From Mobula hypostoma (Eukaryota): DNA of 64,000 nucleotides. Of the stretch, positions 1-64,000 are shown in pieces. Below the pieces are notes generated by a model. The model saw only the letters and a list, made by a program, of their open reading frames with translations, did not search any database and had not been told where the DNA came from. Position numbers and translations under genes: made by a program. Numbering within the stretch: position 1 is the stretch's first letter; each line of letters opens with the position of its first letter. Location: NCBI RefSeq assembly GCF_963921235.1, contig NC_086097.1, positions 114,578,001 through 114,642,000 on the forward strand. The letters are read 5' to 3'.

Positions 1-57
1 GATTTATTGCTTATTTATTTATTTATTTGTATTATTATTTTTTGTTTGCACTTTGTA

Positions 58-1596
58 CAAACCCCATTTCCAGAAAAGTTGGGATATTTTCCAAAATGCA
101 ATAAAAACAAAAATCTGTGATGTGTTAATTCACGTGAACCTTTATTTAACTGACAAAAGTACAAAGAAAAGATTTTCAATAGTTTTACTGACCAACTTAA
201 TTGTATTTTGTAAACATACACAAATTTAGAATTTGATGGCTGCAACACACCCAACAAAAGTTGGGACAGTAGCATGTTTACCATTGTGTTACATCACCTT
301 TCCTTTTAATAACACTTTTTAATCGTTTTGGAACTGAGAATACTAATTGTAGTAGATTTGCAATTGGAAAATTTGTCCATTCTTGCTTGATATAAGACTT
401 CAGCTGCTCAGCAGTCCGTGGTCTCCGTTGTCTGATTCTCCTCTTCATGATGCACCATACATTTTCAATAGGAGATAGATCTGGACTGGCAGCAGGCCAG
501 TCAAGCACACGCACTCTGTGTCTACAAAGCCACGCTGTTGTAGCCCGTGCAGAATGTGGTCTGGCATTGTCCTGTTGAAATAAGCATGGACATCCCGGGA
601 AGAGACGTCGCCTTGATGGCAACATAAGTCTCTCTAAAATCCTAATATACACCTCAGAGTCAATGGTACCTTCACATACATGCAACTCACTCATGCATAA
701 CAATCTGGATGGTCGTTTTCATCTTTGGCACGGAGAACTCGACGCCCGTTTTTTCTGAAAACTAGCGGAAGTGTGGACTCATCTGACCACAGCACACGGT
801 TCCAGTCTTTCGGTCCATCTGAGATGAGCTTGGTCCCAGAGAACTCACTGGCGTTTCTGCATAGTGTTGATGTATGGCGTCCTCCTTGCGTAATACAGTT
901 TCAAGTTGCATTTCTGGATGCAGCGACGGACTGTGTTGAGTGACAATGGTTTTCCGAAGTACTCCCGAGCCCAGGTGGCTATACTTGTCACAGTAGCATG
1001 ACGGTTTCTTAGACAGTGCCGCCTGAGGGCTCGAAGACCACGCGCATTCAGCAGTGGTTTCCAACCTTGCCCTTTACGCACTGAGATGTCTCTGAATTCT
1101 CTGAATCTTTTCACAATATTATGTACTGTAGATGTTGAAAGACCTAAATTCTCTGCAATCTTGCATTGAGAAATGTTCCTTTTGAACTGACTAACAATTC
1201 TCTCACGAATTTTGGCACAAAGGGGTGAGCCACAACCCTTGCTTGCAAAGACTGAGCCTTTGATGGACGCTACTTTTATACCCAGTCATGATACCTCACC
1301 TGCTACCAATTAGCCTGCTTAATGTGGAGTCTTCCAACCGGTGTTACTTGAATATTCTGTGCACTTCTCAATCTTATTTTAACTCTGTCCCAACTTTTGT
1401 TGAGCGTGTTGCAGCCATCAAATTCTAAATTTGTGTATGTTTACAAAATACAATTAAGTTGGTCAGTAAAACTATTGAAAATCTTTTCTTTGTACTTTTG
1501 TCAGTTAAATAAAGGTTCACGTGAATTAACATATCACAGACTTTTGTTTTTATTGCATTTTGGAAAATATCCCAACTTTTCTGGAAATGGGGTTTG
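58..1596 (-). mobile_element. Tc1/mariner DNA transposon (DD34E, IR/DR type), full length with defective transposase
   Basis: 212-bp TIRs (58-269, 1385-1596) with about 4 mismatches, TA TSDs (56-57, 1597-1598), internal direct repeat AAAAGTTGGGA. Transposase remnants WSDES, QDNARPH...SPDLSPIE with 34 residues between D and E. Start codon lost, a stop/frameshift near 845 and a small deletion near 700. Confidence 0.95.
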
Positions 1597-1974
1597 TATT
1601 TTCACAGTTTGTCGTCTTTTGCACATTGGTGTATTGTCTTTTTTTGTGTGTGGATTTTCATTGATTTTCATTGTACTTCTTTGTATTTACTATGAATGCT
1701 TAAAAATGAATATGTTGTACAAGGTGACATCTATGTATGTTGACAATTAAATTTACTTTGACCTTGAACTTTGAATCATTGCCGTGCTTGCTGACCAACA
1801 CAATTCCCCTCAATATCTTGACTTTAACATTCTTATCACTATTTCCAAATCCCTTTGTGTCCTCAATCTTTCCCATCTCCAACATTCTCCAATGCAACCA
1901 CTGTTAGAGATACTAGACTTTGTTTTACCACTACTATCTTTCTGGCAATGTGACACATTCCATCATTCAGACAA

Positions 1975-2330
1975 TCAGACCATAAAACACAGGAGCAGAA
2001 TTAGGCCAATCAGCCCATTGAATCTGCTCCGCCATTCGATCTTGGTTGATTTATTATCTCTCTCAACCTCATTCTCCTGCTTTCTCCCCATAATCTGTGA
2101 CGCCCTATAGAAATTAATGCTAACATTGCATTTGCCTTCCTTACTACTAACTCAACCTGCAAGTTAACCTTTAAGGAATGCTGCACGAGGACTCCCAAGT
2201 CTCACTGCACCTCCAATCTTTGAGTTTGCACCCCATTTACTAAGAAAGGTTCATGCTAAATTCCTCCCACTAAAGTGCATGCCAATACATTCCCTACACT
2301 GTATTCCACCTGCCACGTCTTTGCCAGTCT
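1975..2330 (-). mobile_element. CR1 LINE fragments
   Basis: LGVLVQHSLKVNLQVELVVRKANAMLA plus the 3' UTR shared with other CR1 copies in the window. Confidence 0.8.
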
Positions 2331-2334
2331 GTAA

Positions 2335-2890
2335 CAGCAGCAGATGTGAGTAAGACTCTGCAGAGACCCCCCATAAGATGGACCAGACAACATCCCAGGT
2401 TGAGTACCTGGGGAATGGGGACACCAATTCACTGGCGTCTTCAACGCTTCACTCATCCAGGCTACTGTCCACACACGCTTCAAATCAGCCACCATTACCC
2501 CTGTACCAAACAACTCTACACCTTCAGAACTAAACGACTACCACCCGGTCGCACTGGCATCAATCATCACCATTTGCTTTGAACAGTTGTTAATGGCACA
2601 TATCAAAATTCCATTCCTGCCACATTGGGACACTCACTAATATGTTTATTGACAGAACCGCTCTACAACAGATGGCATAGCATCTGTCATGCACCTAGCC
2701 CTGACACACCTAGAAAACAAGGACATTTATGTCAGAATGCTGTTTCTGGATTTCAATTTGGCATTCAACACTATTGTCCCACAGATCTTGACGAACAAAC
2801 TCCCACTCCTTGGACTAAGTACACCACTGTGCAACTTGGCGCTGGACTTCCTAACCAACAGACCTCAGATAGTCAGGATGCCGAACTGCT
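2335..2890 (+). mobile_element. Rex1/Babar-type LINE RT fragment
   Basis: [30 protein letters not shown]...[12 protein letters not shown]. Confidence 0.85.
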
Positions 2891-2894
2891 CCTA

Positions 2895-4565
2895 CCTAAA
2901 AGAGAGGATAGAGTAGATATCAGGCAGTTAGGAAATGACACTGGAGAGGTAGTAAAAGGGGCCAAGGAACTGACGAGTGAACTGAACAAGTATTTTGCAT
3001 CAGTCTTCACTGTGGAGAACACCAGCAGTATGCTGGACATTTGAGAGTGTCAAGAGGCACGGATGAGTGCAGTTACTATTATGAGGGAGAACATGCTTGG
3101 GAAGCTGAAAAGTCACCTGGACCAGATGGACTACATCCAAGGGTTCTGAAAAAGGCAGCTAATAAGATTATGGAGGCATTAGCAATGATCTTTCAAGAAT
3201 CACTAAATTCTGGCATGGTCTTAGAGGACTAGAAAATTGCAAATGTCACTCCACTCTTGAGGAAGGGAGGGAAGCAGAAGAAAGAAAATTATTGGCTAGT
3301 TAGCCTGGCTTCAGTGCTTGGGAAAATGTTGGATACAGTTCAGGATGAGGCCTCAGGACATACGGAGACACATGCTAAAATAGTCCAAAATGGTTTCTTA
3401 CGGGAAAATCTTGCCTGATAATTAGTTGGAATTGAGGAAAAAACAAGCAGGATGGACAAAGGAGAATTAATGAATGTTATGTACTCGGATTTTCAGAAAG
3501 CCTTTGACAGAGTGCCACACATGAGGTTACTTAACAAAAGCCTATGGTATTACAGGAAAGATACTAGCATGGATAGAGGATTGGCTGATTGGCAGGAGGC
3601 AAAGAGTGGGAATAAAGGAACTCGTCTCTTGTTAGCTCCCGGTGACTAGTGGCATTCTGCAGGGGTCTGTGTTGGAACTGTTTCTTTTTATATGTCAATA
3701 ATTTAGATAATGGAATTGATGGATTTGTGGGTAATTTTGTGGATGATACAAATGTAGGTGGGAGGGACAGGAAGCAGGGAATCTGCAGAAGTTCTTGGAT
3801 AGATTGGGAGAACGTGCAGAGAAGGGGCAGATGGAATACAGTGCTGGGAAGTGTATGTTCATGGGAGTTCTTGTGCAGGATTCCTTAAAGGTTAACTTGC
3901 AGGTCGAATCGGTGGTGAAGGCGGCATATAAAATGTTAGTCTTCATTTCCAAAGGACTCGAGTATAAAAGCAAAGATGTAATGCAGAAGCTTTATAAGGC
4001 ACTGGTGAGGCCTCACTTGGAGGATTCTGAGCAGTTTTGGGCCCCTTATCTACGAAACAACGTGCTGACATTGAAGAGGGGTCAGAGTTGCACAAGAAAG
4101 GATTACAGTAATGAAAGGGATATCATATAAGGAGTGTTTGATGGCTCTGGGCCTGCACCCACTGGAATTTAGAAGAATGAGGGAGGATCTCTTTGGAACC
4201 TATCAAATGTTGAAAGACCTAGATAGAGTGGATGTGGAGAGGATGTTTCCTATATAGCGGGAGAGTCTAGGACCAGATGGCAGAACCTCAGATTAGAAGG
4301 GTGTCCATTTAGATGAGGGTGACTTTCCTTAGCTAGAGGGTAGTGAATCTGTGGGAATTTGTTTCTTCAAGCGACTATGGAGCCTTGGTGTTTGAGTGTA
4401 TTTAATGCGGAGGTTGATAGGTTCTTCAATAGTCAGGGCATGAAAGGTTATGGGGAAAAGACAGGAGAATGGAGGTGAGAGGGAAAATGGATCAGCCTTG
4501 ACAAAATGGCAGAACAGTCTCGATGGGCTGAATGCCTAATTCTGCTGCTAAGTGTTATGGTCCAA
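2895..4565 (+). mobile_element. Degraded CR1 LINE ORF2 and 3' UTR
   Basis: KSPGPDGLHPRVLK, DFQKAFDRVPH, FVDDT, LYKALVRPHLE with many stops and frameshifts. Confidence 0.9.
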
Positions 4566-5179
4566 ATTCACACATTTTGCTTTGCAGCTGCACTGATTAT
4601 GAGCTGTCAATGAATTCTTTCTTCAGTTTGTTAAATGTCTTGCTCCGCCAGCTCCATCATGGGCACTCGCCTCCCCGAAATCGAGGACATCTTCAAAAGG
4701 CAGTGTTTCTAAAGACAGCATCACCCCCATCACCCAGGAAATCCCCTCTTCTCATTACAACCATCAGAGAGGAGGTACAGGAGCCCGAGGACTCAATGTT
4801 TTAGGAACAGCATAAGTCCACACCAACATCAGATTTCTGAATGGAAAATGAAACCATTCACTACTTTTGCTCTCTTTTTACACTATTCATTTATTTATTT
4901 TTTATGCATATACACACTTAGTTGCCAATGATGTCCCAGTCTAAAATATCGACTGTTTATTCACTTTCATACATACTGCCTGATCTACTGAGTCCCTCCA
5001 GCATTTTGTATGTGTATCTCTAGATTTCTAGCATCTGCAGAATCTTGTGTGTTTAGAATGGGGAAGAAATATGATCCAAGTCTCCTTGACCATGGAATGA
5101 TTGTTGGTGCCGAAGTCTCAGAAACTGCTGATCTCCTGGAATTTTCACACACAACAGTCTCTAGAGTTAGACAAACCTT

Positions 5180-5780
5180 GACCACTTTACTACAAGATGT
5201 TCCAGGTCAGCTGAGCAGAATTGAGACAGAACTGCCATGTCTGTGCAGCACAATGAGTTAATCATGAAGTATATGCCAACTCCTCCACCTTTAACTAACT
5301 CAGCTGTCCTGTCTTTGCGGTGGATGGTGAAGCCCTTAGGCTGCAGTGCTGCATCAGAATAGCAGGGCTAAGCCATGTTTCTGTGCAGCAAAGTACACAG
5401 CAGTATCTGATGTCCCTCAGGTACGGCAATCTTGCTCTGAGGTATTCAAATTTTATTTTCCAGAGGCTATACATTTGCCAACAGCGTAGTCAGGAGTGGG
5501 CGGGGGGGGGGTGAAAGGCCTCTGCATTCTAATTGTACCTGTTGCCCAGCAAATCTTGCTCACTTCCTTTTTCTTAAAGAGAAACTGCACTGGCAACCAG
5601 AGTCCGCTCTCTGGAGTCCACCAATTTTGTGGATCGATAGATTTTTTTTTTAAATATCCGGAAATGATGTTGCTTACTGAATTGACTATGGATTTCAGGT
5701 GTAGTAGTCCTAAACGGGAATATTTGAAGATTCCCACTGGAGCTGCACACAGTTGTCACTTTCCCAAGCCACCTTTAAAA
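5180..5780 (-). mobile_element. Rex1/Babar LINE 5' region and APE endonuclease fragment
   Basis: Manual translation across frameshifts: LLANV*PLENK, YLRARL, TETWLSP, GFTIHRKDRT, KGGGV, CSADLEHLVVK. Confidence 0.7.
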
Positions 5781-6026
5781 TACTTGCAATTTTGAACTCA
5801 AACACAGATGTGCTTGGTGCACCAGAAATAGGCGCATCTTTCTCAAATATTTGTCAAATTTTGTTATTAAATGTGCACTGAAGTAGGTTAAAATATTTTT
5901 CTCTGGTAAGGATATTAAAAATGTAAGTTATTTTTCTTCCCACAACTGTTCAACAACCAGGAAAGCTATTTAATATGTTGTCTTTTATAAAGATATAATA
6001 ATCTTCATAAATATGCTCGAACTTAC

Positions 6027-6100
6027 CTGACATGACGCCTTCTACCCCGCCGAGTTGTCTCTCCATAACCTTTTATAGGCTCTCCCAGCACTGCAATTAT
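6027..6100 (-). CDS. TIMM21: TIMM21 coding exon 4
   Basis: caacag|...|gtaagt, 74 bp, encodes IIAVLGEPIKGYGETTRRGRRRHV, the Tim21 KGYGE-x-TRRGRR motif. Later exons not found in the window. Confidence 0.95.
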
Positions 6101-6282
6101 CTGTTGACACAAGTTGTTTTTAAATCTTAATATTCAAATTTTAACAGTATCAATCTAGTCTATTTAGTGTTCATTGGAAAATAAAAACTGCATTAGACTT
6201 TGTTTCTATAACTTTCCCATTGGCCACAGCAGAAATGAAACGTGGAACTTGAGAGGACTTTGCTTCTGTTACAATTATATTA

Positions 6283-6801
6283 TACTCAGTGGCCACTTGA
6301 TTGGTTAACTCCTGTACTTAATAAAGTGAACACTGAGTGTACATTCATGGTCTTCTGCTGCCGTAGCCCATCTACTTCAAGGTTCGATCTGTTGTGCGTT
6401 CAGAGATACACGTGGTTATTTGAGTTACTGTCACCTCCTTGTCAACTTGAACCAGCTGGTCATCTCCTCTGACCTCTCTCATTAACAAGCCCAAAGAACT
6501 GCTGATCATTGGATTTTTTTTTTTTGTTTTACGTACTATGCTTTGTAAACTCTAGAGACTGTTGTGCATGAAAATCCCAGATCAACAGTTTCTGAGATAC
6601 TCAAATCACCCATCTGGCACTAACAATCATTCCACAGTCAAAGTCACTTAGATCACATTTCCTCTCCATTCTGATGTTTGACCTGAACAACAACTGAACC
6701 TCTTGACCATGTCTGCATACTTTTATGCATTTTGTTAGTAATAAAAAATTTGCATTAATGAGCAGATGTATGGGTGTACCTAATAAAGTGGACACTGAGT
6801 G
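6283..6801. mobile_element. Non-autonomous Tc1/mariner element
   Basis: Ends (c/t)ACTCAGTGGCCACTT and AAAGTGGACACTGAGTG, flanked by TA. Related sequence at 5055-5167 and 26867-28250. Confidence 0.8.
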
Positions 6802-7688
6802 TACGCTGAACACATCAGTACTTACATCTTTCCTGCCTATTTAGTGTATACATTTAAGTAGGTGCATACATATCTAATTATTTTGTCAGAAATACACAAC
6901 TTATTGCCAGCTTCTAAAGCAATGCACATCTGATTCTCATTCATCTCAAGTAAATATTCCCTCATCAGCAACTCTCAGCATGCAAGTCAAGCAGATTTAC
7001 AACACGTCTGTATGTAGCCTCTCACTCAAGCCTTGGTCAGCTCAATGCCATTTGGGAGGCAGCAATGGGAGTTTAACGAGATCTTGAAATTACACAAGCA
7101 TACAATACAATGAGTTCTGCTGACAGTCTTTCACCATTACATTGTGTAATACTATTGTCACATTAAGGACCTTCACTATCCAGGGCATGTTCTCTTCTTG
7201 CTGCTGCATTCAGATTCAGGAAGGAGGTACAGGAGACTTCCACATCACCAGGTTCAGCAACAGTTATTACCCTTCAATCATCAGGCTCCTGAACCAATGT
7301 GGATAACTTCATTCACCTCAATGCTGAACTGTTCCCACAATTTATGGACTCACTTTTAAGACCTCTATAACTCATGTTCTCAGTATATTTGATTGTATCA
7401 TTTATTATTATTTGTTTCTTTTGCATTGGACAGTTTGACGTCTTTTGTACATTGTTTGTCAGTCTTTGCGTGTAGTTTTTCACCTACATTGTATCTTTGT
7501 TCTGCTGTGAATGCCTGCAAGAAATTGAATCTCAAGGTGGTATATGGTAACAGATACATACTTTGATAATAAATTTATTTTGATTGTTTTATATTAAGTG
7601 GGTTAGTATCACTATGAAAAAGGCAGAGCAGAATTTCAAAAACAAATGTTATGTGTTTGTACTCTTAGTCACAAGGAGATACTAAAGA

Positions 7689-7695
7689 TGTGCGC

Positions 7696-7736
<41 letters not shown>

Positions 7737-7750
7737 TGCGCACGCGCGCA
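7689..7750. repeat. (TG)n microsatellite with (CG)-rich flanks
   Basis: About 60 bp of uninterrupted purine-pyrimidine alternation. Confidence 0.95.
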
Positions 7751-9184
7751 AAGGAGCATATCTGGCACATTATGCTACAGATCTCAAGATCAGGAAAAGA
7801 AAACAAAAAGGTAATATTTCAATTAATAGTTACCGAGTGGTTATGCTGTCACACTATCAACCCAGAAGTTGAAAGCTCATTTCCCACTGCAAGATGTGAT
7901 ACTGAGTTCAGCAAGACTATTTACATTAATCTGAATTTGTTGATTCTTTTCCACCTTGAGATTCAAACCTCAAAGTAAATTTATTATCTAAGTACATATG
8001 TGTTGCCATGTACTACTCTTGAGATTCATTTTCCTCCAGGAATTTACAGTCGAATAGAGAAATGTAACAAAATCTATGAAAAACTACACACAAACATATA
8101 CATATGTGTCATGTTAAATTCATTATACCTTTTTCTCCTCTCACCTGGAGGTCTTGAAAAAGATCAAAGTGGAATCAGAATTCCAAATAAACTTAGTAAT
8201 GAGGATTAGTGGTGTTTAAAACTCAGAGAAAACCACAGGAATTTTGGAAGAGCAATGGTAGCTGGTAACTTGAGGGAAAGTGCATGATGAGGGAGACAGA
8301 GTAATCAAAGGTCACAGAAGGAAACTGAAGAAACTATAAATAGAACAATTTGCCGGCCAAAACACTCAATAACCATGGAAAAACCTGAACTCATTCTTTT
8401 TAATTGAGATGTAAAACCTGTTTTGCATCATCTTAAAATAATCAGTGGCAAGGTAGTCACATCTGCTAATTAGGAACAGGTTACAAGCTATTTCAGACTG
8501 ATCAGCAAGAACTTGGGAAAAATGTTGTTGTTGTCAAAATGACACATTAAGTTTGAAACATTTAGCCTAGGCAAGCCCCTAATTTCTGTAGGACTGGTTT
8601 AGAAGAGTGTTCTATAATGACCGAATGGATAGTTGATAATCATCAAACAACCAGCAATCACTAGCGTGGACAGCCAAAGGTACTACTTTCAGGGAGATAC
8701 AAGCTCTCTTACAGCTCTATCTGTCTTATTCTCCTATTCCCAAAGGAATTAGCAGAAAGCAGATGAACTTATTAAAAATTGAAATCCAGTCAACATTAGA
8801 ATACAGGCTTGTTCAGGAGATCATAAATTAAACATCTTAGCTAACTTTACAGAATACTGCAGCTAATTTAGAGTTTAAAGGAGTTTTAATCTGAATTTTA
8901 TCACAATTATGACTACTTAGGAGCAAAGTAGTTTAAAAACTATATTCCACCCTAAATTAAATTATTCAAATGCACAGAATCTCAGAGTTGGTGCCTCTGC
9001 TAGAGACAATGTTGCAACACAGAGTGTCATTTATATTAGCACCAATTTATTTCCAATTGATTAGTAATGGTGGGATGGGTTGCTCCTTCCTGGCTTCTGA
9101 ATGCTTGCCACTTATTCAGGTAGAAAAGGTCAACAAAATTTGCTCAAATAGATTACAGAAGATATTTAACGTACATGGCATATT

Positions 9185-9645
9185 TAACCATATAACCATA
9201 TAACAATTACAGCACAGAAACAGGCCATCTCGGCCCTTCTAGTCCATGTCGAACTCTTACTCTCAGACCGACCTGCACTTAGCCCATAACCCTCCATTCC
9301 TTTCCTGTCCATATAGCTGTCCAATTTAACTTTAAATGACAACATTAAACCTGCCTCAACCACTTCTGCTGGAAGCTCGTTCCACACAGCTACCACTAAA
9401 GAAGTTCCCCCTCATAATACCCCTAAACTTTTGCCCTTTAACTCTCAACTCCTGTCCTCTTGTTTGAATCTCCCTCACTCTTAATGGAAAAAGCCTATCC
9501 ACCATCTATCCCCCTCATAATTTTAAATACGTCTATCAAGTCCCCCCTCAACCTTCTACGTTCCAAAGAATAATAAAAACCCAACTTGTCCAACCTTTCT
9601 CTGTAACTTAGGAGATGAAACCCAGGTAACATTCTAGTAAATCTT
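9185..9645 (-). mobile_element. Young CR1 3' fragment
   Basis: VWNELPAEVVEAG...FKVKLDSYM and an (ATATGGTT)n tail; close relative at 59392-59935. Confidence 0.85.
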
Positions 9646-9779
9646 TAAGTTTTCATTAAATATATAATATGTAGTATAAATTTTAGAAAGGCTTTAAAGA
9701 TAACTTTATTTGTCACACGTACATTGAAGCATCAATACAGAAATTGCATTGTTCTGCATCAAATCAAATCAGGAAGGGT

Positions 9780-10010
9780 CGTGTTGGGCAGCCTGCAAGT
9801 GTTGCCACTTTTCCAACATAACATGCCCACAACTTACTAACCCTAACCCTTACCATACGTCTTTGGAATGTGGGAAGAAATCAGAGCATTTTGTGATCTC
9901 AGGGAGAACATGCAAACTTCCTTCGGGCAGAGGCTGGAATTGAGCCCTGACTAGTGATTGTTGGCCCTTGAAAGCAACTGTGCTAACCGCTACACTATCA
10001 TGCCACCATA
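9780..10010 (-). mobile_element. tRNA-derived SINE (HE1/V-SINE-like)
   Basis: Minus-strand head GGCATGATAGTGTAGCGGTTAGCAC (A-box-like). Similar copies near 12780-13010, 48100-48370 and 50740-50950. Confidence 0.65.
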
Positions 10011-10951
10011 TTTAATATATGTAATGTGGAAAACAGAGCATGTTTTCTTTTAATATATAGTACACATCTTCATTTGGCAAATCTGTTAAGAAAAACAAAT
10101 AACAGGCCAGTAAGCATCTTTGGAAAGCAGAGACAGCTTATTGTTCTGGGTGTAAACCAATAGATTGCAAGTTAAGAGGATGACCAGTCCATCAATACAA
10201 TTAGAAATCAGAATCAGATTTATTAGCATCCTACGTTGTGAAATTTGTGTTTTGTGGCACCACAGTGCATACATAACAAGTACTATAAATTACGATAAGA
10301 AATCTATATATGTATAAAATTAATTTAAAATTGAATAAAGAGTGTTGCAAAGAGAACAAAAAGTAGTGAGGTTGTGTTCATGGGTTGGTTCATTGTCCAT
10401 TCAAAAATCTTAAATCTTCTGAAACTGATATCAAAACTGAGCTCTTTTGAGAGATGTTACTGAATCGGTCTTCACCACCTATGGCAGTAGATTTTAAACT
10501 CGTTACAAAAAAAAATAATTCTCTTATATCACTTTTACATTACTTGGTGCCTGCATTAAATGTCTTGTCTGGTTAACCAATGCATCAGTGAAATATTTCC
10601 TCCTCAGTTACTCTGTCAAAACGTACAATCTCCCATTAAGCACTTCTGCAATAAAGAGAGCAACCCTCGCATCGAGCAGTGGTCCCCAACCACCGGGCCG
10701 CAAAGCATGTGCTACCGGGTTGCGAGGAAACGATATGATTTGGCGATATGAGTCAGCTGCATCCTTCCTCATTCCCTGTCACGCGCACTGTTGAACTTGA
10801 ACGTACGCAAGGTCATTACCCGCACATCATCCACGTCAGTGCGGGAAGGAGATCAACTCCTCAAGCTTGCAAATAACGGCAGGCTGAAAAGTATGTTTCA
10901 CATAACATTGCTGCCGGCATTCTGGATCAAAATCAAGGCTAAATATCCTGA

Positions 10952-11651
10952 CAACACACATCAAAGTTGCTGGTGAACGCAGCAGGCCAAGCAGCATCTA
11001 TAGGAAGAGGCGCAGTCGACGTTTCAGGCCGAGACCCTTCGTCAGGACTAACTGAAGGAAGAGTGAGTAAGGGATTTGAAAGCTGGAGGGGGAGGGGGAG
11101 ATGCAAAATGATAGGAGAAGACAGGAGGGGGAGGGATAGAGCCGAGAGCTGGACAGGTGATAGGCAAAAGGGGATACGAGAGGATCATGGGACAGGAGGT
11201 CCGGGAAGAAAGACGGGGGGGGGTGACCCAGAGGATGGGCAAGAGGTATATTCAGAGGGACAGAGGGAGAAAAAGGAGAGTGAGAGAAAGAATGTGTCCC
11301 TCTGTCCCTCTGAATATACCTCTTGCCCATCCTCTGGGTCACCCCCCCCCGTCTTTCTTCCCGGACCTCCTGTCCCATGATCCTCTCGTATCCCCTTTTG
11401 CCTATCACCTGTCCAGCTCTCGGCTCTATCCCTCCCCCTCCTGTCTTCTCCTATCATTTTGCATCTCCCCCTCCCCCTCCAGCTTTCAAATCCCTTACTC
11501 ACTCTTCCTTCAGTTAGTCCTGACGAAGGGTCTCGGGCTGAAACGGCGACTGCGCCTCTTCCTATAGATGCTGCTTGGCCTGCTGCGTTCACCAGCAACT
11601 TTGATGTGTGTTGCTTGAATTTCCAGCATCTGCAGAATTCCTGTTGTTTGC
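10952..11651. mobile_element. Penelope-like element: inverted pair of pseudo-LTRs (fold-back) with 15-bp TSD
   Basis: Arms 10952-11268 and 11297-11613, 28-nt spacer, 38-nt tail, TSD GGCTAAATATCCTGA (10937-10951, 11652-11666). The same sequence adjoins a GIY-YIG ORF end at 27257-28116. Confidence 0.9.
11014..11049 (-). ncRNA. Minimal hammerhead ribozyme motif (Penelope pLTR)
   Basis: AGUC-CUGACGA-AGGGUCUCGGCCU-GAAAC-GUC-GACU: conserved core boxes, stem I AGUC/GACU, GUC cleavage triplet, palindromic ACGU in place of stem III. Confidence 0.8.
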
Positions 11652-13849
11652 GGCTAAATATCCTGAGATAGCCACGAAAGCACTGAAAACGTTGCTTCCA
11701 TTTCCAACATATCTCTGCAATGAATGCAACGAAAACTAAACTGCGGAATAAACTGGACATAAGGAACCCCCTTCCAGTATCGCTGTCTCCCATCACCCCT
11801 CGATGGCACCATCTTATTGCAGGGAAACAAGTATTCAGCCCATGGCTCCCACTGATTCAGCAATATTGGTGTATTACAATGATATTATATGTTCATACGG
11901 GGAAAATATGTATTGTGTGTTTAATATCCAAATGTTACTTAAAATGTTATGATGCTATTGACTTATATAGTTATATAAGTCACTTATAACAATTACAGCA
12001 CGGAAACAGGCCATCTCTGCCCTTCTAGTCTGTGCCGAATGCTATTCTCACCTAGTCCCACCGACCTGCACTCAGCCCATAACCCTCCATTCCTTTCCTG
12101 TCTATATACCTATCCAATTTTTCTTTAAATGATAATATCGAACCTGCCTCTACCACTTCTACTGGAAGTTCATTCAACACTTACTTCAAGCTCCCCTGTT
12201 CTCCCCTGATAATTGACTTATCACTATATTCATGCAAGGAAAATATGCTGTGTGTTTAATATTAAATTCGTTAGATAAATCATTTTAGAAACGAAATTGA
12301 GTGTATTAGCCACTTATCACCTATATTCCGGTCATGATTAACACCCCCCACCCCCGGAACAGAATCGCCAAAAATGATTTGTAGAAAAAAAATTGGCACG
12401 TACACACATGCACACTAGTGCCCGCGCAAGGCTTCATGGTCATTGGAGTCTTTCTCGGGATAAACAACGTATTTGACTGCTGCTCTTGTCCGTTGGCAAC
12501 CCTACCCCACCCCCACCGCGCCCCTCCCCCCGCCCTGGTCGGCCGGTCCGCAAAAATATTGTCAATAATAAACCGGTCCGCGTTGCAAAAAAGTTTGGGG
12601 ACCCCTGGCTTAGAGTTTTGCTGACACTTCAGCTCCCATAATTTTATTGATGCTGTCTCACTTCAAAGTTGAATTTCAATCTCTGGCTTCTTTCCTCTCC
12701 AACGTTTTAAAATAGATCAACAGCTCGTGGAACATGTCACTTAAAGTAAACACACCTAACTTTCTTTCTTATGTAGAGATACAGCAATGTAAAAGGCCCT
12801 TCCAATCCAGTGAGCCTATATGACCATTAACCTACTAACCCATACGTTTTTGGAATGTGGGAGGAAGTCGGAGGACCCGGAGAAAATCCATGCGGGTGGG
12901 GGGGGGGGAAGGGGGAACGTGCAAAATGCTTACAGGCAGCGGTGGGAACCGTACCTGGTGCTCTGGCGCTGTAATAGAGTTACACTAACTTCTACACTAC
13001 CATGCTGCCTCCTTCATTTCTGTAAGTTATTTTGGTTTCATGAATTTGAATCAAAAAGCTACTGGTACAGTTTCCCAGCAAAGCTGATGCATGGCCACAT
13101 CACAACGCAAGAACTATACTCCATGAACTCCATCCCCGCACCCCCACCCAACCTACCCCACCTACATCCCATCATAGTTGCAGCCCCTAATATGGTTATA
13201 ATGGACAGAGCAGGCAGATTTCACACAAGTCCAGCCAAGCTGTAAAATTATTTGCTGGGAATCTCAGGGTTGTGTATATATACTCTGATAATAAATGTAC
13301 TTTGAAAATTTGAATGTGCTAGTTCCCCACCACTTAAAAAGGATTTTCAATAATTACACCTTAGCTTCCCTGCATGCACCATCATGTCCAGTTAACACAC
13401 ACAAAATGCTGGAGGAACTCAGCAGGTCAGGCAGCGTCTCTGCTGACCTAATGAGTCCTTCCAGCTTCTTGTGTGTCGTACTCCAGATTTCCAGCATTTG
13501 CAGAATTGCTTGTGTTCATGTCTGGTTAATAGTTTTGGTAACAGTTGCAAGTTTGCCTGATCTGGAGCAGACTATTTAAGGGTGTGTTTAACTTTGGTGA
13601 AACAGGCTTCATTTTTAACTTAATGCAAACCTGAGGATTGATTCAGAATTTAATTCTGAAACAATTTCCCTTGACGTGTTGATACCTCTTCCTATACAAA
13701 CCAATTGTTCAACTCAATACCTTTTCTGATTATCCGGCTCAGATATGTTACTCTCCGTTATGTGAGATAGACAATGGCTGTCATCGGGAAGTTACAAAGA
13801 AAATTGCTGCTGCAAAAATAACAAAAATTGCAAATAAAGTAATAATCAA

Positions 13850-14210
13850 AAACACAAAAGAGATTCTGCAGTTACAGGAAATCCAGAGTAACACATTCAA
13901 ACTGCTGTTGGAATTCAGCAGGTCAGGCAGCATCAATTGTTGACATTGTGGGTCGGGACCCTTCATTGGGTCTGGAAAGGAAGGGAGAAGAAGTCAGATT
14001 GAGAATGGGGGAGGGGGGGAATGTGTGAGTACAAACTTGAAGGCGATAGGTGAAGTCAGGTAGCCAGGTAGCCAGGTGGGTGGGGTGGAGGAGGGGGAAC
14101 TGATGTGTGAAGCTGAGAGGTGATAGGTGGATAAGTTAAAGGGTGGAAGTAGAATGAATGTGATAGGAGGGGAGAATGGACCATTGGAGAAAGAGAAGGG
14201 ACACCAGAGT
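13850..14210 (-). mobile_element. Old Penelope pLTR remnant
   Basis: Diverged version of the pLTR with a decayed hammerhead region. Similar remnants near 4930-5050, 13395-13520, 41620-41760, 42680-42770 and 54440-54510. Confidence 0.65.
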
Positions 14211-14877
14211 TCAAAGTTCAAAGTAAATTTATTATCAAATTACATATGTCACTGTGAGATTCATTTTCTTGCAGGCATGCTCAATAAATCCATAATAGAA
14301 TAATCACGATAGAATCAATGAAAGACCGCACCAACTTGGGCACTCAACCAGAGTGCAAAAGACAAACTGTGCAAATACAAAAGGAAAGAAATAATAAAAA
14401 TAAACAAATAAACCATAAATATTGAGAACATGAGATGAAAAAGAGTCCATAGGTTGTGGGAACATTTCAACGATGGGGCAAGTGAAGTTGAGTAAAGTTA
14501 TCTCCTTTGGTTCAAGAGCCTGATGGCTGACGGGTAGTAACTGATCCTGAACCTGGTGGTGTGACTCCTCAGACTCCTGTACCTTCAACTTGATGGCAGC
14601 AGCAAGAAGAGAGCATGACCTGGGTGGTGGGGGACCCTGATGATGGATGCTGCTTTCTTGTGACAATGCAGGAAAGGTGATATTAATCAAGATGTGAATT
14701 TCACTGCTGTTTATTAGCCCTGTCAAAGCTAATGCCATTATCACCAAGTTTACCGTACAACACAAAAAGATTTGCAATGGTTTTTGGAACATGTCCCATG
14801 TGAATATTTAAGGTTTGAAGGTAAAAGGTAAATTTTGGTCTTTAAAAATAAAAATCACATGACACATAAAACCATAC

Positions 14878-14975
14878 CTCTGGATGGGCTCGACACTTCT
14901 TCAGAGAATCTCCATATATTTTACTTGGACTTGAGGAGGAGAATAGCTCTTTAAATATCACATAGAACAATCCTC
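14878..14975 (-). CDS. TIMM21: TIMM21 coding exon 3
   Basis: tttcag|...|gtatgg, 98 bp, encodes (G)[32 protein letters not shown]; phases 1 to 0 fit both neighbours. Confidence 0.95.
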
Positions 14976-16277
14976 CTGAAATAACAGAAACAGATGTTGA
15001 GAGAGAAGATTTGTGAAGTGAATGCAGTCTTGGAAAATTCTCATGTGTGAAATTCTTCCATTTTTCACAGGATTTGAAAGGGATTTATTCCTTAATATTT
15101 CTTTTTTTTTAACTTATTTTATATTCAGCAGGGCTTCTTTTCCTTCAGAAAACTGTGGAACACAAAACACATCTAGGCTCATTATTCACCCTAATTACTT
15201 CTAGATGCACATTCAAAGCAAAATGTTATCATATCGTAGGTAGTTCACTAGGAGCAGCCTATAACTTGTCTTAGCAGAGCCATTCTTGGGTGTCGAAGGA
15301 AACATGAGATGGCAAGGTTCTACTGGAATCAAACCGGGACCATGCCTTGTTCCACACTCCATCTGAAGCAGTTCCACCTTTGTACCAGTAGCTGTACAAT
15401 CACTCAAGTCAAGTATGCTGTTGTCCAAGGGGTTGTCTATTGGTGGGTCTTCAGAAGACTATAGACGCCAATCTGAGATTCACATATTACTTATATTAAT
15501 ATTACCCCTTATTTTGAAACAGTGAGATCTGATTCTAGATACCCCAACTGGAGAGAGAGAAGAGAAAACTCAAGAGCTATTTAATTGAATTGCTTGGGTC
15601 CTGAGGTGGGACTGAACTTGGGATTGAAGCTCATTAGCACAAGCTTCTGAATTACTAGTTTAGTTTTTTCTGTGGGATGTGTCTAGTAGCACATCCCACA
15701 AACAAAAACTGAATAAAAATCTCTTGCTGCTTTAAGCGCGCATTGACAAGAAGATGATACTTCATACAAGTACATAGCTGGCTGGGGTAAGAGTAGGATG
15801 GACATGTATCCTTTCAAAATCATCAGACTTTCCCAAATATGGAATACCCCAGGGAGAGAATCTGCTAATACTATAAAGCTGCAAGAGTTGCTCCACTGAT
15901 ATCTTGCTGGTGACTTACTTTAGAGTTAAGATTGGTAATGAATTGTCTTTATATTCTGTTTATGAAAATTCATGCTGACAGATGCTCAGAAGCAGATCTA
16001 ACTCTTACAGTCATACGGGTAGGTATTGGACAGGGAAGGGCCATAACCGCTAGTAGGAGAGATGTCTGCTCATCTCAGTTCTTATTTTGAACAGTGAGAT
16101 GTGATTCTAGGTTTCCCAACCAGAGAGAAAACAGTTCCCAGTTATTTAATTGAATTTAAACTGCTCAGGTGCTGAGGTGGGATTGAACTTCTGTAGGCTT
16201 ATTAGCCAAGGCTTCTGATTACTAATGCACATCCTCGTAGTACATTCCACAAAATAAATAAACTGAATAAAGATCTA

Positions 16278-16423
16278 AACACGAGGAAATCTGCAGATGC
16301 TGGAAATTCAAGCAACACACAAAAAGTGCTGACGAAGGGTCTCGGCCCGAAATGTCGACTGTACTTCTTCCTAGAGATACTGCCTGGCCTGCTGCGTTCC
16401 ACCAGCATTTGGTGTGTGTTGCT
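16278..16423. mobile_element. 146-bp inverted Penelope mini-insertion with 14-bp TSD
   Basis: TSD TGAATAAAGATCTA (16264-16277, 16424-16437). An inverted tail is joined to a pLTR piece starting at CTGACGA; hammerhead GAAAC is changed to GAAAT. Confidence 0.8.
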
Positions 16424-16839
16424 TGAATAAAGATCTACCTTGGTGCTTTGTCCACATAGACAATGAGATGATACTAACTGAAATCACCTAATGCGATAAA
16501 ATTGATAAGCATATTCACTGATTAATGTCAGATATAGTTCAGGAACAAGGTTTCAGGATTATAATTCATTTCGCTGTGCCTTACTACACACCCAAAGTGC
16601 CGGGAGGGACCTGAGAGACCTATCATGTACCCAGCCCAGCTGACAGTGCACAGAAACCAGAACTTTGGAGTGAAGGAGGGTAAGAGGTGACTTGATAGGA
16701 GGTGTACAAGATGATACGAGGCTAAGAGGCAAAGAGGCATAGATTGAGTAGCTAACCAGAGACTTGGGTCCAGGGTGGAAGTGCATTATATGAGCATAAT
16801 TTTAAGGTGAAAAGATGATAATACTGGCTGAGTCAAACA

Positions 16840-19800
16840 CCCTCTGCAGCCCTTTTCGAACCAGTGCAATGCAGCTTCCTTATGTTACACCCAGTCAGAT
16901 TGCTCTCCACTGTAATGCATCTATAGAAAGTTACAGGAGTCTTTAGTAACATACTAAATCTTCTTAAACTCCAAACAAAACAGAGCAGCTATTGTGGCTT
17001 TCCTTGTGATGATATCAATGTGTTGGACCCAGAAGTGATCCTCTAAGCTCATCCTTTCCACAGCTCACCCCTCAATGAGGACGGCTGAGTGTTCCCCCAA
17101 ATTCCCCATCCTGAAGTCAACAATCAATTCCTTAGTCTTGCTCTCCGTCACCCAGCTGACCTATCTCACTCCTGTGCACCTCCCTGTCACCCAGCTGATC
17201 TATCTCACTCCTGTGCACCTCCCTGTCACCCAGCTGATCTATCTCACTCCTGTGCACCTCCCTGTCACCCAGCTGATCTATCTCACTCCTGTGCACCTCC
17301 CTGTCACCCAGCTGATCTATCTCACTCCTGTGCACCTCCCTGTCACCCAGCTGACCTATCTCACTCCTGTGCACCTCCCTGTCACCCAGCTGATCTATCT
17401 CACTCCTGTGCACCTCCCTGTCACCCAGCTGATCTATCTCACTCCTGTGCACCTCCCTGTCACCCAGCTGATCTATCTCACTCCTGTGCACCTGTCACCC
17501 AGCTGATCTATCTCACTCCTGTGCACCTCCCTGTCTCCCAGCTGATCTATCTCACTCCTGTGCACCTCCCTGTCACCCAGCTGATCTATCTCACTCCTGT
17601 GCACCTCCCTTTCACCCAGCTGATCTATCTCACTCCTGTGCACCTCCCTGTCACCCAGCTGATCTATCTCACTCCTGTGCACCTCCCTGTCACCCAGCTG
17701 ATCTATCTCACTCCTGTGCACCTCCCTGTCACCCAGCTGATCTATCTCACTCCTGTGCACCTGTCACCCAGCTGATCTATCTCACTCCTGTGCACCTCCC
17801 TGTCACCCAGCTGATCTATCTCACTCCTGTGCACCTCCCTGTCACCCAGCTGATCTATCTCACTCCTGTGCACCTCCCTGTCACCCAGCTGATCTATCTC
17901 ACTCCTGTGCACCTGTCACACAGCTGATCTATCTCACTCCTGTGCACCTCCCTGTGACCCAGCTGATCTATCTCACTCCTGTGCACCTCCCTGTCGCCCA
18001 GCTGATCTATCTCACTCCTGTGCACCTCCCTGTCACCCAGCTGATCTATCTCACTCCTGTGCACCTGTCGCCCAGCTGATCTATCTCACTCCTGTGCACC
18101 TCCCTGTCACCCAGCTGATCTATCTCACTCCTGTGCACCTCCCTGTCACCCAGCTGATCTATCTCACTCCTGTGCACCTGTCACCCAGCTGATCTATCTC
18201 ACTCCTGTGCACCTCCCTGTCACCCAGCTGATCTATCTCACTCCTGTGCACCTGTCACCCAGCTGATCTATCTCACTCCTGTGCACCTCCCTGTCACCCA
18301 GCTGATCTATCTCACTCCTGTGCACCTGTCACCCAGCTGATCTATCTCACTCCTGTGCACCTGTCACCCAGCTGATCTATCTCACTCCTGTGCACCTCCC
18401 TGTCACCCAGCTGATCTATCTCACTCCTGTGCACCTCCCTGCCACCCAGCTGATCTATCTCACTCCTGTGCACCTCCCTGTCACCCAGCTGATCTACCTC
18501 ACTCCTGTGCACCTCCCTGTCACCCAGCTGATCTATCTCACTCCTGTGCACCTCCCTGTCACCCAGCTGATCTATCTCACTCCTGTGCACCTCCCTGCCA
18601 CCCAGCTGATCTATCTCACTCCTGTGCACCTCCCTGTCACCCAGCTGATCTACCTCACTCCTGTGCACCTCCCCGTCACCCAGCTGATCTATCTCACTCC
18701 TGTGCACCTGTCACCCAGCTGATCTATCTCACTCCTGTGCACCTCCCTGTCACCCAGCTGATCTATCTCACTCCTGTGCACCTCCCTGTCACCCAGCTGA
18801 TCTATCTCACTCCTGTGCACCTCTCTGTCACCCAGCTGATCTATCTCACTCCTGTGCACCTGTCACCCAGCTGATCTATCTCACTCCTGTGCACCTCCCT
18901 ATCACCCAGCTGATCTATCTCACTCCTGTGCACCTCCCTGTCACCCAGCTGATCTATCTCACTCCTGTGCACCTCTCTGTCACCCAGCTGATCTATCTCA
19001 CTCCTGTGCACCTGTCACCCAGCTGATCTATCTCACTCCTGTGCACCTGTCACCCAGCTGATCTATCTCACTCCTGTGCACCTGTAACCCACCTGATCTA
19101 TCTCACTCCTGTGCACCTCCCTGTCACCCAGCTGATCTATCTGACTCCTGTGCACCTCCCTGTCACCCAGCTGATCTATCTCACTCCTGTGCACCTGTCA
19201 CCCAGCTGATCTATCTCACTCCTGTGCACCTCCCTGTCACCCAGCTGATCTATCTCACTCCTGTGCACCTCCCTGTCACCCAGCTGATCTATCTCACTCC
19301 TGTGCACCTCCCTGTCACCCAGCTGATCTATCTCACTCCTGTGCACCTCCCTGTCACCCAGCTGATCTATCTCGCTCCTGTGCACCTGTCACCCAGCTGA
19401 TCTATCTCACTCCTGTGCACCTCCCTGTCACCCAGCTGATCTATCTCACTCCTGTGCACCTGTCACCCAGCTGATCTATCTCACTCCTGTGCACCTCCCT
19501 GTCACCCAGCTGATCTATCTCACTCCTGTGCACCTCCCTTTCACCCAGCTGATCTATCTCACTCCTGTGCACCTCCCTGTCACCCAGCTGATCTATCTCG
19601 CTCCTGGGCACCTGTCACCCAGCTGATCTATCTCACTCCTGTGCACCTCCCTGTCACCCAGCTGATCTATCTCACTCCTGTGCACCTCCCTGTCACCCAG
19701 CTGATCTATCTCACTCCTGTGCACCTCCCTGTCACCCAGCTGATCTATCTCACTCCTGTGCACCTGTCACCCAGCTGATCTACCTCACTCCTGTGCACCT

Positions 19801-22800
19801 CTCTGTCACCCAGCTGATCTATCTCACTCCTGTGCACCTGTCATCCAGCTGATCTATCTCACTCCTGTGCACCTCCCTATCACCCAGCTGATCTATCTCA
19901 CTCCTGTGCACCTGTCACCCAGCTGATCTATCTCACTCCTGTGCACCTCCCTGTCACCCAGCTGATCTATCTCACTCCTGTGCACCTCCCTGTCACCCAG
20001 CTGATCTATCTCACTCCTGTGCACCTGTCACCCAGCTGATCTATCTCACTCCTGTGCACCTCCCTGTCACCCAGCTGATCTATCTCACTCCTGTGCACCT
20101 CCCTGTCACCCAGCTGATCTATCTCGCTCCTGGGCACCTGTCACCCAGCTGATCTATCTCACTCCTGTGCACCTCCCTGTCGCCCAGCTGATCTATCTCA
20201 CTCCTGTGCACCTGTCACCCAGCTGATCTATCTCACTCCTGTGCACCTCCCTGTCACCCAGCTGATCTATCTCACTCCTGTGCACCTGTCACCCAGCTGA
20301 TCTATCTCACTCCTGTGCACCTCCCTGTCACCCAGCTGATCTATCTCACTCCTGTGCACCTGTCACCCAGCTGATCTATCTCACTCCTGTGCACCTCCCT
20401 GTCACCCAGCTGATCTATCTCACTCCTGTGCACCTCCCTGTCACCCAGCTGATCTATTTCACTCCTGTGCACCTGTCACCCAGCTGATCTATCTCACTCC
20501 TGTGCACCTCCCTGTCACCCAGCTGATCTATCTCACTCCTGTGCACCTCCCTGTCACCCAGCTGATCTATCTCACTCCTGTGCACCTGTCACCCAGCTGA
20601 TCTATCTCACTCCTGTGCACCTGTCACCCAGCTGATCTATCTCACTCCTGTGCACCTCCCTATCACCCAGCTGATCTATCTCACTCCTGTGCACCTGTCG
20701 CCCAGCTGATCTATCTCACTCCTGTGCACCTCCATGTCACCCAGCTGATCTATCTCACTCCTGTGCACCTGTCACCCAGCTGATCTATCTCACTCCTGTG
20801 CACCTGTCACCCAGCTGATCTATCTCACTCCTGTGCACCTCCCTGTGACCCAGCTGATCTATCTCACTCCTGTGCACCTCCCTGTCGCCCAGCTGATCTA
20901 TCTCACTCCTGTGCACCTCCCTGTCACCCAGCTGATCTATCTCACTCCTGTGCACCTGTCGCCCAGCTGATCTATCTCACTCCTGTGCACCTCCCTGTCA
21001 CCCAGCTGATCTATCTCACTCCTGTGCACCTCCCTGTCACCCAGCTGATCTATCTCACTCCTGTGCACCTGTCACCCAGCTGATCTATCTCACTCCTGTG
21101 CACCTCCCTGTCACCCAGCTGATCTATCTCACTCCTGTGCACCTGTCACCCAGCTGATCTATCTCACTCCTGTGCACCTGTCACCCAGCTGATCTATCTC
21201 ACTCCTGTGCACCTCCCTGTCACCCAGCTGATCTATCTCACTCCTGTGCACCTCCCTGCCACCCAGCTGATCTATCTCACTCCTGTGCACCTCCCTGTCA
21301 CCCAGCTGATCTACCTCACTCCTGTGCACCTCCCTGTCACCCAGCTGATCTATCTCACTCCTGTGCACCTCCCTGTTACCCAGCTGATCTATCTCACTCC
21401 TGTGCACCTCCCTGCCACCCAGCTGATCTATCTCACTCCTGTGCACCTCCCTGTCACCCAGCTGATCTACCTCACTCCTGTGCACCTCCCCGTCACCCAG
21501 CTGATCTATCTCACTCCTGTGCACCTGTCACCCAGCTGATCTATCTCACTCCTGTGCACCTCCCTGTCACCCAGCTGATCTATCTCACTCCTGTGCACCT
21601 CCCTGTCGCCCAGCTGATCTATCTCACTCCTGTGCACCTCTCTGTCACCCAGCTGATCTATCTCACTCCTGTGCACCTGTCACCCAGCTGATCTATCTCA
21701 CTCCTGTGCACCTCCCTGTCACCCAGCTGATCTATCTCACTCCTGTGCACCTCTCTGTCACCCAGCTGATCTATCTCACTCCTGTGCACCTGTCACCCAG
21801 CTGATCTATCTCACTCCTGTGCACCTGTCACCCAGCTGATCTATCTCACTCCTGTGCACCTGTAACCCACCTGATCTATCTCACTCCTGTGCACCTCCCT
21901 GTCACCCAGCTGATCTATCTGACTCCTGTGCACCTCCCTGTCACCCAGCTGATCTATCTCACTCCTGTGCACCTGTCACCCAGCTGATCTATCTCACTCC
22001 TGTGCACCTCCCTGTCACCCAGCTGATCTATCTCACTCCTGTGCACCTCCCTGTCACCCAGCTGATCTATCTCACTCCTGTGCACCTCCCTGTCACCCAG
22101 CTGATCTATCTCACTCCTGTGCACCTCCCTGTCACCCAGCTGATCTATCTCACTCCTGTGCACCTCCCTGTCACCCAGCTGATCTATCTCGCTCCTGTGC
22201 ACCTGTCACCCAGCTGATCTATCTCACTCCTGTGCACCTCCCTGTCACCCAGCTGATCTATCTCACTCCTGTGCACCTGTCACCCAGCTGATCTATCTCA
22301 CTCCTGTGCACCTCCCTGTCACCCAGCTGATCTATCTCACTCCTGTGCACCTCCCTGTCACCCAGCTGATCTATCTCACTCCTGTGCACCTCCCTGTCAC
22401 CCAGCTGATCTATCTCGCTCCTGGGCACCTGTCACCCAGCTGATCTATCTCACTCCTGTGCACCTCCCTGTCACCCAGCTGATCTATCTCACTCCTGTGC
22501 ACCTCCCTGTCACCCAGCTGATCTATCTCACTCCTGTGCACCTCCCTGTCACCCAGCTGATCTATCTCACTCCTGTGCACCTGTCACCCAGCTGATCTAC
22601 CTCACTCCTGTGCACCTCTCTGTCACCCAGCTGATCTATCTCACTCCTGTGCACCTGTCATCCAGCTGATCTATCTCACTCCTGTGCACCTCCCTATCAC
22701 CCAGCTGATCTATCTCACTCCTGTGCACCTGTCACCCAGCTGATCTATCTCACTCCTGTGCACCTCCCTGTCACCCAGCTGATCTATCTCACTCCTGTGC

Positions 22801-24700
22801 ACCTCCCTGTCACCCAGCTGATCTATCTCACTCCTGTGCACCTGTCACCCAGCTGATCTATCTCACTCCTGTGCACCTCCCTGTCACCCAGCTGATCTAT
22901 CTCACTCCTGTGCACCTCCCTGTCACCCAGCTGATCTATCTCGCTCCTGGGCACCTGTCACCCAGCTGATCTATCTCACTCCTGTGCACCTCCCTGTCGC
23001 CCAGCTGATCTATCTCACTCCTGTGCACCTGTCACCCAGCTGATCTATCTCACTCCTGTGCACCTCCCTGTCACCCAGCTGATCTATCTCACTCCTGTGC
23101 ACCTGTCACCCAGCTGATCTATCTCACTCCTGTGCACCTCCCTGTCACCCAGCTGATCTATCTCACTCCTGTGCACCTGTCACCCAGCTGATCTATCTCA
23201 CTCCTGTGCACCTCCCTGTCACCCAGCTGATCTATCTCACTCCTGTGCACCTCCCTGTCACCCAGCTGATCTATTTCACTCCTGTGCACCTGTCACCCAG
23301 CTGATCTATCTCACTCCTGTGCACCTCCCTGTCACCCAGCTGATCTATCTCACTCCTGTGCACCTGTCACCCAGCTGATCTATCTCACTCCTGTGCACCT
23401 GTCACCCAGCTGATCTATCTCACTCCTGTGCACCTCCCTATCACCCAGCTGATCTATCTCACTCCTGTGCACCTGTCGCCCAGCTGATCTATCTCACTCC
23501 TGTGCACCTCCATGTCACCCAGCTGATCTATCTCACTCCTGTGCACCTGTCACCCAGCTGATCTATCTCACTCCTGTGCACCTCCCTGTCACCCAGCTGA
23601 TCTATCTCACTCCTGTGCACCTCCCTGTCACCCAGCTGATCTATCTCACTCCTGTGCACCTCCCTGTCGCCCAGCTGATCTATCTGACTCCTGTGCACCT
23701 CCCTGTCACCCAGCTGATCTATCTCACTCCTGTGCACCTGTCGCCCAGCTGATCTATCTCACTCCTGTGCACCTCCCTGTCACCCAGCTGATCTATCTCA
23801 CTCCTGTGCACCTCCCTGTCACCCAGCTGATCTATTTCACTCCTGTGCACCTCCCTGTCACCCAGCTGATCTATCTCACTCCTGTGCACCTGTCACCCAG
23901 CTGATCTATCTCACTCCTGTGCACCTGTCACCCAGCTGATCTATCTCACTCCTGTGCACCTCCCTGTCGCCCAGCTGATCTATCTCACTCCTGTGCACCT
24001 GTCACCCAGCTGATCTATCTCACTCCTGTGCACCTCCCTGTCACCCAGCTGATCTATCTCACTCCTGTGCACCTCCCTGTCACCCAGCTGATCTATCTCA
24101 CTCCTGTGCACCTCCCTGTCACCCAGCTGATCTATCTCACTCCTGTGCACCTCCCTGTCACCCAGCTGATCTATCTCACTCCTGTGCACCTGTCACCCAG
24201 CTGATCTATCTCACTCCTGTGCACCTCCCTGTCGCCCAGCTGATCTATCTCACTCCTGTGCACCTGTCACCCAGCTGATCTATCTCACTCCTGTGCACCT
24301 CCCTGTCGCCCAGCTGATCTATCTCACTCCTGTGCACCTGTCACCCAGCTGATCTATCTCACTCCTGTGCACCTCCCTGTCGCTATCTGAGATCTTACCA
24401 AGGACAGTGGTGTCATCTATGAATTTATAAATGACATTTGAACTGCGTGTGGCCACAGTCATGTGTTTAGAGAGCACAGCAGTGCGTGGGCTAAGCAGGC
24501 ATCCTTGAGGTGTGTCTGTGTTGATTAACAAAGAGGAAGACTACTGATCTGTACTGACTCCCGGGAGCGACAGAAGCCCAGGTTTAGAAACTCAGTGATT
24601 AAATCTGAGGGGATAATGGTATTGAACACTGAGCTGTAATTGATGAACAGCAAGCAGCTTGATGCAGGTTTTGCTGCTGTCTGGGCTCTCCAAAGGGGAA
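16840..24700 (-). mobile_element. Rex1/Babar LINE fragment interrupted by the minisatellite
   Basis: Right flank LLFINYSSVFNTIIP, TPQGCLLSP, KFIDDTTVLGKISDSD; left flank KTKELIVDFR and further 3' RT sequence. Confidence 0.85.
17147..24383. repeat. 7.2-kb minisatellite of 39-bp and 35-bp units (about 190 copies)
   Basis: Unit GTCACCCAGCTGATCTATCTCACTCCTGTGCAC(CTCC)CT, very homogeneous, with interspersed 4-bp-deletion variants. Confidence 0.98.
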
Positions 24701-24714
24701 AAAAACATAAACAA

Positions 24715-25720
24715 CCATGTACACAAGAGATTCTACAGATGGAAATCTTGTGTGTAGTGATTGTCCTCGCTGACAATCAACAAACACAAAACGCTGGAGG
24801 AACTCAGCAAGATAGGCAGCACTTATAGAGGGGAATAAACAGGTTGACGGTTTGGGGCATGACCCTTCGACAGGACTGAAAAGGAAGAGGGCAGAAGCCA
24901 GAATAAAATGATGGGGGAAGGGAATGAGTACGAGCTGGCAGATAATAGGTGAAACCAGGTGAGGGGGAAGCTGAGTGAGTAGGTGAATGGGGATGATTTA
25001 GGGAGCTGGGAGGTGATAGGTGGAAGCAATAAAGGGCTGACAAAGAAATCTAATAGGAGAGGGCAGTGGACAACGGAAGAAAGGAAAGGAGGAGGGGAAC
25101 CAGAGGAAGGTAATAGCCAGATCGTGGGTGCAGGTGTGGAGAAAAGAAAGGGTGAGAGGGTAACCAGAATGGGAAATGGGAGAAGAGAAGAGGAGGAAGA
25201 GGGAGGAATTAACAGAAGTTAGAAAAATCAATATTCATATACTAAAGTAATAGACACACGCGTATGCAAAACACTGGAGGAACTGAAGCAGGTCAGGCAG
25301 CACCTACAGAAAGGAATAAAGAGTCAGCAATTCGGGCTGAGGCCTGTCATCAGGACTGGAAAGAAAGGAGGAAGAGGCCAGAATAAGAAGGTGGGAGTGG
25401 TGGTGGGGGGGGGGGGGGGAAGAGAGAAAGGAGTACAGGCTGGAAGACCAAAACAGGTGAGGGAAGGGATAAGGTGGGTGGATGGGAGAGGGGTGATGAA
25501 GTAAGAAGCTGGGAGGTGAGAGGTGGTAGAGGTAAAGGGCTGAAGAAGGAAGAATCTGACAGAAAAGCAGAGTGGATCACGGGAGAAAGGAAAGGAGGAG
25601 AGCCAACAGAGGGAGGTGATAGACAGGTGAGGAGAAGGGGTAAAAGGTTAGCCAAAATGGGGAATGGTAAAGGAGAGAGAGGGGAGGAGGGACAAATTAC
25701 TGGAAGTTGGAGAATTGGAT
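24715..25720 (-). mobile_element. Two tandem diverged Penelope pLTR remnants
   Basis: Repeated CTGGAGGAACT..AGGCAGCA..CAGGACTG..purine-rich blocks at about 24780-25235 and 25265-25715. Confidence 0.7.
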
Positions 25721-25853
25721 TTACAGTATATGACAGTTCAATATGTAACATTACAAGTGAAATCTTTGTGATACACATTGCCACAAGCTGGATTTAACTG
25801 ATCCCTTGCAAAAGGCTTTAGGGTTTGATAATACTTACTATTGGTTATATTAG

Positions 25854-26593
25854 TGACACCCCTTTTTACTGGGCTTCTCTAGAGATGCGGATCGTTAGCT
25901 GCTCGCTAACAGCCACTGAACTCAGCATTGAGAAAACCACCTTTCACAAACCCTGTACAACATGACTTGGGTCCTACCAAAACCAGGAAGTTGAGATGTC
26001 TTGACCAACTGAACCCTGATTGGTGCAAATACTGTATAAATACTGCCCTCATGCAATTAGCCTTCAGCTAGAAATAACAGATCATACAGTACAAATAGTT
26101 ATAAAGGAAGTGTATTTATGAATGTCAACTTAACCAAATCATTATTAAAGAAGAAAGAGAAAAACAAAAGGACCCATTATAATTAAAACAGTCAAATGAG
26201 CAACAGGTTGGAGCTCAGATCTTCCAAAAGCTGGATGTGTCCCTTACTCATGGCACCAACACCTATTCACCAATCACCGGTGTTCCCATCTTGGACTCCA
26301 TCGAACCACGCATTGCAGTTGGATTCTATGGTCGGTTCTCTCGGCTTCTTGTCTCTCCATCTCCCGCTGAAACGACCTGAACCCATCCCACTCACAAAAC
26401 CTCTCCACCCAGCTTTCTCTAGAACCTTCTTCCAATTCCGCCATCCTAACTGGCTGACTCGACATTCCTAAGCTGAACATCACAACCCCTTGCCTTTAAC
26501 GGTAACCCAAACACTACCAGCAGAACACACTGCTCCTGCAGAAAGCCATTAAATGAACTACCGGAGCAGTAAGATCTTAACCAGGGCATTACA
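25854..26593. mobile_element. Probable solo LTR
   Basis: Begins TG(ACACCCC), ends (GGGCATTA)CA, flanked by a 4-bp TTAG direct repeat; CCAAT- and TATA-like motifs near 26017-26042. Confidence 0.55.
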
Positions 26594-27256
26594 TTAGGAA
26601 AAGCTGGGAATTCACCTCAACACAAAGATAAATATCAGCGTGGGCCAAGAGGGAGGAAGGGAAAGAGGGAAGGATAGATAAATAAGAATTTATGATAAAT
26701 AAGTAATTTGAAGACTATTCATTTTCAACTGGCCAGAACAACAACTTAAAATTAAAGATGGTAATAATTTTATACAATTAATTTTCAGGTGTGTACACAA
26801 TTCATTATTGTTCTATCACTTCTTCTCCTCTCCCTCCCTTTTTACGATACTCCTTGCAATTCTAAAGTGGCCACTTTAGGTACGCCTTGTACAGCTGCTC
26901 GTTAATGCAAATATCTAATCAGTCCAATGTGTGGCAGCAGCACAATTTATAAAAGCATGCAGACATGGTCAAGGGGTTCAGTTACTGTCCAGACCAAACA
27001 TCAGAATGGGGAAGAAAAGTGACTTTGACAGTGTCAAGATGATAGGTAGTTTGAGTATCTCAGAAACCGCTGATCTCCTGAGAGTTTCATGCATAAGCGT
27101 TACAGAGAACAGTGTGAAAAACAAACAACATCCAGTGAGCAAACGTTCTGTGGGCAAAAACACCTTGTTACTGAGAGAGGTCAGAGGAGAATGGCCAGAC
27201 TGGTTCCAGCTGACAGACTGGCAACAGTATCACAAATAACCACACGTTACACAACA

Positions 27257-28116
27257 CACATCAAAGTTGCTGGTGAGCGCAGCAGGCCAGGCAGCATCTC
27301 TAGGAAGAGGTACAGTCGACGTTTCGGGCCGAGACCCTTCGTCAGGACTAACTGAAGGAAGAGCTAGTAAGAGATTTGAAAGTGGAAGGGGGAGATCCAA
27401 AATGATAGGAGAAGACAGGAGGGGGAGGGATGGAGCCAAGAGCTGGACAGGTGATTGGCAAAAGGGATATGAGAGGATCATGGGACAGGAGGCCCAGGGA
27501 GAAAGAAAAGGGGGGGGAACCCAGAGGATGGGCAAGGGGTATAGCCAGAGGGACAGAGGGAGAAAAAGGAGAGAGCGAGAAAGAATGTATGTATATAAAT
27601 AAATAAAGGATGGGGTACGAGGGGGAGGTGGGGCATTAGTGGAAGTTAGAGAAGTCAATGTTCATGCCATCAGGTTGGAGGCTACCCAGACGGAATATAA
27701 GGTGTTGTTCCTCCAAGCTGAGTGTGGCTTCATCTTTACAGTAGAGGAGGCCGTGGATAGACATGTCAGAATGGGAATGGGATGTGGAATTAAAATGTGT
27801 GGCCACTGGGAGATCCTGCTTTCTCTGGCGAACAGAGTGTAGGTGTTCAGCGAAAGTCTCCCAGTCTGCGTCGGGTCTCGCCAATATATAGAAGGCCACA
27901 TTTGGAGTACCGGATGCAGTATATCACCCCAGCCGACTCACAGGTGAAGTGTCGCCTCACCTGGAAGGACTGTCTGGGGCCCTGAATGGTGGTAAGGGAG
28001 AAAGTGTAAGGGCATGTGTAGCACTTGTTCTGCTTACAAGGATAAGAGCCAGGAGGGAGATCAGTGGGGAGGGATGGGGGGGACGAACGGACAAGGGAGT
28101 CGTGTAGGGAGTGATC
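27257..28116 (-). mobile_element. 5'-truncated Penelope-like retroelement (GIY-YIG endonuclease C-terminus plus pLTR)
   Basis: CKQNKCYTC...GVIYCIRYSKCGLLYIGETRRRL...EHL...VATHFN...EEQHLIFRLGSLQPDGMN. TSD CA(C/T)GTTACACAACA at 27243-27256 and 28117-28130. Confidence 0.92.
27314..27349 (-). ncRNA. Minimal hammerhead ribozyme motif (Penelope pLTR)
   Basis: AGUC-CUGACGA-AGGGUCUCGGCCC-GAAAC-GUC-GACU, core intact. Confidence 0.85.
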
Positions 28117-28361
28117 CATGTTACACAACAGTGGTGTTGAGAAGAGAATCTCTGAAACGACACATCCAAACCTGAAGTGGACGGGCTATAGCAGCAAACA
28201 TACACTGTGCCCAGTTAATTAGGTACAGGAGGCACATAATAAAGTGGCCGTTTAAATACAAAAAAAATTGCAAAACCTAAAATAGAGATTAATACTTGAC
28301 AACTTCGGTTAATATCATACATATATTTATATAAAGATGTACATGCACAAGAAAAACTTAC

Positions 28362-28424
28362 CTGTTATGCCAATCCCAACCAACACGACGAGAAGATAGG
28401 TAAGGTCTTTTCCAGCTTCTTTCA
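28362..28424 (-). CDS. TIMM21: TIMM21 coding exon 2 (transmembrane segment)
   Basis: ttcag|...|gtaagt, 63 bp, encodes (V)KEAGKDLTYLLVVLVGIGIT(G), matching recalled Tim21 [22 protein letters not shown]. Confidence 0.95.
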
Positions 28425-28814
28425 CTGAAGCATTCAAGGATTTGAAACGTGTTAGTCAATTAACAGTAAATCTTGTGGTTTTAAAATAATAAGCAACCTG
28501 AGAACAGTTCTGTTAATCATTTGTGAGTGTTTACATGGAAAAGTACTTAATTTTTAGAATATAAATTGATTGCTTTCTACATTTAAAATAAAAAATTGCT
28601 TTTACATTTCTTATTTCATTTATTCAGGAGTAATTTGAAATTGTTGCTTCACCACAACAAAGCTAGCTACTTTGTAATTCCTCATTTATTTCGGCATCTC
28701 AAAGTAATAGTCCAATTTAGTAGCACCGCATAATGTTCACAAATCAAAAAGTTAAAAATATCTGAGAATTGTATTTTTATCATCATAGGAAAGATTCTAC
28801 CCATATACCTATCT

Positions 28815-29440
28815 ACTGGTGGTGAGCAGAGCAAATGCAATGTTTTAGCATTCAATTCGAGAGGACTAGAATATCAAAGCAAGGATGTAATGTTGAGGCT
28901 TTATAAAGCACAGATAAGGCTCCAGTTGGAGTACTGTGAGCAGTTTTCTGTCCCTTATCTAAGAAAGGATGTGCTGACATTGGAGAGGGTTCAAAGGAAG
29001 TTCACAAACATGATTCTGAGATGGAAAGACTTGTCTAATGAGAAGTATTTGCCTCTACTCACTGGAATTCAGACAAATGAGGGGTGACCTCATTGAAACC
29101 TACAGAATGGTGAAAGGCCTTGATAGAGTGGATGTGGAGAGGATGCTGGGGGAATCTAAGACCAGAGGACAGAGCCTCAAGATAGAAGGACATCCTTTCA
29201 GAACAGAGATGAGGAGGAATTTCTTTAGCCAGAGGGTGGTGAATCTGTGGAATTTGTTGCCACAGATGGCTGTGGAGGCCAAGTTATTGGGTATACTTAA
29301 GGCAGAGGTTAGTCAGGGCATGAATAGATATGTGCAGAATGCAGGAGATGCGAGGAAAAATGGATCAGGCATGGTGAAATGGCAGAGCAGGCACAAAGGG
29401 CCAATAATTCCACTCCTATATCTTATAGGATTATGGTCTT
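28815..29440 (+). mobile_element. CR1 3' fragment
   Basis: LRLYKA..LEYCEQF, RGDLIETY, RRNFFSQRVVNLWNLLP. Confidence 0.88.
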
Positions 29441-30994
29441 GTATTATTTATGTTTATTATCTATTTCTTGGAAATAAGAGGAAGGATTGAATATAACGCT
29501 CAGTAATACATCATTCTCCATTTTTCAGATCTGGTATGAAAGTGGGACAATAAGAATAACCACAGGGATGAGGGACAAGTTGTCTAAAATGGATTGGGAA
29601 AATATCTGTAGGTTAAGAGACAGACAAGAAATATCTCATAATTCCCAATGAATATAACATCCACTGGGAAATAAAGACCCCATTGGAAAAGTAGTCCATC
29701 CATGGCTAATTAAAAACAAAGGATAACAAAGGACATTAATATGAAAAAGTTTTATAGAGTTACAAAGATTAACAGTAGGGCAGAGGACTGGGAGATCTTC
29801 ATAATGCACAACTCATATATAAAAAAAGAAAATATGTGTATAAATTACAAACATTTCCAAGAATACAAAGAATGTTACAGAAGATTAAAAATAGGGAATA
29901 AGGAAACACCAGTACTATCAGACAGTAAGTGGCATCCATCACCAGAGCAAGGCGTAGAAAACATAAAAATGCATGTGAACAAGTGGCTACCGGGAACAAA
30001 GACTCATAAAAAATACTCTTAAGTAAAGCGATTAAGTTCGAAAGGGACTATGTGCAGACAAATCATCTGAACAGAGGTGGCAACAGTGATAATGGATGTA
30101 TTGGTTGTAATCTTGTAAACTAGATTCGGCAATAGACCTGGGAGATAGAAAAACAGCAAACACAACACCATTAATGAAGAAAATGAGGAGGCAAAAAGGC
30201 TGCATTTTAAGTACTAGTTAGCCTAACATCTGTTACGAGAATACTGGAATGCATTAAGACCGTGATAATGCAAAACTTAATGATTCTATAGCAACTGCAT
30301 AATTACCCTCTCAGTTCCTATTACTTATCGACAAAGGAATGCATATCACTTTCTTTTGACTTAAAAGAACAGAATCAGTGCCTACAACCTATTGCAGATA
30401 ATGGACTGCCTTCAAACAATGTTGTCGATGATCGCATTCTCCAATTCTTCATTCTTAATTGTTGACATTCACAATGATTATCGTGAACAGTAATAATGCA
30501 GGGTCAGGCTGGTTAGGTCAGAGATCATCAATGAAAATGAGTAAAGAGTCAACGTATCAGGCCGATCGTATCCCTAGTACAATGAGGACTGGAAAGGACA
30601 GACACATTACTTTTCAACAACCATAATGCACTTAGAGCAAAGTATAAGGGAACGGTGGGTTAGCAAGAGATGAGATGATTATGTGATCATTCAGTTCTTA
30701 AATTTAGCCTGTAATCCTTCAGATGCCCCCCACTGCTCCCTATATTTATATTGCCCCCTAAGAAATGCCCACTGCCAAGCCGGGGAGGGGTGAAACCTCC
30801 CACTTTGGGAACCACTGCTTGAAACAATGTGGCCTGTATAATACAAAGAGTATTTCTTAATCTATCAATCATTTCAAGTTGCATTATGGAAAACACCTGG
30901 CATAGCAGAACTACCTGTATTTCATTATATTAAAAAACTACTTGAACAAAACAGAGAAAAAGTCTTGGAATATGCTCCCGAAATGGGTTACCAT

Positions 30995-31555
30995 CTGGTC
31001 ATGATCTTCCAAGAATCACTTGATTCTACTGTATTGTCAACAGTTTTGGGGCCCCATATCTCAGAAAGGGACAGAGTCCAGAGGAGGTTCACAAGGATGA
31101 TTACAGGAATGAAGAGGTTAACATTTGAGGAGCATTTGGCAGCTTTGGGCCTGTACTCACTGGAATTTAGAAGAATGTAGGCGGATCTCATTGAAACCTA
31201 CCAACTGTTGAAAGGACTAGATAGGGTGGACATCGAGAGGATGTTTTCTATGATGGTGATATCCAGAACTAAAGGGCACAGCCTCAAAATTGAAGGGTGA
31301 CCTTTTAGAACAGAGATAAGGAGGGAGCACTGAATCTGTGGAATGTTCTGCCACAGACTGCGGTAGAGGCCAAGTCCGTGAGTATACATAAGGCGGAAAT
31401 TGAGAGTTTCCTGATTGGTCAAGGCATAAAAGGATATGGTGAGAAGGCAGGTGTATGGGGTTGAGTGGGATCCAGACTCAGCCATGATAGAATGGTGGAG
31501 CAGACTCAATAGGCTGAATGGTCTAATTCTGCTCCTATGTCTTATAGTCTTATGA
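30995..31555 (+). mobile_element. CR1 3' fragment
   Basis: RVQRRFTRMI...LGLYSLEFRRM and the CR1 3' UTR. Confidence 0.85.
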
Positions 31556-33509
31556 CTCGTCTTCTCCACAGACAGCCACGAAACAAAGAAAACCATGGAA
31601 TGCATTCAAAGAAAAACATCAAGCCCCCAACCATGTGCAAAAAAAAGAAACAAAGTGTGCAATGGCAGCCAAATAAAAAGGGGACAAAACACAATATAAA
31701 ACACAAAATCGAAAGAGACCAGGCACATTCTGTTCACCTCAGTGTTTGTTACTTCAGGTCGCCCCAAGTCAAAATCACCCAAAATAGTAACAAAAAAAAG
31801 GAGTGACCAGAAAACAAAAATACATCGTAATGTAAACTACAGAGTCCAAACCACAAACCCAAGGTCTCCGTTGTGCTCTGTGAACCCATCACCAGATAAC
31901 ATCTAGCAGACTGAGGACTTCATCTTGCAGCTCAAGATTGGACATCGTCATCAGTTGAACAATATTCCACCATAATCACAACCTCATTGTTGAACATAAC
32001 ACTCGGGACCATTCAGCAGATCATGGAAATGTGCCTCCCTTCCACGGTCTCTGTCTGTACTTCTCGCTATCTCAGTGAAGCAGTCTGTATAATCAAAGAC
32101 CCCAACCACCCCAAATATTCTCTCCTCTCCCCTCTATCAGGCAGAGAAGCCTGAAAGCATTTACCACTAGTCTCAAGGACAGTTTCTTCCCCGCTGTTAT
32201 AAGGCTATTAAATGGTTCTCTAGTACAATGAGATGGATTCTTGTCTTCACAATCTACCTTGTAATGACTGTGCACCTCACTGCTTATCTGCATTGCACTT
32301 TCGCTAGTCCTGCTACTGTTACTATTTTACCTCATCCTACCTTAATGTACTGAATTGATCTCTACGAACAGTATGCAAGACAAACATTTCACTGTACTTC
32401 AGTACATGCCACAAAAATAAACCAATAGCAATTCCAAGGAAATGTTCAGGCCTACCAAAAGACCATGTCAACCCTATGAAGATTCAGGTCAGAACCACAT
32501 AATCCTAAATTTAATTACGTCCTGTTACACCCTTAGGGCAGCAATGAAGCTCCTCCATCTTTGACTGTATAGAAGGATTCTTCATTGCTGTTTCCATAAA
32601 ATTGCTTTTTGACCAGTCAGGGTTGTTAGCTCTGAACTGGCATCCTAAACAGAGGAAGCAATATGTTATAGATGTTTATATAATCCCTCAATCACCATTC
32701 CTGATTGGATGAGGCAGGGATTGATCGCACGTAGGATCACGTGACTGCCTATAGCATATTACTTGTACTGTTCAAAATGTATATACATCATTGTCACATT
32801 AGTACGTCCTTTTTTGGTTACACTTCAACACATTCTTGGCATTATCTATATACTACTAAAATACTCATGCTCTGTTTGTGACCTCCAATTAGCCCGAATG
32901 GTGCAATACAGCGGCACCTTTTTTGACTAAAACGACTTAAAATGTGCTAACTTACAGAATGTATGCAAAGTTCAGGGTTATATATTCGAATAAAATTGCT
33001 CACTCGTCAATCAACAGGCCCCACTTTCCACAACCTGAGCCGATTCCAGCTTTAATGGAAACCGCAACATGACACCTCGACGCATGCGCACGGCCAACCT
33101 CAGCAGCTCCTCACGATGCTCACAGATCCAATTCCACCTTTCATGGAAACCACGACGCATGCATACGGCCAGCCTCAGCAGCTCTTCATGATGCTCACAG
33201 CAGCGACACCTACCGGAGCAAAAGGGCAGGGCAGCTCTATTTCGAGGGGTCACATTCTGCTAATCATCATCATCATGTGCAGAATTGGGACAGATCAAAC
33301 CACGACCCATCAATAAGAGATAATTAAATCTTACTGTAATGAAGTACTTCGAAATACCCACCAAACCCTTTGCTGCAGTCAAAGGACAGCGGAGACGATA
33401 TCACGTCCATTTAGGAGAGCGCTAACCATATCATCAAGAGAAATCAGCATCCTGGAGGCTTTGGTGTTATTGTTTCGTATCTTCTATCCAGCATTAAGGT
33501 AAAAAAAAT

Positions 33510-33905
33510 ATGGTCAGCCTAATTATGCCGTGTGGAAAGAGAAGGGGGACATTACGGTCAAGAGATTACGCCAAACGTCGTTGGGAAGCGGCAAGGAGAG
33601 GGAGCGAACAAGAATTGGATGAGGTCAGGGCCGCACGACTCCAGGATCAAAGAGTCAGGACAAAAAAGATAAAACAAGAGACAGAGGAGGAGAGGCATGC
33701 ACATCTCCAAAATGACAACAACTGGCACAGAAGGAGGAGAGAACAAGAATCGGATCAGGCCAGGGCTGCACGACTCCAGGATCAGAGAGAAAGAACAAAT
33801 GGTAGAACAGTTGAAGAGACGAAGGATGAAAAGGCTGCACATCTCCAGAATGACAACAACTGCCAACAAAGTTGCTGTCATTATACCGAACAGCATCGAA
33901 CCTGA
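33510..33905 (+). pseudogene. Helitron RepHel N-terminal fragment with STPR-like repeats
   Basis: EQELDEVRAARLQDQR / ETEEERHAHLQND / EQESDQARAARLQDQR / ETKDEKAAHLQND; 135-bp (45-aa) period, i.e. pairs of 22-23-aa ETxEERxxRL-like repeats. Confidence 0.65.
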
Positions 33906-33917
33906 AGCAAGATCATG

Positions 33918-34323
33918 GCATCCCATAATTTCAATGAGGAACTTGGATCCACCAAGGCTTTGCAATGGAACGCGAATGATGGTGGAAGAACTGCACGACA
34001 ATCTCATTGTAGCAAAGATAAACACGGGTGCGTTCAAAAATGACATTGTCATGATCCCAAGAATTACTCTCAGTTTATCAGAAGGGGAAGATGTCCCTCT
34101 TCAGCGGAGCCAGTTCCCGATACAGTCATGCTTTGCTATGACTATACATAAGGCACAAGGCCAAACCATGGAGAACGTGTTGATTTATCTGGAGAAACCG
34201 GTATTCCAGCATGGTCAGCTGTATGTGGCTTTAACCCGGGGAAAAAGAAATGAAAACATTAGAGTATTCTTGAAGGGTGGCAGATCAACCAGAAATGTTG
34301 TCATCAAAAGTGTCCTTCGTTAA
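33918..34323 (+). pseudogene. Helitron PIF1-family (SF1) helicase C-terminal fragment
   Basis: RNLDPPRLCNGTR, IPRI, RSQFPIQSCFAMTIHKAQGQT, VFQHGQLYVALTR, TRNVV; no internal stops. Walker A/B and HUH Rep domain are absent. Confidence 0.9.
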
Positions 34324-35004
34324 ACGAGGAGGAGCTATATTTGTCTGGCTACCCGCCTTTCTTCTTTAATAAACTGAGCTTTTCTTCTTTAATTTCCAAA
34401 GCAAAGCGATAGCAATAGCATTCAGGGAAACCTAATGTTCATTCTGGTCACATCAGACTGCACTACCTTTCTCTCAAAGGGTGCCTCAATGGGTCATCCC
34501 GTTGTCTAGTTTTTTAACTAAAGAGCATGAACAGGGGGCTCAGTTACATTCCTACCTTCACCAATGGTGAGACTGACAAGGAGCAGAAAAAAATAGAAGT
34601 GAAGCATTATTCAGTTTTCGCCAGAAGTGCCAAGTGGACAATCAGCCTCAAATTCTTCACGAGGTCTCTACCAGCCCCACTATCACTACCTTCAACCACT
34701 TCTTTACTCCACATAGTAACGGGTAGCTGAACACACTGGATACAGTTTTTTCTGTCCCCCTAGGGTGGTGAACCTCTAGAATGTTCTGCTCTAGTGTTAT
34801 ACAAGCTAGCCCATTAGTGAGGGCTGTTGAGAACTGGCACAGGACTTAAGACCAGGGTTACCCAGCCATGATTATATTGATTAGCAGGACAGGCCTGAGG
34901 GTCCACATGGTCTATTCGTGCTAATTTCTTGCGTTCTTGGGTGAAGAACACAACGACAGGCTGGTGCAGTGCTGACAAGTCTGTACTCCTACATTAATCC
35001 CATC

Positions 35005-35465
35005 TCCATACAAGACCATAAGACATAGGAGCAGAATTAGGCCATTGGGCCCATTGATTCTGCTTCGCCGTTCCATCATGGAATCCCCCTCAACCCCAGG
35101 CTCCTGCCTTCTCCTCATACCCTTTGGTGCCCTTACTAATCAAGAAACTATCAACCTCCTCTCTAAATATATCCAATGACTTGGCCTCCACAGCTGTCTG
35201 TGGCAATGATTTCCACAGACTTACCACCCACTGGCTAAAGAAATTTCTCCTTAACTCTGTTCTAAAGGGACATCCTTGTATTCTGAGGCTGTGCCCTCTG
35301 GTCCTAGACACCCACACTGTAGGAAACATCCTCTCCATGTCCACTCTATCCAACAGGTTTCAATGAGATCCCCTCATTCTTCTAAACTCCAGCAAGTACA
35401 GGCCCAGAGCCATCAAATGCTCCGCCTATGTTAGCCCTTTCAGCCCCAGGATCATTCTCGCAAAT
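35005..35465 (-). mobile_element. CR1 3' fragment
   Basis: DRVDMERMFP..RTRGHSLRI..RRNFFSQ with a (ACCATAAG)-type tail. Confidence 0.88.
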
Positions 35466-35974
35466 CTCAGTCACTTGCCTCCCTCCAGACCATGATTCTG
35501 CCATATGTCTGAACACGGGCCAAATTTCAGAGGTGAAGCAAGAACTTAACATCAAACTGGCCTTTGGCCGAGCGTAGGGTCAGGAGCTGAAGTAAAATCT
35601 AAGATTACGCATGTTGAGAAGATGATTTCTCCACGGGCTGAAAGCCTACTTAGCAAATGACTGGGAAAATGACGGTGGTTGTAAAAAGCCACAGGAGTTT
35701 AATTGAAGAGGTCAGCTCCTTAGTTAACATTCACCAGCTGTTCCATCAACAGCTTTAGCTCCATTAAGATCAGAGTGGGGATGCTTGTTGATTATTGTAT
35801 GTAGAATCTGCAGTCAGGTAAAGGTTAAGGTAATATCCAGTCAAAGATATCTTTCAGACAGTGTGCAGTCAGCCGAGGCAAGAAAAGTCTTTGAAGAACA
35901 TCACAGCAGGGGACTGGACCCATCTGGCATACCGCGTAATTTCCAGAAACAGCTTAATTTCTATCTTTAATGTC

Positions 35975-36765
35975 TCCTTTTCAAGTTGGATGGTGTTCTG
36001 GCAGCTCCCTTGACCTGCACCTGCACTTAAACTGCGGTTCTTTAGGGCAACAGGACCTGCTCCTGGGGCTCACCAACCGGCTGTTTTCCGAAATCCCATG
36101 GGCACAGCCCAGAAAGCGAGCGTGCCTCCAGGGTTCTGACGCTTTGCAGCCCTGTGGACAAGCCGATTCCTGGCTGGTGTCGGTGACTGAAGTGTCACGG
36201 GAGAAAACGGAATATCGGGAATGGCACATCAGCTGTTGGTGGCCTCTGTACTCGGCGAAGCGCTCTCTTTCTCTCGTTGCTGGGGTAAGAGTTTGCTGCC
36301 GATTCTTGAGTCGGGAGAACTCGGGAGAAAAAGCGACAAGGCGGACTTTAACACCGTAATCAGAGAATTGTTCTGTTTTTGTCTCCCCTCTCACTGAGTG
36401 ACACCTCTCCGTCACTTTATTAAGGGGAGAGAGATAGCCTGTGTATGTCAATTTGCCAGGTGAACAATTAGCTATTGTTGTACTGCAGATCATGGTCTCT
36501 CGTTGGGGGCTTTGCTATTGCTTGCCTGGTGGATGGTGGGTGCTGATACTTCTTGCTGAAATAAGTGGGGGAGGGGGGAGGGTTGACGCTTTGCGGCTGC
36601 TTGTGCATGGGAGAGGGGAGAAGGGGACTTTTGGGATTTCTAACATTTTTACTGTCATTCATTCTTTGGGGTACTCCTGCTTTCATGGATGTCCCTGAGC
36701 AGCAAGAATTTCAAGCTGTACATTGTATACATTCTCTGATATTAAACAGAAATATTGAACTTCAA
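35975..36765 (+). repeat. Unclassified interspersed repeat with a LINE-like 3' tail
   Basis: CpG-rich body, ending ATTAAA...ATTGAAC like other LINE tails in the window; no recognisable protein. Confidence 0.4.
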
Positions 36766-38464
36766 AGATTGTTGGCTTGTCATTTCTATTGACTATTAAC
36801 ACTTACATTATTGTAGTGTGAACGGTGACTGATCACGCAAATAAGGAATTTGAACATACACAATGTTACCAATTGGTCAAAATCCAATCCCGCTAGTCAA
36901 TTCTGTATAAAAAAGGGTATTTTTTTGTTCAAACTTCAGAACAGTGTGGTAAACAGGGGCCATGATGTGCTCCTTGTGCCAGAGTTTCAAAATAAAATTT
37001 GTGTCTGAGGTATCAATACAAGATCTGAGGGGCCAGTTAATCGGTGACAAATGCAGTGTTCAATTCTGTTGATATTCCTTGGACTATGTGGTGTGATGTA
37101 GCAAGATGTTGACAACTTTCTAGTATTGCCTGATGAAGCAGAAAGGTACATGCCAGAAAATGACGATCTCCAGCAAGAGTCCAACCAACTCCTTTCAACA
37201 TTAAATAACATTTTCATGAACTCAGGAGTCATCAATAATTAGCACCTTAATTAGACTGGCCCTATAAATACCGTGCCAGCAAAAGATCATCAAGGGCCAC
37301 ATAGCCTGAACTATCATTCACCTCCTGAGTCAACAAAGCATTTCTACATCTAAGCGTGCAGAATTCATGAACGAATCAAGAAGGGCTATCATCAGGAAGG
37401 AGGTACAGAAGGCTGAAGGCACACACTCAGCAGATCAGGAACAGCTTCTTCCCCCCTCTGACATCGGATTTTTGAATGGACACTACCTCACTACTTACTT
37501 TTATTTCTACTTTTGCATGACTTACTTAATTTAAACATTTTATATATTTACTGTAATTCAGTTTTTCATCTCCGTTATCATGTACTGCTGCCGCAAAGTT
37601 ACCAAATTTCACGACATATGCCAGTGATATCACATCGGATTCTGAAACTTGACATCTCCGGGACGCGGCTAACTAACTGATTGGTTTGTGCCCTGTCCAC
37701 CGCCATTAGCATTTATTCTTTTGGCTGCCAGGACTAGATCGGCAGAAGAGCTTGTTTCTGTGCTGTTGTGCTCTATACCTCTATGTTGTTGTACAACGGA
37801 TGTGGTGCCAACTACAAAATGTACTGTAGCAACTTGCCCATTCTCTCGGACAGTAGGTCCTTGACCACAAACATGCAGAAGTTGGAAATATGTAGGAAAA
37901 CACCAGGTATATGTTCCCCTTGAAGCCACCAACATGGAAATACATAAATGCTCCTTCATTGTAATAGGATCAAAATTCTGTTAACTCCGTCCTATATAGT
38001 TCAGAGGGTGCTCAAATGCAAATTTCACCACCAGCATCTAAAAATCAAATAACAGTGAGGCAATAAACACTAGCCTTCAATTCAAGTTTTTAAACTGTCA
38101 TTCAACCATACATGAATACCCATGAATTCAGCCAAACAAGACAGCGTTACTCCGACGCCAAAGTGCAAAACACAATACCAACAGTCACACACAGCACAAG
38201 GTACACATAGCACATACAAGATATCAGTAAAATACAGCAAGGTGAAAAAAAATAGTCCTGACCCCGAGTCCATGCATGCCGCAGAAATCTGCAGTCAACA
38301 ACAAAGCAGCTTTTCTGCCAAGCAAATATGGGGGGGGGTGGCAGCATGGACTCTCACCTGGAGTCTGCGCCACACTGCCCCCAGTGGAGCACACCGGCTT
38401 TGGCGACTCTCTGTTGGTGGCTGTAAACAGGTGACACTGCGGTTTGAGGCTTAGTCCTCAGTAT

Positions 38465-39655
38465 AGTCATAGTCATACTTTATTAATCCCAGGGGAAATT
38501 GGTTTTCGTTACAGTTGCTCCATAAATAATAAATAGTAATAGAACCATAAATAGTTAAATAGTAATATGTAAATTATGCCAGTAAATTATGAAATAAGTC
38601 CAGGACCAGCCTATTGGCTCAGGATGTCTGACCCTCCAAGGGAGGAGTTGTAAAGTTTGATGGCCACAGGCAGGAATGACTTCCTATGACGCTCGGTGGA
38701 ATGAGTCTCTGGCTGAATGTACTCCTGTGCCCACCCAGTACATTATGTAGTGGATGGGAGACATTGATCAAGATGGCATGCAACTTAGACAGCATCCTTT
38801 TTTCAGACACCACCGTGAGAGAGTCCAGTTCCATCCCCACAACATCACTGGCCTTACGAATGAGTTTGTTGATTCTGTTGGTGTCTGCCACTCTCAGCCT
38901 GCTGCCCCAGCACACAACAGCAAACATGATAGCACTGGCCACCACAGACTCGTAGAACATCCTCAGCATCGTCCAGCAGATGTTAAAGGACCTCAGTCTC
39001 CTCAGGAAATAGAGACGGCTCTGACCCTTCTTGTAGACAGCCTCAGTGTTCTTTGACCAGTCCAGTTTATTGTCAATTCATATCCCCAGGAATTTGTAAT
39101 CCTCCACCATGCCCACACTGACCCCCGGCTGGAAACAGGGGTCACTGGTACCTTAGCTCTCCTCAGGTCTACCACCAGCTCCTTAGTCTTTTTCACATTA
39201 AGCTGCAGATAATTCTGCTCACACCATGTGACAAAGTTTCCTACCGTAGCCCTGTACTCAGCCTCATCTCCCTTGCTGATGCATCCAACTATGGCAGAGT
39301 CATCAGAAAACTTCTGAAGATGACAAGACTCCCTGCAGTAGTTGAAGTCCGAGGTGTAAATGGTGAAGAGAAAGGGAGACAAGACAGTCCTCTGTGGAGC
39401 CCCAGTGCTGCTGATCACTCTGTCGGACACACAGTGTTGCAAGCGCACGTACTGTGGTCTGCCCGTGAGGTAATCAAGAATCCATGATACCAGGGAAGCA
39501 TCCACCTGCATCGCTGTCAGCTTCTCCCCCAGCAGAGCAGAGCGGATGGTGTTAAACGCACTGGAGAAGTCAAAAAACATGACCCTCAGAAAGCTCGCTG
39601 GCTTGTCCAGATGGGCATTGACATGGTTCAGCAGGAAGACGAGGCCACGTGGTTC
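38465..39655 (-). mobile_element. Rex1/Babar LINE, 5'-truncated
   Basis: FFDFSSAFNTI, TGAPQRTVLSPFLF, KFSDDSAIVG, KTKELVVDLR, FYESVVAS; (ACTATG)n tail. Confidence 0.92.
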
Positions 39656-40589
39656 CCCTGCCATCTGCCCCTGCTGCCTGCCAATAAATCAGTGAACAAG
39701 ACTTGCAGAATTCCACACTAACGATGCCCAAAGGGGTAAGACGATCACTGGCAAGAAAAGTGACCAAGACTGTCACTTGCTAATAGACTGCATGCCTTCT
39801 TCACACAACGAAGCTTCTATGACACAAACGGCCGCACGATCCGCACCTCACAGACTTTCGTGTATTACAAAATAATGTTTCTTCAAATTCAGACTCTGTT
39901 GCAACGTGACAGCCAATTTATACAAGGCAAAACATTACAATGAGCAGTGAGGCGATTGTGTTGCTGACAATATTGCTTTGAGAATAAGATTTATACGGGA
40001 AAGGTAAAAAATCAAAACAAGCATTGGCCTGGAATCCAATAACTGAGACTGTACCAGTATGTCCAATTTTATTATTTCACTTTTAGCGGTTGCCATCTGC
40101 TGTTAGTGGAGACCCAATAGCTTCAGGTATACATTGCCTCATTAAAGATTTCAGCCCCAACTCTTTGTTCACATAAATGAGTATTACAATCAGGGATTTT
40201 GATCAATTTAGCTGAGAATTTTTATTTGTGAATCTCATGCGCTTTTTCCCCCCACAGTGGAGCCCAAAAATACAGAGAAAATTATAAAGCATGAAAAACT
40301 ATAAGTTCAAAAACTGAAATGTCAACAGTTCAAAAGCATTCATCCCCTTTGCTCAGTACTTAATTGAACCACTCTCGCAGCCATTACAGCCAGTCGTCTT
40401 TCTGGATAAGTCTCTATTAACTTTGCACATGTGATGGAGCAAGACTTGCCCATTCCTCCTTGCAAAATTGCTCAAGATGTGTCAGATTAGTTGGGGAGAG
40501 AGGGTGGCTTTGGATCATTGACCTGCTGGAAGATGAAATTTGCTCCCCAGTTTAAGCTATCTGGTAGAGGCTGGCAGGTTTTATCCAAA

Positions 40590-40998
40590 TAACAGGAATT
40601 CTGCAGATGCTAGAAATTCAAGCAACACACATCAAAGTTGCTGGTGAACGCAGCAGGCCAGGCAGCATCTCTAGGAAGAGGTGCAGTCGACGTTTCAGGC
40701 CGAGACCCTTCGTCAGGACTAACTGAAGGAAGAGTTAGTAAGAGATTTGAAAGTGGGAGGGGGAGGGGGAGATCCAAAATGATAGGAGAAGACAGGAGGG
40801 GGAGGGATGGAGCCAAGAGCTGGACAGGTGATTGGCAAAGGGGATATGAGAGGATCATGGGACAGGAGGCCCAGGGAGAAAGACAAAGGCTGGGGGGAAC
40901 CCAGAGGATGGGCAAGGGGTATAGTCAGAGGGACAGAGGGAGAAAAAGGAGAGTGAGAGAAAGAATGTGTGTATAAAAATAAGTAACGGATGGGGTAC
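40590..40998 (-). mobile_element. Solo Penelope pLTR plus tail inserted in Tc1
   Basis: Highly similar to 27257-27620 and 11297-11651; host Tc1 sequence resumes at AAGATCTTCTCTG. Confidence 0.88.
40685..40720 (-). ncRNA. Minimal hammerhead ribozyme motif (Penelope pLTR)
   Basis: AGUC-CUGACGA-AGGGUCUCGGCCU-GAAAC-GUC-GACU, core intact. Confidence 0.8.
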
Positions 40999-43291
40999 AA
41001 GATCTTCTCTGTATTTAGCAGCATTTATTTTCCCATCATTCCTGACCAGATTTCCAGTCCCTGCAGCTGAAAAGCATCCCCGTAGTATGATGGTACCTCC
41101 ACCATACTTTACAATAGGGATGGTGTTACCTGGCTGATGCACAGTATTAGATTTATGACACACGTGTCACTTTGTGTTGAGGCCAAAAAGTTCCACTTCA
41201 GTCTCATCTGACCACAAGACCTTCTTCCACATCTTTACATTAACTTCTAATTGACACTTTGCAAAGCCTTTACAGGTAAGGATGTGCCTTTTTTTAGCCA
41301 AGGCTTCTTCCTTGCCACTCTTCCATAAATACCCTTTTTGTGCAAGACCTTAGAGACTGTGGAGCCAAGAACAATCTTCAATTGCAGCCAGTAACTTCTC
41401 ACTTAGACTGTTGGCATCACAGTAGCAGACAAAGTCATAGAGTCATGGAAAAGTGCGGCACAAAAGCAGGCCCTTTGACACACCTAGTGCATGCCAAACC
41501 ATTTAAACACATGTATCATAACCACTGCACACAGAATTCATTAACAGTAATATAACGTTGACATACAAAATATAATCTCATCAGTAACTCAAATACCATC
41601 GCAGAGAAAATCATCAACAGGAGATTCTGCATATGCTGGAAATCCAGATCAACACACACAACATGCTGGAGGAACTCAGCAGGCCAGGCAGCATCTATAG
41701 AGAGGAATTAGCAGTTGACATTTCAGGCTGGGAATTTTCATCGTATTTTGTGTGTGTTGCAGAGAAAACTAGAGTGCAATTTTTCCCCTATTTGTGTACC
41801 TTTCTAAAGCTGAAAAAATTAGTGTGCGCTAACTAGTCATTGTCCCCATTTATTTCAACAGGGATGAGCAAATGAACAACAAACTCACCATCTGGGACAC
41901 TGGAGTTAAGAGTGCCATTTGGACACAGCTAAATTCTTTCTTCCCCCAAACATTATGGCTGCAGTAGAAATGAGTATCCTGTTTATATACAAGTGCAGAC
42001 TTTATGAAAGTAAATTTATTATCAAATTACTGGCTGAGATTTGTCCTCTTGCGGGCGTTTACAGTAAACACAAAGAAGCCCAACAGAACCAATGAAAATC
42101 CACACTGAAATGGACTGCCTCTCTTACAAGTGCTACTCGACTCCAGCGACTAAGTTTAGAGGAGTGTCCTGACCTAAGCAATGTGATTATGGTTTCACAA
42201 TGGACTACACTGAGCTCAGATAATCTTTTTACCTTTCCCCAGACTTACTCTTCACCATTATCATTTCCCTGACTTGCCTTGAATGCTCTTTCGTCTTCAC
42301 TTTGGTTTGGTCTGCTGAAAATCTACCATACTGTCAGACCTTACCAAGAGAGGGGAATTTAAAAATAGGCATCTGTTAGTCTGGTGAGACTATGGATTTG
42401 TGCCTTGGAAGGTTTCCAGGGCGCAGGCCTGGACAAGGTTGTATGGAAGACCAGTAGTTGCCTATGCTGCAAGTCTCCCCTCTCCAAGCCACTAATATTG
42501 TCCAAGGGAAGGGCACTAGGACCCATACAGCTTGGCACCAGTGTCGTCACAGAACAATGTGTGGTTAAACAGGCCACAACATGCAGTCACTAGACCGCCA
42601 CCTTAACCAATTGGCCATGTGCCAACACACTGAGGGAAATTTATTCTTAACAATTCATTGAAAACAGGTGACCCTCCAAATTCGGCCCGAAACATCCACT
42701 GTACTTTTTTTTCTGTAGATGCTGCCTGACCTGCTGAGTTCCTCCAGTACTTTGTGTGTGTTGTTTGGATTGTCTCGTATTTGTGAGCCTCCAATTCACT
42801 ACATTAACAAACTAGGTGAGGTGGTACAGTAATACCTTGTATTTTAGCTGAGGAATGTTGGCATAGTAATTACAAAGGGGATGAATACTTTTTCAGCCTC
42901 AGTTTTGGTTTTTAAATTTTTAGTAAATTGTTGACAGGTTTTGGAATTTTTCTTTTGACTTGACATGGCGCACAACTTTTGCAGATTAGATCAAAAATCA
43001 TATTTCAATACTTCTTAAATTTAGAAAAGAGATAATAAAATGTGAAAATAGTTGTGGGAGCTGAATACTTTTTCAATGCACTGTATAGTTTCTCATAAAT
43101 TACATTGTATCTCTTTACTTTCCTGCAAATGCCTGCAAGAAAATATATCTCAAGGCAGAATATGATAACGTATACGTACTTTGATAATAAATTTTACTTT
43201 GATTTTGACTTAATTCGGTGTAGGCAATGCTAATATTTTTCTTTCACACGTCGAAACTTTGAATTCAGAGGCCCCTTTCTGCAAGGATTAC

Positions 43292-43598
43292 CTTTCTGGG
43301 CTGTAGACGCGGGCGGCGAGCTCCTTCTTAAGGATACTGTGTTGTTTTGCTTCCTCTCTGGAACGGTATTATTTGTTCTCAGACTGGTCTGTGTAAAAAT
43401 GCACCGACTGGAAACCGATCTAAAAGAGTGAAGTGAATCCAGCTTTTGTTGCAAAGAACTGACTGTCCCGGGCCTCAGTGAGACAGAACTGCAGATTCCA
43501 AACAGTCTCGAGTCACCTAATCGAAACTGCACCTTAAACTGTGATACCAGTCTTAATCTATGCGTGCACGCTGCTCGCAAAAGTAAAACACAGGCCAT
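43292..43598 (-). CDS. TIMM21: TIMM21 coding exon 1 (mitochondrial presequence region)
   Basis: ATG at 43598 gives MACVLLLRAA...SSPPASTAQK, 102 codons + 1 nt, Arg/Ser/Leu-rich and acid-poor like a presequence. Donor AAG|GTAATC; phase 1 joins exon 2 to give QK-V-KEAG, as in vertebrate Tim21. Confidence 0.9.
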
Positions 43599-43684
43599 GT
43601 TGTTTACTATACAGAGCTAAATATACTTCTCCCACAATAGTTGCTACGTCCCGACCATTCTTTGTCGGAATCGGAATTCGAACA

Positions 43685-43763
43685 GCTATCTGGGACGTGT
43701 AGTTCATCGTGTTTAATGCTTGCAAAATTACTACTGGGTGTAAACCACAACTCCCAAGATGCA
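43685..43763. promoter_or_regulatory. TIMM21 proximal promoter with two oppositely oriented ZNF143/Staf-type motifs
   Basis: Minus strand AACTACACGTCCCAGATAGC (43685-43704) and plus strand ACCACAACTCCCAAGATGCA (43744-43763) resemble ACTACAnnTCCCAnnATGC; about 90-165 bp upstream of the ATG in CpG-containing sequence. Confidence 0.7.
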
Positions 43764-43862
43764 TTTCTTCCTGCGGTCTGTATCGCTTATGACTGTAATA
43801 ACTGTAGAGTCTTCCGAAAAAAAATGGGAAGTGTATTTATTTTATTTGGGTTCGTAATTATT

Positions 43863-44361
43863 TCTTTCTTTTATAATATTTTTATTAATTTTCAAGTTCA
43901 TAAACATAATAACAGTACTAATACAAAAAGATTGGGATTACATTATTGGTAATTGACATATGCAAGTAAAAACTACAGATAATACAAGTATAATAGACCT
44001 CCCAAACTCTTGATATAGTTAACCATGATAAAAAGAAAAATGAAAAAAATCACTAGAAAAAAAAACCCCAAAGTAAAAAAAACTAAGAAAAAAACTAAAC
44101 TTAACGAAACCAAAAACTGATCTAAACAAAACAAAACAAGGCTGGGCTAATATATTACATCGAATACAATCATTAATGTTGTTAACTCTGCTCCTCTATC
44201 CATATATTCTAGGTTAATAAGAAGGATTTGGAAAAGGTCAAGCTACGTCATATGAAAGTGTTGAGTAAATGGCCTCCAAGTCTCATCAAATTTAACCGAA
44301 GAATCAAAAGTGACACTTCTGATTTTTTCTAAATTTAAACATGATATAGTTTGGGAAAACC
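43863..44361 (-). mobile_element. 5'-truncated L1-clade LINE with 14-bp TSD
   Basis: TSD GGTTCGTAATTATT (43849-43862, 44362-44375); ORF2 end FSQTISCLNLEKIR...FDETWRPF*; AATAAA and A-rich tail on the minus strand. Confidence 0.85.
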
Positions 44362-44659
44362 GGTTCGTAATTATTCCAAGTCACTGAAAACTTGCCAGCT
44401 TCTAGACAGTAATGTATAATTGTCTCTTAAAAATGTTAATTAAGATAATGCAGGTGTTACCACAGGAAAGCAAATGATAAGAAGGATATAAGGATATTTA
44501 TTACAAAAGGATACAATGACTAAAGCCATAACGCATTTAAACTGTCGTAGCAGACTCGATGGGAAAAGTGGCCTAGTTATGCGCCTATATTTTATGGTCT
44601 TACGGTATGAAATGTATTTCAACAAGTACAATGTTGGTATTCAAGAATAAATTGGAGGG

Positions 44660-45297
44660 GAGGAGATGATGGTGGCGCGACGCAGACACTCCAAAATTAT
44701 ATTGTATTTGTTAAATAGTATGTGCACAATCCTGATTTGATGGAGATGAACGTGAGAAGCATGGAGAAACTTCTGAAATGCCTGCTTCGCTGCCGCTGCT
44801 ACTGTGCGATCGAGAATCTCTGGAGGGGAAGGCCCCAAGTCCTTGGCTTTGCCTATTGCCTGTTGCCGGGGTCGGGGTCGAAGCACTCAGCAGAGATGGT
44901 GCTTGGTGCTCGGTGCCAGAGGGCTGGTCGGAGGCTCGACGTTTTCGGACGGACTCAAGAGTGGGCTGTGGTCGGGTGCTTCCAGGGTGCTGCATCGGCA
45001 AGTTTGCAGCGCTGGAAGCTCATGGCAGGGAGAGTTTCTCCCTTCTACCATCTGTGTGAGATGATGGGACTTTCGAGAGACTTTTTTTTAACGTACCCAT
45101 GGTCTGTTCTTCATCAGATTATGGTATTGTTTTGCACTGTTGTAACTATATGTTATAATTACGTGGGTTTTGTCAGTTTTTTAGTCTTGGTTTGTCTTGT
45201 GTTTCTGTGATATCATTCTGGAGGAACATTGTATCATTTCTTAATGCATGCATTACTAAATGACAATAAAAGAGGACTGCATGTCCTCATAATCTAA
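44660..45297 (+). repeat. Non-autonomous SINE/LINE-like interspersed repeat
   Basis: CpG-rich body starting AGATGATGGTGGCGCGACG and ending AATAAAAGAGGAC..GTCCTCATAATCTAA; the same tail motif recurs at 57995-58015. Confidence 0.5.
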
Positions 45298-45789
45298 AAA
45301 AAATTATTATCAAAGTATATACATGTCACCATATACAACCCTGAGATTCTTTTTCTTGCAGGCATAGTCAATAAATCCAGAATAAAATAATAACCATGTA
45401 CTTATCTAGATAGATAATCAATGTTGCTAATTCAAAATTCAAAGTTGTTTATTGTCTTTCTTCAGTAAAGGAGAACAGAATAATTATTACAAGGAAATGA
45501 TTGTACTCCACGCTAAATATAAAGGCAATCCTATGAAGCACAACGTACAAGTAAGATGGCAGAGTGGGGGGTGCTGAGAGGCAGTGGACAGCTGTGGCTG
45601 ATGTGGATCTGGTGGGTTAATGGTGGTGTTGGTCAGCCTGACAGCTTGGGGGAAGTAACTGTTTTTGAGTCTGGTGGTCCTGGCCTGGCTGTGCAGTCCA
45701 CAGGCAGGGTGAGGGATCCTCCAGGATATTGCTGGCTTTTTTCCCAGCACCTTTCAGTATATATGTGTGTCCTTGATGGCGGGTAGGCC

Positions 45790-46585
45790 GATGCCAGAAC
45801 TTCAACCACGATTCATGCAGTTCTTTCCAAAGCTGCATCAGCTTTCGCATGAAGAAGCTGCCCCTGATGTCCTTTTTCAAATCTCTGTTCTCAGATCTTA
45901 AATTTATGTACTCTTGTTTTTAGCACCCAGTTCCTGGGCAAAAAAGATCATGTGTTTTCGCTCTGTCTATGCCCTCATATTCTTATAAACCTCAATCAGG
46001 TCACCCTTTAATCTCTTAACTTTGTGTGAACAAAGTCCTAGTCCATTTAACCTCTGTGTAACTCAGGACACCTGGTCCAGAAAGCATCCTGGTAATTCTT
46101 TTCTGCACTCTTTTTCAGTTTAATATCCTTCCTTTAACAGGTGACAAAAAACTGTACACAATACTCCAAGTGCAGACTCACCGATATCCTGTATAACTGC
46201 AACATAACTTACCAATTCCTAAACTTAACATGCTGATTGATGAAGGCCAGCATGCCAAAAGCCTTCTTCATCAACCTATTTACCTGTGATGCCACATTCA
46301 GTAAACAATGCAATTGTAATCCTAAACTCTCTTTTCCATATTACAACCAGGGTTTGACCATTCACCCTATAAGTGAAACTCAAGTCAACCTCCCAAAGTG
46401 CATTGAAATCTGTTTGTCCGTTTCAGCCCACATACCTTGCTGATTAAGAACCCCCTGTAATTTTTCATAACCTTCTGCACTGTCACCTATTTTAATGTTA
46501 TTTGCAAACTTACTAATCATGCCTTGTACAATCACATCCAAATAATTTATATAAATTACAAGCAAGAAAGGACGCAGCATCTCTC
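45790..46585 (-). mobile_element. Old CR1 RT fragment
   Basis: IYINYLD..GMISKFANNIKIG and downstream CR1-like sequence. Confidence 0.7.
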
Positions 46586-46609
46586 TAAATATCTGGCCTC
46601 CAGTTCCCA

Positions 46610-47335
46610 TTGTCTATGGCGGGGGGGGGGCTATAACGGAGGTGATCATTAGAGCATCTCAATGGGTGGTTGGAGGACAGCGCATAAGACCTGGCCTGAG
46701 GCTGCTGCCTATCAGAGCGTACATGGACGATCTCACAACACTCACCACGACCAAGGCTTGTACTGTACGCCTGTTGAGAAAGCTTCAAGAGAACATCAAG
46801 CAGGTTTGGCTGAAGATCAAGCCGAGCAAGTCCAGAAGCATCTCTATCGTCAAGGGAAAGCTGGTGGACCAATGCTTCTACATGGGCCATGAAACAATTC
46901 CAACAGTCTTCAAGAAGCCTGTGAAGAGCCTAGGTCGGTGGTATAACACATCCCTCAAAGACAAAGAGCAGGTAGATCAGCTCAGCAAGGATGCCATCAG
47001 TGGCCTCGAGAGCATTGACGGAACCACATTCCCTGGTGAGTTGAAGCTCTAGTGTAGGCAATTTGGGCTCCTTCCACTTCTCATGTGGCCACTAACCCTG
47101 TATGAAGTTCCAATCTCGAAGGTGGAAAAGCTGGAGAGACTGATCAGCTCGTACGTAAGGAAGTGGCTTGGACTTCCCAGGTGCCTCAGCAGCGCAGGGC
47201 TCTACGGCAAAGGAGTCCTAGAGCTACCCATTTCCAGTCTTTCAGAGGAGTACAAGTGCACCAGAGAAAGACTGGGGATGATGTTAATAGGGGCAAGTGA
47301 TCCATTTGTAGCACAAGCTGCCCACGTCCTGGATA
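46610..47335 (+). mobile_element. HERO-clade (R2-group) non-LTR retrotransposon RT fragment
   Basis: IRAYMDDLTTLT, KIKPSKSRSISIVKG, PVKSLGRWY, MWPLTLYEVP, RKWLGLPRCLSS; one in-frame stop at 47050-47052. Confidence 0.8.
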
Positions 47336-48374
47336 CTCTGAACCCTCCAGAGGTGTCGTGGGCCCATCAGCGAAACACTGAGGAAAGAGGGCGCCCACTT
47401 GATAACCCAGAAGATGCCACCACTCACTTGGCCACCCCACAGAGTCTAGGCAGCATGGCTCGGGAGTGCAAATAAGGGATATTAACATCTAGTCCTACAT
47501 AACATACCTGATTCTCAGAGTGAGTATCTCCTTTCTAATTCCATCCGGATGTCCTCACCTAATGATTCCCAAAAATATCCTCTTTAGTAACAGTGTTATG
47601 TCCTTTTTCGTCAAGAACACAACCCTATCTTCTCTCTTACATGACCCTTGTAGCATCTGTATCCCGAAACGTTGAGCTGCCATTCCTGCCCTTCACTCCA
47701 CTGTGTTTCTGTTATAACTATGATGTCCCAGTCCCCAGAAGCAATGCATGCCCTGAGTTCATCTGCCTTACCTGTCAAGCTGGTTGTGTTGAAGTGAATA
47801 TGGTTTAAACTAATAGTCTTTACTGTGCTTCTGTCCATCTTGATAACTAAATTTGTTCTCAGTATAAATTGGCAAATTGGTTTATGATTGACGCATGTAC
47901 CAAGGTACAGTGAAAAATCTGCCTTTGCTTATAGCAATCAATTCATTACAACAGTGCTTGGGAGTGGCATAGGCTAAAACAATCAGCGAGTCGAGAGTAC
48001 AGTGTGACCATCACAGGGAAAGTGCAGTGCAGGTGAACAATAAGGTGCAAGGTCATAATGAGTTATATTGTGAGATCCATCTTATAATTTTTTAAATATT
48101 TATTTATTTATCGAGATACAGCGTGGAATAGGCCATTTTGGCCCTTCAAGCCACTTTGCCCAGCAACCCCCCAATCTAATCAAAGCCTAATCACAGGACA
48201 ATTTACAATGACCATTTAACTTACCAACCGCTGGGTCTTTGGACTGTGGGAGAAAACTGAAGCATCTGGAGAAAACTCACGCGGTCATGGGAAGAACATA
48301 CAGGCAATGGCAGGAATGGAACCCAGGTCGCCTGTACTATAAAGCGTTGTGCTAACCACTACGCTACTGTGCTG

Positions 48375-49950
48375 CTACTAGGGAGTTGTTCAACCGTCTG
48401 GTATCAGAAGGATAATAGCTGCTTTGCACCTAGTGATACACCTTATCAAGCTTTAGACCTTTTTGGGAGGGGGAGAAGAGAGAACATCTGGGTGGGTGGG
48501 GTTTTTGATGCTGCTGGCTGCTTTACAGAGGTGGTGAGAAATGGAGATGGAACCCATAGAGGGGAGGCTGGTTTCTGTGATATGCTGAACCAGGTCCACA
48601 ACTCTCTGCAGTTTCTTGTGCTCACAGGTAGAGCAGTTGCTGTCGCAAGCCATGGTGCATCCAGATAGATGCTTTTACAGTGCATCCATAAAGGTTGATA
48701 AGGGATGAGGGAAATTTGACAAATTTTAGCCTCCTGTGGAAGAAGAGGCCCTGGTAAGCTTTCTTCGCTGTAGCACGAATGTGGTTGGATTAGAACAGGT
48801 TCTTGGTGATGTTCATTCTGGAGAACTTGAAGCTCCCAACCTTCTGGACCATAGCACCATTGAGGTACATAACCCCCTTCATGAAGTCAATGGCCAGCTC
48901 TTCTGTTTTGCTGATACTGAGGGAAAGGTTATTGTCATGACCCCATGTCACTAAGCTGACTACCTCCCTCCTGTACTCTTGCTCATTGTTATTTGATGAT
49001 ATTCAGCCCTCTATGTAGATTGAGTTAGAGCAGGATCTGGCCACACAGTCACGAACGTATAGGGAGCAGAGTAGGGCACCAGTGTTGTGGATAATCACGA
49101 CAGAGGTGTTGCTGCCTATCCTTACTGACTGAGGTTTGTTGGTCAAGAAGTGAAGCATCCAGTTGTAAAGGGAGGTGTTGAATCCCACGTCTAGGAGTTT
49201 GGAGAGATATTGGTTCAGAATTATAGTATTGAATGCAGAGCTGTAGTCAATACAATAATCTGACATAGGTGTGTTACTCTCCAGATACCCAGAAATGAGT
49301 GTACGCCCAGTGAGATAGAATCTGCTTTAGACTTTTTTCAGCATTAGGCAGATTGCAGTGGATCAAGGTTGTCTGGGAGACTGTGACCAGCCTCTTGAAG
49401 CACATCATGTTGTTGGATGCCAGAGACATCAGGCCGTGGTTATTAATGCATGCTACATTGTTTTTTTTTAGGGAGAATAATGGTCTTTTTATGGTTGAGA
49501 ATCTCAGAATGAGATTAAAAATGACTGCAAATACCCCCACCAACAGATCTGTATATGATATAAGGACATCACCTAGGACACCATCCAGGCCAGTTGCTTT
49601 CCATGGATTCACTCTCTGAACAACTGTTCTTATGACTGCAACGGTGACTGGGTTGAGGTACATTGAAGGCTGTTGGGGTGACGGTGACATTCCAATCACA
49701 CTCTGTTTGAACGTGCATAGAATGCATGAGGTTCATTGGGAAGTTGTGTGCTGTTGTCGACAATGTTGCCCAACTTGGTCTTCTAGCCCGTTATAGCATG
49801 TGAATGCTGATACAACTGGCGGCTGAGTTGGGACTTGATTTTGGACTGGTATTGTCTTTTGGCATGATGGATAGTTTTACAGAGATCATATATCGATTTC
49901 TTGTAAAGGTCAGGGTCACCTGATATAAGCACTGCAGTTCTAGCCTTCTA
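48375..49950 (-). mobile_element. Degraded Rex1/Babar LINE
   Basis: VNPWKATGLDGV, IDYSSAFNTI, FLTNKPQSVRIG, KKLQRVVDLVQHIT. Confidence 0.85.
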
Positions 49951-51819
49951 TAGGGACTGGATCACCCAGTTCATCCATGGGTTCTAGTTTGGGAACACCA
50001 GAGTTGTCCTCTTTGACACACAAGCCAACACTACCTGCCTCTCCACCTATTTTTGTATCATCTGTTACATATTTAGCAATGCAGTTTGGAGTAGGCCCTT
50101 CTGGCCCTTTGAGCCATGCTGCCCCACCAAGCCCCGACAAACACGATCAACTAGATAAAGCCTCTCTATATAATAAGATTTTTCCAGAAAGGTCTTCCTG
50201 AAACATAGCATCACTTCACACAAAAAGAGGTGCCAGTGAGAGACAGGATATCAGAATGACGTGAAACATACCCAACAACTAAGACTGCATTGTCTTTACT
50301 ACCTTCAAAATTTCATCGGCTTGTTTGTTAGAAGTTTCGATTGACTTTTTGCGCCTCTAATGTGAATGGCAATTGATCTTGAGAGTAAAGAATTCAAGCA
50401 TACAATATGGAATAATCAATACCCATAACTGAGAAGTGAATTCTGTATAAAAATAGCAGGTTTCTGTTCAGACTTCAGAACAGTGTGGGTGGCAGAGGTT
50501 CTCCTCCCTGACTGTTCTCCTTGTGCACAAGTAAAAATAAAAGGAATTTTATTAAATAACTAAAATTATATTTTAGTTATTTTATTATCGACAAGGCCTG
50601 TTACTTGTATCTCTAGACTGTATTCCATCTGCAACTTCCTTGCCCATTCTCTCATCCATCCAAGTCCTTCTGTAGACTCCCTGCTTCCTCAACGCTACCT
50701 CACTACCTATCCCCCACCTGTCTTTGTATCATATTATTATTATTTATTTATTTAGCACCACAGTGTGGAGTAGGCCCCTCTGGTCCTTCGAGCCACGATG
50801 TCCCAGCAACCCTGGACAAACCCAATTAACCCTTACCTAATCATGGGACAACTTACAATGACCAACTAACCTATCCAGAATGTCTTTGGACTATGGGAGC
50901 AAATCGGAGCAATCAGGGAAAACCCACTGGGAGGATGTACAGTCTCCTGCCAGTATTTTCTCAAAGAGTTCCAACAGCTTTGTCAGGCAAGATTTCCCCT
51001 TTAAAAAATCCTGCTGACTTTGGTCTGGTTTATGATGTACCTAGTACCCTGAAAACTCATCCTTACTAATGGACTCAAACATCATCCCAACCACTGAGAT
51101 CAGGCGATATGGCCGCTGCTTTCCTTTGCTTCCCTCCTATATTAAATAATGGAGTGACATTTTCGATTCTCTAGTCCTCCAGAACCATTCCAGAATCTAG
51201 TGATTCTTGAAAAATTGCTACTAATGTCTCCACAATCTCTTTAGACCGCACCCAACAGAACGGACAACAAACGGAAAACAGGCCCCACTCCCCACCACTC
51301 TAATTTGAACCTTCCTGAGTAGCCTTAGTAAATCTCGCAGACAAGATATTGCTCCCCGTCTCGTCCGGTTGCAACCCATGTCTCTTGTACATCATCTCCC
51401 TCCACCCTAGAAGAGATCCCAATGATCCAACATCTGGAATCCTTGCCCCCTGTACCACCTCCTCAGCCACACATTCATTTGAGCTATCTTTTTATTTCTA
51501 TCATCACCAGCACATGCCATTGGGAGTAATCCAGAGACTACTAAACCTAGAGGTCCTAATTTATTGATTCTCTAATAACTCCCCGTATTCAATGTGCGAG
51601 ACCTAGTCCATTTTTCATTCTGTGCCATTGGTACCACCATGCACCACACTTCCATTTGAGAATTTTCTGCAGCTGCACTGAGATGCCCATGACTGGTGTC
51701 TCTTTTGTGGCCCCAGAATCTCCTGTCTGACCCCTCAACTATCAATTTTCACTACTGCCCTTCCTGACTTCTTTCCCATTGCATCCCAAGTCAAACTTGA
51801 GTTTATTATCATATGCACG

Positions 51820-52262
51820 TGTAAGGGGTTTCTTCTTTTGTGTTACTGCGTAGGCTAATTAAAATGGCTTCTTTGTTATGTTATACTTAAAATGGCTTCT
51901 CTGCGATGTTAACTGCTGAGACAGTGGTCCTCTTTCTAGCAGCTTGTTTGGGTTATATTACTGATAAGGATGATTGTATCCACTTTTGGGGGGGCTTGTG
52001 GGATTCGCCACTTGCCTGGCCTCATAGTCCCCCAAGGCGAATCCAAACTCCAGCTGGTCATCCACATATGCCAAAACTCCAAACACCTCCACATCTCCCA
52101 TGGTCTTCCTCATGCCCTGCAGGAAGGTTGCAGGGGCTCCGGATATGCCCTGGGGCATCTTTTCAGACCGAAAGAATCCTAGGGAACCTATAACAGCTGT
52201 CCTCTCCTCATCGTCTTCACTCATCGGGATCTGGCAACATCCACTCCTCAGATGCATTCCAG
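51820..52262 (-). mobile_element. Ty3/Gypsy LTR-retrotransposon RT fragment within an LTR-like remnant
   Basis: [19 protein letters not shown]...[12 protein letters not shown]...AYVDD; left edge starts TGTAAGGGG. Confidence 0.8.
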
Positions 52263-52309
52263 TCCCGTCTGTATCAAGGGTGCAGAGGTGGAGACAGCCG
52301 AAAGCTTCA

Positions 52310-52760
52310 AGTTACCAGGTGTAAATATTACTAATAATTTTTCCTGATCCAACTATGTTGACATTATGGCCAAGAAAGCACATCACCGCCTTTACTCCCT
52401 CAGGAGTCTGAGGGAATTCAGCATGTTGCTGATAATTCTTAGCAGTTTTTACATTGACACAATGGGAAGCATTGTAGCTGAATGCATCACAGCTTGCTAT
52501 GGCAACTGCTATGCTCAAGACCACATATACTTTCAAAGAGTCATGAATGCGGGCCAGTCCATTATGCAAATCCAACTCTCCTCCATTGACTCGTCTACAC
52601 TTCCCACTGCCCTGGGAAAGCAGAGAGCATAATCAAGGAGAACTCCCGTCCTGGTCAGTTGCTCTTCTCCCGTCAAGCAGAAGTTATAAAAGCTCAAAAG
52701 CACATACCACTAGACTCAAAGACAGCACTAATCTCTTGTTGTCAGATTCTTGAATGTCAA
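52310..52760 (+). mobile_element. Rex1/Babar LINE 3' fragment
   Basis: AKKAHHRLYSLRSLR...CITACYGNC...HTTRLKDS. Confidence 0.8.
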
Positions 52761-52930
52761 TGGATTTTTGAATGGTCCATTCACACTAATTTGCTATCTC
52801 TCGTTTGCACTACTTATGTATGTATGTATGCATTTATTTATTAGTGATTATATGTATGTATTTAGATAAAACAGTGCAGGTCCTTCGGTCCATGGTGTTG
52901 TGCTGACATTGTAACTGACTCTGTCTAATG

Positions 52931-53010
52931 CAAGGATTTCCAACTTGCGGTCCAGGGACCCCTTGATTAATGGTAGGAGTCCATGGCATAAGAAACATTG
53001 AGAACCCCTG
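52931..53010. mobile_element. 80-bp hAT MITE
   Basis: Perfect 8-bp TSD GTCTAATG (52923-52930, 53011-53018); degenerate TIRs CAAGGATTTCCAA and TTGAGAACCCCTG. Confidence 0.8.
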
Positions 53011-54589
53011 GTCTAATGCTTCCCTCCCACATAGCCCCCCATTTTTCTATCATCCATGTGCCCATTTAGAGTCTCTTAAATGTCCCAGCTGTATGTGGCT
53101 CTACCACCGCCCCTGGCAGTGCATTCTATGCACCCACCACTCTGTGTAGAGAGAAAAAAAATACCCCTGACATCAGCCCTGTGCTTTCCCCCAATCATCT
53201 TAAAATTACACCCCCTCATAAAACCATTACCTCTTTATGTATTTATTTATTTATTGTAACTTGTAATAATTTTTTATGTTTTGCAGCAACACAACATATT
53301 TCAGTGATAATAAACCGGAGCCTTATTCTGATCCTGACCTCTCAGATGCAGAAAGTGCATTTTTCGGCTTCTTCGTCTACCTTAATATGGCTCTTTATCT
53401 GAACTTCACTTTTTTCTGTAGTTGCTAAATATATTCTGCATTTTATTTTCGTTTTACTGCCTCAATGTTCTTATGTATGGTGTGATCTACCTGGATGGCA
53501 CGCTTACACAGTTTTTCACTGTATCTCAGTACATGGTCTGCCTGGTTGGAACGTTTACACTGTTTTTTTTCATTGTAGTCATTCAGTAAATGTACTATAA
53601 TAAACCAATGAACTAGTAGATTATGCAAGGGATCAGTTGTGAAGGTGTAGCACGGGATGAAAGCTGTTTTATGTGATACTTTGCTGACAATAGTAGAGAA
53701 ACCAAAAGAAACTGCTTTATGTTGCAAATATGAAATAAAAAGATAAAATGCTGGAGATTCTCTGCTTGACACACACACCATCTGTATAACAAGGCAATCA
53801 GAATTAATGTTTCAGGTTGAAGAACTTTAATCAGAGCCAAGAAAGTCAGAAAACAAACACATATAAAGTTGTAGAACAAGTTGAAATCCAGAAAACAATG
53901 GGAACAACTGTAAAAGGGGAAGACCCAAGTGCAAATGGATGACAGTCTGGTGTCAGCTGAGAGAGGACAATGAAGACTTGTTACTGGCATTCAACTTGTC
54001 TGCAGGAGGTGTGAAGAGGAATGATGAATGAGGAAGGAGAGAACTTGTCTTCTGAAGTGGTGTCTCAAGAGTCCACAGATGTTGAAAGATGCAACGAAAA
54101 GCAATGGACTACAGTGTAGACTCCTTCCACTGCAGCACATGACGAGGGTGGGGTTGGATGGTGGAAGCCCCTCGAAACATCAAATTACCTCAGGGAGTGG
54201 CAATGGTGCTGTCTTTGTATGTGTTGCTTTTCTCTCTTTAGAGTTTACATTACTGAATGTAACAAACATGAATGCAAAGGTTTTATACCATTTCTTCCTT
54301 TATATATGCACTTTTTCAATCATGAATATAGTCTATTTTAATAAAAAAGAAATAATTCAGCAGGTTAAGCAGGATCTTTGGAGGGAAATGGATAGTTGAC
54401 ATTTGCTGCCTGCCCTTCAGCTGGACTGTCCAGATAAAGGGTTCAAATCCAGAATGTCAACTGTCTATTTACCACCACAGATGCTGCCTGACCTGCTGAG
54501 TTCCTCCAGCAGCTTGTTTTTACTGTCTCAGGAATAAGAAATGGCTTGTTTCCACTGCTGTTCTGTGGGATCTGAAGGAAATGAAAGAC

Positions 54590-55380
54590 ACTGTTAGAAA
54601 ATGCACGGTTATATAAATTCATGTGTGGACTGTTTTCTAAATGGGGGGAAAAAATCCAAAAATCTGAGATGCAGAGGGACTTGGGAGTCCTTGTGCAGAA
54701 CACCCTAAAGGTTAACTTGCAGGTTGAGTTGGTGGTGAGGAAGGCAAATGCAATGTTAGCATTCAGTTCAAGAGGTCTAGAAGACAAGAGCAGGGATGAG
54801 GCTTTATAAGGCACTGGTGATGTCTCACTTTGACTATTGTGAACAGCTTTGGGCTTCTCATCTAAGGAAAGATATGCTGGCATTGGAGACGGTTCAGAGG
54901 AGGTTCACAAGGAAGATTCTGGGAATGAAATGGTTATCATACAAGGAATGTTTGATAGCTCTGGGTCTGTACTTGCTGGAATTTAGAAGGATGAGGGGGA
55001 TCTCACTGAAACCTTTTGAATGTTGAAAAGCCTAGATAGAGTAGATGTGGAAAGGATGTTTCCCATGGTGGTGGATACTAGGACAGGAGGACATAGCCTC
55101 AGGATAGAGGGGCGTCTATTTAAAACAGAGAGGTGGAGAAATTTCTTTAGCCTCAGGATGGTGAATTTGTGGAATTTGTTACCACAGACAGCTGTGGAGG
55201 CCAGGTCATTGGGTGCATTTAAGGCAGAGATTGATAGGTTCTTGATTGGATACAGCAGCAAAGGTTACAGGGAGAAGGCAGTGCAGTGGGGCTGAGGAGG
55301 GGAGAGAAGGATCAGCCATGATTGAACGGGAGAGCAGACTCAATGGGTCAAATTCTACTCCTTTGTATTAGTCTTTTGGA
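54590..55380 (+). mobile_element. CR1 3' fragment
   Basis: QRDLGVLVQNTLKVNLQV, VQRRFTR, RNFFSLRMVNLWNLLP. Confidence 0.9.
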
Positions 55381-55429
55381 CCTAAAGACTGTCACCATAG
55401 TTCTAAAGAAGTTTTAAGAACATGGGAGT

Positions 55430-56710
55430 GGTGAAGGAGGGCAATTACCAGAAGTTCAAGAAATTGATGTTCATGCCATCAGCTTGAAGGCTACCCAGAT
55501 GGAATATAAGGTGTTGCTCCTCCATCCTGAGTGTGGCCTCATTGCGGCAGAAGACAAGGCCATGGACAGACATATTGGAATAGGAACGGTCAGTAGAATT
55601 GAAATGGGTGGCACTGGGAGATCCTGCTTTTTCTGGCGGAGTGCTCAGCTAAGTGACTTCCCACTCTACGTTGGGTCTCACCACTATACAAGAGGCTACC
55701 CCGGGAGGTCCAGACACAATATATGACCCCAACAGACACACAGGTTAAGTGTCGCCTCACCTGGAAGGACTGTTTGGGGCTCTGAATGGTAGTGAGGGAG
55801 GAGGCGTAGGGGCAGGTGTTGCACTTGTTCCGCTTGCAAGAATAAGTACCAGGAAGGGAGATCAGTGGGGAGAGATGCATGGAGTCGTGCACAGAGTGAT
55901 CCCTGCGGAAAGCAGAAAATGGGGGGGGGGAGGAGAGGAAAGATGTGCTTGGTGGTGGGATCCTGTTGGTGGTGATGGAAGTTAAGGAGAATTATGTGCT
56001 GGATGCAGAGGTTGGTGGGGTGGTAGGTGAGGACAAAATGAACCCTATCTCTGGTGGGGAGGCAGGAGGATGGGGTGAGGGCAGACATGCACAAAATGGA
56101 AGCGATGCAGGTGAGCGCAGCACAGAAAGGGGCTTTCCTTCCTCCACCATCAATGCTGCCAGAAAAAGTGGGATCTCCCGATGGCCATCCATTTCAATTC
56201 TACTTCCCATTTCCTTTTTGACATGTCATTCGATGCCCCCCTCCACTGTCGTGATGAGGCCACACTTAGGTTGGAGGAACAACACCTTATTTTCTGTTTG
56301 GATAGCCTCCAACCTGATGGCATGACTATCGATTTCTCACTATCAATTTCTCGAACCTCTGGTAATTCGCTCCCCCTCTCCTTCACCATTCCCCATTCCA
56401 GTTTCCTTTCTCACATCTCCTTACCCGCCCATCAACTCCCTCCACCTTCCCTTTCTTCCATGATCTTCTACCCCCTCCTATCAGATCCCCCCTTCTCCAG
56501 CCCTTTATCTCTTTCATTGATCGAATTCCCAGCTCTTTACTTCACCCCCCCTCTCAGTTTCACCTATCACCCACCACCTTGTACTTCTTCCTCCCCGCCT
56601 CCACCTTATCCTGACTTCTGATGAAAGGTCTTGACCCGTAACATCGACTGCACTCTTTTCCATAGATGCTGCCTGGCTTGCTGAGTTCATCCAGCATTTT
56701 GTGTGTGTTG
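55430..56710. mobile_element. Penelope-like element with internal inversion
   Basis: Minus-strand GIY-YIG region (55450-56110) abuts a plus-strand ORF end (LRLEEQHLIFCLDSLQPDGM) and pLTR with a decayed hammerhead CTGATGA..CCCGTAACATCGACT near 56618-56650. Confidence 0.85.
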
Positions 56711-56929
56711 CAGTTTACAGCCCCTGCTTCCTCTCAAAATCATCCTCTCAATGGTAAGTATACAGCAACATAGAGAGACTTAGCAGCAATAGTATGGGCT
56801 TCCAAATGAGAATTTTTCTCAATTGCGAAAAAAAGCAACTGCCCATCCCAACCAGACGTCATAAAGTTGTAACCATTCCTTGATTTTGATTGGATTACGT
56901 TTGACGCTGTCATTCTTATTGGTGGGTCC

Positions 56930-57300
56930 ACCACGTTTAGTCCCGCTTTCCAGCGCCGTTACCCGCGGAGATCGAACAGCCAGGCGGCTTGGTTTCTCCT
57001 CACCGGGTTTTTACCCCTCACCATCAGGCGGCGTCCGGTTTCAGCCCAGGCCGCCTTTTTGCCACCTGGTCCGTTGGGGGCTGTGCGTGAGCATTCCCGT
57101 CGGTTTCCATGGCAACAAGCGGCGGCGATGGCGGCGCCCGGGCGGGGGCGGAGGCGGAGCGGGGTTCCGCGCTTCTGGTCGCCTCTGCTTTTGCCCGGTT
57201 CGGGAGCCCGGAGCTGTCCAGCCGTCGCTACACGGTGACGGCCCTCCAGGCTTGGCGGCCTAAGTGCTCCAGGTGAAGAGTCCTGTTTCACACTGCGCTG
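56930..57300 (+). promoter_or_regulatory. CpG island / promoter with RFX X-box
   Basis: Sharp GC and CpG enrichment, GC boxes (GGGCGG), and palindromic X-box GTTTCCATGGCAAC at 57103-57116. Confidence 0.75.
57109..57272 (+). CDS. Candidate first coding exon of a gene divergent from TIMM21 (possibly FBXO15)
   Basis: ccATGG start inside the X-box, open frame MATSGGDGGARAG...WRPKCS, donor CAG|GTGAAG. Identity rests only on recalled mammalian TIMM21-FBXO15 head-to-head synteny and a similar MAT start; no F-box exon is visible. Confidence 0.45.
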
Positions 57301-58744
57301 TTGTCATACAACGCAGCAGTGGGACGTTTATTAAAGTCCTCACCCCACCCACCCCTTGTTAGACCACTTCCCAGAGTCTGCCGTGTGTTCTGTTAGTGTT
57401 GGTGATCAGCATTCACTACAATTTTCCGCTCTTCTGATAACTTGCTCCCTTCTGCACTGACCAACTGAATTTAGAGATGAATTTACAGTGTTTGCTTTAG
57501 TGCAGTGACAGATTTATAACGATTGCATGAAGTAGGGTGATTTAGATGCACTCACTGGAAGTTTTGGACGCTAGAAAATTATATGAAAATGTTCATTTTT
57601 AAGGGAACTTGTACTTCGCCGCAATTACTTAATGTTGTAATGTTTCAGTTTTGGACAAAAATGGGCCCCGAGGCTACCTTCAAGGTCCTGCCGTGGAACA
57701 GAAAGTGGTAAATTGAGATCTTCAAGTCTGACCACCATTGAGAGGTTGGTAAAAAGAGATTAGGAAAGTACATATTCCTTGAAGCGTTTTCCCGTTTGGA
57801 ATTAGGATGCACAAGCGATTTCAGCGATGTTGTTTGCTTAATCTGAATTACTACTGTTCGGGAGAAATTTGGGAGGAACTGTGCCACGTACCACACTATT
57901 TCATCATTCATTGGAAATACCGAATTAATTATACATGTTTAATAAGTTTTTTGAAGAGGATTTTGAAGTTTTTTTCGAACTTTGAATATTTAGAATAAAG
58001 AGGACTGTCTTCGTAGATAGATACATTATTGATCCCAAAGGAAATTACAGGGTCACAGTAGCATTGCAAATGCACAGATTTAAATACTAGAAGAATAGAA
58101 ATAATAATAAAAAAGTTACCACAAACAGTCTAATAGGAGGGGGTAATCACTTCCCTTGGTATAGGTTGACTCTTTATAGAGCCTAATGGTCGAGGGTAGG
58201 AATGAGGGCAGTTAGAAATCTGAGTGTTCATCACATTTTGAGTTTTGATATGCCTATCTGTACAATACACATGTTAACTGCATCTTTCTAGTTAACAAAA
58301 TTTACTCAAAATACCTATTAAAGAATCTCTCATCATAATCATTGGTAATGAACTTTCTACTGATTGAAATAAATAAAGTTATTTATAACCTTTAACGATA
58401 CAATACTTTGGATTGTAAAGTTATTACAGCATTACTGTTATAAATGCAAAAAACTAATTCTAAATTCAAGACATCATCCCAGGATAACTATTCGTAATAA
58501 TATTTAAAAATGGGCATATTGTAGTGCAAATTCAATGGGTCTTTCATTTTTTATTAGATGGACTTGCCCACTTTAAGGAAGGTTGGATTTACTCAAATTG
58601 AGATCCACTTGTATAATAATGTTTTCTTCACTTTTATCTGCCAAATACAAACGTATGCTATCCAAGGATAAATAGTTGCATTTTGATTGGATCAATTTAT
58701 GTCAGAGCCAATAAATTGTTTTTAGTCAGTCCTTGGTATTCCGG

Positions 58745-60350
58745 GAAAGATGCAATCATGGATTAGCTGACTGGCAGAAGGCAAAACCTGGGTATAAAGC
58801 AGGGCTTTCTGGCTGACTGCCAGTGACTAATGGTGTCCTATAGGCTCTGTGTTGTTTTTTTGCCCCCATGTCATGTGTTAATGATCTGGATGACAAAATT
58901 GTTGGCTTTGTGGCCAGGTAGGTGAATGGGCAGATAGAGTTGAGGAAGCAGGGAGCCTGCAGAAGGACTTGGACAAATTGGGAGAATGAGCAAAGGAAGT
59001 GGCAGATGGAATAGAGTGTAGGAAAGTGTATGGTCATGCACTTTGGCTGAAGGAATAAGGCATGAACTATTTTCTAACCAGGAAGTAAATTCAGAAGTTG
59101 GAAGTGCAAAAGGACCTGTAAATCCTAGTGCAGGAAATTAACTTGCAGATTAAGTCGATACCAAGGAAGGCAAATACAATTTTAGCACTAATTTCAAAGA
59201 ACTAGAATATAAAAGCAAGTATGTAATGCTGAGGCTTTGTAAGGCATTGGTCAGATTACAGTTTGAATATTATGAACAGTTTTGGGCCCCAAATCTAAAA
59301 AAGGCTGTGTTGGTATTGAGGGGTTCTGGGGAATTTATGAGAATTATTCTGGGAATGAAAGGGTTAACGTGAGTCTTTGATGGCTCTGGCCCATATAACC
59401 ATATAACAATTACAGCACGGAAACAGGCCATCTCGGTCCTTCTAGTCCGTGCCGAACTCTTACTCTCACCTAGTCCCACCGACCTGCACTCAGCCCATAA
59501 CCCTCCATTCCTTTCCTGTCCATATAGCTATCCAATTTAACTTTAAATGACAACATAGAACCTACCTCAACTACTTCTGCTGGAAGCTGGCTCCACACAG
59601 CTACCACTCTCTGAGTAAAGAAGTTGCCCCTCATGTTACCCCTAAACTTTTGCCCTTTAACTCTCAACTCCTGTCCTCTTGTTTGAATCTCCCTCACTCT
59701 TAATGGAAAAAGCCTAGCCACGTCAACTCTATCTATCCCCCTCATAATTTTGAATACCTCTATCAAGTCCCCCCTCAACCTTTTACGTTCCAAAGAATAA
59801 AGACCCAGCTTGTTCAACTTTTCTCTATAACTTAAGAGATGAAACCCAGGCAACATTCTAGTAAATCTTCTCTGTACTCTCTTAATTTTGTTGACATTTT
59901 TCCTATAATTTGGTGACCAGAGCTGTACACAATACTGTTTCTTGCTGGAGTTTAGAAGAATGCTGGGGAGGAGGTCTCATTGAAACTTATCGAAGATTGA
60001 AAGGGCTGGATAGAGTAGACGTGGAGAAGTTGTTTCCATTAGTGGCAGAGTCTAGGGCCAAAGTGCAGTACCTCAGAATAGAGGGACGTTCCTTTAGAAT
60101 AGAGATGAAGAGGAATTTCTTTAGCCAGAGACTGGTGAATCTAAGGAATTTATTGCCACAGACAGCTGTGAAGACAAAGTCATATGTTATATTTAAAGCA
60201 AGGTTGATGGGTTCTTGATTAGTAAGGGTGCCAAAGGTTATGGGGTGGTGGTAGCAGAAAGGGGTTGAGAGGTAATAATCAGCTACGATTGAATGATGGA
60301 GCTGACTCGATGGGCTGAATGGCCTAATCTGTTCTATGTCTTACAGTTTT
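58745..60350 (+). mobile_element. CR1 fragment with a younger antisense CR1 nested at 59392-59935
   Basis: Host sequence GGCTCTGGC|CTGTTTCTTGCTGGAG is split by an insert encoding LGLYSLERKRLRGDLIEVFKIM. Confidence 0.85.
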
Positions 60351-60734
60351 CTATTTCACAAGTGAATATTAAACCTAAATATAGTTAGTGAAGGACAAGC
60401 CAAGTAACACTGATAGGATCTTGCCAGAATTTGTCCAACCGCTCCAGGTAGATACTGTAATTACCTAAAGATCTTAAAATTAAGAAAACTTAATTTCTGT
60501 CTGATCTTTTTTAAAAAAAAAATGTAAGAGGATTACCTAAATCTTTGTATCATATTTTTGCCACTTGTTCGGCAGAATTTATGAAACCAGGGAAGGTCTA
60601 GTGAGTAAAGATGCATTTGGGTACAGCATAATTTAAAAAAAATTCTTGGTTTTACGTGGCATCTTTGTCAATTTGCATTACGTGACCATTTTACAATAAA
60701 AATGCTTTTTAAGTGTAGTCACACTGGGAAATAT

Positions 60735-62305
60735 AGCTTGTAAAAGTATTTAGCCTCCAGCCCTTTGTTTACACAAATGAGTGACAACCAGTGATTTTGA
60801 TCGATTTAACTGAGAAATTGTGAATCACATGCTCCTTTTTTTTATGTAGATCCGGAAAACAGTAAAATTGTAAAACATGAAAAACTAAAAATTCAAAACC
60901 TGAAGTGTCAGCAGTTCAAAAGTGTTCATCCCCTTTTGTTCAGTACTTGGTTGAACCTCCTCTTGCATCTATTACAGCCAGTATTCTTTCTGGATAAGTC
61001 TCTATTAGCTTTGCACAATGTAATGGAGCAAGATTTGCCCATTCCTCCTTGCAAAATTGCTCAAGCTGTGCCAGGTTAGTTGGGGAGTGATGGTGGACTG
61101 CAGTCTTGAGGTTTTGCCAGAGATGTTTGATGGAGTTAATGTCAGGACTCTGACTGGGCCACTCAAGGATATCAGTTTTCTTCATTTGAAACCACACCAT
61201 GGTGCCTCTGGCTGTGTGCTTTTGGTCGTTATTCAGCTGAAAGGCTGACTTCCTCCCCAGTGTAAACTTTCTGACAGAGGCTAGCAGTTTTTTTATCTAA
61301 GATCTCTCTGTATTTAGCAGCATTCATCTTCACGTTAATCCTGACCAGATTTCCAGTCCCAGCTGCTGAAAAGCATCCCCATAGCGTGATGGTATCTCCA
61401 TCGTACTTTATAGTAGGGATGGTATCATGTGGCTGATGCACTGTATTAGATTTATCCCACATGTAACACTTAGTGTTGAGGCCAAAACATTCCACTTTAG
61501 TCTGATACAACCACAAGACCTTCTTCCACATCTTTACAGTATCTTCTAAGTGGCAATTTGTAAAGGCTTTACAGATAAAAATATACTTTTTTTTTAGCTA
61601 GGGCTTCTTCCTTGCCACTTTTCCATAAATACCCATTTTGTGCAAGTCCTTGGAGATTATGGAGCCAGGAACTTCATCTCCATTTGCAGCCACTGACTTC
61701 TGCAGTTGACTCAGAGTGACTGTTGGCATCACAGTAGCCTCTTACAAGTGGTATTCTTCTCCAGCTACTAAGTTTAGTGGGGCAGCCTGACCTAGGCAGT
61801 GTCACTGTGGTTTTACAATGGACTGCACTGAACTCCGAGGTACGGTCTTGAGATGGTCTTGTACCCTTCCACAGATTTGTGCTTCTCTATTACCATTTCC
61901 CTGACCTGTCTTGAATGTTCTTTTGTCTTCATTTTCATTTGGTCTGTTGAAAAATCTACCATACCGCCAGACCATACGGGGTGGGGGGGGGGGAGTATTC
62001 TTATGAATTCATTGAAAATAGGTGATCCTCCTACATCAACAAATTGGGTGAGTTGATAAGGTAATGTATAGAATTGCACCTGTGGATAGTTAGCATAGCA
62101 ATTACAAACGGGGTGAATACTTTTCCAGCCTCGCAATTTTGGATTTTTAATTTTTAGTGAATTGTTTTGGAATTTTTCTTTTAATTTGACATGATACACA
62201 ATGTTTGTCGATTAGCTCAAAATCCCATTTTAATATATTTTGCATTTAGAAAACGAAACAGTGAAATGTGAAAATAGTTGTGGGGCTGAATACATTTTAT
62301 AGTTG
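60735..62305 (-). mobile_element. Tc1 transposon, near full length, degraded
   Basis: [38 protein letters not shown]...GGSTKY; degenerate long TIRs. Confidence 0.88.
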
Positions 62306-62349
62306 TGGGTACTATATACACAGAACAGCAGTGTGATAATGACAAGTTA

Positions 62350-63148
62350 ATACTTTATACTTTATTGTCACCAAATAATTGGTACTAGAACATACAATCA
62401 TCACAGTGATATTTGATTCTGCGCTTCACACTCCCTGGATTACAATTATTAAATATTAAAAATATTAAAAAGTTAAAATTAGTAAATATTAATTTAAATT
62501 ATAAATCATAAATAGAAAATAGAAAAATGGGAAGTAAGGTAGTGCAAAAAAAAACCGAGAGGCAGGTCTGGATATTTGGAGGGTACGGCCCAGATCCGGG
62601 TCAGTATCCGTTCAGCAGTCTTATCACAGTCGGAAAGAAGCTTTTCCCAAATCTGGCCGTACGAGTCTTCAAGCTCCTGATCCTTCTCCCTGAGGGATGA
62701 GGGATGAAAAGTCTGCTGGCTGGGTGGGTTGTGTCCTTGATTATCCTGGCAGCACTGCTCTGACAGCGTGCGGTGTAAAGTGAGTCCACAGACGGAAGAT
62801 TGGTTTGTGTGATGTGCTGCGCCGTGTTCATGATCTTCTGCAGCTTCTTTTGGTCTTGGACAGGACAACTTCCATACCAGGTTGTGATGCACCCTAGAAG
62901 AATGCTTTCTATGGTGCATCTATAAAAATTAGTGAGGGTTTTAGGGGACAGGCCAAATTTCTTTAGTTTTCTCAGGAAGTAAAGGCGCTGGTGGGCCTTC
63001 TTGGCAGTGAACTCTGCTTGCTTGGACCAAGTCAGGTCATTTGTGATATTGACCCCAAGGAACTTAAAGCTTTTGACCTGTTCCACTTGCGCACCACTGA
63101 TGTAAGTTGGGTCGTGTGGTCCACTACTCCTTCTGAAGCCAACAATAT
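62350..63148 (-). mobile_element. Rex1/Babar LINE 3' fragment
   Basis: Uninterrupted EQVKSFKFLGVNI...KKAHQRLYFLRKLK...SFFPTVIRLLN; (TAAAGTA)n tail. Confidence 0.9.
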
Positions 63149-64000
63149 TGCTTGGGGTTTAGTGAAGTTTATGAATAGTGCCTAGAACACTGGGAAACAC
63201 CCTGATTTTTCTTCAAAACATCCCCATGAAAGGGCAGAAGGTCGTTGATTTAAAGTACAGCAGAAGCTCCTCCATGCCTGCCTCCATTAGCCTCGATTTT
63301 CCATTAAGCTTTTTTTGCAACTTGGGATTTTCAAACTGGATTATTTTGCTATGAGTTATTATATTTATCATTCTGTTTGGTATTAGATATTTCATTAAGA
63401 TATTGTGGGTAATTTTGAATAAACAGGAATTTTTGCTATGCTGATCAGAATTATTTTGCTGTTATCATAAATGGTAGAAAAAAAACACTTCAAACTAATA
63501 TAGTTGTTACCCCAATAATATAACCACATACTTTATGCACATGGTTTGTCAAATAAAATATACGCCCTGCAGTTTGCCTTAAGAATGTTTCTTGAGTGTA
63601 AGCTGTGGGATCTAGCAAGATTCTGGCAGCAGTGATCTGACACTGCTTATTAAAAATCTTGGAAAGTAGATCTGTTCATATGACCTGTGTACTATGCTGC
63701 TTTGCCTTTAGGAGGACCATTGTGGCAGCGGAGAGTTCTAACCGTTTACAGGCATTGTTTGTGCCTCAGCTTAGCGAGTGCATCACCGTTCAAGTTTGAA
63801 AAAGGAACATTTATTTCTTCAGAAGTATTTTTGTATTAATGAGTGGTTTGGTAGATTGATCAAATTTATAGTGCAGAGCTTATTGTTTTTTTAGATCTCA
63901 GTGGAAAAATTAAAGGAAGTCTAGCAATTTGAATAAAGAAAGGAAGCAAATTCTGCTATTTGCATGTAGTTATTCACGGTTTAATGAGCTTGATATTGGG

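Follow-up and report, generated by a model that had tools for sequence, protein, structure and literature searches.

The insert at positions 10952-11651 of the window (the whole 64,000-nt stretch of DNA that was analysed) is, with high probability, a truncated head-to-head insertion of a Penelope-like element (PLE) with two arms, which is flanked by a 15-bp target-site duplication (TSD), bears a 38-base tail on one side only, is likely recent and likely arose by two runs of reverse transcription (RT), the differences between its arms being likely unselected. Judged from its sequence, it is assigned to an endonuclease-bearing (EN+) PLE that inserted head-to-head with 5' truncation, an architecture that is already published. 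It is most likely a real, young and ordinary example of this published insertion pattern, in which the clustering of the two arm differences does not reflect selection.

Anatomy and target site of the insert

The inverted arms identified by the repeat finder extend over positions 10952-11268 and 11297-11613, each being 317 nt long and the two being separated by a spacer of 28 nt. The first-pass annotation had described arms with only two mismatches, and this was borne out by a base-by-base comparison, in which 2 of the 317 positions differed (pairs 11019/11546 and 11028/11537). The changes in the right arm are 11537 C>G and 11546 T>G, and the G residues at both sites are regarded as derived, because C and T occupy these positions in the left arm as well as in the two further long family copies of the window (40586-40970 and 27252-27588). 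The left arm, which starts with CAACACACA, is a 345-nt 5'-truncated pLTR copy lacking a tail, and by base comparison and blast it covers positions 10952-11296 on the minus strand; the blast alignment of the insert with the copy at 40.6 kb spans positions 1-346. Its final 28 nt (11269-11296, minus strand) constitute the hairpin loop and were recognized as family sequence by comparison with other family copies. The right arm (11297-11613, plus strand; repeat finder and comparison) is a 317-nt 5'-truncated pLTR copy that has 1 nt of sequence overlap at its joint with the left arm. It alone is followed by the 38-nt PLE tail (11614-11651, plus strand; base comparison), and a tail of the same 38-nt type is present on four other stubs in the window.

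The TSD, GGCTAAATATCCTGA, was located by a direct-repeat search and base comparison, and its left and right copies (10937-10951 and 11652-11666, both plus strand) are identical at 15 of 15 positions. This duplication and the tail uphold the earlier view that they mark one recent insertion; a recent date is likely because the arms are 99.4% alike and the TSD is perfect. The sequence interrupted by the insert is a host repeat (10677-11833, plus strand; translation) that is high-copy in the reads, and its translation reads ...KAKYP to the left of the insert and AKYPEIATK... to its right, the reading frame being split at the duplicated 15-mer. This repeat resembles the decayed 3' end of a hAT (Charlie-type) transposase; no confirmation of this label was obtained from Pfam or Atlas, and Atlas matches of the repeat to bacterial IS110, all below 0.9, were discarded. 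Elsewhere in the window, 214-bp inverted repeats with 4 mismatches (56-269 and 1385-1598) lie 1.1 kb apart and resemble a Tc1/mariner-type DNA transposon, and an open frame of 216 codons on the plus strand (33673-34323) resembles the C-terminus of a Helitron PIF1-type helicase.

Sequence reads were compared with positions 11269-11960, i.e., one arm and the right flank, in 4 of the 23 listed runs, all of them made up of contigs, at an identity bar of 95%. Among the matches listed, loose ends at 11652 revealed contigs with an uninterrupted target in X1, X2 and X5 (three of the four runs), and these support the TSD, but as paralogous sites and not as evidence that this locus itself is found empty. 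Some contigs join the end of the PLE arm to the same host-repeat site without a tail (11612 to 11653 in X1 and X2, and 11616 to 11653 in X9), and these joints may represent other insertions at the same spot in other copies of the host repeat. At position 11421, the alternative base T accounted for 0.34-0.36 of the depth in DNA runs of organism A and for 0.95 in organism B, which gives a hint that the subfamily expanded in the lineage of organism A, with the proviso that depth is not copy number.

Several other identities were considered for the insert. Symmetric terminal inverted repeats that reach both ends, as in a MITE or a fold-back DNA transposon, were not found in it, and such elements were ruled out by the 38-nt tail lying outside the repeat on one side and by the retroelement pLTR sequence. 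A non-LTR retrozyme, which is defined by tandem head-to-tail repeats of a hammerhead unit in the account consulted (bioRxiv 10.64898/2026.07.22.740005), was rejected as the insert consists of a single head-to-head pair on opposite strands. Searches of the insert against Rfam yielded 35 matches, of which all 35 were below the gathering score; miRNA models alone were matched, and no hammerhead. A microRNA precursor was rejected on this ground, and the sub-threshold miRNA matches are explained by the generic nature of the hairpin shape.

Family relationships and formation of the two arms

The Penelope-like origin and minimal hammerhead proposed in the first-pass annotation are backed by a family link to RT and GIY-YIG proteins. 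In an older family copy (27252-28119, minus strand; translation, protein search and pattern match), the pLTR seen in the insert is linked with the decayed remains of a Cys-linker and of a GIY-YIG endonuclease end (27642-28119). The decayed reading frame of this copy contains a CKQNKCYTC linker and a VIY...YIG motif, and the copy carries an intact hammerhead, sense to TIMM21, at 27314-27349. In Atlas, the piece from 27.9 kb grouped with eukaryotic clusters at 0.94-0.95, some of which have GIY-YIG on 10% of their members, and a protein search with the same piece recovered 10 proteins among 78 candidates, all of them from Mobula or Hypanus, which makes a myliobatiform ray the likely host. The ray protein P0001 possesses both a YIDD motif and the Cys linker, and Pfam assigns GIY-YIG to it at E 4.6e-4, which is below the curated cut-off; its C-terminus is identical to the translation of the left arm at 28 of 32 positions; GIY-YIG was matched by Pfam in two of the three proteins scanned. 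When eight pieces of the window were searched against Pfam, TIM21 was matched on three, and nothing useful was obtained on the two PLE and three host-repeat pieces. Metagenome scans for two family motifs found 0 loci for each.

The combination of a PLE-type RT with a C-terminal GIY-YIG domain, by which EN+ elements are recognized, is thus seen in the family copy at 27642-28119 and in P0001, and not within the insert itself. The insert contributes the inverted 5'-truncated pLTR partner, the 38-nt tail at one end and the 15/15 TSD, and an inverted partner of this kind, a tail and a TSD are described as standard for PLEs (PMC8557442; PMC3846280). The CKQNKCYTC sequence of the 27.9-kb copy conforms to the CX2-5CxxC linker upstream of GIY-YIG that defines Neptune or Nematis (Craig et al., 2021, PMC8557442). 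Based upon this linker motif rather than upon an RT tree, we infer that the family is an EN+ PLE with a linker of the Neptune or Nematis type.

The window contains three further two-armed stubs, at 13.4, 16.3 and 41.7 kb, each of which has a TSD in the range of 12-14 nt and a tail at one end only, and all three are older than the insert at 10952-11651. The stub at 16264-16437 is a miniature two-armed form with an exact 14-bp TSD and a left-side tail, and the start of its long arm coincides with the 5' boundary of the hammerhead core (CTGACGA at 16329). Those at 13382-13529 and 41599-41768 have degenerate TSDs (14 nt with 2 mismatches and 12 nt with 1 mismatch, respectively). Additionally, a pair of decayed, oppositely oriented PLE endonuclease ends that are only about 77% alike is present at 55400-56710, and the pair stems either from one old two-armed insertion or from two independent insertions.

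The asymmetry of the arms fits two separate priming events from a staggered double cut. In the sequence of events that we envisage, the GIY-YIG endonuclease of the element would nick each strand of the target, with 15 bases between the two cuts. The 3' end of the top strand would prime cDNA synthesis at the tail-less start site and be extended for 345 nt, whereas priming by the 3' end of the bottom strand would take place at the tail site, which lies 38 nt further 3', with an extension of 355 nt. Both cDNA ends would then be joined via the 1-nt overlap, with repair filling in the remainder. The same source element presumably templated both runs, since 22 columns that are common to both arms set them apart from both other copies. 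A PLE of Anolis has been reported to cut and extend both strands in vitro and to start RT at two sites, one at each boundary of the tail (PMC11167929), and the insert, which illustrates the separate copying of both arms, agrees with this 2024 model. However, the two-run mechanism is drawn from this one in vitro study of another clade, and for palindromic junctions self-priming on an antisense template has been favoured (Arkhipova, 2013, PMC3846280).

Self-priming of this kind bears on whether the hairpin arose by the folding back of a single cDNA, which, along with a chimera of the assembly, we consider very improbable. The proposal of self-priming for palindromic PLE junctions (PMC3846280) speaks for such an origin, and none of the contigs listed spans the whole stretch. 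However, the tail is confined to the right arm and positions 11269-11296 to the left, so that each arm has family sequence absent from the other and self-priming on one strand cannot account for the other, in either direction; a self-folded cDNA is excluded because folding back can recopy only sequence that is already held. In addition, the 3' end of the would-be primer pairs at only 1 base before a mismatch. The earlier term fold-back hence remains apt for the shape of the insert but not for its origin. Also against such an origin stand the exact TSD, which interrupts the reading frame of the host repeat, and the uninterrupted copies of the target in the reads. At three other joints among those listed in X1 and X2, contigs pass from antisense into sense sequence, in keeping with an architecture that is common here.

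The TIMM21 transcript and the hammerhead motifs

A TIMM21-like gene is present on the minus strand, with exons at 28362-28424, 14878-14975 and 6027-6100 whose Pfam TIM21 matches (E 0.18, which is weak, 4.2e-8 and 1.2e-4) cover model positions 3-23, 23-55 and 57-81, respectively. Exon 1 and a CpG island were looked for in the window and neither was found. The exons upstream and downstream of the insert are of 98 nt (14878-14975) and 74 nt (6027-6100), both on the minus strand, and the earlier placement of the insert in a TIMM21 intron is correct with regard to the interval between them; its designation as intron 3 presumes the exon layout of human TIMM21. A minisatellite of about 7 kb (approximately 17000-24400), whose units measure 39 and 35 nt and which shows a higher-order periodicity of about 2.8 kb, also lies in a TIMM21 intron.

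As TIMM21 is on the minus strand, its transcript reads the right arm in antisense and then the left arm in sense with the intact hammerhead. The folding energy of the insert RNA is approximately -702 kcal/mol, as compared with -714 kcal/mol for identical arms, and 34 of the 36 bases of the intact hammerhead have an unpaired probability of about 0. These predictions agree with the earlier suggestion that a 317-bp RNA hairpin sequesters the intact ribozyme; buried in this hairpin of the TIMM21 pre-mRNA, the hammerhead is predicted not to cleave. Among the changes listed, no T>C appeared in the one putative RNA run, a result that has no bearing on editing of the hairpin. A spacer of 28 nt disfavours cruciform extrusion. 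The intact sense hammerhead at 27314-27349, which by blast is without an inverted partner, lies in the adjacent TIMM21 intron.

Pattern matching identified an intact minimal type I motif in the left arm (11014-11049, minus strand), where the CUGANGA, GAAA and NUH boxes as well as the closing stem I are present. The corresponding motif of the right arm (11516-11551, plus strand; pattern match and comparison), which is antisense to TIMM21, lacks a valid NUH. In the numbering of Cervera and De la Pena, as we apply it to the motif, position 11546 is U16.1 of the GUC triplet and is invariant, and 11537 belongs to the third pair of stem II. Both mismatches had been ascribed to the hammerhead core; they do lie inside the 36-nt motif, but only 11546 is an invariant core base and 11537 is part of stem II. 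The base at hammerhead position 11.1 is U in both arms (11539 and 11026) and in the 40.7-kb copy, giving a G-U pair, whereas the usual G-C pair at 10.1-11.1 is kept in the copies at 27.3 kb and 16.3 kb. When folded in isolation, the 36-mers of both motifs are predicted to adopt other shapes. In the account of Cervera and De la Pena (PMC4209133), cleavage in vitro was absent for a lone minimal hammerhead and weak for dimers.

The two arm differences and relation to known systems

The probability that two independent hits would both fall in 36 of 317 bases is 0.013, that of two hits lying ≤9 nt apart anywhere is 0.056 and that of one 10-nt cluster falling inside the motif is 0.088, values that are to be read with the knowledge that the feature was chosen post hoc from many such copies. 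Both changes are transversions, both damage the ribozyme and both copy an adjacent G, which is expected by chance about 5.5% of the time. Among the differences seen in other copies, 0/27, 1/36 and 1/19 fall inside the motif, which is thus otherwise conserved and no obvious mutation hot spot at the DNA level; these counts speak against plain chance. A search of the window for a local template of the mutated 16-mer turned up a single 12-mer, at 46.4 kb, which we ascribe to chance. The likely account of the two G residues is one clustered slip of copying or repair, a later neutral change or a base-calling error, in a copy whose damaged motif is antisense to the host gene. That they are real and neutral is the reading to which we give slightly better than even weight.

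A sizeable share of the remaining probability goes to errors of base calling or polishing within a long inverted repeat whose real arms are identical; biologically, this reading is contained in the favoured explanation. Each G repeats the preceding plus-strand base and lies after, or ≤10 nt from, a GGC within an inverted repeat, and this fits the error profile of Illumina sequencing, where lag errors repeat the preceding base near inverted repeats and GGC (PMC3141275); the accuracy of Nanopore sequencing is also described to drop in inverted duplicates (PMC7229812). Depth over 11533-11556 is 0.20-0.33 of that in neighbouring bins in four of four runs, but a real change private to the insert predicts the same dip. 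The dip indicates that the double-G form is uncommon within the family, with both a private change and an error predicting it, and short family contigs containing both differences fall below the 95% bar of the comparison, so that the absence of 11537 and 11546 from the variant rows listed favours neither reading. Against an error, consensus substitutions are rare in modern long-read assemblies.

We consider it unlikely, albeit not to the extreme, that the changes are a scar left by RT stumbling at the hammerhead of a folded, cut or re-ligated RNA template, in which case arm differences would pile up near the cut site genome-wide. Two separate RT runs allow the arms to differ from the outset, and position 11546 is the second base copied past the predicted cut (between 11548 and 11547). 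Moreover, at both sites the cDNA base made by bottom-strand RT is the complement of the next template base, and such copying is a pattern of RT dislocation error (PMC3185545). At the error rates of retroviral RT, the probability of at least two independent errors over both arms is only 0.002-0.07, and a purely RT origin consequently needs a cluster or a hot spot. However, this is a single case, the motif is nearly unchanged in the other window copies and the left arm was copied through the same motif without error. In the study of the Anolis element, the cut site marked neither the start nor the end of any RNA read, and insertion by ribozyme mutants was normal (PMC11167929).

Selection had been put forward earlier as a possible cause of the clustering, and that it removed ribozyme activity or loosened the hairpin, thereby protecting the host locus, appears highly unlikely to us. 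Both changes are damaging, they fall within 11% of the arm (p 0.013) and with them the hairpin energy is higher by about 12 kcal/mol; however, a loss of 12 of about 714 kcal/mol leaves the predicted hairpin intact, and the U16.1 change alone would be enough. The changes sit in the arm that is antisense to TIMM21 and the sense copy is intact and predicted to be buried, whereas selection via the host RNA predicts that the left arm, and not the right, would be the damaged one. The partnerless sense hammerhead at 27314-27349 persists intact in the adjacent intron of the same gene, a plus-strand transcript over the locus was not identified, and the lack of in vitro cleavage by a lone minimal hammerhead (PMC4209133) likewise speaks against it. 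The suggestion of selection is hence not sustained. In the open-access literature covered, nothing was found on arm-to-arm differences in PLE hammerheads. If a scar of RT at the ribozyme were the true explanation, young two-armed insertions would serve as natural paired-copy assays of fidelity, and arm differences near the cleavage site across the genome would be in vivo evidence of ribozyme action in transposition; clustering at the ribozyme genome-wide, if true, would bear on the question of whether PLE hammerheads cut in vivo.

With the minimal type I hammerheads that Cervera and De la Pena (2014, PMC4209133) described in metazoan PLEs, the motifs of the insert share the CUGANGA and GAAA boxes, an additional base between 9 and 10.1, a palindromic 15.2-16.2, the lack of stem III and a short stem I. 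They differ from this type in having a stem II of about 3 bp and a G-U pair at 10.1-11.1 in both arms, and the right copy lacks U16.1. Pairs of hammerheads on opposite strands, 100-700 bp apart, have already been published for Schistosoma (PMC4209133). In common with the canonical EN+ PLE insertion unit (PMC3846280; PMC8557442), the insert shows a head-to-head inverted 5'-truncated neighbour copy, a tail of 30-40 bp at one end and a TSD flanking the unit. In contrast to it, the insert has no ORF, both arms end inside the pLTR, the TSD is of 15 bp as against 8-10 bp in the rotifer examples (PMC3846280; PMC8557442), and the junction consists of a 28-nt asymmetric loop rather than a palindrome. 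A close experimental parallel in formation is with PAc, the Poseidon element of Anolis carolinensis that Frangieh et al. (2024, PMC11167929) analysed in vitro; PAc shares the two RT starts bounding the tail, an AC-rich start, the cutting and extension of both strands and an AT-rich target. PAc belongs to Poseidon, whereas the family described here, known from sequence alone, has a Cys-rich linker like that of Neptune or Nematis.
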